The notes under the pieces are model-generated. The model did no database searches and had not been told where the DNA came from. It saw only the letters and a program-made list of their open reading frames with translations. This document shows, piece after piece, positions 1 to 64,000 of a stretch of 64,000 nt of DNA; position 1 is the stretch's first letter, and each line of letters opens with the position of its first letter. The position numbers and the translations under genes are program-made. Source of the DNA: Yuukianura sp. NJ FZ-2021 (taxonomy: Eukaryota); NCBI GenBank assembly GCA_046563655.1, contig CM102288.1, forward strand, positions 3,720,001-3,784,000. Reading direction: 5' to 3'.

Positions 1-3000
1 TTGAGAAGTTGCGTGTTCAAAGGAAGTCAGCTTTAATCTAAACTTTTTTTTAATTACAATTTCCATCAATCGCTAACTTTTTTTTACCTTAACCAATTCC
101 TTTTTCTAGAATTTTTCAAATCAAAAATAATGCAAGAGAGAGTCAACTTTAATACAAAAGAAAATCTAATTGCAACTTTTAAGAAAAAGAAAATGAATAA
201 GTGAGTGAAAGTGTTTTCTTCTTTGCATTTACTTTCTCCCCGCCCGCATTGCGCTAGTAATAAACAATAAAATTTTGTATGTCATAAACTCTTTTTTTCG
301 AAATTAAATATTCACGGGATGCCTCTATTATTTTTGCTTTCTTTTTTTCGAAATCGGTTTTATTCAAATTTTGTGCTCCCGGTGCGGCTTTCTTTCTTCC
401 CACTTTTGTTTTGTTTTGAAAATTGATTTTTTCGCTTCAAAGTCTTTTGAATTTGGTGGTTTGTGGGAAAGTGGAAGTGGCTGACTGTCATGCCTGAAAG
501 TGAAAGCAGGCTGCTGCTGGAGACAGAAGCTACTGAATCTTTGTGATACGGAGTTATCTGTCACTCAACTTCTGCATCATCTGCTTCTTCATAACAGGAC
601 ACTTGTGGACGGCCTCTCATGGACGATTGTACGTCCATGCAATTACCTGTCCATTAGTTCCCGCCCGTAGTAGACTAGATTGCTGGCTTGCACTTGACTA
701 ACTTCCTTTGCTCTCTGAAAGTTTTTTGAGAAAAAACGGGATCCGTATTTTCTTCGGCTGTCAATTCTCTTCAAATTGCACAAGACACGCAGCACGATCT
801 TCTTCTAACGCAAAACAACCAACTGCAAAGAAATCGAAACAAAAAGGTCAACAAAATGAGCTAAAGAACTATGCTAAACAAATGATGGAGAATGATTTTT
901 TTTTGTGTTGCTGGTATTACTGTTGCTTCTTTTGTTGTGGACCAACCGTCTCTCCTACTGTTTAGTTTTTCTTTCATCTCTTTCTAACTTGGAAGATGAA
1001 GATCCGCGATCTCCATGTTCTGCTTGTCTTGGCTCCACATGCTGAGTATCTGTTGCACTTTCTCCAGTCTTTCTCCCATAAAACTCTCTTCACGCTTCGT
1101 AGTTTCTTCAACAACACACTTTTATGATTTTGGCAACAAAAAAGATAAAAAAAAACAGCAGAGTCTCATCTGGGTCCAAAACTGAATCACTGGAGAAAGC
1201 AAGAGAAAGTTCCACTTTTCCAAAAAGTCTAAAAACTTATCTTTTTTATTCTCTTTGTCGTAAATACACTAATCCAATTATTATTTCTTTCTCTCCTCGA
1301 CTTTGCTTTTGCTTTCTTTTTTACCAAGAACCACTTTGGCACTAGTCCCACTTATTCTCTTCATAACTTAACAAAAATTCTGCACCTTACTGAGTTTAAA
1401 GGAAAAAAGCACTTTCCTCTCTCACCGTCTCCAAATCATAATTCATAATTAGAAAAAATGGAAAGCTTTTAGCCACACTTGCCTCTCTAGACATTACCCA
1501 GCTTGTTTTCTCTTCTTAAAAGAACAAAGAAGGTCAAAGAGAAAAATGTGAAAGGTCAAAGTTGAAGTCTAAATGAGTTTTGGCCCTCTGTTTCGGACAG
1601 GACTTGAGTAATTGTCTATTTTGATGACATGTCGACCTCTTTTGTGAGTCTTAAAACATGTTTTGTTTGAGAATTCTATTGTTGTTCCGACATCCAATTT
1701 TGGGGGACTCGAATTCTCCTTTAAACTACACCGACAAAAAATATTGGAGCATAAAAAAGGAGGAGAAAGTGGAACTAAAATGGTTGTTTTAGTTTTCTCC
1801 TAGTGTAAGATTTTTGTTTGAATTTGGCGGGAGAAAGTGTATTCGGATTCTGAAATCTGAAATCCAATTGGATTTGGTTTCTGTCTCGTTTTTCTATTTT
1901 CACAATTGAAGGTAAAGGAAAAGGTTTGCAGATTTCCATATGTACAGGAACAGAATACAGTCTTCCTTGGGGAATTTAGAGAGCGAGATGAAACAACATA
2001 CTTTTCCTATTTGGATCAATCTAACATCAACCAAACGTAACATCAACATAGCTTGAAAGTTAGGCTGGGTTGATGGAAATCGTTCGTGACATGCGTACGT
2101 GAATCTCGGAGAAAAGAGAAACTAAATTGGCCAACTTAGGACAACAAACAGCTTCCCGCTCAAAATTGGCCACGTTCAGGTTCAGTTCCTTTGAACCTGA
2201 AATTCGCAAATTTCGTCTCTGATTGTGATTATGTGCAAAAAAGGAAGAAGCTTTTACATTTCTCTGCCAACTGAAATTTCTGGTTTCTAAAAAGTGACGC
2301 TCTGTAGACACGAAAGATACTTCAAGTTCCTGCTCCTTTGTTTTTGTTACATAATTGCAGTCAACTGCTTTCTTCTTTCGAAAAGAAAAAAGAAGTTTTT
2401 AAAGTAATTTCATAGTTTCCGCTCCAAAAACTTTCTCTCGAAATAAAACTTTCCCTTTGATTCATTTGCCTTTCACTCTTATCCCTTATCCTCACCCTCT
2501 CTTGTTAGTTTCTCATATTTTCACTTTCTCCAAGTCTCTTTGTCTTCTCCAAAACAAATTTCACCAAAGAAAGTAACAATTGTTCCAGTCCAAATCCCTT
2601 ACAGGCAATTCGAATCAAGGCTCCCTCTTGTAAGGGCTCACCACTGCATAAGCTTACCAGGGACTTAAGGGCCTCGATCCATCAAAAACAAGCGATTCCC
2701 CAACACTCCTCCAGTCACATTCTTATGGTTAAGTTGGCGTTTTAAACAAAACAAAAAGGATTAGACTATGCGTTTTTTAAAAAACGTGAATTTTTTTTTT
2801 GAAGTGAAAGAAGATGAAGCTGGTGGATGGTCTGAAATGGTTCATTTGTTTCAGATGAATTCTGTCTGGAGAGGCATTTTGGGTGTGTGGAATGATGTGG
2901 AAAATGGCCTCATTCTCCACTAAGACATAATTCACCAAATCCTTACTCCCATTCCACCACCCATTTTCCTATCTTCAACCACTATTTTATCTTAACGTCT

Positions 3001-3716
3001 CAGCCGTACTTCAACCACCATGTTTTCAGTTTTTGCTCAAAACGTACAACGTTACTTGTCCTGCTGCGCTGCAACTGCTTCAAAATCCAAGTTCAAAGAG
3101 AAAGTTACATGAGAATCCTTGCTTCATGTTTTCAGAAAAAGTGGAAACTCGAGGCTTTGCTTTTCGGTAGAATTTTTGTAGGCGAAAATCGATTCTAATT
3201 AGTACTTCTAATCTCGAGGTAGTATATGGTTTCAAAATATCAAAAATTTCGCACTTTCGAAACCCCGAAATTTTTAGCTAATTTGAAAGAGTGCTGTTTT
3301 GAAACCTCGAACTAATTTTTGATCCTAGGTTTTTGGTCTTTTTGAAAAGGGAATGAATGTGCCAAGCCTTTCTGTTCTAATCCACACTAATCCAATCTTC
3401 AAAGGAATCCACAGCAGACATTTGTTAATTCCCAATTACTTTCTCTTTTTAGGCCAAAACCAGCAGCCATCATGCGCAATTTAAGCAACTAAAAGGTCAC
3501 TGACCTCTGACCTCCTCTCGCAAGATTCTCCAAGATTCTGCTTATAAATTGGGATCATCAAGACGGGAATTGGTTCTGCCTGGGCCGTGGGACTGGGTCC
3601 CTGCTGGAGCAATGTCTTGTGGTGGTGGTGGGGCTTAGAAGTGGGGCGGATCAATATTTTTCGGTGGGGCCAAGCCCACTTTCTCTCTGTTTCCAGTTGA
3701 AATTGGATTTGAGTGA

Positions 3717-6700
3717 ATGGAGCGGCTGAAGGGGAGTTTGAATGAGATGCTGCCTGGGAATGCAGAGGAACTTAAGGGAGAGGCCCTCATTCTCTTCAAT
3801 AAATTAATACGAACCAAAAACCCAGCAGTACACGAGGAACAGCCACACAGAGACACCAAGGAGGCAGCAGGACTTCAGGTTAGTTTTACGCGTATTAGGT
3901 TCATAACCTAACATAATCTAAACTTATTCAAATTCAAAACTCTCTTGGATTAATATGAATCCACTTTCTATTACTTTCCATGCCCTTAGAACATGACATA
4001 ACCTATTAGGCTAAGCATAACCTAAACATGACAGCATAACTAAGCTAATAACCAAAACTCTTCCTCAGATGGAAAAATTCTGTCATTTTCGAAATCTCAA
4101 AAAATCTCGACTCCGTAGAAAGCTCTCGCTATTTTAGTGTGAAATTTTATTTTAATAGATCGCTGTATCGATCGGAGAAAGTCGCCTAATTTTGTTCGTA
4201 TTTTTTTATTTTTGGTTTTCGAAACTAAAATTTCGTTAAATTTTGCTTAGCATGTTAGATTTTAGTGTGAAGTTTTTTCACTTTTAAAGTATGTTCTAAT
4301 TTCCGTTCTTTAACGATTCGTGAAATTTTCAACCACTTTCACCGCCTTTATCTTTTCCCAGAAGAAAAAGAAAGTGAATGGCCCGAGGAATGTGAAATTT
4401 CAAAAAGAGGCAAGAAAGTGAAGTGATGGTGGCGCCAGGGGCCTAAAAAAAGTAATGAAAAATGACTGTGTTCCGCCCACTTTCTTGTGCTTTCTCCTCC
4501 GTTCCTCCTTAAATCTTCATTTGTGGAACAAAGGCTTTTCGTTAAGACTTAAGAACTCATGGAACGTAAAGTTAATGGAACTAGATTATTCATTACAAGC
4601 ATAACCTAACTTTAACTATGTCGAAAAAACATATTTTAAACAAAAATTTGTCGTTTTCTCCACCTACTATCTTTTGAATGTCACAGGAAGGAATTTTAAT
4701 TAAAATTTTCTCTTTTCCAAAAAACAAATGGAATTTATCATAACGAAGAAAACAGAAAGAGAAAGTGGAACAACCACCTGAGGAAACTTGGTTAAGATAG
4801 CAGGGTACCATAAGGTTTGCAGATTAGGCTAAACTTAGGTTTTCAGATTAGGCTAAAGTTATGTTTTTAGATTAGGTTTTTGGAAGAGCCGCCATATGGA
4901 GAATGTCAAGTTAAGATTAGGCTTAGGTTTTACATCTGTTTGAGGAGAAAGTTGATTTTTGCTTACTCTGTAACACTCAAAATCTGACATTTTCTCATTT
5001 GTCACCGTCAAGTTCTCAAAGTCAGAGTAAAAGTCACTTCGCTTCACTTTCACACTTTTTGAACTATTTTTTTCAAAAAGTGAATTTTAAAAGTTGTTTT
5101 CGTCTCTTTTTTGAACTTTTGACCTCGTTTTTTAGAAATGCTTGACTACTTTGGACTTGACCTCACTTGGTGTTGGAAGTTGCGTGGGAACGGGCATGTA
5201 CTTGGTGTCTGGGATGGTGGCAAGGACCGTTGCTGGGCCTGGTGTCGTCCTCTCTTTTATTATTGCGGCTGTTGCATCGATTTTTTCCGGTGAGTGGATT
5301 TAGTCTATAGGAAAAGTTAAAAAAAATCAGATAAGAGATACGATGTCCTTTTTTGGAGAAAAATGGAAAGTGAAAGTAGTACAGAAAAGAACAAACCAGG
5401 AAACTGTTTTCATAATTGCAATGCCAATCATTTCCACAAAAAACAAACAAGTCGAAATCGGAAGAAAAATCAATTCCATTCGATTTTTTTCGCAATCAAA
5501 TGAAAATCTTTTTAGGAAATTTATTTTCATAGGTTTTTTATACGGTAAAAGTATGTTTACTTTCCATTTTTCCAAATTTTGTTTGTCCAATTTGAATTTG
5601 GCATAATGTTTTTCGTTTTCCGGAATTCATTTTTTTTTTAATTTTGGAAGCGGAGTGTTTTCTTTTGAAAAAAAAAACAGCAATTGACAAAATGGAAATG
5701 TTGCCAAAATTTTTTGTTTTCGCTGTGAAAGTGAAAGTAAACAGATTCTTGGAACCGCAGTTAAACTTCAGGAGCAGCATTTTCAAATTACATGTATGTT
5801 TTTTTTTTTTTGAAAAACAGGTTTAGAAAATCATTTTCTAAAGAAAAACAAGTTTGAAAATGAATTCTTATGTAAAAACAGAAAAAGTTTGGTCCTGAAA
5901 ACATGTCTGTTCAAATTATATTTGGAAACTCATTTGTCCATTGTTAATTTGCTAAACTTTTTAGGAGACAAAAAGTTTGGGAAGTATTTCGCTTTTCAGC
6001 AGCACAACTATTGAGTCTAATTTAACTTCTAAAACTTCGTGTCTCTTTAGGTAATTTTCTTTTGAGAAAATTTCAGAAAATGAACTTTTTTGAAACAAAG
6101 TTTCTAAAAAATGTAATTAACTGAACCTGACACTTTCATTTTCTGGCGTTTCGAGGCTTTGTGTTGTGCAACTTGTACGACCTGTTACAGTTACGTAACT
6201 ATGATGTAACTTTTGTAACTAGGAGCGTGCTATGCTGAATTTGGTGTCCGAGTGCCACATACGACTGGGTCAGCATACATGTACTCGTATGTGACAGTGG
6301 GTGAGTTCATTGCCTTCATCATTGGCTGGAACATGGTTCTGGAGTATCTGATTGGGACATCCGCCTGTGCCTGCGCACTCAGCGCCTGCTTCGATGCCAT
6401 CACTTCCGGAAGCATCAGTGAAGGCATTACCAGCTCCATAGGCACTATATTCGGTAATTACTTCTTAATTACATAATTACGAAATACTAATTACGAATTA
6501 CTTTTACAGGAAGACCACCCGACCTCCTGGCCTTTGTAATTACTTTGATCATGATGCTCGTTCTGATTGCTGGTGTTCAAAAATCGGTTCTCTTCAACAA
6601 TGTTCTCAACACAATCAACTTTGCTACTTGGGTTTTCATCATGGCAGCAGGACTCTTCTATGTCAAGTACTCCAACTGGACAGACTACGGAGGGTTCCTG

Positions 6701-9026
6701 CCCTTTGGGTGGTCAGGGGTAAGTTGACATTTGACCTCAAGTGACCTTGACCTTTGACCTTTGTGTTGTTTAGGTGCTGACAGGAGCAGCGACTTGTTTC
6801 TACGCCTTTATAGGATTTGATATAATTGCAACGACGGGCGAGGAGGCCACGAACCCCAAAAAGTCAATTCCGCTGGCCATTGTCGGAAGTTTGGCCATCG
6901 TGCTCGTGGCCTACGTCACGTCGTCCATCATGCTCACACTCGTTGGTGAGGTCAAAGCTAAGGTCAAACTGAGGTCAAAGGTCACTGACTTTTGATTTTG
7001 CAGTTCCCTTTGACGAAATTGTAAAGGACGCTGGCCTGGTGGAGATGTTTGGTCAAGTGGGAGCCAAGAAGTGCCAACAAGTTGTAGCCATTGGAGCTCT
7101 GGCTGGCCTTACGGTGTCTATGTTCGGATCAATGTTTCCTATGCCTAGAATTGTAAGTTTGAATTATAATATTATGTTTAATTAAATTATAAAAGTAATT
7201 ATAAATAATGAAACTAATTGACAGGTTTACGCTATGGCCAAAGACGGACTTATATTCCGGTGAGAATTCACTAAAACGTTTACATTCGAAATCAAAATTT
7301 TGTCATTAGGTTTGTTCCATTTTTTCGACGTGTATTATTTCATGTTCTATATTTTTATATTATTTATTTATAGATTACATATTTTATATTATAATATAAT
7401 TATATATTTTATTGATGATTGCGTGTCAGATGGCTAGCTGAGGTTTGGCCAATCACCGGAACTCCAGCTTAGTAAGTTTATCTTCCGAAAAAAAATTTCC
7501 GCATTTCCAAAAACGAAACTTCAGTTTTGAAAACATTTTCAAAAAATGCAATTTTTTTTGGCAGTGCGACAGTAACTCTGGGTGTTTTAGCTGCATTTGC
7601 AGCACTGTTCATTCAACTGGAAGTGCTCGTCGAGGTTAGTCAGCGTAATTAACCTAACATAAACTTCAACTAATCCTAACAAACCTAACAAAATTTTGAA
7701 ACTCTTTTTTCAGATGATGTCAATCGGTAAGTAAACAAAGTTCAAATTCTACAAACTTTTCTAAAATTCTAAGAAACAGTGTTACTTGAATTGCGATTTT
7801 TTAGGAACGCTGTTGGCATACACCTTAGTTTCTTCTTGTGTTCTTCTTCTGCGTTACCAACCAACTTCCACGACCTTGGTTGACCTGCTGCCCGAGTCCA
7901 TGCGAACACCACTTCCAGGAACTCCAATTGCTGGTTCCCCTATGGCAACCACCCCTACAAAGGACTACGGAGGGAGGTCAGGGGTCACGGGCACTTCACT
8001 CGGCGTGGGCCAAGAGCCTTTCCGCCCATTCCCCCCGCCCTCCAACGGTTCTCAACAACATCGGTCCAGTCTCAGTCTCGGTCTTGGACAAAGTTTTGTT
8101 CCGACTTCGGGCGGGCCCGTACTCGTTCGGAAAGTGACACGAACTTCACCGGACTCGGACGACACTGACACAATTGGAGACAACGAAGCAGACGATGCCT
8201 TTCTCATGGGAGGAGATCGGAACGAGTCCAGGTTCTACGGATCGGTTCACGCCGCAGCATCTCCGCGCATGAGCAAGTGGGAATCGCACATGAGGTACTC
8301 ATGATATCTAAAATTCAAAATTATTGTTCAAAATGTGATGCTCAAATGTGTTTGAACAGAGTGATGCAATACATGTGCCCAAAACTACTGCCGTGGAGGG
8401 ACCCTGGACCGGCGACAGACGAAACCGGAAGATTCGTGACGAAACTGGTCGGTTTGTTGTTTTTGCAGATCATTTTGTTCGATCTTTTCCTCGTTGCTGT
8501 CGTCGGGAGTTCCGGATTTGGACGATCTCTGCTCGTCTTCCTCCTCGTTCTGCTCTTCGCTGGAATAGTGGGTGTTCTCCTCGTCATTTCCAGAAAACCA
8601 CAGAATAAGTAACTTCAAAAGTTCAAAATCTCCAATTTTTGAAAATTTTCGTAATTTTGAAATGCTCTCTTGATGTTGACTCTTGTAGTAAATCTCTATT
8701 GTTCATGACCCCTGGACTTCCGTTCGTTCCTGCAATTGCCGTCATGGTCAACTTCTACCTAATTCTGAAGCTTTCCATTTTGACTCTAGTGAGATTTACT
8801 TTATGGATGATAATAGGTAAACTTAAAACTAATTAAATTAATTAAATATATTAACTAATGATTAATTTGAATAACTTATTTAATTGTAGGTTTAGCAATG
8901 TACTTCAAATATGGGATCAAGAACAGTTCACTAGAGGCGAAGGAAGATCCCGCCGTAGAACTGACCGTGGCAGGCCGAAGTCCTTCAGCAGATTCATTCC
9001 GAACAAACACATTCCACACACGATAG
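3717..9026 (+). CDS. SLC7A14: Cationic amino acid transporter, SLC7A14-like (APC superfamily), 14 coding exons
   Basis: GT-AG exons join in frame: 3717-3878, 5136-5289, 6223-6453, 6510-6718, 6774-6945, 7004-7152, 7225-7259, 7430-7471, 7565-7634, 7714-7726, 7805-8294, 8360-8608, 8689-8816, 8890-9026. Motifs [63 protein letters not shown] and [13 protein letters not shown]. The long insert after TM10 fits the SLC7A14 subfamily. Confidence 0.9.
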
Positions 9027-9828
9027 CTTTCCAAAATTTTTGTTTCAAAATTTTAGTTTTTAAAAATTACGTAAATTTTGAAAACTAGGTTGTATCCGTT
9101 TTCATTTTTCTTACAAATTCAACAAAAATTTACTAAATACTTTCAGTTACCCTTGATGTTCTTTGGATTCAAATTGTTGTAATTTGAAATGTGACACATG
9201 ACCTTTGACCTTTGGTAGGTGACCCCCCGAGGTCACGCGATTACACAACTTGTGATTTCTTACTGAATTTTATGAATTTATGAAAACAGATTTATTATAT
9301 TTAACTTAATTAATTTAACCATTGGACTAACTATTACTCATGATAAGCTATAAAAAATTGTTAACTTTAGGCAAAGAGGAAAAGTGGTGCTGTGTAGTTG
9401 TTGCTAGTTGAACTTTTGAACCCTCTCGTGTACCTCTCATGACCTTTGACCTTAACTTGACCTCGACCTTTGAACTCCACTAGACTTTGACCTTTGACCT
9501 TGTCGCTTCAAGTAGTCCAATGGTAGTGACCCTATACTGATCCCAGCACATTCAGGAACTCATATCCATAACGTGTCTCTTGTCTCGTCGTAGAAAAGTT
9601 GTAGTTTGTTCCAAAAAAGTCAAAAAAAAAAGTTGAAATTATGAAAATTATATTGACAACGGGTTGGTCAAAAAATAATTTCAATTGTTCCAAAAAACAA
9701 CTAAAAACTAAAAGTTAATTTTAACTTTTTGATTAACTTATTTAAGTTTAACAAGGTTTTAATTACTGTTTTCATTACATATTTAAATGCAAAGAATAAA
9801 AAAGTATTATTTATGACGACATTTTTTT

Positions 9829-12800
9829 TTAGTTTGTGAAACTCGCGCCTCCCGCGCGACATTCTCCCTTCAACGTCACGAAAATTACACTTTCCCCGCC
9901 AAAAATTCTCACGGTTTCTTCAAACTGAAATGGTAAATAAATCAAAATTTTAAAAATTCTAATTTTTTTTAAAAGAAATTTTGAAAATCTTACTTCTCCT
10001 TCTGTCGTAGGTGCAAATTTGATACGAAGAGTGAAGACCAAATTTGGGGCCAAAGGTCTCAGGGCATTGACTCTCGAAAACGGACCAAACTGATTGACCG
10101 TGTCCATTTTCAAGGTCAATAACCCTACGCTCGTGTTGTGCAGATTCAGTTCCTTGACATTGCTTGACCCGACTGGCAACGGGTCAAAGGTCATCATGTC
10201 ACTTCCCTCCAGAATGACGAGGTCGGGACGCTGTGCTGGGCATTTGAGCATCAAGAAGAGCAGTTCTTCTCTACCGTCGGCCACCGTGACACGACATGGC
10301 ACTTTGTAGGTATTCGTAACCATAGTTACTTCGTTGAGCAACGCACGTCGTGTTTTGTCATAGTCGATGCCCGTTTTATCGCTGAAGAACGGTGTAGGAT
10401 TGAGTGTTGCCGTAAGCGCATACTCCAGAAACTCTTGACGTAACTCCAGACCTTTCCGATTTGTCAGCGGAATCGTCACTGTACCGTCGGAGATCATCAG
10501 TTGAAGATCGTCAAAGTTTGAAACTATTGACGGGCCAAGAACCTTGGTGGATTTGCGATTCTTGTCGTCGGGCTGACTCCGAGAAGTTCCGATTCCAGCG
10601 CGACCAGTTCTAGGAGACTTCCGACTGCTAGCAGGTGAATTCATAGGAGTTTTAGCACGACTTTTCGGTTTTTTCTTTTGTTGCGTAGATTCTATGGCGT
10701 CTCCACTTCCGTCAAGTACCGTCATGGAAGAACTTGTAGTCTAAACACACACATTTTGAACTTTGACCTTGATTTTAATGTGTGACCTTGAACTCCTCCC
10801 CCAAAAACTTACGACAGGCTGTGACTGTGACAGGAGTTCACCGATTCGGGCCAATTCAATGACAATGTTTGCACGGTTTTCTTCAAATTTTTGTTGCAGT
10901 AAAACTGGGTAGTGTTTTCTGATACTTTCTGGACTCAAGTCGGCCTTGAATGTCACCAGCACTTTTTGACCCTATTTTGACCCAAATGGATCGAAAAATT
11001 AGTTGACCTTTGACCTATTTCAAGGTCACCTACCTTCCCTGGTTCGATAGTTCCCATACTTGGAGTAATTTCAATTGGAAATTGCTCGTTGATCAAAAAC
11101 TCAAACGTAGCCATAGAAGGCAAGCCCAAAATCGACGCAGCGCGGAGATGATGCTGAGCGGAAACCTGATGTTCTAAAAATAAAAACAAAGTTGAAATTC
11201 AAAATTTTAAACAAATTTTGTTTACTTGTTTAAAAATTTTTACTTGTTTTGGTGCTTTTCATGTACACTTCAGTGACGGCACTGGCAGAACTTCCGATAC
11301 ACGTTACTGGAAATGTAATGTGTGAGTAACGCAGTGTCGTCGTAGGCAGTTTTCCGATAAATTTAACTCCAACGACGCAGTCTTTTTTGTCTAACGTCCG
11401 AAGTTTAAGTGACGCGGAGTGTTTTCCGACTAAACCCGGAGATGGTGACAGGAGTACATCGAAGTCACGCGACTCTCCAGGCAACAATGTTCCAAATCCG
11501 TAGTTCGGTTGGACAACTAGCCACTAGTTTCAAAATTTGAAAATTTCAAAAAATAAAACTCATTTTTATGAGATTTTGGCCTAAATTTTGTTTTGCCTCC
11601 GGCAGTTCAACGAATCCAAAGTCCTGCGTCACACTTGCGACATTTGTAAGCGTCACTTGTTTGCGTACAGTTTCCGTTGTAGTGCAAATTCCAAAGTCCA
11701 TGTACGTGTCAATCATGACAATTGACAATTCAATTTTAGGTTCATCCAAAATTGCTTGAAAAGTTGAAATTAGTGGACCAGGAGTTGGAAATGGAAAGTC
11801 ATCAAAAAAGAACAAAACTGAGAAATCCAAAATTCGAGTGTCAAAGTCAAAAACTTGCCGAATGTTGGCAACTCTGAACAGTTCGGACCTGAAATTTAAA
11901 AAAAACAACAATATTCAAAAATATTGTTGGATTTTTCAAAATTTTAAGCCTAACCTTGGACTGAATTTGACTGTAAACAGGTTTGGAACTCCTGGAGAAC
12001 TCTGTGCCGTTTTTGGCACAACTTCCACAAAAGATTTCAAAATTGGTGGAACTTTGGCAGTCACTTTTCCTCTAGATTTACTCAGGTTATGGAGTACAAT
12101 TGGTTGTTGGTAATGGAAATCTAGAAATCCCAAATTTTCAAAATTTCGAAATCAAAATTCAACTCTTCCCAGAAATTTTCATAATTTGAGTAATACCGAT
12201 GCGGCAAATGTTGAAGTTGACGTTGAGCGGATCAGCCAAAAATGGATTCGAAATAGAGGTCCCGTCAAGTTGCAGTTTCAACTAGCAATTTTTACAAAAA
12301 CCAAAGTTAGTAAACAGGATTTCGAAAAATAAATTTCAAAATTTCGAAAAATAAAACTACTAAAATCTCAAAATTCGAATTGTAAAGATCCTGTTGCGAC
12401 GGATGCCTAACTAACATGGCAAATCTCTGGATTGTCAAACGAGATTTCGTAAAAGATTGAATGATCTCCAGGTACATCAGGGTTGAACATCGCTTCCAGC
12501 GTCAGTTCTCCAAAGGCAGTCAGACGCTGCGAAGGATCCAGTGCGTAGATGCTAAAAACGCTGCTACTCATGTCCTCTTCTTCTTCATCTGCGTCAACCT
12601 CCAACGACGCTTCTTGTACCGACTCCTCAGCATTTTCTTCACATGTTTTCATTTCGGTTTCTCGTTTTTGCTTTTTTCTTGCTGATTTTGACTTTCTCCA
12701 CGGCCGATCCTTGTCTTCATCAACTTCAGTTCCAGAAAGTTCAAGGTCACAGAACTTGACCCGTGGAGGAAGACATTCGTTGGGGTCAACTTGTTTCATA

Positions 12801-14913
12801 CTGACAATACTTCCTGGAAGGGCTCCTCTGTTGATGACCTTGACCTTGACAGTGGAACTTGTTCCAACAATGGTGTTTGGAAAAGTGAGCCAGGCAGAAG
12901 ACAGGGCAGGGTCAAACTGTTTTTGAATACATTTGACAGGAACAGAAAATCCACCGACGGGCGATTCAAACCGAATTTCTCCCGCCAAAGATTCAAATGT
13001 TTTTGGGCTAAAGGTCACGAAGAATTCGTGGGTCAATCCGGGAGAAAGTGGCGGTGGAATGTCAAATGCCACCTTCACCACATCAGTGATTGAAGGTTCT
13101 TGGTCAGCTGAGAGGTCAAGGTCAGCAGAGCGTGGTTTGAGGTCAACTAACTCTCTCAGGAAAAAACGAAGTCTCTGACCCGAGCGATTTGAAATTATGA
13201 CTCTCTTGCGGTAGGATTTTCCAAGGTCAAAGTCCTAACAACGAACAATGAGAATACAGTTAACTAAAACTTAAATTTTTGGAAAAAAATTTTAAAACAG
13301 CTTTTTTTTGAAAAGCAAGAGCACTCAAAATTTAAAGCTTACTTTGAACACAACCTCTTCCGGAGTTGCTTTGAATAAGTCCGTGCCAGGAATCGCTGTT
13401 CGAGGTGGCGATTTTGGCAAAACGTAATTGAACTTTAGACTTTTTCCATCTTCCGTCTGTCCATCTTCAAGGTCAAAGGTCAACTTTTTTGAACTTTTCG
13501 GTTTTGCAGTGGACGGTTTCTGATCTTGTGCTAGTAAAAAGTTGAACTGCGGTGTTTCCGGCTCATTTTCTAAAAAACTCCAATCTTGAATTACTTCTTC
13601 TCCAGCGCAATTTTGAGCAGCATTTCCACTCCCGCCGATTTTCAAATTTTCAAAATATTCTGCCTCCAGTTGCTTCGCTTTCAATCGTTTTTCTTTTGCT
13701 TTTGCTGCCCAAACTTGATCCAGTTCTTGTCTCAATTTTAACTTGCGTTGCTCTGCTCCCGGATCAGGGTCATTGTCCTTCCAAGGGACATTGACTTCAG
13801 TCTCCTCCTTGACTTTTTTCTTTGCAGCGATTCTTTCAGCTCGTTCCATTTCAGCGATTTTCTCCAAGATGTAAGGGTTTCCACCAGCAGCGATAATTTC
13901 TTGACGCTGCTGAGCAAGTGCTAGCTCCTTCTCCAATGCCCGTTCTCGACGTATCTTATTTGCTGCAACAACCATTTCACGCTGTTCGTCTAATTCACGT
14001 TTCAGCGTAACCAGATTATGCTTCTGACGCGCTTTACGCAGCTCCTCTTGTGTAGCAACCTCTTTCTTTTTGGCATCGATTTTCCCCAGAGTCGTTTTTC
14101 GAAATTTTCTCAAATTTTCTAAAGCGGATTTTCCAATTTTTGATTTTGGGGGGTTTAGAGCAGCGTCTTCCTGGGCACATTCTTGTTCTAAAAAATCGAA
14201 GAACTGATGAATTTGGCCCTTCAAATTTTTGAAAGTGTTGCGATGGATCGTTGCGTCACGCTCAATGCGACAACCAAATTCAAAATCTTTTCGAGTTGTG
14301 TGAATTCGGTAAATTTCGTCAATTTTTTGGTTCATTTCTAACGCGAAAGTTTGTTGCTCGATGTTAGCCAATGAGAGTGATTTCCTTTCAAAAACAATAA
14401 AAAAAAATCATGTTTCTTTGAAATTTCTAAAAAGTTGTTTCAAAATTTTGAGAACCCATACTGTGTAGCTTCCAGTTCCTCCAGGAGTGAGTCTTCTTGA
14501 CTAATCATTGCAATGAGTCTTTTGTGCTTCTCTACTTTTTCCAGTGATATCCGGCTGATCTCTTCGGAATCGTCTGTCGCTTCCAGCGACCGTTGCAAAA
14601 TGACTTGCTCTTGTGACAGCATCTGAATCTCTTCTTTGACTCTGACCAGATTTCCATGAACAGCGTCCAGACGGCGCTGGAATTCAAAAATGCTGAATTC
14701 CAGTTGATCCTTTTCACGTAAAGTTTTGCTGAGTCGAATTTGTTCAGCGATTGGGAGTTTTGGCGGTTCACGGACACCGTTGCACTTGTAGAAAGAGCTG
14801 CAGCGATTGGATGCTGGTTCGCCGCTGCCATCGTCACAGTGACCTGAACCTTGCAAAAGTTGACCTCCTCCCAGTTCGCACTCTGGAAACTTCGTAGTGA
14901 ATCCGGGAAACAT
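9829..14913 (-). CDS. CFAP74: Cilia- and flagella-associated protein 74-like (N-terminal coiled coil, then Ig-like/ASH-type domains), multi-exon
   Basis: Minus-strand ORFs 14440-14964, 13325-14371, 12407-13081, 11936-12133, 11230-11487 and 9829-10725 form one collinear series; the junctions I checked in the 5' half splice in frame. Motifs GGNPY, PEEVVFK|DFDLGKSYRKRVIISN, FDIPPPLSPGLTHEFFVTFSPK and NALRPLAPN match CFAP74. The ATG at 14913 is the first in the ORF but is not proven to be the start. Confidence 0.8.
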
Positions 14914-17348
14914 TTTGAAACAAAGCAAAGTGGCCAAAGTTTGTAAACTCTTTTTTGAAAACAAGTAGAGTTCTATGCACTTTTTATTTCAAAAAATCTT
15001 GCTGTTAAAACAATTAGCTAATAGTATGTTAATAAACGTGTAGAAATTTTCATGACGACCGTTTTAGTTGGAATTTTTGCGGGAAACTACAGATTTTTGA
15101 ATTTTGACATCCAAGAAGGTAAATAAATAAAATAGATCTCAAGAAAAAATCTAAGAATATTGATTATTAAAAAATGCGTTTTCTTAAGGAAGTTTTAGTT
15201 TTCTGGAGATGCATGTCTACGACAGTGTTCCAAAGCTATGCTTCTGCCCAATGCGTTTGTTAACAAACAACTGCGACGCGTTGGTTGAAACAAAACTGTT
15301 CAGGTTTTTCTTGATCTTTCTTTCAGTACAGAAAGTTCACAAATTGTCAAATTACACATTTTCGAAATCCATCCATTCAAACTTAGATTTTTCCATTGCT
15401 ATACATACCTGTGACGTCATTCATCAGCACAGCGATATGTGACTTCAAAATTCTGAACAATTTTGGAAAGGTAAATTATTTGATCAGAGTCGGCATTATT
15501 GAACACTTGTGATGTGGATTTTACTTTTCAAGAGTATCTAATTTCAAAAGTTTCATTTGAAACTGGATATACCTTCAACTAACCCAAGACTCCATGTTTT
15601 GTTTTATTATAATCTTTTTCGTTTTTTTGGAATTATGTTTTTCTGTGTTTCAAAATTTGAAAAGATGTAAAACCTCGAAGCGGGTGAAAATGAATAATGG
15701 ATCCAATTCCTTTGGGATTCAAATTATCCGCATTACTTTCCCCATGCCTGAGACTCTGCTGGCGACAAGCCGTCTCTCGACATACCCACAGTTATTAATC
15801 TTTTCAAAATTCTATTTATTAGTGCAAAGGTAGCAACATTTTCGAAAAAAAAAATGATTCAAAAAAATTTCATTCTCTACCTATACGATACCCGATCGGA
15901 CTTTCTAAAAAGTTCTTCACCGAAGTACGTTTCGTTTTTGTCAATTTTTTGCGGTACAAGAGTTTTAGACCAAAATTTTTAAAATTGAACATAACACGGC
16001 CATTTCAATTTTGTTTTACAATGAATTTTTTTTTGAAAAAGCGCTTAGAAAGTGTAATTTTTTCGCTGCCGTGTGGGTTGGAGACAGGAGAAGGTCGTTG
16101 TAATTTGGAGTGAAAGTAGCGTGCGAGTGCTAACCGACTGCGCCAGATTTTCCCTTAAAATGAAGTTCGTGCAAGGGAGAAAGTCCGACTCCAGTTGCCT
16201 GCTGGCGTCACACACAACATCATCTTTTCCGAAATTTTGAAACTCCAAATTTTCCAAATTCTGAAACTTCAAATTATCCCTCTCTTATTCTAAGTCACGC
16301 TTTGTAAGCTCCCAGAATTTCAAGCGTTTCAAAACTGAAATTTTATTTATTTCAACATATGCCCAAGGTGAAACTAAAAGTGAAAAATTTTCCAACTGTT
16401 GTTGTGCTTATTGACTTGATCTCGAAAAAAGTACGTAATTGACTTCCTCTTTTCCTAATTCAGTACTAAAATAGACTAAACTCTCTCGGTTTTTAGTCTA
16501 TTCAAGGTCAGGTTAACCTCATCCAGAAGCTTAACTACTACCGTAAACTTTGAAAGTGAACTTTGGTATTAGGGAGTTGTAGAAATTGATTAATTACATT
16601 CTGTGTTGGACTAAATTGCAAAGTCGAAGATCGTAAATCACGAAGAAACGAAGGAAAAAACTCAAATCCTCCGTCACATCCGATTCCAATTGACTTGGGT
16701 GAATCTTTGTAAAAAAGCGAAGCTGTGACTGGTGGAGTCGTTAAGGAATCTCCTTTGAACTTCCTGCTAAAAAAGAGATCTGTTTGAAAACAAGATGAAG
16801 AACGTGATTGGAATTAGCACGTTCAAGAAGAGCTGTTTTTCCTTGCTTCAATTCCAATTTCGTGTGAAGAAAGCAAAAGCGTGAAGAAAGAAGAAGCGTG
16901 AAGACTTATTCTCCGCCGCCTGAGCAATTACTGGTCAGTTTCTCCAAAAAACTGAAAAAAAAAGAAAAAGAAAAAAGTTATACAATTTTTCTGAATTTCG
17001 AAGATGGTGAAAGTTGGGATTGCTATGAAATGTTACATTACGTCTTAAATTTCTGTTAGGTTAAGGGTTAGAGTAAGGCTATGCTGTAGATTTATGGATA
17101 GTTAGGATTTGGAATTAGATTTTAGTTTTTATTTCCCCAGTGAGAGAAAGTGGTAATAAAATGATAGAACTTTTCTATTACTTATTATTGACTTGATAGA
17201 AAACGTGGTGAGACAGGACTAGCGAGAGAGAAAAGTTACAACCCAAAAACTTCATTTTGATGTCACTTTGATTGGATCTCAACTTTCTTTTCTTTTCTTG
17301 TCTCTAGGAGGATTCGAACCCCCTGCTCCGCCTTCCCCAATTAAGTTA

Positions 17349-20300
17349 ATGGACAACTGGGTCTCAGCCCGTGTCCACGTTCTGGACAACACGACTGGAC
17401 ATGACATCGAAGTCCTCACAGAAAATGGAATCATGTCACTCGCAGTCGTCCTTGGCAGCTCCCTGTCCCTCGTGGGCCTCGTCTTTGCGTTCATCACTTA
17501 CAGGTGAGGTGTCAGCTTACCAATCAACTCTTAATTACATGTGACTGAGTTTAGCTAAACAAACAAGTTAAGAGATACATGTGAATGCTGAAAAAATTCA
17601 CAAGTTTGATTTGAAAACTACTATTACAAAAATTCAAAAATTTCATTTCAAAAACTACTTATTACAAAAATTTTGGGATTTGTTTGAGATTTTGAATTAT
17701 GAATTTCACCTTTTGTAGAAGAAAAAAAAAGAAAACATTTTCTGTTCTTTTTTGCTTGCTTTTTTTCCTTGCATTCTCTTCCGGCTTTCTCTCAACTGTA
17801 TTTTGATGAAGAAAAATGATAACGGCCGAACTACAACAAATAATTCATGTCGTTACTCATACAAAGAAAAAAGCGGCAGGAAAAACGCAGAAACTTTCTC
17901 TCTTTCTCATGTTTCCCCAAAAACCTGAAGCTATAAAAACTTACAAACTCTACTTATGATGGGCGTCATAAAATGGTAATTTAGTCAAAAAAAAAAATCT
18001 GCAACTTGCAAACCTAAATTTACATTTTGAATGAAAAAGAGGAAAAATTGTGCTTTTGAAAGGAATTTTGATTTTGAAAGTAAAGTACTTGGGGAGAAGT
18101 GCACCATAAAAAACAGGAAATTGTGTTGAATTTTTTTTAATCAAATTTTGATTTGGCCTGTAAAACGATTTAATTCAACCGTCAAATCCAGATTTCCTGG
18201 GGAAGCACCAGAATTTTTTTTTCTTACTTTCACTTTTTAGCATCCAGATTGAAACAGTGCTACTAAAATTTCCGTTTTCTATTTTTTCAAAAGAAAGCGG
18301 CCATATTTTTTATGATCCTTTTAAATGTAGTCTCATCTTATTTTTTAAGCACAAGGTGATGGCACTTTTGCACTTAAGTATAACAATCGCTTGTTTCTTT
18401 TGCAAACGTAACGTCGGCACGCCATTGGTCCAAATGGAGATCACATGAACCTTGCCGTTGGCGTGTCAATGGTTATGTATTCTGCCCAAACTTTGAACAA
18501 ATGGAGTATAAATTTTAGTTTGGTTGGAAATAGTCGTCTTAACTTTAGTTTTCTTAGAATTTATGGAATTGGTTTTGAAAGTTTATGAGGTCAGGAGAGC
18601 ATAATGGTCCATTAAGGGCTTCACCACCTCTTTTCACCTCAGCCTAACCTTAGGTTTAGCCTTAATTCTCCGGTTGGGATTATGTTGGCAACCTAATTCT
18701 AGCCTAACATAAAACCTGTTCAAGTTTGGACACTTAGGATTTCGCAGCCTGAAAGGCAGAGAGGCCCTAAAAGCTCTTCGATGTCGTTTGGCCATTGTGT
18801 TTGTATTGTTAGTTTCACCGTAACAGAGAAAGTTAATGCACAATGGGAATGATCACATTGTCAAATATCTCTGTCAATTGTTCCCTAGACAAAACCATAA
18901 GACCCATAACTCACAAAACCCAAAGCCAAACTCAAAACATAACCTTAGCCTAACCCAAAACTAACCTGGAAAACTCAAAACCTTCCAGAACTTGGTCTTA
19001 GTTCAGGAAATAATGGGGGATCATAACTTTTTGTAGTTCCTTCTGCACTGAGATAATGCTTGGTGGCCATAGCCATAACGTTGAGAAACTTAATGAGATG
19101 TTTTAGGCTTCATAATTCTCACAAACCATTAACTTTCTCCACTTTCACTCTCTGCTTCCTCTAGATAAAGCAATTCAAAAAAACGCAGTTTGCTAAAAAC
19201 TATTTTGAAAAAATTGGTCTAAAAAGCTTAACGTTCTGCTGCGTTGTCGTGGTTCATAGATCTAAACGTAGAACTTTTTTTTGAAAGTTTCATTTTTTTC
19301 AATTTAATTTTTTTTGCTTTCTCCACCAAATTAAATTTCCATGTTACCTAGTTGCAATTTTTCCAGTTGGATTCTTTCATTTCAAGATTTCTCCAAATCT
19401 CCTTTTTTTCCTCCCAATTTTGCATTTTCCTGACCGCACTGATTCCCAACTACTGATCAAAATTCGTGATGTCAGCAAGTAAGAAATTTTTTACTCTTTT
19501 TTTCAAAAAGAAAGAAGAAGATTATTTGCACAAGGGAGAAGGAAGAACCATATTCTCGCTTTTTCTTTCAAAATCTGGAGAAATGAAAAATACATGAAAG
19601 AGAACGTTGCCTTGGCTTTGGGGAATTGAAGCGGCAAAACCCAAAGCCTTATAAGCTCTCCCATTTACCTCAAAATCCACAGCTTTTTTTCACAATTTTG
19701 TCTCTTTTCATAAAAAAGTTTAAAAAGGTGAACCTAAAATTTTGATTTTGTGTCTCTCCTTTTATGAAAAAACCGTAAAAAGAAGAGAAAGTGAAAAGAC
19801 GGAAGACGAGTCTTGGTCCATGTGTGGCTTCCCACCTGAAATTGAAGTTAGGGTGCTAGGTTAGGCGTGAGGTTGGGTGAAAGGAGCCGTAAAACGTTAG
19901 GTTAGGGTTAGGTTAATCAAAACGAAATTGAAAGCTTTTCTTTGGTCCTCGTGTGAAGATGGAAGTTCAATTGAAAAATCGTGTCAAATGCTAAGTATGA
20001 AAAGGTGACGAAAATCAAAAATTGGGATTTTGGATACACTTTTTTATTTTCGTTGGTGAAAGCAAGCACGGGCTGAAGCCCTTCAAAATTTAATTTCCAC
20101 TTTTTTGAAATTTTGGACTAAAGCTGCATTTTAGTCTGTCGAACAAATGCAAAATTGTCCTTACTGCAATCAATTTTTTTTCAAAATCGATCACCTCAAA
20201 GTTCCGCAAAAATTGGAGCAACTCAATTTCGTAGCTGGTTTAAGGTGAAAAAAAAATTGCTTAATTTCGGGAATTTTTTGTGAGACTTTTACTCGCGCCG

Positions 20301-23300
20301 TCAATTTTTGTGGTTTCCTTTGTATTTCAAAATTCAAAAACTTTTGTAATAAAAAAAAACTCGGGATAATTTGAGTGCTGAGCGCTATCTGGAGAATTCA
20401 AATCTACTAGACTTAGAAAAGATCAAAGCTTTTCCAGCACGTTTTATTTTCTTTTTCGAACTTTTTGTTTTCAAAAAACTTGATCTTGATGTAAAAATTC
20501 TGAGAACATGAGGAAGGTGATGGTGGTTGGTGTTTGAATTAAGGTGGAAGATCCAGGAGGAAAACTTTCACAATTCGATGCTAATTACGAAACTTTCTTT
20601 GTTTTATTTACATTTCCCGCCTTTCCGAAAAACTCAAGCCCAAACAAACTCAAATATGAGAAAAGTTTGTACCAACTGCCGCGCTTTTCTAGCACAAAAT
20701 TTCTACTCACACTTCCACTAAAACTCTGCTACTTAAAATCCTACAACTTCTAAGCCTTTTGTTTCATTTCTTAGCAACAACATCCCACAATCGCCCACCT
20801 AAACCTGACTTACGACTTTCACTTTTTACGCTAGAAAAGTTCAAATTAAGTACTAAATTTTTTTGGTCAACATCCTACTTCCCTTAATCCTTACACAGCT
20901 TCATAATCCCAGAATACAGCCTAATTTCAAAATTTATTTGCTTTTACCAAAAAACATTTTTTTTTGCTTTTTGAAAAACATAAAAACGTTGAAATAGTAA
21001 GGTTAACATATTACGGTTGTTACAACAGAGTTTATACTGAGTCCCAAGGGAACGCTGGAGCAGCCCCATTGGTGTTTGAGTGGATCGAGCGCTTCCAGCG
21101 TCTCTAGCGCTGCACATCGCTTAGCCAAAATTACACGCTCCAGCCATAATTTAGCGTGGATCTTCCTTTTGATCTCTTGGGTACTGTCATGGCGGCCAAA
21201 AATAAAGATTTTGCAGAATTTGGCGCGCAAAGTCAAAATTTCTGGAGAGTTCCGGCTACTGTGCCCTGCGGAAGCGAAAGTTTCCTGAGGGACTCTCACT
21301 GCTGATGCTCAGGAATTATCAGTTCAGGCACATTTAGCCTTGAGGAGAGAAGGGAGTTGACCCCCACCTCAAAGAAAGTGGGTGCGGGGCTTTTAAGAAG
21401 TGGAATTTGAGCGTACTTTCTCTTTTGAAGTGACTTTCACTCTTAATGGTAAACATTTTAGCTCTGTGGGAAGCTTTTTGGCTAATTTGGGTTAAAGCGA
21501 AAGTTCTTCGTGGGACATTTGAGAACTTCAAATCAAATATTGATAAGTCCACTTTCAGAAGGAGATAGAAGGAATGCTCAAGTTTAGTTTTTTTAGGTTA
21601 AGGTTAGGTTTTATAGATTAGGTGAGGTTTACTTTTATGTTATTAGGTTAGGGTGGTCCGTTTTAGGTTCTGGACGGGAGTCCAATAGCCAAGTTGCCTG
21701 TGGTGAGTATCCAATGATTGAAGTGAATGATTGATGATGATGGGTTGAAAAGGAAAACACGCCAATCTGGTCTAGCCAATTTCGCCGCTGCCAAAAGCAC
21801 AATGTCTTCCAACCTTCTCACCTTCTTACAAAAAAAAATCCATAACAGTTTTCAAAAATTGGAAAAAAAAAATCCTTTCAAAATCTCCTCGCAATTTTTT
21901 TTTCCAATTTCATTTTGGCCCAAATGAAAAATCGTTGAATTTTGTATTCTCTGCATACGTTTTTGAGGTATTCAGAAAACTAAAAGCCTTGCTTCTCCGG
22001 AAAAAAATTCAAATTTTGCAAAGTCTTCATTTCCATCATAACAGGATTTGTCTATTTAAAATAATTTAAGCCCCTCCAACAAAAACCTGAATACAAATCT
22101 CCCGTCTTGCTCTTTAAGCATCTTTATCCAGCAGCAGAAGAGGCTTAGAGTTGACAGCCGAAATAATGACAGCCTTCTTGTTATGCTCCTCTTGTACTTT
22201 TTTGAAAAATACTCGAAAAAATATTTTCAGAAAAACTTGTTCAGAAGACTCAAGCTTCAGTTCTCAGAAACCCATTTTTAGCAAAAATTTTTAACTCAAA
22301 CAAGGAAGAAAAAGAGTGAAAGAAAGTTTCATGTTTTTTGTTTTTTTTTTCATTTTGAATTCTGCATAACTTTTAAGGTTTCAGGAAGTGAAAGTTCAGC
22401 TAGTGAAGTTTTGTTTCGAATTTTTGAGAGATAAGTATAGAACAAGCCTAAATTTTGAAAAATTAGACACATTTCAAATTATTTTTTGTTTAAAACGTTC
22501 ATTTTTCGTGTCCACTGATGCAAATTGGGATAATTTGAGACTTGAGTATGATAAATTGTGAGTTGTGGAGAATAATGGTAGTACTTGTTCTTGTGGGTTC
22601 TTAAGGAAGATAATGAATGAGGATGCTTTCTCCGCCTACTTTCACTTTCGTGCCCAAATGAGCCCAAAGTCCCAACTACTAAAAGAAAACTAAAGTTTTT
22701 TAGACAGACAAGAAAAATTGAAACTTTTTTGTAGTCACTGGAGCCTTTCTGCCCCAGAAAACGTGTTCTCTGTTGCCTTCTGCTCGAAATGAGCCAAAAT
22801 TCGGTCGAAGTAACCCTGGGCTCCCCGCCTGTACCCACCCGTCCAAATTTTCGCGCTGCTCTGATGCGAAAATTTGAGCAAGTGGGTACAGACAGTCCAA
22901 GTTTACTTCAACCCAGAAATCTTTTTAAAAAAGTAGACTGGGAGCATTAGACCATAAAGTAATGCCGATTCTGCAATTCTTTTAGGTTGGTTTTTATGTT
23001 GAAAGTAAGAAAGGCTAAATCCGGACGGAAAGTATTTTTTACAACATGTTTTTTGAGTAAACTGAGCTACTTTCACCAAACGACTTGATTGATGTTTTGT
23101 GATTTGACGGCAACTGATGGATCACTTTATTTCAACTTGCTTCCGTTTGCACAAATAAAAACAGCACAAAACCTTGCAAAAAAAAGTCCGAAAATTTTAC
23201 GAATCCAACACTTTTCGAAAGAAAGAAACTTGATCAAAGTGAAAATTGTTATTGGAGAAATCGAACTTTGCTAAATATCTTGCAAGTTGCGAAAATTGAT

Positions 23301-26300
23301 TGTCTTGTTTTTGACATGACGGCTGTCTTGGTGTGGGTCACTTTGCAATTAAAAATTGAAAAGTCCGATATTTCGGACTTGGCAATTTCGGAATGTCTGG
23401 AATATTTTTTTAACTATCGCGTGTCCAATTTAAGTGGACCTTGAGCTTGTCATTTGTGAAATCGGTGACTGAAGGACGTGTCCTTCCAGCCTGGATTCCT
23501 ATTCGTTTAAAGTAGTTTATAGCGCCCAATTTTGTGCTTGGAAGCATCCTAGTTTACTTGTTTGCATCTAAATTATGGAGCTGCTCAAGTGGCCTCCATT
23601 TCTGTGGACAGGAGGAAATTGCCACTTCACGTTCTGCATGGTCACCAACACTTTTAAAGAAAAAGTCTAACTGGTCGATACGTCTCCATGTCCAGAGCAT
23701 CGTCCATCGTCCATTTTCTACAATTGAGTCCTAGGCAATTCCATCGTTCCGTTTTTTCCAACTCAATGTCAATCCATGCCTCCAGTGCAGACTCATTTTC
23801 ACAGACAGCAAAACAGTCAATAACAAACTAACCAACAAAAAAATATTTGACCCGTTTTCGTTTCAATTTTCAGTCGAACTCGGATTCGGAATTGGTATGG
23901 ATATTGTTGGTCATTTTGCTGTTGACCTTGTTGCTGTATAACGCTTTTCCTCTTGCTGAATTGAAATGGAAACCACAGGTGGACATTTCATGGGTTGAGC
24001 TGCTTTCTCCTGGGAGAAAACAAAGCCATGTAGTAAACTGCCCGTTTCAGTCGACTGGAAACTTTAATTTCACGGAACCACGCCGCCTAATCTCCAACTC
24101 CCCATCTGCTCCACACTTCAAGCATAAACCTAACTTAAACCTAACTTAACCACGTCAATCACAATCTAACAAAACACTCAAACACTTATGGTCAATACTA
24201 TACAGATGCTGCTAAACACACAAGCATATGGTCACACGTTCACACGCTCTGCCAAAACAATTGCAATTTACTGCTTCAGCAGTTTTCCAATTTTCTAAAT
24301 TTTCCAATCGTTTCACTTTTCAAGTCTCGCGCTGCGCGAAAATCTTCCGCTTCAGTAATGCAAAAAACAAGAGTGTTTGTTTTCTAAGAAACTAAAAAAA
24401 TGATGGTTTTGTGTTTTTGAAAACAGTAAAAATGCTGAGTGTATGTTTTTGAAAAAAGTAGAAATGAGGAGCTTTTTGGAAAAGAGAGAAATCCGAAAGT
24501 TATTAAAATGGAAAGCAAGGCTCGCGGGAAAAGAGAAAGCACGGATGAGCAATCAAGTGGAGCTTGGTCCAATATTTTTTTTTTGGTATGTCTGTTTTTG
24601 CTATTCCGCCTGAATTTTGTCAATATGGACCTCATACTGGTTGGTGAAAGGCAGAATTGCCAAGTGTTCTTTCCATCTGTTTCACCCGTGAAAAGTCGAG
24701 TGGCCAAACAATACAATTCCAGCACTCTATCCACTTTTCCTGTCACTCCTCATTCCTTTGCTTCACCAACTCCGAAACCGGCTCTTTTCTTGAATTTTGC
24801 CACCGTCTTTTCTCAGAAATTGTCTTTTTTCTTTCCTTTTTTCTAGTTTCAGCCACGAGCAAGTAATAAAGGCCCGAACGAGGAGGAGAAGGGCAAACAG
24901 AGTGAAAAAAATAAAGAAAAGAATCCGTTTTTAGGAGATTTTTATTGAAAAAAAGTCATTCTCTGTTTCGATTCAATTCAGAGTTCGTCCACTTTCTCCA
25001 TTTTGTGCTGATGGTTACAAAAGAGAAAGTGTACAGTGTGTCCCAGTTGAAGGGTGGAACAGAACATACGGTTTTACACAATGAAATTGAATCCAAAGTC
25101 AGAGGAGATTCAGAAGGCTTTAAGCTAACAATGGGACAGGAGGAAATTGGAATTTGGGATTAACTTTTACTACTCCTCCCTCCAACATCTCACAATCTCA
25201 ACACAAAACTTTCAATCTCCTCTTGTCTAACTTAAGACTTAAAGGTTTACCACGAATTTTCTAATTTTGGAAAATCCTGTTCGGTTTTTCAAAAAAAAGG
25301 ATGGTGTTTGATTTCTCTTTTCTTTTAACAATGTCCAAAACGGTATACAAAAAAAAACTGTCAGTGGAAGTTGGAGAAAGTTGATTTTTTTTTGAAAACA
25401 TGTTTTCAAAAAGTGTGTTCTGAGAGATCAAGAGTTGATTAAGAAAGCTTCCGAGTTGCTTATGCAAAGTTTGTTGTAAATTAGGAAGTTGTTAGATTTT
25501 TCGTTTTTGAGTAATTGCAAAACTTTCACTTTGACTTTCATATTTGACTTTTGCTTATTCCTCTCGTTTGGGTTCAATTAAGTTGCTAGTTAGCTCCGTA
25601 GAAGATGTTTTCTGAAAAGTTGAAGTTTTAAAAGTGACAGGCCAATTAGAATTCAGGAAACTGTACCCTGTATTTTCTAAACACCTAAAGTAGGCAACAT
25701 TTTGAAATGTTTTGATTTTTGGCAAGAATTGAACTGAAACCTGACTTTTACTTAATTAGTCCAAAGCAACTAATACAGTCTGAATAATTAAAATTTTGGA
25801 TTTTGCTTTTAGTTTGTTTTCAGATCTGCGGAGTGCTGCAGGAACTACTTTGCTGAACTTGTTGGCTTCTCTCTTCCTCACTCAACTGCTGTTCGTCGTG
25901 GGCGCAGGCGGTGTACAGGTAATTAAATGCAACCTTAATTAAGTCACAGGGTTAAAACCAACCCAGGCAGAAGGGTACATAAGGGTACACATTCGTTCAG
26001 AATCAAAATCAAACAGATTCCACCACAAACACAATTTTAACCTAACTTTCTACCTCTATGCTTTCCAAAATCAAACAAACCAAATGGAAGCAGATGCAAC
26101 CACCTTGACTTGGCCTCAATTCAACCACTTCCCACGCTTTCTCTTCATCCATTTCATTAACTTTCTCTACACTTCACTCCTAACCTAACTTCCTAACACA
26201 GTCAAAATTTCATACCAACCAAAATTTTCCTGAGAGTGTAAGGTTGGTCTGGCTAGTTTTTGGTTAGTTATGTCAGTTTTTGAACTTTTGGAAAGTGGGA

Positions 26301-29300
26301 ACTTTTGATTTTAAGCTTTTAGAAAGATTTATTGAGGAAAGGGATTGAGGTAGTCTTGATTTATTGACAATTTGAAATCAACTGAGCAGAGAAAAGTGGG
26401 GAGATCAATTCCCCCGAAATGGGGATCTGTTCCCCAGAGATATTCCACTCACCCGCATACCTCTCAGTTCCCGTTTGTAGAAGGAATGAAATCGTGTATG
26501 ACGAATGGACTTTCCCCTAGCTTTCTCCTGGCCAGAGTCAAGAGGTCTCCGTAACTCACCAAGCAGAAAGGGCTTAGGGCCCTTAGCAACCCATATCCAC
26601 TCCACCAGGCACTGCGAATGATAGGGGCCCTTAAGTCTCCAATCCAGAGTTAGACACCTAAGCTTTCGATCTCTCACGAGCCAAAGTTAAGTCCAACTTT
26701 AATCCCAAGAATTCGACTCCTGAACCAAGAAAAGTGATCAAACTTTCTCCCAAAAACGGGGTTTTCGCGGAATGGTTCATTTTCGAAAAAAAGATTATGA
26801 AGGAAAGACCAATCAGAAAACGGCTTTGTTCTGTATTAGCAGAAATGGAGTTCATTACTTAAGTTGTCAAAAAGCAGGAGGAGAAAACGATATTGTGTTT
26901 TGTTCATTTTGTGTTGGATTCGGAGCGATTTCAGAGAGATTTCAAAATGTCTGTCCATAAATCAAAATGAATCTTCTAACTGCATTCTACCAAAATTTAT
27001 TACCACTAAAGTCATCATTTCTCTCCAACTTAAAAAAAAGAAACCAGAAAAAACGTTGTTTTTTTTGAAAATTTGAAACCTTTTCAGCTTTCTATTCTTT
27101 TCTGAGGTAGCGAGTTCGATTCCACGTGCCGATTGTCAGAATTTGGCCAAGAAGAAACTGTGATGCTTCTTTTTAATCACTAAGCACCTTATCGTTTCTT
27201 TTTGTTGTAAAATTGAGCCAATTGAATAGATAAAGCATAAAAAATATAAATATATATAAAATATAAATGAAAAAATATATAAAACGTGTAGATACAATTT
27301 TGAGAATTCTGGGGCGTAAAATTTTCTGTTTAAGGTTTGTTGAGCCTAATTTGCTTTCTTTTGTGTTAGGTTAGGTCTTGAAAAGTAAAGTTATGTCGAA
27401 ATAGTTGTAATAATTTATTAAGTTGAAATAAATTGTAATAATTTATTTGAATGCATCTTGAAACTGATCTTGGAGGTTCCCTTTGTTCTGGAAAAGATGA
27501 AAGAGAGACGAGAGTGAAAGCTACACTTTCTCCGTGTCTTTTAAGTCCCCCCCCCTTAAGTCCCCTGAGACTCCACGTAGTGATAAAGAAACACAAGGAA
27601 CATGAAACATCTACACCTTCCAAATCCTACAGCCCTTCAGTCACTCTGTTGTCTTACTTAACTTCCACAGTGGGCTGCATTCACAAATTTCGGATTCGAA
27701 AAGCGTCGAGGGCTCAAATTTTTGAATTTTTGTAATTTACATAATCATGAATCTCCACAACGATTTAGTAACCTAGGCTAAACTTGGCAACTGGTAGCAT
27801 AGCATGCCTGTTGAAGAATTTGCACTTTTGTTGCTGAGTTTTTTGAAATTGGCTCTGTACATTTCCTGTTCCGTCTGCAGCGTTCCGTGGAGAAAGTCTT
27901 TGTGAAGATCGATCATTTCTACAATAGGAATTACTCTGGCAGAAGCCAGCAGACCATTATCAGTGCTAAGGGGATTGGAAACTACAAATGTGGCAGGTCA
28001 AACCAAAGGTCAAAGGTTACAGTTCTTCAATGTATAGTCGCAAAATCAAAATTTCTTCATTCCAAACCAAAAGCACTACGGTCTGCTTTTTTCCGAGTTT
28101 TTTTTTGAAAAGTAGAAAATTGAACAGTGTGATTCGTAAAATCGACATGGATGAATGGGTAAAAGGAAGGAACAGAAGAGCGGAAATTGTATTTTCAAAA
28201 AGAGAGGGAAGTATGAAAAACGCAAAAAGATACACAAAAAAAGTACGGAGAAATTGTGTGCCTGGAGGCACGGAAATTTGATTTCTGTTTACTTTCTCCT
28301 GTCGCTTTCTTCTTCTTCTTTTGATTGACTCAAGACTGTTCCGTAGTAGGCAGCTAATGGGGCGAACACTCCCGTCACTCCGGGCTATACTGTACATTTA
28401 GCAAAAGTAAAAGTAAAACCTATCTTTTTGATGTCTGCCAAAAAAATTGTAGGTAAAATCTTTGAGATTTTGCACAGCTTGAGTAATCTGCTCGTCGATA
28501 TTTAATATAAAGCGATTTTAAGAGAATTTGGAACTTGAGCTTTTCAGTTTTCACTAAATTTTTCGAGGATTTGGAAAACACGGGTTTCCCACTAGACTTT
28601 TTTTTGAACTACCAGTATCTTCAGGTTCCATTTCAGAGATTTTTTGAAGATTTTCAAAAAAAAATTCCTGGAAAATCACTACACTCTAAGTGTGAGAGCG
28701 TGAAAGTGGAAGTTATTGCATCAGGCGCAGGAGAAAGTGCAAAGGAAAATGGATCTGCTCTGGTTCCATTTTGAAATTTTTTACATTTTACAAGATCTTC
28801 CACTTTTCTAAAAAAAGAAACCGTGTTTCTTCCATTTCGTATTTTTTTTTATTCTGGGTTTTTCAAAATTCCAAAATCTGGAAATTTTGAAAACGAGTAC
28901 ATGGAATAGTAGTGCTCTCTGAGGATAGTTTTATTAGCATCCCATTTGACTTTCAGCGCTTCCACTCTTTCCTCTTGAATTTTTCATATGCTACAATGGG
29001 ACGCTGGAATCGCTGCTGGAAATGGTGATGAGCTGGAAGCAAATGGAATGGAATTGGCTAAACAGATACTAACGACACGGCTCTCCGATTTCAAATTCAA
29101 ACTACCCGCGTCGCATATGTTACCGAGCTTTTTTGTCCATTTCCTTTAAAAACGTTTTCGAAAAACAAACTCCTCAACTTAAGGTTGAAATTTTGGATCT
29201 GCCTTGCTTCAACCAAAAGATTTAAGCAAAAACCACAAAATTTGTTGAGAAAACTATTCTTGAACTTAAGCTGACATAAAATTGCTTTTTGTGGTTTTGA

Positions 29301-32300
29301 AAAATTCCTTGAACTTGAAAGTTTAGAACCTTTGAAAGGTATTAGGTGGTGGATTATAATGGTTGTGGTTTTCCTTAAGTGGGATTCTTACCAAAAACTT
29401 AGTTTTAATCTGATTTTAAGCTTATAAGATTCTGAAGTGAAAGTGATTTTCAATTGCCCTCCTCAAAATTTCCACATTTCGAGATTCATTCTGGAACCCA
29501 CAAAGAAAGTGGAGAAAGTTTGAATTTCACGCCCATGAAAGTTTGTTTGGCATAGAAGAAGAAGTGACAGGAATTGGCTCCATTCACACCAGCCCCACAA
29601 AGTTCTCCGCCCCCTGTCATCTTCATCTGTCATTGAGAGTGGCATTATAACTTTTGTTCTCCTTTCCAGGAACTTTTTGTGTCCTCCAAACCATCATATA
29701 GCCTAACATACGGTTATACCATAACCTAACCTTAAAAAACCTAATCTGAAACCTAACGGAAAGCCTTTAAAGAGCAGAAAAGTAGAAAAAGTTGACAGGG
29801 AAAACGGTTTAGTTTTGGTAACTTTTTCACACACGACTTTTTCAACTCAAAAATCGCACCGCACCACACGTTTCGTGACCGAGCGGGGAGCGGGAGAAAG
29901 TTTGTCAAGTTATATGAAAAATTTTTTTGGAAATTTTTCTTTTTCGAAAAAAGAAGGCCAATGTGATTGTGAAGCCAAAGAGGAACCTTTTGTGTCGTTG
30001 ATGTGTTGAGGGCGTGAGTTATGAAAAGAAAGTGAAAGCAGACGCTTGTGCTTGACGCCAAATTGATTAGAAAACTGCTACGTTTTCACGGCCGTTTTTT
30101 TTGAAAACAGCAAAAGGGAAAGTGCCATCAAGCATGAAAAATGCCTTCGTAAATTCGTTTGCTCACCAACCTACGTCCAAGCTTCATAGTGTCGGTCACA
30201 AGGACGGAGAAAATGCCCTCCGGGCAAATTTCCTTATTTTCAAATTCGCATGGGAAGTTTTCCCGCGTTTCCGGAGAAACTTTTCGCATTTTAGTTACAT
30301 TCCAGAGGTCAAGGTTATCCACTTTCCACCCTTAGGGTGGTTGACCTCTTATTTGCTTTTTACCAAAACGTAACTTCCTGCATTTGTGTCAAAACTCAAA
30401 ACTACAACGTGATAGAGGCGAAAATTGAAAACTTTCTTTATTTACAAAACTTTTGAAAAACCAGAAAAAGTGAAAGGTGAAAGAATTTCTCTACTTTTTT
30501 TTTTATTCTAGTGCTAAAAAATCTGTTTATTCTTTGTTTCAGGCCGCTGATTTATGTGTCAGCCTTGCCCTGGCACTACTCTATTCTCGCCTGTCCATCG
30601 TCAGTTGGCTCTTGGTGGCAACCTATGACCTCTTCAGAACACTTCGGACGCAGTCTGGTCTCATCGACTCTCCGCCGCCATCACTCGGAGGAATATTTGT
30701 CAAATATTCTATCGTCGGATGGGCACTGCCAGCACTTCCTCTGGTCATGGCCATCCTCCTTCAGGTGAGATCTTAACATGAAATGTTAGGCTAAAAGGAA
30801 AATGTTAGGCTATTCTACAGGTAAAGACGTCAAGTTAACCTAACGCCTACGTCAGAATAGAGAAGACGACTTGAATTCCAGTCCTTGTTCCGGGTGATGT
30901 GCAGAATAAATTGAGGCCATTTCTCTCTTTGATCTTTCCAACTTTCTTTTCTTCAAGTGTGCTTCCAAAGAGGATAAAAGTATACCGAATTCGGTCGAGT
31001 AGAAAATGGATTCCAAATTTCGATTTTTTTTAGTCTTCACGGTTTTTTTTTCCAAAAATTTTATAACGACATACTTCTGTAAGCGACAGGCGTAATCCAA
31101 CCGGTAACAGGAGTAAACTACACTCTTCAAAGAATTTTTGTTTTCACCGAATTTACTGTCTCTTTTAAATTGAAATTGACAGTGATAGAATTTCAAAAAG
31201 AAAAAAAATGAAATTTTTTCAATCCGGAAAAACTTTCATCGTTAAAAAGCTTCTGAAAATTTATGTTGACACGAAACTCGCCAAAGATTTTCTCAGATTT
31301 TTGTGACCACTCGGATTCGACCACAGCTTAAACACAAAACTTTTTTTTAACGCCCACTCCCGCTTTTTTTCAAACACAAAAAAATGTCAATACATTTTCA
31401 GTGATTTAGGATCCATGTTTCACAATTTAAGAAAAGTCCAAAAAAGAGAAAGTTTTTGGGAATTGAAAACGCACGAGCAACAGAACTTCCCTCTCTACAT
31501 GTCTGCTTGTACCGTTCAAACTCTGATTTATAGTTTTTCAAACTTTTTTCAACTTTTTTAAAAATCACACTTTTCTAAACTTTTTTTTTAGAACGGGGAA
31601 TCAGGTGGTTTGGGTGAAAGTGCTGCAGTGACACTTCGGTCTCGAAATTGTTGGTTTCCGTCTCCAAGGACTTTTACGCTCACTTTCCTCGTTCCCTATT
31701 GGATCCTCCTCAGCCTCACTGTCTACTACTGCGTTAGAAACGTCTTTGCTATTCGACTTGCTGCAGCATTCGCACCTTCTAGAAAAGTAAGTTTTTCAAA
31801 ATTTTGAAACCAAAATTTTACTTTGGAATTAGAGTTTTACAAAAAGTCCTTTAGTTCTGTACAAAGGAAACATAACTCCGCTTCTGAGTATACAAAGCCT
31901 CGGGGTTTCGCTTTCCATTTTCATAAAATTTTGAGTTTGTCTTAATGAAAGTGAAAGCCAACGCGGGGAGTCTCGGTTTCAAAAAAAAAGTTTTTGCGTT
32001 ATTACGGTTTTGTGAATAGAAAATGAAAGGAAAAGGAACCCTGAGGCTCTACTCCTACTTTCACTAAAACCTTTATGTAATCTCAGCCGCATATTTTAAA
32101 AAAATGGAGACAGTTCCATACGCTCATTAGTGATTCGTGTTATTTCGTTTTCAAAAAAAATTGTGAATTTTTGAAAGTAAAATGAAAGACAAAATCAATA
32201 TTCTACTGAAAACGGCATAAAAAGACATCATTTAAATTTGAGTGATTTCTGGAGAAAAATTATGCATGTTCTGTTTTCTTTTTCGAAAGTTGCTTTTGAA

Positions 32301-34139
32301 ATTTGATGATTTCTTTTTGAAGTTTGGGCTTTTTTGAAATTTTTGCATAAGTTTCTTTTGTGTTTTATTATCACTTTGACTTTGAGTGTGAAAGTAAGAG
32401 CTAAATGCTTGAGAGTCTTGAGGCAGCACTCGACGGTTCTTAGGCCTTTGATTTTGAGACTTTGAAGAAAGTTAGGTTAACCTTAACTAAAATTTCATTA
32501 AAAAATTTGCATTTCGGATTCTTTTAAAGTTGACCCCTTAAGGGCCCCAATTCCACTTTCGCTTTCATTTTCCTGCGGTCATGGAATTAATGAAATAATT
32601 TTCTACCTTATAAGTTGAAAGAGAGAAAGCATGCCTTGGAGAAATGCTGAATGATCAAAGGAATAAATTCCGTCTGTCTAAGCAGCTTGACACGCAAATT
32701 TGGTCACATTTGTGTCAACAGTCAAAACGTTCAACAGCAAAATGCTCAATTTCAGATTAAAACCAAAGTTAGAGAGTCTAAAAGAATTTCAACTCCACTA
32801 GATTTTTTAAATAAAAAAAAAATTTGAATAAAAACCAAAATCTTCAGTTATAAATGCCAAATTTGTTAGTTTCTCAGAAATAAGTGATAGAATGAGCACA
32901 TTAAATTAATGTTAAATTAATTTTTATTAATGTTATTTTAATCATTTTTGGTATATTATTTAATTAGATATTATGTGCTGCATGAAACAAAGTTCTCAAA
33001 TGTCAAAGAACTTTTCGTGTATTGATTCAGCTGGTTCAAAGCAGACTTTCTCTCAGCGTTTTCCCAAAAAATTGAAACTTTCACCAAGAAAAACACACCG
33101 ACTTACTTTCTTGACATAAAGGAAATTGTAATTTCGGATTTCCAAAACCAGTCTCCCGCTTTATGAAATTTTAAAAATCAAGGAAGGCCTTTGAATTTTT
33201 TTTTCAGAACGTGAGGAATTGAGAGTAGTTTTGAAAGTTGAGTGGACTTGAAAACAGAAGAGTGTATTCTCAAGTTCCCTTTGTTCTTTTACGGCGGGAA
33301 GTTTTGAGAAAGGAAGGAAGTGGAGTCTAATTTCCATTAGAAAAGGAGACGTTTCGGTCCTTAATTTTTTGGCAAATTGAAAAGGAGAGAGAAAACTCTG
33401 TTTTCTCCCGCCTTAAAATTTCTCTCTTAAAAGAGGAAGAGAAAAGGGAAGGTGAAGGAGAAAATTAAATTCTTTTGTTTGATTAGATTCACAACTTTTG
33501 GAGTTGGAGCAGCGATCGCTTTCAGCTAGCATTAGAACAAGAAAAACCTAAACTAAGTTAAACGTAGAAAGTGGAAATGGGTTTAGTTACTCCCTTCACC
33601 TTAATTACTCAAAGACAATGGACATGGTAGGGAACGTTCTGAATAATTTCTAGCACGGAACTTTCCAAATCTTCCGGATCATTTCACTTTCTCCAAACTT
33701 TCACCATTTCCAAAATCACAAAGGAAAATCATGGAAATTTAAATTTCAGACATTAGTTATCCTAAAACTTGAAATTTCAAATATTTAAATGTGATTTTGA
33801 TCACAGGTTCAAATCAAGCTGACGCGCAGACGCCGTCTGCAACTGCTCCTGTTCGTGCGGATTGTGCTGTACATTGGTCTGGTGATTTCATTTGGTGGAC
33901 TTTCTCTTCTGCTGGACTCCCATTTGACCTGGATGCTGTTTGGAGTGGGATCGGCCCTTCAAGGGATCTTTGTGGCCCTGTCTGTCACATGTAATTGCCA
34001 AGTGCTCAAACTGTACACAAAGTCCCTGCAGTCCTCTGCCGGTGGACTGTCCTATGGCACTAGTGGCATGGGCATTGAAATGGCCAAGTCCAGCAGTCTC
34101 CAACTGCTGACATGGGATCCTCTTCCGGACTCTGTCTAA
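17349..34139 (+). CDS. Orphan secretin/adhesion/Methuselah-like (7tm_2) GPCR, ~336 aa, 5 coding exons with multi-kb introns
   Basis: Exons 17349-17503, 25813-25918, 30543-30764, 31592-31786 and 33807-34139 join in frame (1011 nt). Class-B-like motifs: SLSLVGLVFAFITYSLFSDLRSAAG, LLNLLASLFLTQLLF, YSIVGWALP, NCW, LQGIFV. The exon at 25813 is absent from the ORF track. Confidence 0.82.
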
Positions 34140-35901
34140 CCTAACCAACTTAACTTCCGTAACCAAACCATCAGTGTTGCTGGATATCCACTTTTTTAGC
34201 ATTTCATCCAGGTTATATTCACTGGATAAATGGATAAATTCGAAGAAAATCAAGGTTCCGATGGACGCAATTGAGTTTCGTCCGGAAGAAACCATGCAAA
34301 TCCGGATATATCCACCACTTTCGAGGAGAGTGGAAGAAATATTTTATCCATCCAGCTAACCATAATCTGACGATCACAATCAACAGAATAAAGTTACAAC
34401 CAGCATAAATTTTCCCCCAACCCACTAATCTTTTAAGTTAAACTTAATTATGATTTGTTATTTTAATTATAATTGTAAATTAAGAAGTAAAGTTAAGTAC
34501 AAATAGTTAAATATTCAACCAATATAAAACAGTTCCGAGTGCATAAGAAATTTAAAACAATGTGGTGACTAAAGTCACGTCAAACCTGATTCTGTACCTT
34601 TGCAATGCTTTTAAGTTTTAAGTTGAGCATAGTTAATTTTAAATTAACTGTAATTAAAAGTATTATTAACGTAAGTAAAGTATCGAAATTTGTGCTAAAT
34701 GAAAAAGAGGTGGTGATAGATACAGCAAGATCCGCAATTCTCAAACATTCGACAAAAATTAAAAGTGTGAGGGATGAAAAGTCTACTTTTTAAAAAGTGT
34801 TTTTTTTTTGGCAATTTTTTCCTTGAACATTGAACTGAATTGCATGTTTTTTCAATTTCGCTGCCGAAATTAGTGTTGCTTTAAAAACGTAATAGAAATT
34901 GAGCTGAATTGCAGTTTTTTTTTTCAATTTTCCCTAGTGGAATGAGTTTTGTCTTAAAAATGAGTTTGCTGAGTGGGGGCTTAAGTGTTTGGGAAGATGA
35001 GTTTGTTGAGGGAAGTTGTATTTGAAGTTGTTTGTAGTGTTTGGTGTAAGATGGGAATTGGGCTTGGTGAAAATGGACTTTTCATTAAAAACAATCCCTT
35101 GTTTCCATCCTAAACTTAAGGTTTACTTTCCACTTTCTCCCCAGAGTGAAAGTGGAGAGTAAACAAGGAAAAGCTCACTAGATGAAATCGACAGTAACGT
35201 AAGATCATCATGATGGAAAGTAAACACGGCACAGAGATAACATCAAAGGCTCCTCTGTGACCTCCACAGGTCACGGCCAAAATAACTCAACCAAAATCAA
35301 CATAACTTCTATTAAAAAACACACTCCACAAACCTAATGTCTAACTTTGTATAATCCACTCCAAAAACCGAAAGCCGACACATAAGCCTAACATTACTTC
35401 GCCTATGTTGACTACGTTTACTAAATTTTGAAAGTTTCGAAATTTTGAAGACGAGATGTTTTTAAATGTGCAACACTTTTGAAACATTTGAGACAAGATT
35501 TTGTAAAACTTTGCATTCCTAGAAACTGTTTGTGTTTATTTACTTGTTCTAAACTTTAAAAATAAGTTTGAAATGACACAAGGTCTTTCTTTTCTTATTT
35601 GAACTAGAGGGATGGTGTCTTTTTTTTGAAATTCGAAAATTGTTTAAACAAATTTCAATTGGAGAACTTTTTCAGCCCCATCGTCTTCGTTTCCTCTTCC
35701 ATCGTGTTTGAGGTCTTAAGAGATTTCCATTTCCTTTTTGCAAGTCTTAAGAAACGAAAGTGACAAATGCTCTCTAGAGAAAGCACTTTCTAAAATTTCA
35801 AAATCTGTTGACGAACAATTGTAACGGGAAACGATTTTTCAAGTTTATTTAAACAATGTATTTCTGACAAAACTGGTTTTAAATTTCAGAGGCTGTGATT
35901 T

Positions 35902-36882
35902 TTAAAAGTAGGTGAGTGGGTAATGGGAGTCAAAAGCATCAGCGATAACGGCGTCAATGTCTTGGGTCAGAGGTTGTTGACCTTGGGGTTGATTTTGAAA
36001 TCCACGGAAGTGATTGGGTGATGACTTGTGCTGGTGGCTGCTGATTGGTCGCTGAGTTTGAGGTGCCGCGGTAGGTCGTAGGTCCCAGTTCTGATAATTG
36101 TCATCGAGGCGACGATGGCCTTGACCTTGCTGAGGTTGGTGCTGCTGTGGATTTTGAAATTGCGCAGTCTGATGTTGGTTATTTCTAAATTGGTGTGCCT
36201 GATGCTGCTGATTTTGAAATTGGTGTGCCTGGTGTTGCTGATTTTGAAACTGTTGAGGTTGGCGTTGCTGATTTTGAGATTGCTGTGCCTGATGTTGCTG
36301 ATTTTGAAACTGTTGAGGTTGGCGTTGCTGATTTTGAAATTGCTGTGCCTGATGTTGCTGATTTTGAGAATGTTGATGTTGGTGCTGCTGATTTTGAAAT
36401 TGGTGTGTTTGTTGCTGATTTTGAAATTGTTGAGGTTGGCGCTGCTGATTTTGAAATTGGTGTGTCTGGTGCTGCTGATTTTGAAATTGGTGTGTCTGGT
36501 GCTGCTGATTTTGAGGTCGGTGTGCCTGGTGCTGTTGCTGATTTTGAGTTTGAGAGATTGGCTGTTGCTGAAATTGCCTGATTTCCCTTTGAACTGGCGG
36601 AAATTGAGCTTGGTGTTGTCCAGGATTGTTCCAGAAGGCCTTACCCAGACCAGAAACTACAATAGCGGATTAATTGAATGTTTTGAATAAGAATTAAAAA
36701 TTTTAATTAAGAATTTTTTAATTCCATTTTAATTAATGACTCTCACCGGCCGGATTTTCTCCTTGTTGCCGCTGATTTTGACCTTGACTAACAAACTCTT
36801 CTCCAGCGTTTCTCAAATGTTCAAGGCCATTGACCCCTGAAAGTAAAGTGACCACGATGACCCCAATAATTATAGTTTCCAT
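35902..36882 (-). CDS. Secreted Gln/His-rich tandem-repeat protein, ~296 aa, 2 exons
   Basis: Exon 1 (36882-36747) reads METIIIGVIVVTLLSGVNG-LEHLR..., a signal-peptide-like start. A phase-1 GT-AG intron (36746-36657) follows. Exon 2 (36656-35902) is open throughout and ends ...DAFDSHYPLTYF-TAA. It carries about 13 copies of QNQQHQxxQF / QNQQRQPQQF. Confidence 0.8.
36135..36546. repeat. Coding 30-bp tandem repeat, ~13 copies
   Basis: A unit like gctgattttgaaattggtgtgcctggtgtt recurs every 30 nt (one unit is 27 nt) and encodes the Q/H decapeptide on the minus strand. Confidence 0.9.
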
Positions 36883-39800
36883 GTTCTGGATTTGAGATGT
36901 TTGTGAATCAACGGAGTCGGAGTGTCTGGACGTGCCTGAGGTACAGTTGAGACTGGTTTTTGCCCAGGAGAGAGTGACCTATGCATGTCCATGTTGTATA
37001 GTTACTCCCTCCGGACATTCATTAACTCTCACTACTTCGTAAGGCTTTGAACTATGTGCCAAAACAGGTTTTTGACCATGGGCTATTCGTCAAAACAAAC
37101 AAATTGACAGCTCAAACTCAACTTTTTTTGCTTCATTAGACACCTGCACAATTTTTGCACAAAATTTAGACACAAAATTACCTTTCACTAAAAAAGTTGG
37201 CAAAGAACAACAAATTTACATGAGAAAATGGGTACGAGCCGCTCAAATTTATGTTTTTGCAAAATATGACCTTAACATGCTACTCGTGACACCCGACTGA
37301 AGATGAATTCCAAAATTTTAAAATTTTCTGTGAATTTCAATTTTGGAAGTCAATTAAAAGCTGCTTATTAATTTACGTTTCCCCGAAAAACAATTTGTGT
37401 AGAGAAGAGACACTGAAAGATAATGAAGTCTGTGTCCTTTGTGACACGTTTAAAAAGTGACTCTTCCATTTCATTTCTCATCAAGCTCCAAATTGAATTA
37501 ACTTTCTTCAAGGCTTCCAGCACTTTCACCTTCCCAGGTCAAAGGTCACACGTGGACTCGTATCATAAATTAATCAAATAGCTGCGGCTTCTACTCAAGG
37601 CAAATGATGCTCATCCCACTCAAAAACACTTTTCATTATGCTGCCTTTCAAAGCAGGCAAAATGTAAATTGAATTCTACATTACTACCTACACAACGCTG
37701 ACACTGAAAATTTTGAAAGCATACTCAAGCTTTTTTCAAGAAAGAAAGTTTCCAAAATTTGCTTGTTGTAAGAAAATTTTCTCCAGAGATGTTCGAATAA
37801 TTTCGACATTTGGAAAGTGAAGTGAAAGTAGGAAATTCATTAATTAGTATTCAAAATTCATTGTTTTTTGATTAATTATTGATTAATTGAGTAAGATGAG
37901 TTTAGTTTTTGTTGAAGTAAGGAGAGCCAAGGGACTGACTAAACCTTGGAAGGGAGTTAAGGGCCCTGGAGCTGCTTGGATAAGGGATCTCTCTAGTCAT
38001 GAATTTAAATCAACTTTAAATGAATGGAGAAACTTAAATTTAGACAAAAGAAAGTGAATGAAAGAAAGTCGACATCTTCGCAGAAAGTGCGCGTAGGTTT
38101 CAATTTTGAAGTGGACAAGAATTCCAAATTTGATTTGCATTTTCTCATTGTTTTTTTTAAACATTTCAGAGCTTAACTTTTACAGAAGAACTTCATAATT
38201 AAACAATAGATACTCGGTGGTTGCAATTTAGTCAACTGCAAAAAGGTCAACAAAAAAATAAAAACCAAAAAAGCTTAATTTTTTTTCTCGAAAAAATCGA
38301 ACTTTTGAATTTTAGATTCTCACTTACTAAAACGCCAACTAAACCACATAATTAACTATCTCAACATGAGAACAATTTATATAAAGTTTTTTGGAGTGAA
38401 CGATAGCCGTTTTTGAAATTGTAATTCCGTAACTGTTGAGCTAGTTGCATGTTGACCATTTAGGAGTTGAGCTAAAGCACTTTTGATCAAGGAAGTTTTT
38501 GGAATAAAATTAATTCAACGAGGTCGTCAATCTCTTTCTCTTTAGTTCTACTTCAAAATTAAGTTCGAAAATGTTCTGAATTCAAAAATAGACAATTTGG
38601 AAGTAGAGTGAGATGAGCCGAAAGGAACTGGAGAAAGTTCAGTTGAGAAAATTAAGCAAAAGGAGCATTTCCTCCAGCAATTTCCAAATTTTTTAGAAGT
38701 CTAGTCACATCTTTGATAAATTCAAAGAGAACATTCCACTGGACTCCGCTGGAGCTGAAACGGAATCCTTTAATTTACGACACGCATTTTTCAGAGAACA
38801 TGGAAACAGAATTAGTACTACAGAAGCGTCGAGGCATGAAAACGTAAAGCCATGGAAGTTTCTACTCCGTCGAAAGCCTCTGGACCAAAAAAAAAACCGC
38901 CAAAAGATGAACTTTTCAAAAACTTCCTGTCATTTCCGAAAATTGAAAAGGCAAAGACAAAAAGTCAAAAAGTTAGCACGGTTGAACACCAATGAATTCC
39001 GCCGTTTTACTTTCTTAACCAACCACGCAGAACAACATGCAACAAGTCAAGAAACTGCAAAATTTTGCAAAAGATAAAATAAAAGTTGGCAAACAGATTG
39101 AAATTTTTGCCAAGTAAAAATGTAGTGCGTCCTCTAGAGAAAACTGAGGTTAATTTTTGCAAACTTAAATTCACTATAACATGTTCTTTCTGCAGGCAGG
39201 AAAATTTGCAAAAATTTCCACTTTTTAGCAAACTTTTGACAAAAGTGGACTTCATTTTTCAAAAAGGAAAGTTTACTTCCGTTTTAAAGGTGTAATGTAA
39301 TTTCCGGTGGAGAAAGTAGTTGGAGCCCTCCTGTACTAATTGGGAGGGAAATTTTGAAATTTGAGTGTCCCTGTCCCTTTTGTTGGAAAGTTGTTTTGAA
39401 AAGGAAGTTTCCAATTTGATTAGCCGTTGTTCCTTGTTCTAAATATTTTGAAAGCCATGTTCCTGTTCTAAATATTTTGAAAGCTAAAAAGTTTGCTACT
39501 AGTCTGACAGCTTCCCACAAAGGGAACACGGTGTTTTTGCACCAACGTTCGACAACCATTAATCCTGGTACGCTCTTAATTCAATGAGAAAGCTCTCCAA
39601 CTTTCTCCGCCTAAAATCAACAGGGACGTCAACTTAACTTTGTACACTTACTACTTCATTTTACAAATTTACTAAGTCATTTTCAAAATTCTGAAAACTC
39701 AAAATTAAATTAACTCCAAACTTCATGTCCAATAGCCAAAAATTCACCATCAGCACAAAACTTGGAATTTTTTAACCAAAGACGGCAGTTTCCTAAAGCC

Positions 39801-40136
39801 TAACTTTACAAATTAAATTCCAACATTAATTTATTTTTGTAATTTTTTTAAAAATTTGTTACGAATGTCGGAAACAATTAGAAGTGAAGAATGACTGTGT
39901 GAGGGTGTGGTTTAAGAATTAAGGGGGAGCAATAAATCTAAAATGCTGTCAACAAAATTGGATTTAGGCGGAAAGGTAATAACAGTAAACAAGTCAGAGT
40001 GCTGGTTTTTCAGGAAACGTTTCAACAACTGCCTTCCACACTCTTACTTAATTTACGACTTCCAATATTCCAGCATCTTCCAAATTTGTTACAAATTAAG
40101 TATCCTGCAACTATTAACCTATGCCAGATTCTAAAA

Positions 40137-40340
40137 AACACTGCGGTGTTGCCACATTCCCTTAAAATACGTCGTTGTTGCCACATTCCCTTAAAATACG
40201 TCGTCGTTGCCACATTCCCTTAAAATACGTCGTTGTTGCCACATTCCCTGAAAACAATGCGGTGTTGCCACATTCCCTGAAAACACTACGGTGTTGCCGC
40301 ATTTCCCGAAACACTGCGATATTGCAACATTTCCAAAAAC
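40137..40340. repeat. 29-bp minisatellite, ~7 copies
   Basis: Unit gttgccacattcccttaaaatacgtcgtt; cores start at 40148, 40177, 40206, 40235, 40264, 40293 and about 40321, degenerating towards the ends. Confidence 0.9.
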
Positions 40341-41061
40341 AATTCACACTTCGGAAGTAATTTTTGCCAAATCTTCATCACTCAAAGCTTGGCATTGACA
40401 AAAACAGCACCTCTAGCTCTGGTGAATTTTTTTTTGTAAAAACAGGTTATTTTTTCTTGAAATTTCTTGTTAAGCTGTAAAAAGATAAGATAATTACTTA
40501 AGTCGAAGCAGTTTAAGTAGTAAAAGAGGTTCGTGATTGAGGTCACAGTGAGTAAATGTGAATGTTTGTGCTGGTAATCTTTGCATAATCCCCATGTGAA
40601 GAGCGTTGAGTGAGATTTTCCAAGTCCTGGAGTCCTGGAAGATCCAAATTGTGGTGGACGGAGACAATCATTTCATCAACATCTAAATCCGTTGACACTT
40701 GACATGGCTCTTCGGAAGGACAGGAGGAACAGGATGGAGTGTCCATGAATAATTGAATCCAATTAAACAAAAAGTATCAAGTGCTTGCATGTTCACTCGA
40801 AGTTGGAAGTATCCAACAAGCGGTCCATTTTCTGTCTCATCTTCCAGAACAGAGACAAAAGAGTTTCAATTTGAGCACACTTTGAATTATTTCTGTTTTT
40901 AATTAACTCCGAGAGTGATTAGAGCTAAAACGTTAAGCTTGGTGAGAAGATTCGAGTGTGGTGGGAATGTCAAGCGTTGTGGCGGCGCAGACTTCGATTT
41001 TTTCTGGACGTTTGTACTGATGCTGTAGGGAACTCCGCTTTTTCTGGAAGTTTCAAGCAAA

Positions 41062-43326
41062 ATGGGCCATTTGGACAAAGATTCAAAAATTGGTGAAAGT
41101 GTGAAATTCCAAGATGTAAGTTTTCCTGCTTGCTTTTAGTTGTCGGCGATTCTGAGTTTTAGTGAGCCTTGCATTTTTTGGTGCGTAGGAAGGTCCAAAG
41201 CAAACGACGGAATGCGCAGACGTCGTCGGCAGAAAGTCGAAGTCTGTCCATGACTTTGAGCAGGTCCTTGACCTCGTGGGGTCAGACACTCGCTACCAAA
41301 AGTTCCTCATCTACCTCTTCGTTTGTCCGTTTTCACTGCTGATGCCTATGTTTGCATTGAATGTCGTTTTCATGCTGGCCGAACCGCATCACTGGTGTCA
41401 CGTTCCGGGAAACGAAGATGGACTGCATTCCGTAGAAGCTTGGAAGGAACTGACTTTGCCCAAGTAAAGAAAAATCGAAATTTCAAAAAACTTTTTTGAA
41501 AATATTTGAAAAGTTACTTCTTCAACGTCTTCCAGAGAAATTGGTCCGGATGGTCACGAGAGATTCAGTCAGTGCTTGATGTTTGACAACAACTCTGCGG
41601 AGATCCCTTGTGCGCATGGGTGGGACTACGATACTTCCAACTACGTCAGCACAATTCCGTCAGCCAATGACTGGGTTTGTGCCAAGTCACATTATGCTGC
41701 GCAAGCATTCACTGCCGGAGCAATCGGAAATGCTGTAGGAGCCCTTGGTTTTGGTTACATTGGTGACAAGTAAGGCTTAAGTCCTGCGAAAAACATAAAA
41801 TTGAATTAGAAACTGAAATTTTGATTTTTTTTTTTGAAATATTACAGATATGGTCGGAAAATTGTTTTTGTGTCGACGATTCTGATCCATCTTGTTGCTC
41901 GTGTCGTCAGTTTGTACACAACTCACCTCTTTACGGTTTTTCTGATCCTCCAGTTCCTCGTCGGCACGAGTTTTCCCATGGTGTACATAGCCGTTTTTGC
42001 AATAATTGCTGAAATCTGTCACAAGGACTTGCGTTCTTGGATCTACGCAGCATCTTGGGTGAGCAGCATCAGCACAAGTCCAAAGTAGAGGTCAAAGGTC
42101 AACCGATTTCTGTTTCAGATTTGCTGGGTGCTGGGCATATCGCTGATGCCTTTGTTCGCTTGGGCCCTTGGTGACTGGTACAGTTTTGGCCTCCTGAGTG
42201 TCGTTCCGCTTCTGATCATCACACTTTACTTCAAAGTGATTCCAGAGTCACCGCGGTGGTACTTGTCAGCAGGGAGGCAGAAGGAGGCTGAAAAAGTGCT
42301 GGTGAGAATTGCCAAGGTCAATGGGACACTGGCCAATATAAAAGATGGAGAGATTGATCACATGCTGACGGAGTTGCGTCGACGCCAAGAGCAGCAGCAG
42401 TTGACAAGTCAAGGGATTTGGACGCTTTTTACTAAAAGACGAGTTGCCATCAGGACGATTCTGCTGAGTATTGTTTGGTAAGGGGTCAAAGGTCACCTAA
42501 AAGACAAAGAAAAGTTAAGTTTTGACGTTTAGGTCAATGAATGCAATGGTTTACTATGGAATTACACTGAACACGACGAGTATGGCGGGAAACCAGTTTT
42601 TGAATTTCTTCATTCTATCGATCATTGAACTTCCGACGGGGTGGCTAGGGGGATACTTGGTTGAAAAAACTGGACGACGCTGGACACAAGTTGTTTTCTT
42701 TACGCTCTGCATGCTGGGATTCCTTCTGGCCACAATCGGAGTTCGCATTGAGTCACACCTCTTTACAATCCTGGCGCTGATTTTGTCCAAGTAAGTTTTC
42801 TTCAGCGATTCAGCGCAGACGCAGTGTCCAGAGTGACAAGACATCTTAAACTTTCAGGTTCTCCGTGGCCATAACTTCCTTTGTTGTGACGCTTCAAGCG
42901 ATGGAGGTATTTCCTACACCACTTCGGTCCAATGGCTCTGGATTTGCAAGTACTGTTGGCTCCATTACGGCAATTGCTTCGCCCATCATCGTCTACTTGG
43001 TGAGAATTCTAGAAAAACCAAAACAAAAATTTCAAAAACTTTTTTTTTTGGAAACCGTCTTTTTCAAAATTTTACTTTATTACCAGGGAAAAATCCACGT
43101 TTTGATTCCATATTTGAGCTTGGCTTTGGTGTCAGCCATTGGCATCGTGTCATCCGCCCTTCTTCCAGAAACGTTTGGTCAAAGTTTGCCTGAAACACTC
43201 GAAGATGCAAACAATTTAGGGAAAAATGCAAAATTTTGGAGCTGGCTACCCACAGACTACAAACCTAAACGCAGACGAAGTTCAATTTTTACCGAAATTT
43301 CAGAATTTGCAAACTCTATTCTCTAG
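41062..43326 (+). CDS. SLC22-family organic cation transporter (MFS), multi-exon
   Basis: Exon 41062-41115 (MGHLDK...) splices to 41189 (...HDFEQVLDLVG). Later motifs: PHHWCHVP, C..GWDYD, DWVC, GYIGDKYGRK, IPESPRWY, YYGITLN, GRRWT, EVFPTPLRSNG and LPET.G..LPETLED. Confidence 0.9.
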
Positions 43327-43399
43327 GAAAACTCTAAAAACTAAAAAGTACAATTTCAAAAAAGTTTAAAAAACTAAGGTTGAGGTAAACTTTAACTAT

Positions 43400-43544
43400 C
43401 GTCATTGTACCCACCCAGCAGCGTACCAACTCCGGGCAACTTTTGTGGCTACAAAATGCTACCTAAAGTGGTAAAATAAGTTGCCACATAGTGTAGCCAC
43501 CCATTGCAGCCGCAAAGTGACTACACTGTGTGGCTACAATGACG
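43400..43544. mobile_element. Putative MITE/foldback element (~145 bp) with 15-bp terminal inverted repeats
   Basis: Left end cgtcattgtacccac versus the reverse complement of the right end (gtggctacaatgacg -> cgtcattgtagccac): 14/15 identical. Internal GTAGCCAC-like motifs alternate in orientation. TTAA lies 4 nt outside each TIR. Confidence 0.5.
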
Positions 43545-44655
43545 GTCCTTAAACCTTACCCAAATCCAAAAATTTAGACCAGTTTGTTTTTTGATTTTGA
43601 GTTTATTTCCCTTGTAAACTACAATTAAAATTAAACTTTAAATAAAGTATCCATCAAAAGTAATTAATACACCTTATTATTACAAATTTATTTACCACCA
43701 TGTTAACTCTGTGTTTCAGCTTAAAATAAAATCGGAGTTTTTGGAAATAACTAAAACCTAAAAACTCTTTTTAGTCACTTCGCTTGAACTTAAAAAACAA
43801 TTTCAAAGTTGTGTTTTAAAATTCAAAGTAAATTGATTTCCTAAAAAGAGTTTCCTTGTTTAGAACAAGAGAAAACAAATATATATTGGAATTCTCTCTC
43901 ATAAAAGTTATTCTTTGCACTTTGAAATATTTCTACGGTAGGTCAACGGTGTCAAAGGTCAAGAGGTCAAAATCAAGAGAAAAAATTAATTTTTGAGAGT
44001 GAATAGTTTATATGTACAATTTTATGTAAACCCTAATTATTTCGTTCAGTTAATTAATTTTTACTAAACTTCTGTACAAAATTGAATTTAATTCTGTTGT
44101 AACTTTAATTAATTAATTAATGTGTGTTAATGTGTGTCCCTCACATAACAAAAACTTTTACTCCAAAAATCCCAAAAAGGTTCCCCTCACTTTACTTTTA
44201 CCCCTTGAAAATTTTTGGAAAAACTCACAAAGTAAAACATTTCGAAAATTCCTACAACATTTCTACACTTTTTGATAAGTTTTTAGTTACAACTAACAAG
44301 TAAATTGGCTTTTTAGGAAAATGTACACTTTTTGCGAAGTTCAATTTGTCACACACTTCCAATAAATTTTCAAAGTGAAGTTTTTAACAGGTCAGGTGAC
44401 AAAAATAAGGTCATCGATGGATGATATTTTTAACAAATGACTATTTCAGCAGTGACATAAAAGACTCCTCTCCCGATTACACTTTTTCTATTTTCTGCGC
44501 AGCACTTCCACCACAACTAACCTTATTTCTGGGGTAATTTTTTAAATTTTATGTTTTTTCTTACAAATTAGAACCTACTAAAATTAAGAGGAAATCAGAA
44601 GAGACTTCCTTATTTTTGGAAAGAAACTGAAGGTGTAGTGTCTAGTACTTCTACC

Positions 44656-46737
44656 TTACTCTGCTTTGGATTCAGCTTCGGCTGGAGCCGGTGGTGCAGC
44701 GGTGGCGGCAGGAGAGGGATCAGCCACATTTGTGTCCGGAGTGTCCTTATCTTTAGTACTTTCTGATGATTCTACAGTTGACGGGGTTGGTTCTCCTTTG
44801 GTAGGGGAAGGAGCGACAACGTCGCTATCGCCTGACGTCTCTTTGCTGGCCGTTGATGAAGTTAAAGCTGGTGACACATCAGAGGATTTCGGAGCTTCCT
44901 CTGATTTTGAACTGTCGGTTGCATCACTTTCCTTTTCTTTTGCAGGGCTTGACTCCTTGGCCACTTCGGCTTCTGCTTCTGGTGTCTCTTCGGCTGGTTT
45001 TTTGTCACCGTTCGATTCTTCAACCTAAAAAAAATTTCGATTCAGAAACATCAATGCTTAAAATTCTTGTCAAAACAAGGGCACAAAGTTCTTAGAAGGG
45101 CCCGTCGATATTTTTAACTCCGAGAAACGAGACTAATCGAGACATCAATTATCATTGTTCCCCCAAAATCATGATAAGTAGCCACGTACCTTATCTTTTG
45201 CACTTGAGTCACTCTCTGCCTCCGCTTTCTTCGATGGAGATTCAGGAGTAACTTTAGCAGTGTCGTTGACTTTTGGTTCCTTTGACTCCTCCTTGTCGCC
45301 CTTTGCTCCTTCTTCCTCATCTACTTCCATCTTCTCATCTTTGTCCTTATCGTTTACTTCAACATCTTTGTCTTTTGCAGACTCCTCAACATGATTCCCA
45401 TCACCTTCACCTTCTGCGTCCTCTTCACTATGGTCTTCAACGTTAGTCTCAGACTTCTTTGGTCTTCCTCTTCCACGACCGCCGCCGCGCCGTGCTGGAG
45501 TCACTTTGGCCTTCTTTGGAGGTGGACTGGCTTTCTTCTTTGGCTCACTCTTCTTCTCTACGGCTTTTTCAACAGCCTTGTCAGGTGATTCAGCTGAATT
45601 ATTTGTTGGTGAAGCCGATGTAGAGCCGGATCGTCGTTCTCGCTTTGCTGGAACACGCGGAGGAGGTGTAGCCGGCAAGGATCCTACACTACCACGAGCT
45701 GATGACCGAGTCGTTCTTCGTCCACTACTGCCTTCCTCTTCCTTATGTCCCAGTTGCTGTGAAGTAACAAAAATGTTTATGTATAACCGAGTGACAACAA
45801 GTTTAATTGAGTTGACATAGCTTAGAATTAGTTACCTTCAGCAAAGCTTCCCCTTCTTGAACGTCCTTCATTATCCTGGAAATCTTTGGCTTTCCGGCAC
45901 TGGATCTCCTTCCTTTCGCATTTCCTTCTGCCACTGCATCTTTCTGTGAAACCAAAAACAAAAAATGACTCAGCAATTGTTATTTATTGCAAGAGCGAAC
46001 TAACACTCACCATTTCAACCATTTTCAACAACTTAAAAGTGTAAAAAGTAAGTACAGATGCTAAATTTTAATCGAGAAGCTTCTGGCTTGGGTTGTAAAG
46101 TGGAAGTGGCGGGAAATGCCGACAAACCACCACCACACCAAAGTTTTGTCTTCAGTTGGAATTTTCCACGCCCGCAAATGAAGTGAAGAAGATTTACTAA
46201 TGCTTTTGCCTTTGAGAACGACGTGTTAAGTGGAGGCACTTAAACTCAAAAGTTGTACCTGTCTCCCTATCCTCTTTGTAAATCCTAATGAACAAGCCAA
46301 AAAGTAGAGGGAAAAAAGTGAAGCTCATTGACTCCCCGCCTATCTCCTGTCTATACCCCACACAGAAGTGTGTACGCAAAAAACAGTCCGTATCCATGCG
46401 CCATGATGCCTGTTCTTATGCCCCCACAATACTTGAACATATTTAGTCAATTACTGTGATTAATCCATCTAAATCTAAGTATTCTCTTTAAGTGTCCTTT
46501 ATGTAAAAAGTTATGTAAAGTTAACAATCGATTTTTCTAGAAGAGCATAACGATTTGGCGGGGCTTTGGGGGTCTTAGCATATCCATACGTGTTACATGG
46601 AAAAGCAGGAGAGCCGACCCCCCAGAGAATATCCCACTTCAAAATGTTCAAAATTTACCCAAAAAATCGTTGAAACGTACCTGATTTTCTGCTTTTGAAG
46701 TGTTCGACGCACTGGCTTCCGTTTTACTATCCGACAT
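44656..46737 (-). CDS. Low-complexity acidic protein with an AT-hook (GRGRGRPKK); HMGA-like chromatin protein candidate, 4 coding exons
   Basis: Exons 46737-46681 (MSDSKTEAS...), 45943-45836, 45756-45190 and 45024-44656 join in phase 0 through GT-AG introns. Basic N-terminal half (RRTTRSSARG, AT-hook) and a D/E/S-rich tail. Confidence 0.8.
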
Positions 46738-48339
46738 ATTTGAAATTAATCGATTAACGCCTGGATTAACTAAAGTTAGTTGTGATGATGATGAAGGGGA
46801 CGAAAGTCCAAAACAAGAGATGGGTCTCTAAAAATTGAAAATGAGGAGAGAAAAAAAGAGTAACTTTTGGAAAGAGCGGCTTTTGGATGACTATGCTGCG
46901 CTGGTAGTGGTAGGGGGTGAATAAAATGCATGGTTGATGTAAGATTTTACGATAATTATTGTAACCGCATTGCGTAGCCCGTAGCCATAACCACCTTAAG
47001 ACTAACAATACATAGGTGGCTACATTATGTGCCAACTTACCGTAGACTTACAATACACCACACCAAATAAAATATACAAAAAGTAAAATAAAATAAATAG
47101 TAAAATATACAAATACCGTATTTTCTCGCAGATACAGCGTGCGTTATCTGTAAAATATTAAAAACGAAATGAGAAAAAATAATAAATTGTTGGTAAAATT
47201 CGCTAAAAACATTTTAAAATAATTTGTAACCGTGTTTTGACACAGTTTAATCCAAACTAAACGAATTAATCTCGTGCTAAATTAGTTAAATTTGTCGAGT
47301 AAGTCTCCTGCTAGAGTCTGTTCGCGCTAAATTGAAAACGTGTGTACTTTTTTGCAACCTTTCTTTTGATTCTGCTAAGCGAGAGTCAAAGCCGCCGCCA
47401 GCTCCTGAGTATTGTGAACAAAGTTTAGTAATAGGAAGGTTTGCATGTATATTAGTATTAGATAGGATGTGTTATTTGAATGGGGTGTACTAGTTGGAAA
47501 TCTACAGTGCATTGCCGTTTCAGGTTAGGTTTGATAGGTTAAAGTGGCGATCAAAGTTGCCGTCAGTTGTAGCCACAAAAATGAAGTGACCAAACCAGGG
47601 GGTGGCTACTTCTTGGCTACAATAATTGCCGTCAATCCTTGTTGCAACCAAGATCATAGGAAACAAATCCAATTATATCATCTTCCACCCACAACCCACA
47701 TGATTTGCGACCCGCCAGCATTCCAAATTGCCCGCAAAATTACAACAACAACAAAAAAAAAAGTTGATATGCATGACATCTGTCTGAAAATTTCCACTTA
47801 TGAGGCTTGACGTTGACGGCCATGAAATAGCGCGAAAAAAGTCGATTTGAATTTTGCAGCTTTTGTTTACTTTTTTTTGTCATCTGTGGTTTTGTAAATG
47901 ATTAATTGCCTCTGCCTGTATAGTAAATCTCTTATCTCTGTGATCTGCATTCGGGATTTGCAACTTAACGTAATCCTTTCTTTCAATCACGAACTATTAT
48001 AAAGAAAGGTCTGTGGTAGAGGTACGAGCTTTGACATTTGTAGTCTCACTCATTGTTCGTTCAATGTCCAATTTGACGTTTTTTTTTATACAGATGGTGA
48101 CGGTGGTAGTAGTACTACTGCTAATATGAAGGATAGATGCGTGATACCGAAGAAAGGAAACGCAGGAAATCCGAAGGAGAAGGCCAATCAAGGCCGTAGA
48201 AATAATACTAAAAAGAAGTTAAAAGAAATCAAGGGTAACGGGTGAGTGGTAGAATTACTATCCATTAGCCCGGTTCTGGTTTATGAAGTGGAGAGCTGAT
48301 ACTGGCCTTTGATTAGGTCACCGTTAAAGAAGTAAGGAA

Positions 48340-51300
48340 ATGGAGGCGGAGACCATGTCACCTCGGATTCTCAACGAACTGAATGACAATGGTTCGTTTT
48401 CAACCCCTGAGCAAGACGTTAGGGTTGTGGAATCCTTCACAAAAGGAAATGGGTATGCCCCACCAGCGAAAAAACCAAATCCACCGAAACCGATGGAAAA
48501 GTCTAAAGTGAAGCTGGAGTCTGTCAACTATGGTATGAACTTTCCCCTTGATTGACAATTGATTCATTACTACGGGTTTTTAGCCAAATGTCTTGCCGTT
48601 TCAGATTCTACGGAACAAGGAAACTATATTTTTCTCCAAGGAAACCCGCATTCCAGCATTGCGAAACACATGTCAAAGACAAACAAACATCCTATGCAAA
48701 AACCGACTACAAGAACCACAAAAACGGCTGTTGCCACTTCTAACACAAATCGGAAAGGAACTCAAGGGGTAGTGATTAAGCCGAGCATCACTTTATTGCC
48801 ACCAGATAACAAGCACATTCCAGTTTCAAATCACTCCAGTAAGAGTCGTGTCGTCTCTCCTAGCGATAACGCAGTAAGCAGCGGTGGTCCTCCAAAAGTA
48901 GCCAGTTCATATCCAATTCCATCCACACCATCAAGAACCATGAAAAAAGTAGCCAAACCTTCACCGCCTGAAACCAAGCCTCCAGAAAAGGGGCGATACT
49001 ATGATCCTGTCCAAGTTAAGAGTTTCATGGAACAGCAACGAGAAGTCCGGAGGATGAAAGAGCGGAAGGAACAAGAAGAACGTCGGCAGGAAGCTGAAAA
49101 GAAGAAAAGGCAACTTTTGGAATTAGAGAACAAGCGAAAAGATTTGATCTCTAAGACTTCCCGTATATCTCCGAAGCACGATTCAAAAGATGACCATGGA
49201 CCGAGCTTAGCTACTAAGATTTATCGGGCTCGCAAGGCCAAGTCTCCCGGTCCACCAGTACCAATTCCTCCCAGAATTGTCATCAGCGCTGCTCCAACTC
49301 CCAGTCACATCCCAGGTCCAAGTCATCTGCGTCTGCAAACAAACAAAACTAGTAGAACAGTACTGGATGTCAAAAAGAAAATGTCACCGACGGATGTGTC
49401 CAGTGTCCGGGCTGACTCAGATGCCAAGCTCCGGACAAACTTACTACTGCAAGAATTTGAAAGTGTTCTACACAAAGAATGTCTCAAATTGACCAACGGG
49501 GGAAGCAGCAGCCAATCAAAAATCAGTCTCCAGGAACGTTCCCGCTCTTCGTCTCACGAACTTCCAAGTCCCTCGAAGAGTAGCCCAGCTTCGGTCCACC
49601 AATCGGAGAAACGATTTCGAATTCCCGACATGTCAAAAGAATCTACTGAATCATTGGGTGAAAAACGGGAAAAAGCTGCGGTGGTCATTCAATCTGCGTT
49701 TCGGGGATACAAAATCCGTAAAATTTGGCACGAAGTTACGGAACAAAGTTTCAAACGTAATCCACGCCGAATTTCGTTTTATCGTTCCCGCTCTCTCCAG
49801 ACTGCTGATACTGTCCGACGTCGCTTACCTCTACTCTCTCCAGCACATTCACCATGCAGAACATCAGTAACTTCTCTTCGGAACGGTCGTCCAATGGAGA
49901 GTAAATCCAGAACAGCCTTCGGCGTATCTCTAGAAGTTCCTTACATTCCTCCTCCAAGAGGAAGTGGAACCCTTGATTTTGGTCAAAGACCAGCAAGTCC
50001 AAGGCCGTCAAGTCAAAATGATGGCCAGCAGCCAATCGCTGCTTCTTCCAGACTTAGCCTCGGTGGAACTCGCCGCTCGAATCGCTTCGATGAACCTTTC
50101 CCTAAGGAAGCCCTTAAACAATTAGCTCAAAGTCCACTTCCTGGAACCAGTCCAGCCATCAGCGATAGTTTTCTTCGGAGGGAATTTGCTTCCCCGCATA
50201 CTCAAGTCAACATGGCCTTCATTCCTGGAATTTCAGAGTTGCTCAATCCAGCCGTTCCAACATTTTCTATGGTTCTGCAGGAAAAAGTTCGCCTTTTGCA
50301 GGAAATGCATCAAACTTCGGCCAAGAAATCTGGAATTTGTGACGACCTAACGCCAGTGAAGCGATCGACACGTCCATCCAGATCCATGCCTCCTCCTCTA
50401 GCCAGTTTTAACTACGATTCAGACTCTACGAGACATGCGTCAATAGTAGTTTCAGGAGCAAAGAGTTCTACCACAAGCAGCATCGATGCTACCATAACAG
50501 ATGACTATATTGGACCAGGAGCTGAAGCAATGCAAATCGCTTACAATTTGAGAAAAAGTCCACGCAAGTCCACAGATACGAACAGTCAAGGTCTAGAGTC
50601 TGATTCGACAGACTTTGACAACAACAGCACCATTCCGTCGTCTTTTACATTCACAACGGAAACAGAGGAACAAAGTTATGTGACGACAAGAAAACGTCGC
50701 GGTGACGATTTTGAGAAATTGCAAGATCAAAGAGCTCAACAACTTCGAGATCAAAATGCTGCTGAAAGGCAGCGTGGTGAAGGTCAAGTCAAGAAAACTG
50801 GAGGTCAAGTAGAAAAAGATTCTGCACAGCAGTTGACCACTGGAGCGACGGACAAGAAGAAACAATTTCTGCAACTTGCAGCGGAATCTCTGGAGGAAGT
50901 ACGACGAAACGAAGAGATGGAAGTCATTCATTTCCGAGCTGCAAATGCTGCTGCTGCTGCGAATGCTGTTGCTGCTGCAAATGCTGTTGCTGCTGCAAAT
51001 GCTGCAAACGCTGCTGCAATTCAACGAGAAGCAAGTATAGGCAAGAAAGTTGCCGAACTTCAAAATCAAGTTCGCACAATGGATGTTAATGTTTGTTCAA
51101 GTTTGGCCAAATTGATTCCACCGCCGTCACAAATCCAAGATCAGCCAATCCCAGACCACAAGCAGAAAGAAGATGCTGCCAAGACCCTGGAAATTGCCAA
51201 TTTGAATTTACTTGAATTTGCAAAATGTCAAACGGAATCGCTTAAGGCAACGGCAGAAATTCAGCAGTGGTTGGCCGATTTACGGAGTTCCTCGAACGAC

Positions 51301-53826
51301 GACTTAAGACAAAATCGTCAACAGGAGACAGTGAACATTGCAGCAGCAGTTTTTGCTGCTGTAGAAGAAGCCAGGAAAATTTCTACTGCAACAAAGTCAA
51401 CTGATGCCAGAGTTCATGAGACCAAAGGTGTCCAAACTACGGATAGTTTGCGTCAAGGTTATAACGATTCCAAGTCACAGCCGAACTACAGTGTTGACGA
51501 ATTTATGGAAAGTTCCACTGAAGATTCTCAGGTCAATGGTAACATTATCAACGGGAATGATAAGGTATATACTTCAAATTAATTGTATAATTAATTAGTT
51601 AATTGATTTAACCGCAACGTTATCCTTTCAGGACCGCACTGATGACGCATTAGATCTGAAAAGAAACATGGACAGTCGCAGTAGTCTCGTCCAACGGTTT
51701 TTGCAGACACTAAAATCTGAGGTATTTTTTCCTGATTTTGATTTTTTTTGATTTTTTTTAATAAAACTGATGCTAAAATTTTGTTTGTCTTTCTATTGAA
51801 GCAGAACGAGTTGAAGCGGAGCACTTCCGGACCAGATTTGAACAGCACTGGTGATTCACTCTCTTCTGTCCAGTCGTCAGAATCGCTTCCAGAAATTTCA
51901 TCTCATCATACTACATCAGAAGTTCGTCCAGAACGACCAGTAATTACTTTTGCCGATGTCCTACGAGAGGTCAAGTTACTTGCAATGCTCAACACTACTG
52001 AAGGAAAGACTGAAAACAAGGAAGAATTGGTAACTCCGAAGGCCTTTGTTGAAGTTCAAACTGTTTCGGAGAAATCTGAAACCGAACAACCAACTACTTT
52101 TGAAAATGATTTTGAACCAAGTGGTTCTGAAACTACTGAAGCGCCACAAACAGAATTTCCAACAGAATTTGAAGAGCCGGTTTCCAGTTCGTCAGAGCTT
52201 TCTGAAAAGTCAAGAATTTCAGAGTTGGCTGAGAAACTGGACAAATCCGAACATGAAGCAAACTTGGAGAAGTCTGAACCAGAAAAGTCTGAATTGCTTG
52301 TTTCCAATAAGGCAGAGATCTCCGCACCCGAGTCGGAAGTTTCTGAAAAACCTGACAATGGAGCGAGTTTAGTTCCAGAAAGTGTTGAAAAATCCCTTAT
52401 CGATGTCGAAACGTCGGATTTTCAGAAAATTGAATCAGTTCAAGACTCAATTCTTACTCAAATACTGTCTGAAACGCTTCAAGATAAACCTGTTTCGCTT
52501 GAGGAAATTGAAGAAGAGTCGGCGGAAAACCCTACCTCACAAGCAGTGCCTTCCGAAATGACACAATCGCTTATTGAAGAAATCAAGTCTTCACATGAAG
52601 AAACCAAAGAGGTAAGCATTTTTGATTTTCCAAATTCAAACCAATTTTTTATATTTCACGAAGATTTTATGTTCTACAGGACGAATTTGAGGAACCAGTG
52701 TCCAGTTCGTCGGAATTTTCAGAAGCACCTAAAACCATTACTGAAGTGGCTGAAAATTCGGAAAAATCTGTGCAGGAAGCTACTGGACAGGAAGATAGTA
52801 AATCTGAAGTTGCGGAATCTCAAGCTCTGGATAAGCCGGACATCTCTGAACATGAACCAGATTCAGAAGCATCTGAAAAGTCTTATAGTGAAGAATTTTT
52901 TCAAGAAGAAGAGGAAACTTCTGAAAAATCGGCCACTGAATCTCAAGATATTCAGAAATCTGAAGCCGACTCGTTCCTGTCTCCAATACTCTCTGAAAAA
53001 CCGGAAGATGTGTCTATTATTTCTGAAAAATCTGAAAAACTGGAAGATGGATCTGCTGTTTCACAAAAATCTGAAAAAATGGATGAATCTGCTGTTTCAG
53101 AAAAATCTGAAAAAAATGAAGAATCTGTTTCAGAAAAATCTGCAAAAATAGCTGAATTTGCTGTTTCAGAAAAATCTGAAGATGAAATCAGTGCTCCTGT
53201 GATTACTGAACCCCCTGAACCACCAACATTGGACCAGAAAAGTTCAGTAATCATTGAAGAAATCGAGTCTCCAGTAGAAGAAACTAAAGAGGTAAACTGC
53301 TTTTAGATCTGCATGAAACTTTTTTGTATTATTCTGAAAATTTCGAATTTGAAATTTTGAAAACTCAAATGGATTTGAACCACATCCGACTTTGATAGGT
53401 TACAGAGGAGGTGACTTTGCCATCGGATGCTGATCGCTCTTTCAGTCCACCACCACCGCTGGACTTTGCCTTACCAGATGAAATGGTGGCTGACATGATG
53501 GAATTGGCACAGTACCGGGTACGAAAAGCGATAAAAAATTTCATTTTCAAAATTTCATTTTCATAATTTCAAATTTTGAGGTGTTTACTTTACTTTCTTT
53601 TGAGCAGGAGGAACATGGTTTCCCAGTTCGAAAACCGTGGCGGAAGTGGTGTGTTCGAGAGCGTGACATTGTTGACCACGTCCTCGTTGGAGAAATGTTG
53701 GAAGATAATCGTACGTGGATCAACTTGAGTGACGACATTAACCTCGTGACAGAAAATTTAGTCAACCGGGTAGCTCGACGTGTTGTACGTGAAACGCTCA
53801 AGGCAATTTCCATTGCCAAGTCTTGA
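48340..53826 (+). CDS. CEP350: Centrosome-associated protein 350-like, ~1670 aa
   Basis: Exons 48340-48532, 48605-51564, 51632-51721, 51805-52611, 52680-53291, 53399-53518 and 53608-53826 join in frame. RYYDPVQVKSFMEQQRE, the IQ-like AAVVIQSAFRGYKIRK and the C-terminal KW..RERDIVDHVLVGEMLEDNRTWINL resemble the conserved CEP350 blocks. The true start is uncertain (possible upstream exon 48094-48241). Confidence 0.65.
53020..53182 (+). repeat. Degenerate coding tandem repeat (SAVSEKSEK-type, ~36 nt) in the CEP350-like gene
   Basis: Recurrent tctgctgtttcagaaaaatctgaa-like units, about 5 copies. Confidence 0.7.
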
Positions 53827-54372
53827 AAAAAGTTCCGCCGCGTTTCCTATATGAACAAGACTTGCACATTCTCAAAAAATATTTTCAAAATATTTTTAAA
53901 AACTGGTAATCTAGAAAAATTAAAATTGCGCCCATCGCCTGACTGTTTTTCAAGTTAACTAAACAGCCTTAGACCGAATTCAGAAGTGATATTAAAATAA
54001 GTATGTAAAAAATTGTAAACTTTAGTTAAGGAAACTAATAATTCTGTACAAAGTACGTTAACTTTTGTGAACTGAATCAACAAAGTAGCAAATTGAAATT
54101 TTGGTCGAAACCCGCCATACAAATTAAAGCTTACGTCAACCGATTCTTTTTCATAAACTAGTTTATTTCTTGCAACATAGTAGGTACATTTAACTTTCAT
54201 AAATAAACTTTGTATCACTGGAATGATATTTGTTGTTTTGCAAAAGTAGCAATTTTGGCATCACAGGTTATGGATAGACAATGAGGGCGAACACTAATCA
54301 TCTTTTCGGTGGTGGTTCGAGGTGAGGCAGGGCGGAGTTGTGCGCGTTTATGCGATTAATTGATTAATGAGT

Positions 54373-57300
54373 TTATGATTTCCGTTTGGGAGTTGTCCTA
54401 GGTGAGAGATTTCCGGCAGCCATGGTGGGTAGTGTAGAACTCTTGAGTTTCGTTGACGCTGGAACTGGAGCTGCAACAGAAGCGTTGTTCAGGAGAAACG
54501 GCCTAAACTTTCCGACCCGATTTGACCGAAAGTGGAGTCGCTGAATGAGACTGCCCAGCGGTTTGTCGGGATAAAGTGTTTTCAAAATTCCTTCCAGGAG
54601 GACAAGCAGGAGCCGACGATTGAGGACACGGTTTTGACAAAGGTCAAAGACGCAAAGGAGGCCACGGCGCGTCGTTTCACTTCCAATGACATGCTTCAAC
54701 TCATCTGAAAAAAATGGTGGGATTCTCAACTAGTACTTAGTAGAATATAACATAACATTTTCGCAACATGATTTCACTTACCTGAAAGTGAAGAAAGTAA
54801 AGCCGCTTTGGCGCCAATTCTTGTGCGAAATTTTGTTTCTGAGTCTCTCGGTTTCGCAGGAGTAATCGGTTGACCTCCAGGCCAAAGTGTATGCCTAAGG
54901 TCACGTCAAAGTCACCATTTTACAAAATCAAGTCACAAGTTCAAGTTCTAGTTAAAATTTTTACTTACTGAAGGTGTTTCAGGTATCCAGAGACACGGAC
55001 AGGACTTGTAAGTAGCGCAACGTAGTCGACAATCCGTCGATTGAGGTTATCTCCCATCATGGTTTTGACGATTTGTCTAATCAGGACAACAATTCGTCTA
55101 CGGAGCCACTGATTTCTGGATTTGAGGTCAAACACTTCATCTATCAGCAACAGAATAATTCTCAGAGGAATGTTGTCTACGGTCTAAAAAAAATCACAAT
55201 ACGAATTAAAAACTTGGACTACTTTTCTAAATTCTAAAAATAGCGTGTTACCTCAGAGTCCAGCGATGCTCCGACTTTCAGCGCTTCGCTGAAATCTACA
55301 GAAGTGCTCTTGGAGTTGAAAATTTTCGTCACAGCAGTATCCACCGTATTGAAAAGTGTGTCCGGCATGGCTTTGACAGCATGTGTCACAGTTTTTACGG
55401 ATTGCCTCAACGGGTTTACCGTCATGTTGACAAAAGAGTCAATCTACAAGTAACAAAGTAATCATGAAAATGATTAACCAATTAGGTAATAGTAACTAAC
55501 ACTCACCTTGTCACTAAACTGTCTTCGTCGATTGACATAAGGTCGCGGCTCCAGAAAATGGAGTAAGCTGTCTTGCAAAGAGGCTCCGAAGCACTAAAAA
55601 GAAAAACGTCACGAAAACGTTTAGTTATGCCAAAATATATGATTTTTCCAAAATTCTTACCGGTTCATTTGTTGTGATGAGAATACTTTCCAAATACTTG
55701 TTCAGTGAAATCATTCGTTTTTCCAAAAATGCTCTATCAGTTTTTCCGAATGTCTGTTTACTCGGAAACTCCAATTTGCTCAGTCTCATCCACTTTGCTT
55801 TTATCCACTGATGAAAGTCATAGAAATCCGAATATCGTCGATAGATATGCCACTCCTTCTCCAGCCCTCCATGCTCCTCCCTCTTCGTCGCCTGAATCAC
55901 ATACACTCCAAACGTACTTCCCTTCTCAGCTGTCAGTGCAACTTCAATTATCTCAGCTCTCAAGCGATAAGTTCTCTCCCACGTCGTTTTTTCCCACACT
56001 CGTAAATCCTCTCCAGCCAACCCCTCTTCTTGACTCTTGATTTTGAGACATTCACGACATGTCGTAAATTCATCAGTCATTAATCTTGAATTGGCATCGA
56101 AACTACTCTTCTTCCGCTTTGAATCCAACACATCTCCAGTCCTGTCGACATGAATGATGTCTTCGTCATCTTCTTCATCTGAAGCTGAACTTTGACTATG
56201 AGCTGACACTGTTTCGGCTTTGAGAAGATCCAGTTCCATAAGGCACTTGATGAAAAGTTTATTTCGAGTAAATGCTGGGTAGAACTTGTCAGTAGTTTGA
56301 AGCGTTTCGATGAGAGCTTCTTGGATTTGGTCAAAAAGCCCTGCCGTGATTGGTTCTGTACGGACTTGAACGTAGAACTTTTTGACAACTTGTTCTGGTA
56401 GTTTTACTCTTGGGGAGGACTGTAAAGAAATGAATGTCATCAGTAACAACATCTTTTGAAACAAAGACGAAAAGTGGAAGTTAATTTTTCTTTACCTTGT
56501 CTGATAGAAATTTTTCATAAACATTGAAAGCAGCATCCTAAGAGAACAAAATCGTTGCTGAAAATATTTGGAACGTTTTGAAATTCAACCAAGTACTTAC
56601 CCGCATGCAGTCGAGCATCTCTTGGTGATTTTTCGTTTGATCTTTCCCATGTTTTGGAGTTCGATTACTCTGGTCAATTGCTTCCAACTGCTGCTCAGCA
56701 GAAACCCTCCAAGCTTAGTTCAATAACAAAGTTAATCGATTAATCATAAGTATGAGATCGGTTTTGTTATTGAATACATACCGTCAGCGTTGAGGTACAT
56801 GATTAAATAGTGATTTGAACCTATTGAAGACATGAAGTCCATAAAGTAAGAAAGCGCAATACTGTTCTTGAGTACTTCTCTGTTAGAAAAAAAAATAGAG
56901 TTAAGTAAATTGAATTAACATGAGATGCTGTTAAGTTTAATTACTCCAGTGGAAGTGTTTGTAGTTTGAGTCCAGGTTGCATAAAGTAAGCTTGCCACTC
57001 ATCTCCATCCGTATCGTCTATCCAGTCTCTCGATTTCCCTTCCTTGACAACGCTCAGCTGATGCTCAATTCTTTTCCGAACAGAAGCCAAGGATTTGAGC
57101 TGTTGTCTAATTGCGCTGATCTCATCGGAGTTAGATGTTTGTTCCAGGGCCTTTTTCTAAGAAAGAACGAAAACACATACAAAGATTGTAATAAACCCAA
57201 AGTTAAGATACAAATCTTGCGTTACTAGATCCGCCACTTGCTGGTTGCAAAATCCTTGGGCAGCAAACAGTTCGTCAATCGAATCACTCGTGCTGATAAC

Positions 57301-58543
57301 TGCCATGAAAATGTCAGCGGGCACTGGAAAATCCTCACACTTCAACCGAAACAAACCAATTAGTTGATTTAAAAATTAAAATTCTTGTAGTATTCGTGAA
57401 AATCTTACCAACCAAATGATGGCTTGATTGACGAAATCTGGATCAGAGAGTAGATGTAAAACGGGAATAAAAACGTGATTGACTAGCAAATCCTGTGCCA
57501 GCACACCAGCTGGAGCACAGTTGTAAACTTCTTGTGGAAGGATTAAGTAGAGGAGGACTTGGGTTAGACCTTGGAAGTAGTCTTAAACAAAATAATTAAT
57601 TTATAATATATATACGTAAGTAATTTGCAATAAATAATCATTACATTTCGAATTCAATTACCGACTATGTGAGACTCATCTGTAGAGACCATATCTCGGC
57701 ACAAGTTTTTCTCCATACTTGCTTCCAGGTCAAAGAAGGCAGAAATTAAATCAGAATTAGGATTTTCCTTGAGTTTGATTAGAGATTGACGGAAGATTCG
57801 GAGGTGAGTAGCAGCATCGTCTACGAGATTCGTTGTCAGGTAAGGAATCCAATCCACTTCTTTTATTCTAAAAATAACATAACTCATTAGAGTAATTGAT
57901 TGATGCACTATTAACCTTTGACTTTTACCTTGAGCACAGGGTAACCAAAGCCGTTTGGATCGATTTGCGAAGCTCGTAAATGAACTCATCGTTTTCACTG
58001 ATATGATCGTACCAAATGTGTACATAGTCTCTTAGAACGTAATCTATCATCTCGTGAATGGTTTCGTCAATTAGAGCAGAACCGGTAATCCGCATGTCCA
58101 GTTTTGGTCTAGGCCTCAATTGTGGCAACTCAAAGTCTTCGCCTTCGCTGTTTCGAGTATTTTCTGCTTGTGTTTGAGGTAATAAGGAAGTATCAGAATT
58201 CCCAGTTGATATTGCTGATTCATAGTCATGATAAAATCGGAGGCTTAATCTGGAACCAGACATAACAACAATTAATAAAATGCAAAACACTGAACCATTT
58301 GCAGATGTGCAGTGTAATGTGTCACCCTTACCCTATAAGAAAGGCAACAAGGAAGAACACCAAACCGAGGATAAATTGTACACCCAGTAGTACTGCTAAG
58401 AGTAGTGTGATACTGACAATGGCTATTCCCACACTGTTCGTTGACCATGGATAAGTTAGTACTTGATCCACAAACGTTTCCCAATGGATCCTCAGCCACA
58501 TTTGCGACACCCGTCTCCATTGGGCCAGGCAGCTTAAAAACAT
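54373..58543 (-). CDS. SNX13: Sorting nexin 13 (TM-PXA-RGS-PX-Nexin_C), multi-exon
   Basis: N-terminal hydrophobic segment; PXA (ITGSALIDE...YVLRDYVHIWY, VDWIPYLTTNLVDDAATHLR); PX (WHIYRRYSDFYDFH); C-terminal DEVFDLKSRNQWLRRRIV and ELKHVIGSETTRRG. Confidence 0.9.
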
Positions 58544-59024
58544 TGTTGCGGGGGAACTACTATTAGTAGCCTATGAATCCAGGAAGTGTATCATGCAGCG
58601 ATGAAGTCAACCCCTTGGGTGACAGTCTGGTCATTGTTCACAAACAGTTACCTGAAAATACAAAATCAGGAAAAAATCCAAATTACTTGCAGAGTTCAGA
58701 GTCAGACATCAAAGAGCTGTATAAATATCGTTAATCTTGGTCACTTTACCTAAATAACTTACCTTAAATTTTGTAGTGATTAGGAGTAAGACCACCTCTC
58801 AGCTGCAGCTGTTGACGAGGAACGACAGTAACGGTAACCCGACAGCCACTACACCCGTACTAAGTGACACCAGTCGCAGTCACAGGGAGGAGGAAGGAAG
58901 GATAATAAACATAAGAATTCAGCAGGAATTTAACTAATGTTGTTGTGCAAATTTGTTGCTTGAAATTCCATACAGATGACAAAACAAAGTGCTCAAAGGC
59001 CGTTATCTCAGCGCCTACGACAAA

Positions 59025-59049
59025 TGACGTCATAAGATGACTGACGTCA
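59025..59049. promoter_or_regulatory. Two perfect CRE palindromes (TGACGTCA) upstream of SNX13
   Basis: TGACGTCA at 59025-59032 and 59042-59049, in the short gap between the syntenin poly(A) signal (minus-strand AATAAA at 59124-59129) and the SNX13 5' exons. Confidence 0.55.
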
Positions 59050-59428
59050 TGGGAGATACGATGCCGAGAGTAGCATCTTCAGAATCAGAGACACTCAAGA
59101 TTCAACTATAAATCAGCGATTACTTTATTTATGTCAGCGATACCATGTGTACAATTGCACCTTAACAAAAGCTAAACGATAAGGAACGCAATTACCCCTG
59201 AATCCTAATCCTAACATTTGGAATTTGTGAAATATTAAGAGAGAAAAAGTGTAGACTCCGAGAGTGGAATTGTTTGTTCAAGTCATTGCATAGCTTTTGA
59301 TTAGTTAGTCTACGGCAACTTTATATGGTAAATATTGTAAAAAATCCATTCCGAAGGTTATGGCTAGGCGAACAAGGACTTTGAAGCTCTAATCAACCAA
59401 GTAATTTCTGTCTCCAGTTTTGTTGGCT

Positions 59429-60918
59429 TTAAATGTCTGGATTAGAGTGATCCATTTTTCCAAAGAGTGAAGTGTCCATTTCCTTGACCATGTGAGCGAA
59501 CAAGTAGGATGGCATTACAGTCACTAAAGAAATAACAAAATATGTAAGTCTATGGAGGATTGTGTTATGGAATTCATGAATTCAATCTCCGATATGAGTG
59601 TTACCAGTCAAAGCATTTCCCTCCATGTTGGCAATGATTTTGGTAATATCCTTGTCTTTGAGTCCAATTACGTTCTTTCCATTGACTTCAAGCAAGTTAT
59701 GATCAGTCAAAAGTCCTAAACACAAGCACAGTTAAAATAGACTTGAATTGTTCTTATTTCTTAGAAAATATCTCTAGCGTACCATTGCGAGCTGCTGAAG
59801 AGTCTTTAACAATGTTGACAATCTTCCCGTTCTTGAACTGGAATCCAATCCGATCTACAGAGTCTCGAACAAGTGTAACAGTTCTTTCGAATGGCCTACA
59901 ATTTTTATAACAAAACATATTGTCAAAAAACAACTTCCAGATTTTTGTGAAGAATGTCCTAGCTAAAAGGTACCTGTCTCTAACTGCGAGCTTGACAGCC
60001 TCACCGGAGCTCTTCTTCTTAAAAATGGCATGTACCTTCTCCACTGACATTCCAGCCATGTCAACGCCATCAATCTGTAGAATTTGGTCTCCGAAGCGAA
60101 GGCCAGCTATGGGGATTCAAAAATAAAGTTGTTTGTTTGAGTACCCGAGTACCGCTTACTGAGAGTACCGAATAGGTATCCGATATAAATAATACCTCGA
60201 GCAGCAGGAGAATCCTCCATTACCAAACAAACGAACACGCCAGTATTCATAGCACGAACCTAATGTTTATGGAAAAAGTGGCACTCATTAGCATAGAATT
60301 TTACAGGATACAAAAAGCGAAAGTGGAATAGGGAAGTAGTGCTTACTCGAAGACCAACTTTATCTTTCCCCTTGACAATGTTGCAATGACGAACACCGTG
60401 AGTCACCATGGACTTGACAACAGCATTTGACCCAGAAATGGGGGCAACAACTCCCGCCCTCCCTGGGCTTCCAGCGGGAATTACTGAATAACAAAGTAAA
60501 TTTTAGTTGGCTATTCATTTCTATTCTTTCAAACGCAAGCTAATCGTTAACTAACGAGTTCCTGGTTGTTTGGTTGCAACTGCATAATCATCCAAATACT
60601 CTGGCATATTTTCACGAATGATGGCTTCCGTGAGTTCCAATCCCATGAATTCACGTAGGGAAGGGTATGCGAAGGTAGTTGTGGTGGCCATGGTTCCAAT
60701 CGGAGCTGATGGTTCATCTCCGTTTGCTGATGGGTACAGAGCATGTTGCTGATTTTGGTGATGTACTGGCACTGGAGTAAACGCTGCCACTTGAGCCTAC
60801 AAATCATAAAAAATACATTAGATTAGTCCATGCTTTCCAGTATGTTACTAACCATTGATCTACTTACCTTGATTAGCTCAGTGGCTTCCAAATCTTCCAA
60901 ACTGGGATAAATTGGCAT
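59429..60918 (-). CDS. SDCBP: Syntenin-1 (syndecan-binding protein, tandem PDZ), multi-exon
   Basis: [10 protein letters not shown] start, [57 protein letters not shown] and the C-terminal [12 protein letters not shown]. Confidence 0.93.
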
Positions 60919-62172
60919 TTTGTAATTGAGCAAATCAGAAGAGTTGACTGTGTTTCTGTAAAAATCCAACCAGGCAAGATTATTAAAGAGAAACTGAAGT
61001 GACGTTGATGGGTGGATTCGTTTAAAACCTTTCTTTGTGTGAATATGGAAAATGACAATGAACCGAAGTGAGAGTTTTACAGAGTTTATGAATGTCGGAC
61101 ACTTACGACCGATGGATGACGAGTGACAGCCAAAAAGGAGTTATGATACCTCGAGTTCAGTGTGACTCATCGTCACGAACCATTAGATAAACCTAACCTA
61201 AACAAAAGAGTCTCTCTCATATCAAATGCAAAATCAAACATAACGTGGAGTGAGTGGAGCAAAAAATCAAAACAATGGCACGGCGTAGCACATGCGCTGT
61301 TTTGTAATATTCTATAGTCATAGTCAGCCTAGCCAAGCCAGTCATTCACAGATATTATACGGTAAACTTATACATATATACAGTATTTGCGCATTTGTGA
61401 TACCTAAATTTAAACTTTCCGCGTTACATGAGTGGGCATTTGAAGGTCTAGGGTCCAGTGAAGAGATTCCCTTGGCTTTTTGAATATCTAAACTATGAAT
61501 TCAAATCAGGCAAAAAATTTACAGCTTAGTATTATAAAATTATAGAATTACAGTTAACTAGAAAGAGCTTTAATTTAGATTGTACTTATAAAAATATAAA
61601 TAAAGAATATACCCGGTCTGCCACATACCTTTACCACAAATTTGAAACGAAGGTGCGGTTCTCAAATGTATTCACTGTTGTGATTTTAGCGCACCGCTCT
61701 TTGACAGTCGTGCGATCCAAAGCAAAACTGCATCGCTGCTGGAATTTCAGAGGGCGTTCACACAGGCACATAACACCAAATTTAGGTAGTAGTAGTACTC
61801 CATGAGTTTTAGCAAAATCTCATCAAGACCAAATTTTAGGTAATCAATCACGCTAAATCATGCTAGTTGGCAAAGTCCCATGAATAGAATTAATATGTAA
61901 TGTACGTCACTGCATCCGTCACGAAATCTTTACATATCGCGTCCCGCGCCTGGTTTTGATTGAGCTCCCGAGCTGTAAGTGCACATGTATGAAGCAGTCG
62001 TGGTTGAAATTTTTTATTGATTTTTTTTAACACGTTTCAATTACGTAAACTTTATTCAGGTGTTTTTAATTAATTAACAGTTGACAGTCCCCAATTGAGT
62101 AACTCTCTCATTTCAGGTCGATAAACTTGAAAAATACCGAGGTATTTCGAAGAAACAAGCGGCGAAGGCAGT

Positions 62173-64000
62173 ATGGACGCCGCCAATAAAAGTCAGGCAT
62201 TTGCAGATGCACTGGCCCGAGCTCGTCAGGTACTTAACTTAACTTACTAACGTAATAGATGAGTAGTTAAGCCAAGTATTTAATGCTAATTAGTTTCTTG
62301 TCTAAATAGCTGGCAGCAAAACTTGGAGCATCGAATCCAAATGGAGCTGTGGGAGGATCGGCCACAAGTCCCGGGCAAGGTGGAGGGTCAGTTGTGACTG
62401 GAGTGAAACGAGGATTTGATGACTACCAGTCTCCGGGTAAAACGGCCTTGAAAAATACGTATTTACTACGTTCGGAAGTAAATTCCTTGAGGCCGAAGTC
62501 TTTTACTTCGGTCTCCATGTTGCTTCCAATAAAAAATTCCTAACGGGATGCGGAGGATTCGCTAACACCATTTTCGTATAAATGGAGTTTGATAGTAGAC
62601 CTCCGCACAGTCAATTCATATCTGTAACTCTATCTCTAATCTACATTGCTATTTCCTAATTGATAATTGATCACTCTTTACAGAAAGAGATGTGAAGAGA
62701 TTGGCCGGAAATGCAGCTTTATCTGACCCCTTCGGAGCTCAGCTTGCTGCGATGAAGGGAGTTGTTGGAGGTGGGAATATCAGCATGTCCGGTATGGGAA
62801 TCAAGACTGGCTTAGGAATCAGTGGAAGCGGAAAAGCATGTACCGAAGAGATTAGAATTCCAGACCCTCTCGTTGGGCTCAGTAAGAAACCCATCAATCA
62901 ATCATTTAAGTTAAACATGAATTGATTCTGACTGATTTTTATTAATTAGTAATCGGTCGTGGAGGAGAACAGATTAACAGGATTCAAAACGAAGCAGGCT
63001 GTAAAGTTCAGTTAGCTCCGGACACTGGGTCAGGTCAGGACAGACCATGTCACCTTCAAGGAACCAAGGAAGCTATCGAGTAAGTTACCTCGCTCTTACT
63101 TTGGCATTGTAAGTTGCCCATATAAAGCCAGGAGACTCCATGATTTATTGGAGATCAACTATGGAACTTGGGCAGAAATAAACCTGTCAGACTTTTTACT
63201 GCCGTCTACGAGTTGCATTCTCTTACGATGGAATCAAAGTCTTACACATTCTACTTTTCTACTGCAAATGAAGAAATGAATTGACATGAACTAATTAATC
63301 TGATGTGTAAAAGTTAATCTAATGATTAACTATTGTTGTGCTTTTTAGGAGAGCTAAGGAGATGGTGATGGAGATTGTGAGTTCGAAGAGTCATGAGATT
63401 GGGTCGAGTGGTCGTGGACCCCCAAAAGGTCCCCCTACTGGAACTCCCCAAGGGCAGGTACAGGTATTGTGACCACAGATTCAAAATACAGCTTAAGACC
63501 TTGACCTTCGCCTTATCGGGGTAACTTGAGACATTTTTGACGTAAATAGGTGGAGTTGATGATACCTGGGTCAAAAGTAGGATTGATTATCGGTAAAGGA
63601 GGAGAAACGATACGGAATTTACAAGACAAGTCCGGCACGAAGATGTTCATTCTGCAGGAAAACATGTTCGAGGAGTGTGACAAGCCGCTACGGATCGTCG
63701 GAGAGCCGGATCTCGTCGAAGTAACGATCCATTAGTCGGTCCGCTTGGACTCCCTTTAGTGTTTCTCTCTTTTGGTTTTCAGCATGCTCGTCAATTGGTT
63801 TTGGAATTAATTAGTGAGAGTCCAATGAAACAAGACTATGGAAAAGGAAAGAGCGAATATGGAGGTGGGGGGTTCGTCGGCGGCCCTGGAACGCAGACAA
63901 TGAAGTTTCCAGTTCCCAAAGTGTCTGTTGGTTTGATCATTGGCAAGGGCGGAGACATGATCAAGAGGATCCAGGTATCTTTAACATTAAGTTGACTAAT
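62173..64000 (+). CDS. FUBP1: Far upstream element-binding protein (FUBP/KHSRP; Drosophila Psi-like), KH domains; runs off the window end
   Basis: AFADALARARQ|LAAKL N-terminal box; KH1 IRIPDPLVGLIIGRGGEQI, KH2 LMIPGSKVGLIIGKGGETI, KH3 VPKVSVGLIIGKGGDMIK. Exons 62173-62229, 62310-62436, 62684-62881, 62950-63079, 63349-~63462, 63550-63720 and 63783-63974. Confidence 0.9.
62472..62612 (+). ncRNA. Intronic box H/ACA snoRNA 1 (FUBP/Psi intron 62437-62683)
   Basis: Hairpin 1: ggaagtaa/ttgcttcc with an 11-bp upper stem. ANANNA H box at ~62529-62536. Hairpin 2: gcggagg/cctccgc. ACA at 62607-62609. The 3' pocket (ttcgcta / tagtaga) is complementary to LSU rRNA UCUACUA-UC-UAGCGAA at the canonical 14-nt distance. 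Confidence 0.85.
63113..63251 (+). ncRNA. Intronic box H/ACA snoRNA 2 (FUBP/Psi intron 63080-63348)
   Basis: Hairpin 1: tgccca/tgggca. H box aaataa at 63176-63181. Hairpin 2: agacttt/aaagtct with a ccgtc/gatgg upper stem. ACA at 63246-63248. The 3' pocket (tactg / aatcaa) is complementary to LSU rRNA UUGAUU-UU-CAGUA at 14-nt spacing. Confidence 0.8.

Follow-up and report, generated by a model that had tools for sequence, protein, structure and literature searches.

The window (the whole 64-kb stretch of Yuukianura sp. DNA analysed here) very probably carries, at 62472..62612 of the plus strand, an intron-encoded gene of a box H/ACA snoRNA, which judging from its sequence is an orthologue of SNORA62 (E2), snR82 and ceN58 and whose 3' pocket is the predicted guide. 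The original prediction had been an H/ACA snoRNA with a guide of the yeast U2349 type. The sequence features of such an RNA are all present, and the 3' guide is that of the SNORA62/snR82/ceN58 group.

Architecture and fold

The predicted RNA, about 141 nt long (its ends were placed from the 5' hairpin and from the ACA box plus 3 nt), possesses the class features of a eukaryotic box H/ACA snoRNA: a hairpin, a hinge with an H box, a second hairpin and an ACA box. According to the minimum free energy (MFE) structure, the 5' hairpin occupies 62474..62527 of the plus strand, its lower stem being formed by 62474-62481 / 62520-62527 and its upper stem, of 11 bp, by 62489-62499 / 62505-62515; between them lies a small pocket (7+4 nt) with the strands ATTCCTT (62482-62488) and CATG (62516-62519). 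The H box AUAAAA (62529..62534), read directly from the sequence, fits ANANNA and stands at the beginning of a hinge of 22 nt (62528-62549); in the alignment its register matches the AUAACA-type boxes of the homologues. The 3' hairpin (62550..62606), given both by the MFE structure and by covariation, has a lower stem, GCGGAGG 62550-62556 / CCTCCGC 62600-62606, that encloses the upper stem and a pocket with the 5' strand TTCGCTA (62558..62564) and a 3' strand at 62591..62599. The ACA box (62607..62609) lies 14 nt downstream of T62593 and is followed by a 3-nt tail, GTC (62610-62612). The hairpin-H-hairpin-ACA layout had been predicted with coordinates and letters that are all correct, and the MFE fold yields both hairpins; the two pocket strands, TTCGCTA and TAGTAGA (62593-62599), with their 14-nt distance to the ACA box, are likewise exact to the letter.

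The fold of the two hairpins has an energy of -52.7 kcal/mol, as compared with -30.1 +/- 3.4 kcal/mol for dinucleotide shuffles (z -6.73; none of the 200 shuffles was as good). The opposite strand folds more weakly (z -3.61).

Matches to RNA families

Covariance models of 4227 Rfam families were run against both strands of the whole 64-kb window, and also against a 501-nt stretch. Nowhere in the window did any family reach its gathering score. The two best matches of the window fall exactly on the snoRNA, and there are no others below E 0.03. The first of them is ceN58 (nematode H/ACA, RF01645), aligned to 62496-62612 with 38.8 bits against a gathering score of 60 (E 5.6e-4 in the window and 4.4e-6 on the 501 nt), and the second is SNORA62/SNORA6 (RF00091), aligned to 62471-62612 with 32.2 bits, the gathering score being 80 (E 0.028 and 2.2e-4, respectively). 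The guide strands UUCGCUAACACC and GGAGUUUGAUAGUA match in both alignments, and in that of SNORA62 they agree letter for letter with the family consensus; the agreement is concentrated around the 3' pocket, the 5' hairpin being aligned as structure only. As for the snR82 model (RF01261), it gave no separate match in the window; SNORA62 and snR82 belong to the same Rfam clan, CL00040, and where matches of one clan overlap they appear under the best one alone, here SNORA62. For the snoRNA the Rfam comparison returned only sub-threshold matches, to ceN58 and SNORA62, both of them H/ACA families that share its 3' guide.

Predicted rRNA target of the 3' pocket

Reverse-complemented, the pocket strands read TAGCGAA and TCTACTA, which gives UCUACUA-UC-UAGCGAA as the target; the universally conserved segment of the large subunit (LSU) rRNA complementary to the 3' pocket is UCUACUAUCUAGCGAA. 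Two registers of pairing are available. In register 1, TAGTAGA pairs with UCUACUA and TTCGCTA with UAGCGAA, making 7+7 Watson-Crick pairs with U-C left unpaired, 14 nt from the ACA box; this is the pairing that had been predicted, and taking the reverse complement of the pocket strands reproduces it exactly. In register 2 there are 9+5 pairs: GATAGTAGA (62591-62599) pairs with UCUACUAUC, TTCGC alone pairs on the 5' side, the next U-A is left unpaired and the distance from the ACA box is 16 nt. This second register leaves two guide nucleotides unpaired on either side of the junction and is less canonical. Both distances lie within the 14-16 nt that separate the unpaired UN from the box in eukaryotic H/ACA snoRNAs.

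As stand-in rDNA we used at least 19 eukaryotic contigs occurring inside prokaryote assemblies, which were fetched with a 22-mer around the target itself. Among the matches listed, each of the two registers has exactly one site in all 19 rDNA loci. All six of the loci that were scanned proved to be eukaryotic LSU rRNA by Rfam, and in one of them (L045) the target 16-mer lies near position 2355 of the Rfam LSU model, which has 3401 positions. A looser scan of the stand-in small subunit (SSU), 5.8S and LSU rRNAs gave G-U-free matches at the target site only. The target 16-mer was also encountered at eight loci of viral contigs, none of which had an Rfam match, and these were rejected as chance occurrences that are not rDNA.

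The segment had been predicted to carry the yeast 25S U2349 site of snR82, which agrees with a table in PMC5699541, where snR82 is given as the guide for 25S ψ1110, ψ2349 and ψ2351. Human SNORA62 is described as guiding 28S ψ3830 and ψ3832, with a target conserved from sponges to human (PMC4515611), and the 3' loop of snR82 is presented as a dual guide that acts via two alternative pairings (Jady et al., PMC8763049). By its place in the complementary segment, the U left unpaired in register 1 is the predicted equivalent of yeast ψ2349 and human ψ3830, and that of register 2 is the predicted equivalent of ψ2351 and ψ3832, register 2 offering the canonical configuration for this second U. Since the pocket fits the neighbouring U too, with its 9+5 pairs, the 3' pocket is probably a dual guide of both Us.

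These results bear on the supposition that the hairpins arose by chance within an intron that is unusually long, and that there is no RNA gene at all. The z of the fold (-6.73), the E of 5.6e-4 over the whole window, the Watson-Crick pairing of all 14 guide nucleotides with an rRNA site known to be modified, at the canonical spacing to the ACA box, and the syntenic homologue in a mite (see below) make it very unlikely.

The 5' pocket

The stand-in rRNAs scanned with this pocket, again from contaminant contigs, covered model positions 1-1831 of the SSU rRNA, the 5.8S rRNA and positions 1-644 and 464-3401 of the LSU rRNA. The SSU, 5.8S and LSU contigs were found in one assembly (G001) via two standard rDNA primer patterns; in this assembly the LSU rRNA has a gap of about 89 nt between the contigs L041 and L058, and the region is covered by L043. 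In these SSU, 5.8S and LSU sequences the 5' pocket had four weak, GU-rich matches, as against 2.1 on average and at most 9 for shuffled pockets. When 16 variants of the junction were allowed on the same stand-in rRNAs, there were again four matches, the background averaging 7.05 (at least as many were obtained in 88 of 100 shuffles). The pocket had been left unassigned from the beginning, and in both stand-in scans its rRNA matches indeed do not rise above background. Nor did a convincing target emerge for the corresponding pockets of four homologues, that of the mite among them.

In the mite orthologue the strands of the 5' pocket, AAUUUACCA and AAGCUAA, differ from those of the window. Therefore, the 5' pocket of the window is probably either structural or a guide of a lineage-specific site; the latter could lie, e.g., within an expansion segment, or else in an snRNA or mRNA.

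One might suppose that the RNA does work as an H/ACA RNA but serves mainly for something other than LSU pseudouridylation, for instance as a Cajal-body RNA that acts on snRNAs or as a guide of another RNA by means of its 5' pocket. This would fit a 5' pocket for which the scans of stand-in SSU, 5.8S and LSU rRNAs gave no target. The CAB box consensus is of the UGAG type, and neither of the terminal loops of the window RNA, CUUUU and UUCGUAU, contains such a box. Besides, it is the 3' guide, directed at the LSU rRNA, that is shared between phyla, while the 5' pocket differs between the window and the mite. We consider this explanation quite unlikely and retain the 3' pocket, directed at the LSU rRNA, as the predicted working guide.

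Homologues and covariation

Homologues were searched for in metagenome contigs by means of a 24-base exact motif composed of the window's own two guide strands. It occurs in 30 loci, which hold 33 instances; the guide-strand pattern was found at no locus of the viral contigs. The guide columns of the resulting alignments are invariant because the search demanded the guide motif, and the independent features are the stems, the spacing of the ACA box and the Rfam consensus. As to the spacing, the ACA box follows GATAGTA by 9 nt, the same as in the window, in 28 of the 33 instances. The five exceptions are L018 and L021, which are identical and lack an ACA within the tail that was searched, L022 (spacing of 8 nt), L024 (6 nt) and L029, which has no ACA. 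As to Rfam, 12 of the 15 loci scanned match SNORA62, ceN58 or snR82 at E <= 0.01; among them L025 passes the gathering score of SNORA62 (88.6 vs 80) and L009 matches snR82 with 40.6 bits. The remaining three of these 15 loci (L024, L026 and L029) had no Rfam match.

For the stems, the canonical H/ACA structure was counted on an alignment of 24 sequences, i.e., the window and 23 distinct 3' hairpins. Paired cells make up 83.9%, as compared with 65.1 +/- 1.7% in shuffles (none of 500 was as high) and with 32-47% when the partners were slid by 1-3 columns. Changes on both sides of a pair occupy 77 cells of the 3' hairpins, against 27.4 expected, and compensatory changes are found in all seven pairs of the lower stem and in four of the five variable pairs of the upper stem. 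A consensus structure proposed by RNAalifold, in which the two guide strands pair with each other, was rejected because an H/ACA pocket is held open; the columns concerned are invariant by construction and display no covariation. The 5' hairpins of the window and of the mite orthologue have just their layout in common.

Host gene

The host gene is FUBP/KHSRP-like, with KH_1 domains encoded by the exons that flank the snoRNA (Pfam). For one of its exons the closest solved relatives are KHSRP (far upstream element-binding protein 2; E 2.1e-21) and FUBP1, and its exons 1 and 2 align in tblastn with the N-terminal part of a mite protein annotated as FUBP1-like. Exon 2 (62310..62436, plus strand) is an open frame, LAAKLGAS...GFDDYQSP, that corresponds in tblastn to residues 14-45 of the mite protein (P0121) and ends at a GT donor at 62437. 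It is followed by intron 2 (62437..62683, plus strand; 247 nt, GT..AG, phase 1), across which the frame runs from 62436 to 62684, and by exon 3 (62684..62881, plus strand), an open frame according to the reading of the sequence. The snoRNA starts 35 nt past the 5' splice site of this intron and ends 71 nt short of its 3' splice site.

The length of 247 nt that had been assigned to the intron of the snoRNA is confirmed by these coordinates and by the GT..AG boundaries. As determined by eye, the introns of the host gene measure 80, 247, 68, 269, ~83 and ~62 nt, so that there are two long ones and not one; apart from the long intron 4, the other introns do fall within the ~60-90 nt range originally reported for them. 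Intron 2 is three times longer than its neighbours because the snoRNA sits inside it. Intron 4 (63080-63348, 269 nt) contains a second H/ACA-like candidate, at 63114-63250. Elsewhere in the window there is an SNX13-like open reading frame, for which the closest protein is from the springtail Orchesella dallaii (52% identity) and the next named matches are mostly from insects (~30-40%); this suggests a hexapod, probably of a springtail lineage, as the source of the window.

Synteny and recurrence of the host

The mite homologue (L026) permits a direct comparison of gene structure. The host protein that it encodes matches an FUBP1-like protein of Dermatophagoides pteronyssinus with 100% identity along 139 residues, and this protein confirms the exon junctions. 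Intron 1 of L026 follows ...ARQ, exactly at the position it has in the window, and the mite snoRNA lies, as in the window, in intron 2, of phase 1; the positions of the two second introns are ~4-7 codons apart, in a poorly conserved linker. All four stems differ in sequence between the window and mite snoRNAs, with pairing retained.

Against this background we considered the supposition that the locus of the window is a pseudo-snoRNA, i.e., a decaying or unexpressed copy that has kept the look of an H/ACA RNA but lost its accumulation and guiding. Such a supposition draws on the Rfam scores below gathering, on a 5' pocket that is short, targetless in the scans and not conserved, and on a long, 22-nt hinge into which 13 nt are inserted as compared with the consensus of SNORA62. 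However, both boxes, all four stems and the 14 of 14 guide pairs are intact, and the RNA is in the sense orientation within the same second intron as its mite orthologue; the shared intron together with the compensatory changes of the stems speaks for very long selection. In addition, the 64-kb window contains no other copy of the guide motif at up to two mismatches, and neither an A-rich tail nor any other sign of retroposition is seen at the locus. A pseudo-snoRNA is therefore unlikely, and we keep to an intact snoRNA gene in the interpretation that follows.

The hosts of 17 representative loci were surveyed by Pfam searches of their flanks, the flanking exons being identified on the strand of the snoRNA. 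Apart from the mite locus, three of them have recognisable hosts. L025 has two SNORA62-type copies on either side of a KH exon that is 89% identical to Solemya and 76-82% to oyster FUBP proteins, its contig being bivalve-like; L027 carries three copies of the snoRNA upstream of an FUBP_C exon; and in L036 the snoRNA is situated among GAPDH exons. In the other 13 of the 17 loci there was no Pfam match within the 800-nt flanks. With the window counted, the host is thus of the FUBP type in four of the five cases where it could be recognised. A literature search, the coverage of which stops short of many older snoRNA catalogues, yielded nothing relevant on FUBP-type genes as snoRNA hosts.

It is conceivable, if rather doubtful, that the link between a SNORA62-type guide and an FUBP/KHSRP-type host is ancestral to protostomes and not a local accident. 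If it is that old, the gene of an RNA-binding regulator and a ribosome-modifying RNA would have been co-expressed for more than half a billion years, a hint that the two are functionally coupled. The recurrence of an FUBP-type host in distant protostomes is a modest evolutionary side-observation, and it is the point that deserves a specialist's second look.

Proposed function and significance

By analogy with the established biology of intronic H/ACA snoRNAs, the RNA would be transcribed together with the FUBP-like pre-mRNA of its host, released from the spliced intron and trimmed by exonucleases to an RNA of ~140 nt that would extend from the foot of the 5' hairpin to the third nucleotide past the ACA box. 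It would then be assembled into an RNP with dyskerin/Cbf5, Nop10, Nhp2 and Gar1, the 5' hairpin presumably being required for a two-hairpin RNP. The 3' pocket may pair with the LSU segment UCUACUAUCUAGCGAA in such a way that register 1 would expose the first U of AUCUAG to isomerisation, and the alternative register 2 would expose the second U of the same motif.

The annotation of a hexapod genome gains a confidently placed H/ACA snoRNA, and the predicted dual ψ-N-ψ guide for this conserved LSU segment now has an example in a hexapod that is probably springtail-like. The RNA belongs to a well-known kind, and the known picture of snoRNAs is not changed by it.

Comparison with known systems

Like SNORA62 (E2)/SNORA6 (RF00091), the window RNA is an intron-encoded H/ACA RNA with two hairpins, and the strands of its 3' pocket, UUCGCUAACACC and GGAGUUUGAUAGUA, agree with the consensus of that family. 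In contrast, its 5' hairpin and 5' pocket are unrelated in sequence to those of SNORA62, and its hinge is 13 nt longer. The hosts differ as well, being FUBP-like in the window and RPSA in human, as described in PMC4515611.

With ceN58 (RF01645), the best-scoring Rfam family for the window, the 3' hairpin agrees near base-for-base across the guide; however, the score remains below the gathering score of 60, and the 5' hairpin aligns poorly, the match beginning at 62496. A literature search for ceN58 by name returned no paper on this RNA.

SNORA62 of the sponge Suberites, found in introns of FAU, is also an invertebrate, intron-encoded RNA with conserved guide and boxes, and its transcription is reported there to have been verified experimentally (PMC4515611). 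The same account stresses the movement of the snoRNA between hosts, whereas in our material FUBP-like hosts occur in several protostome contigs.

As regards snR82 (RF01261), the pocket of the window RNA offers the two alternative registers described for the yeast RNA (PMC8763049). The snR82 model is, on the other hand, 270 positions long, and snR82 is listed as guiding ψ1110 in addition (PMC5699541). A case presented as parallel to snR82 is the 3' hairpin of sR-h45 of Haloferax volcanii, which serves 23S ψ1940 and ψ1942 via alternative pairings (PMC8763049). This is an archaeal sRNA, and we liken it to the window RNA by its published description and not by sequence; we infer that its two 23S sites are homologous to the eukaryotic ψ-N-ψ pair.

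Second long intron of the host gene

Besides the intron carrying the predicted SNORA62/snR82-type RNA, the FUBP/KHSRP-like host gene has another long intron (63080-63348, + strand; 269 nt), and within it a second H/ACA-like candidate was found at about 63114-63250 on the same strand, with the arrangement hairpin - AAAUAA - hairpin - ACA. Its folding is weak (z -1.67), and the Rfam scan of the intron region matched it to no H/ACA family. In its second hairpin the pocket can form 8+8 pairs, including one mismatch and three G-U pairs, with an LSU stand-in at 'uuuugauuUUcagug...'. A further guide for pseudouridylation may thus be encoded in this intron. As for the sub-threshold Rfam match to the box C/D family SNORD57 in the same intron (63263-63336, + strand), it scored 22.6 bits against a threshold of 47 (E 0.018, 301 nt scanned), its C box is of a variant form, and inspection by eye of this stretch revealed no clear terminal D box; it is probably a chance match.

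Among the matches listed in the searches for rRNA were eukaryotic rDNA contigs (LSU, SSU, 5.8S and one 5S; L039-L061, the source of the stand-in rRNAs for the target scans) that belong to assemblies recorded under bacterial names or as bacterial MAGs. These contigs are contaminating eukaryotic DNA within prokaryote genome records.

Other features of the window

A sorting nexin 13-like gene has an exon at 55625-56491 (- strand), whose top match is a springtail protein (52% identity), with the subsequent named matches mostly from insects (about 30-40% identity); this exon served solely for the taxonomic placement of the window. The long open frame at 35902-36669 (- strand) is a low-complexity repeat: its Q/H/N-rich units (QNQQHQ...) recur almost perfectly, and several frames are open there, on both strands. 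The whole-window Rfam scan also gave weak, sub-threshold matches to two microRNA precursors on the - strand, mir-4796 at 22820-22903 (29.7 bits against a threshold of 90) and mir-5681 at 43487-43541 (26.1 against 88), which are most likely chance hairpins.

Host genes and clustering of homologous snoRNAs

Homologous snoRNAs lie in introns of FUBP-type genes in the dust mite (L026:786-938, - strand; the second intron, as in the window), in a bivalve-like contig (two copies, L025:442-580 and 912-1058, - strand, with a KH exon between them) and in a third contig (three copies, L027:731-1237, + strand, with a FUBP_C exon downstream), which suggests that the link between FUBP-type host genes and the snoRNA is old in protostomes. 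In the metagenome locus L036 the homologue (715-859, + strand) lies amid GAPDH exons, with Gp_dh_C matches in three flanking ORFs, so the FUBP-type host is not universal.

Sub-threshold box C/D matches (to SNORD58, SNORD53/92 and snoZ157) flank the H/ACA homologues in three other metagenome loci (L016:380-454 and 1172-1246, - strand; L032:20-102, - strand; L020:127-211, + strand), suggesting that the organisms behind them have multi-snoRNA host genes. In L027 and in the metagenome locus L012 (92-386, - strand), two or three diverged snoRNA copies are arranged head to tail with 42-84 nt spacing. This looks like several snoRNAs per intron, or a cluster, either of which is unusual for animals.
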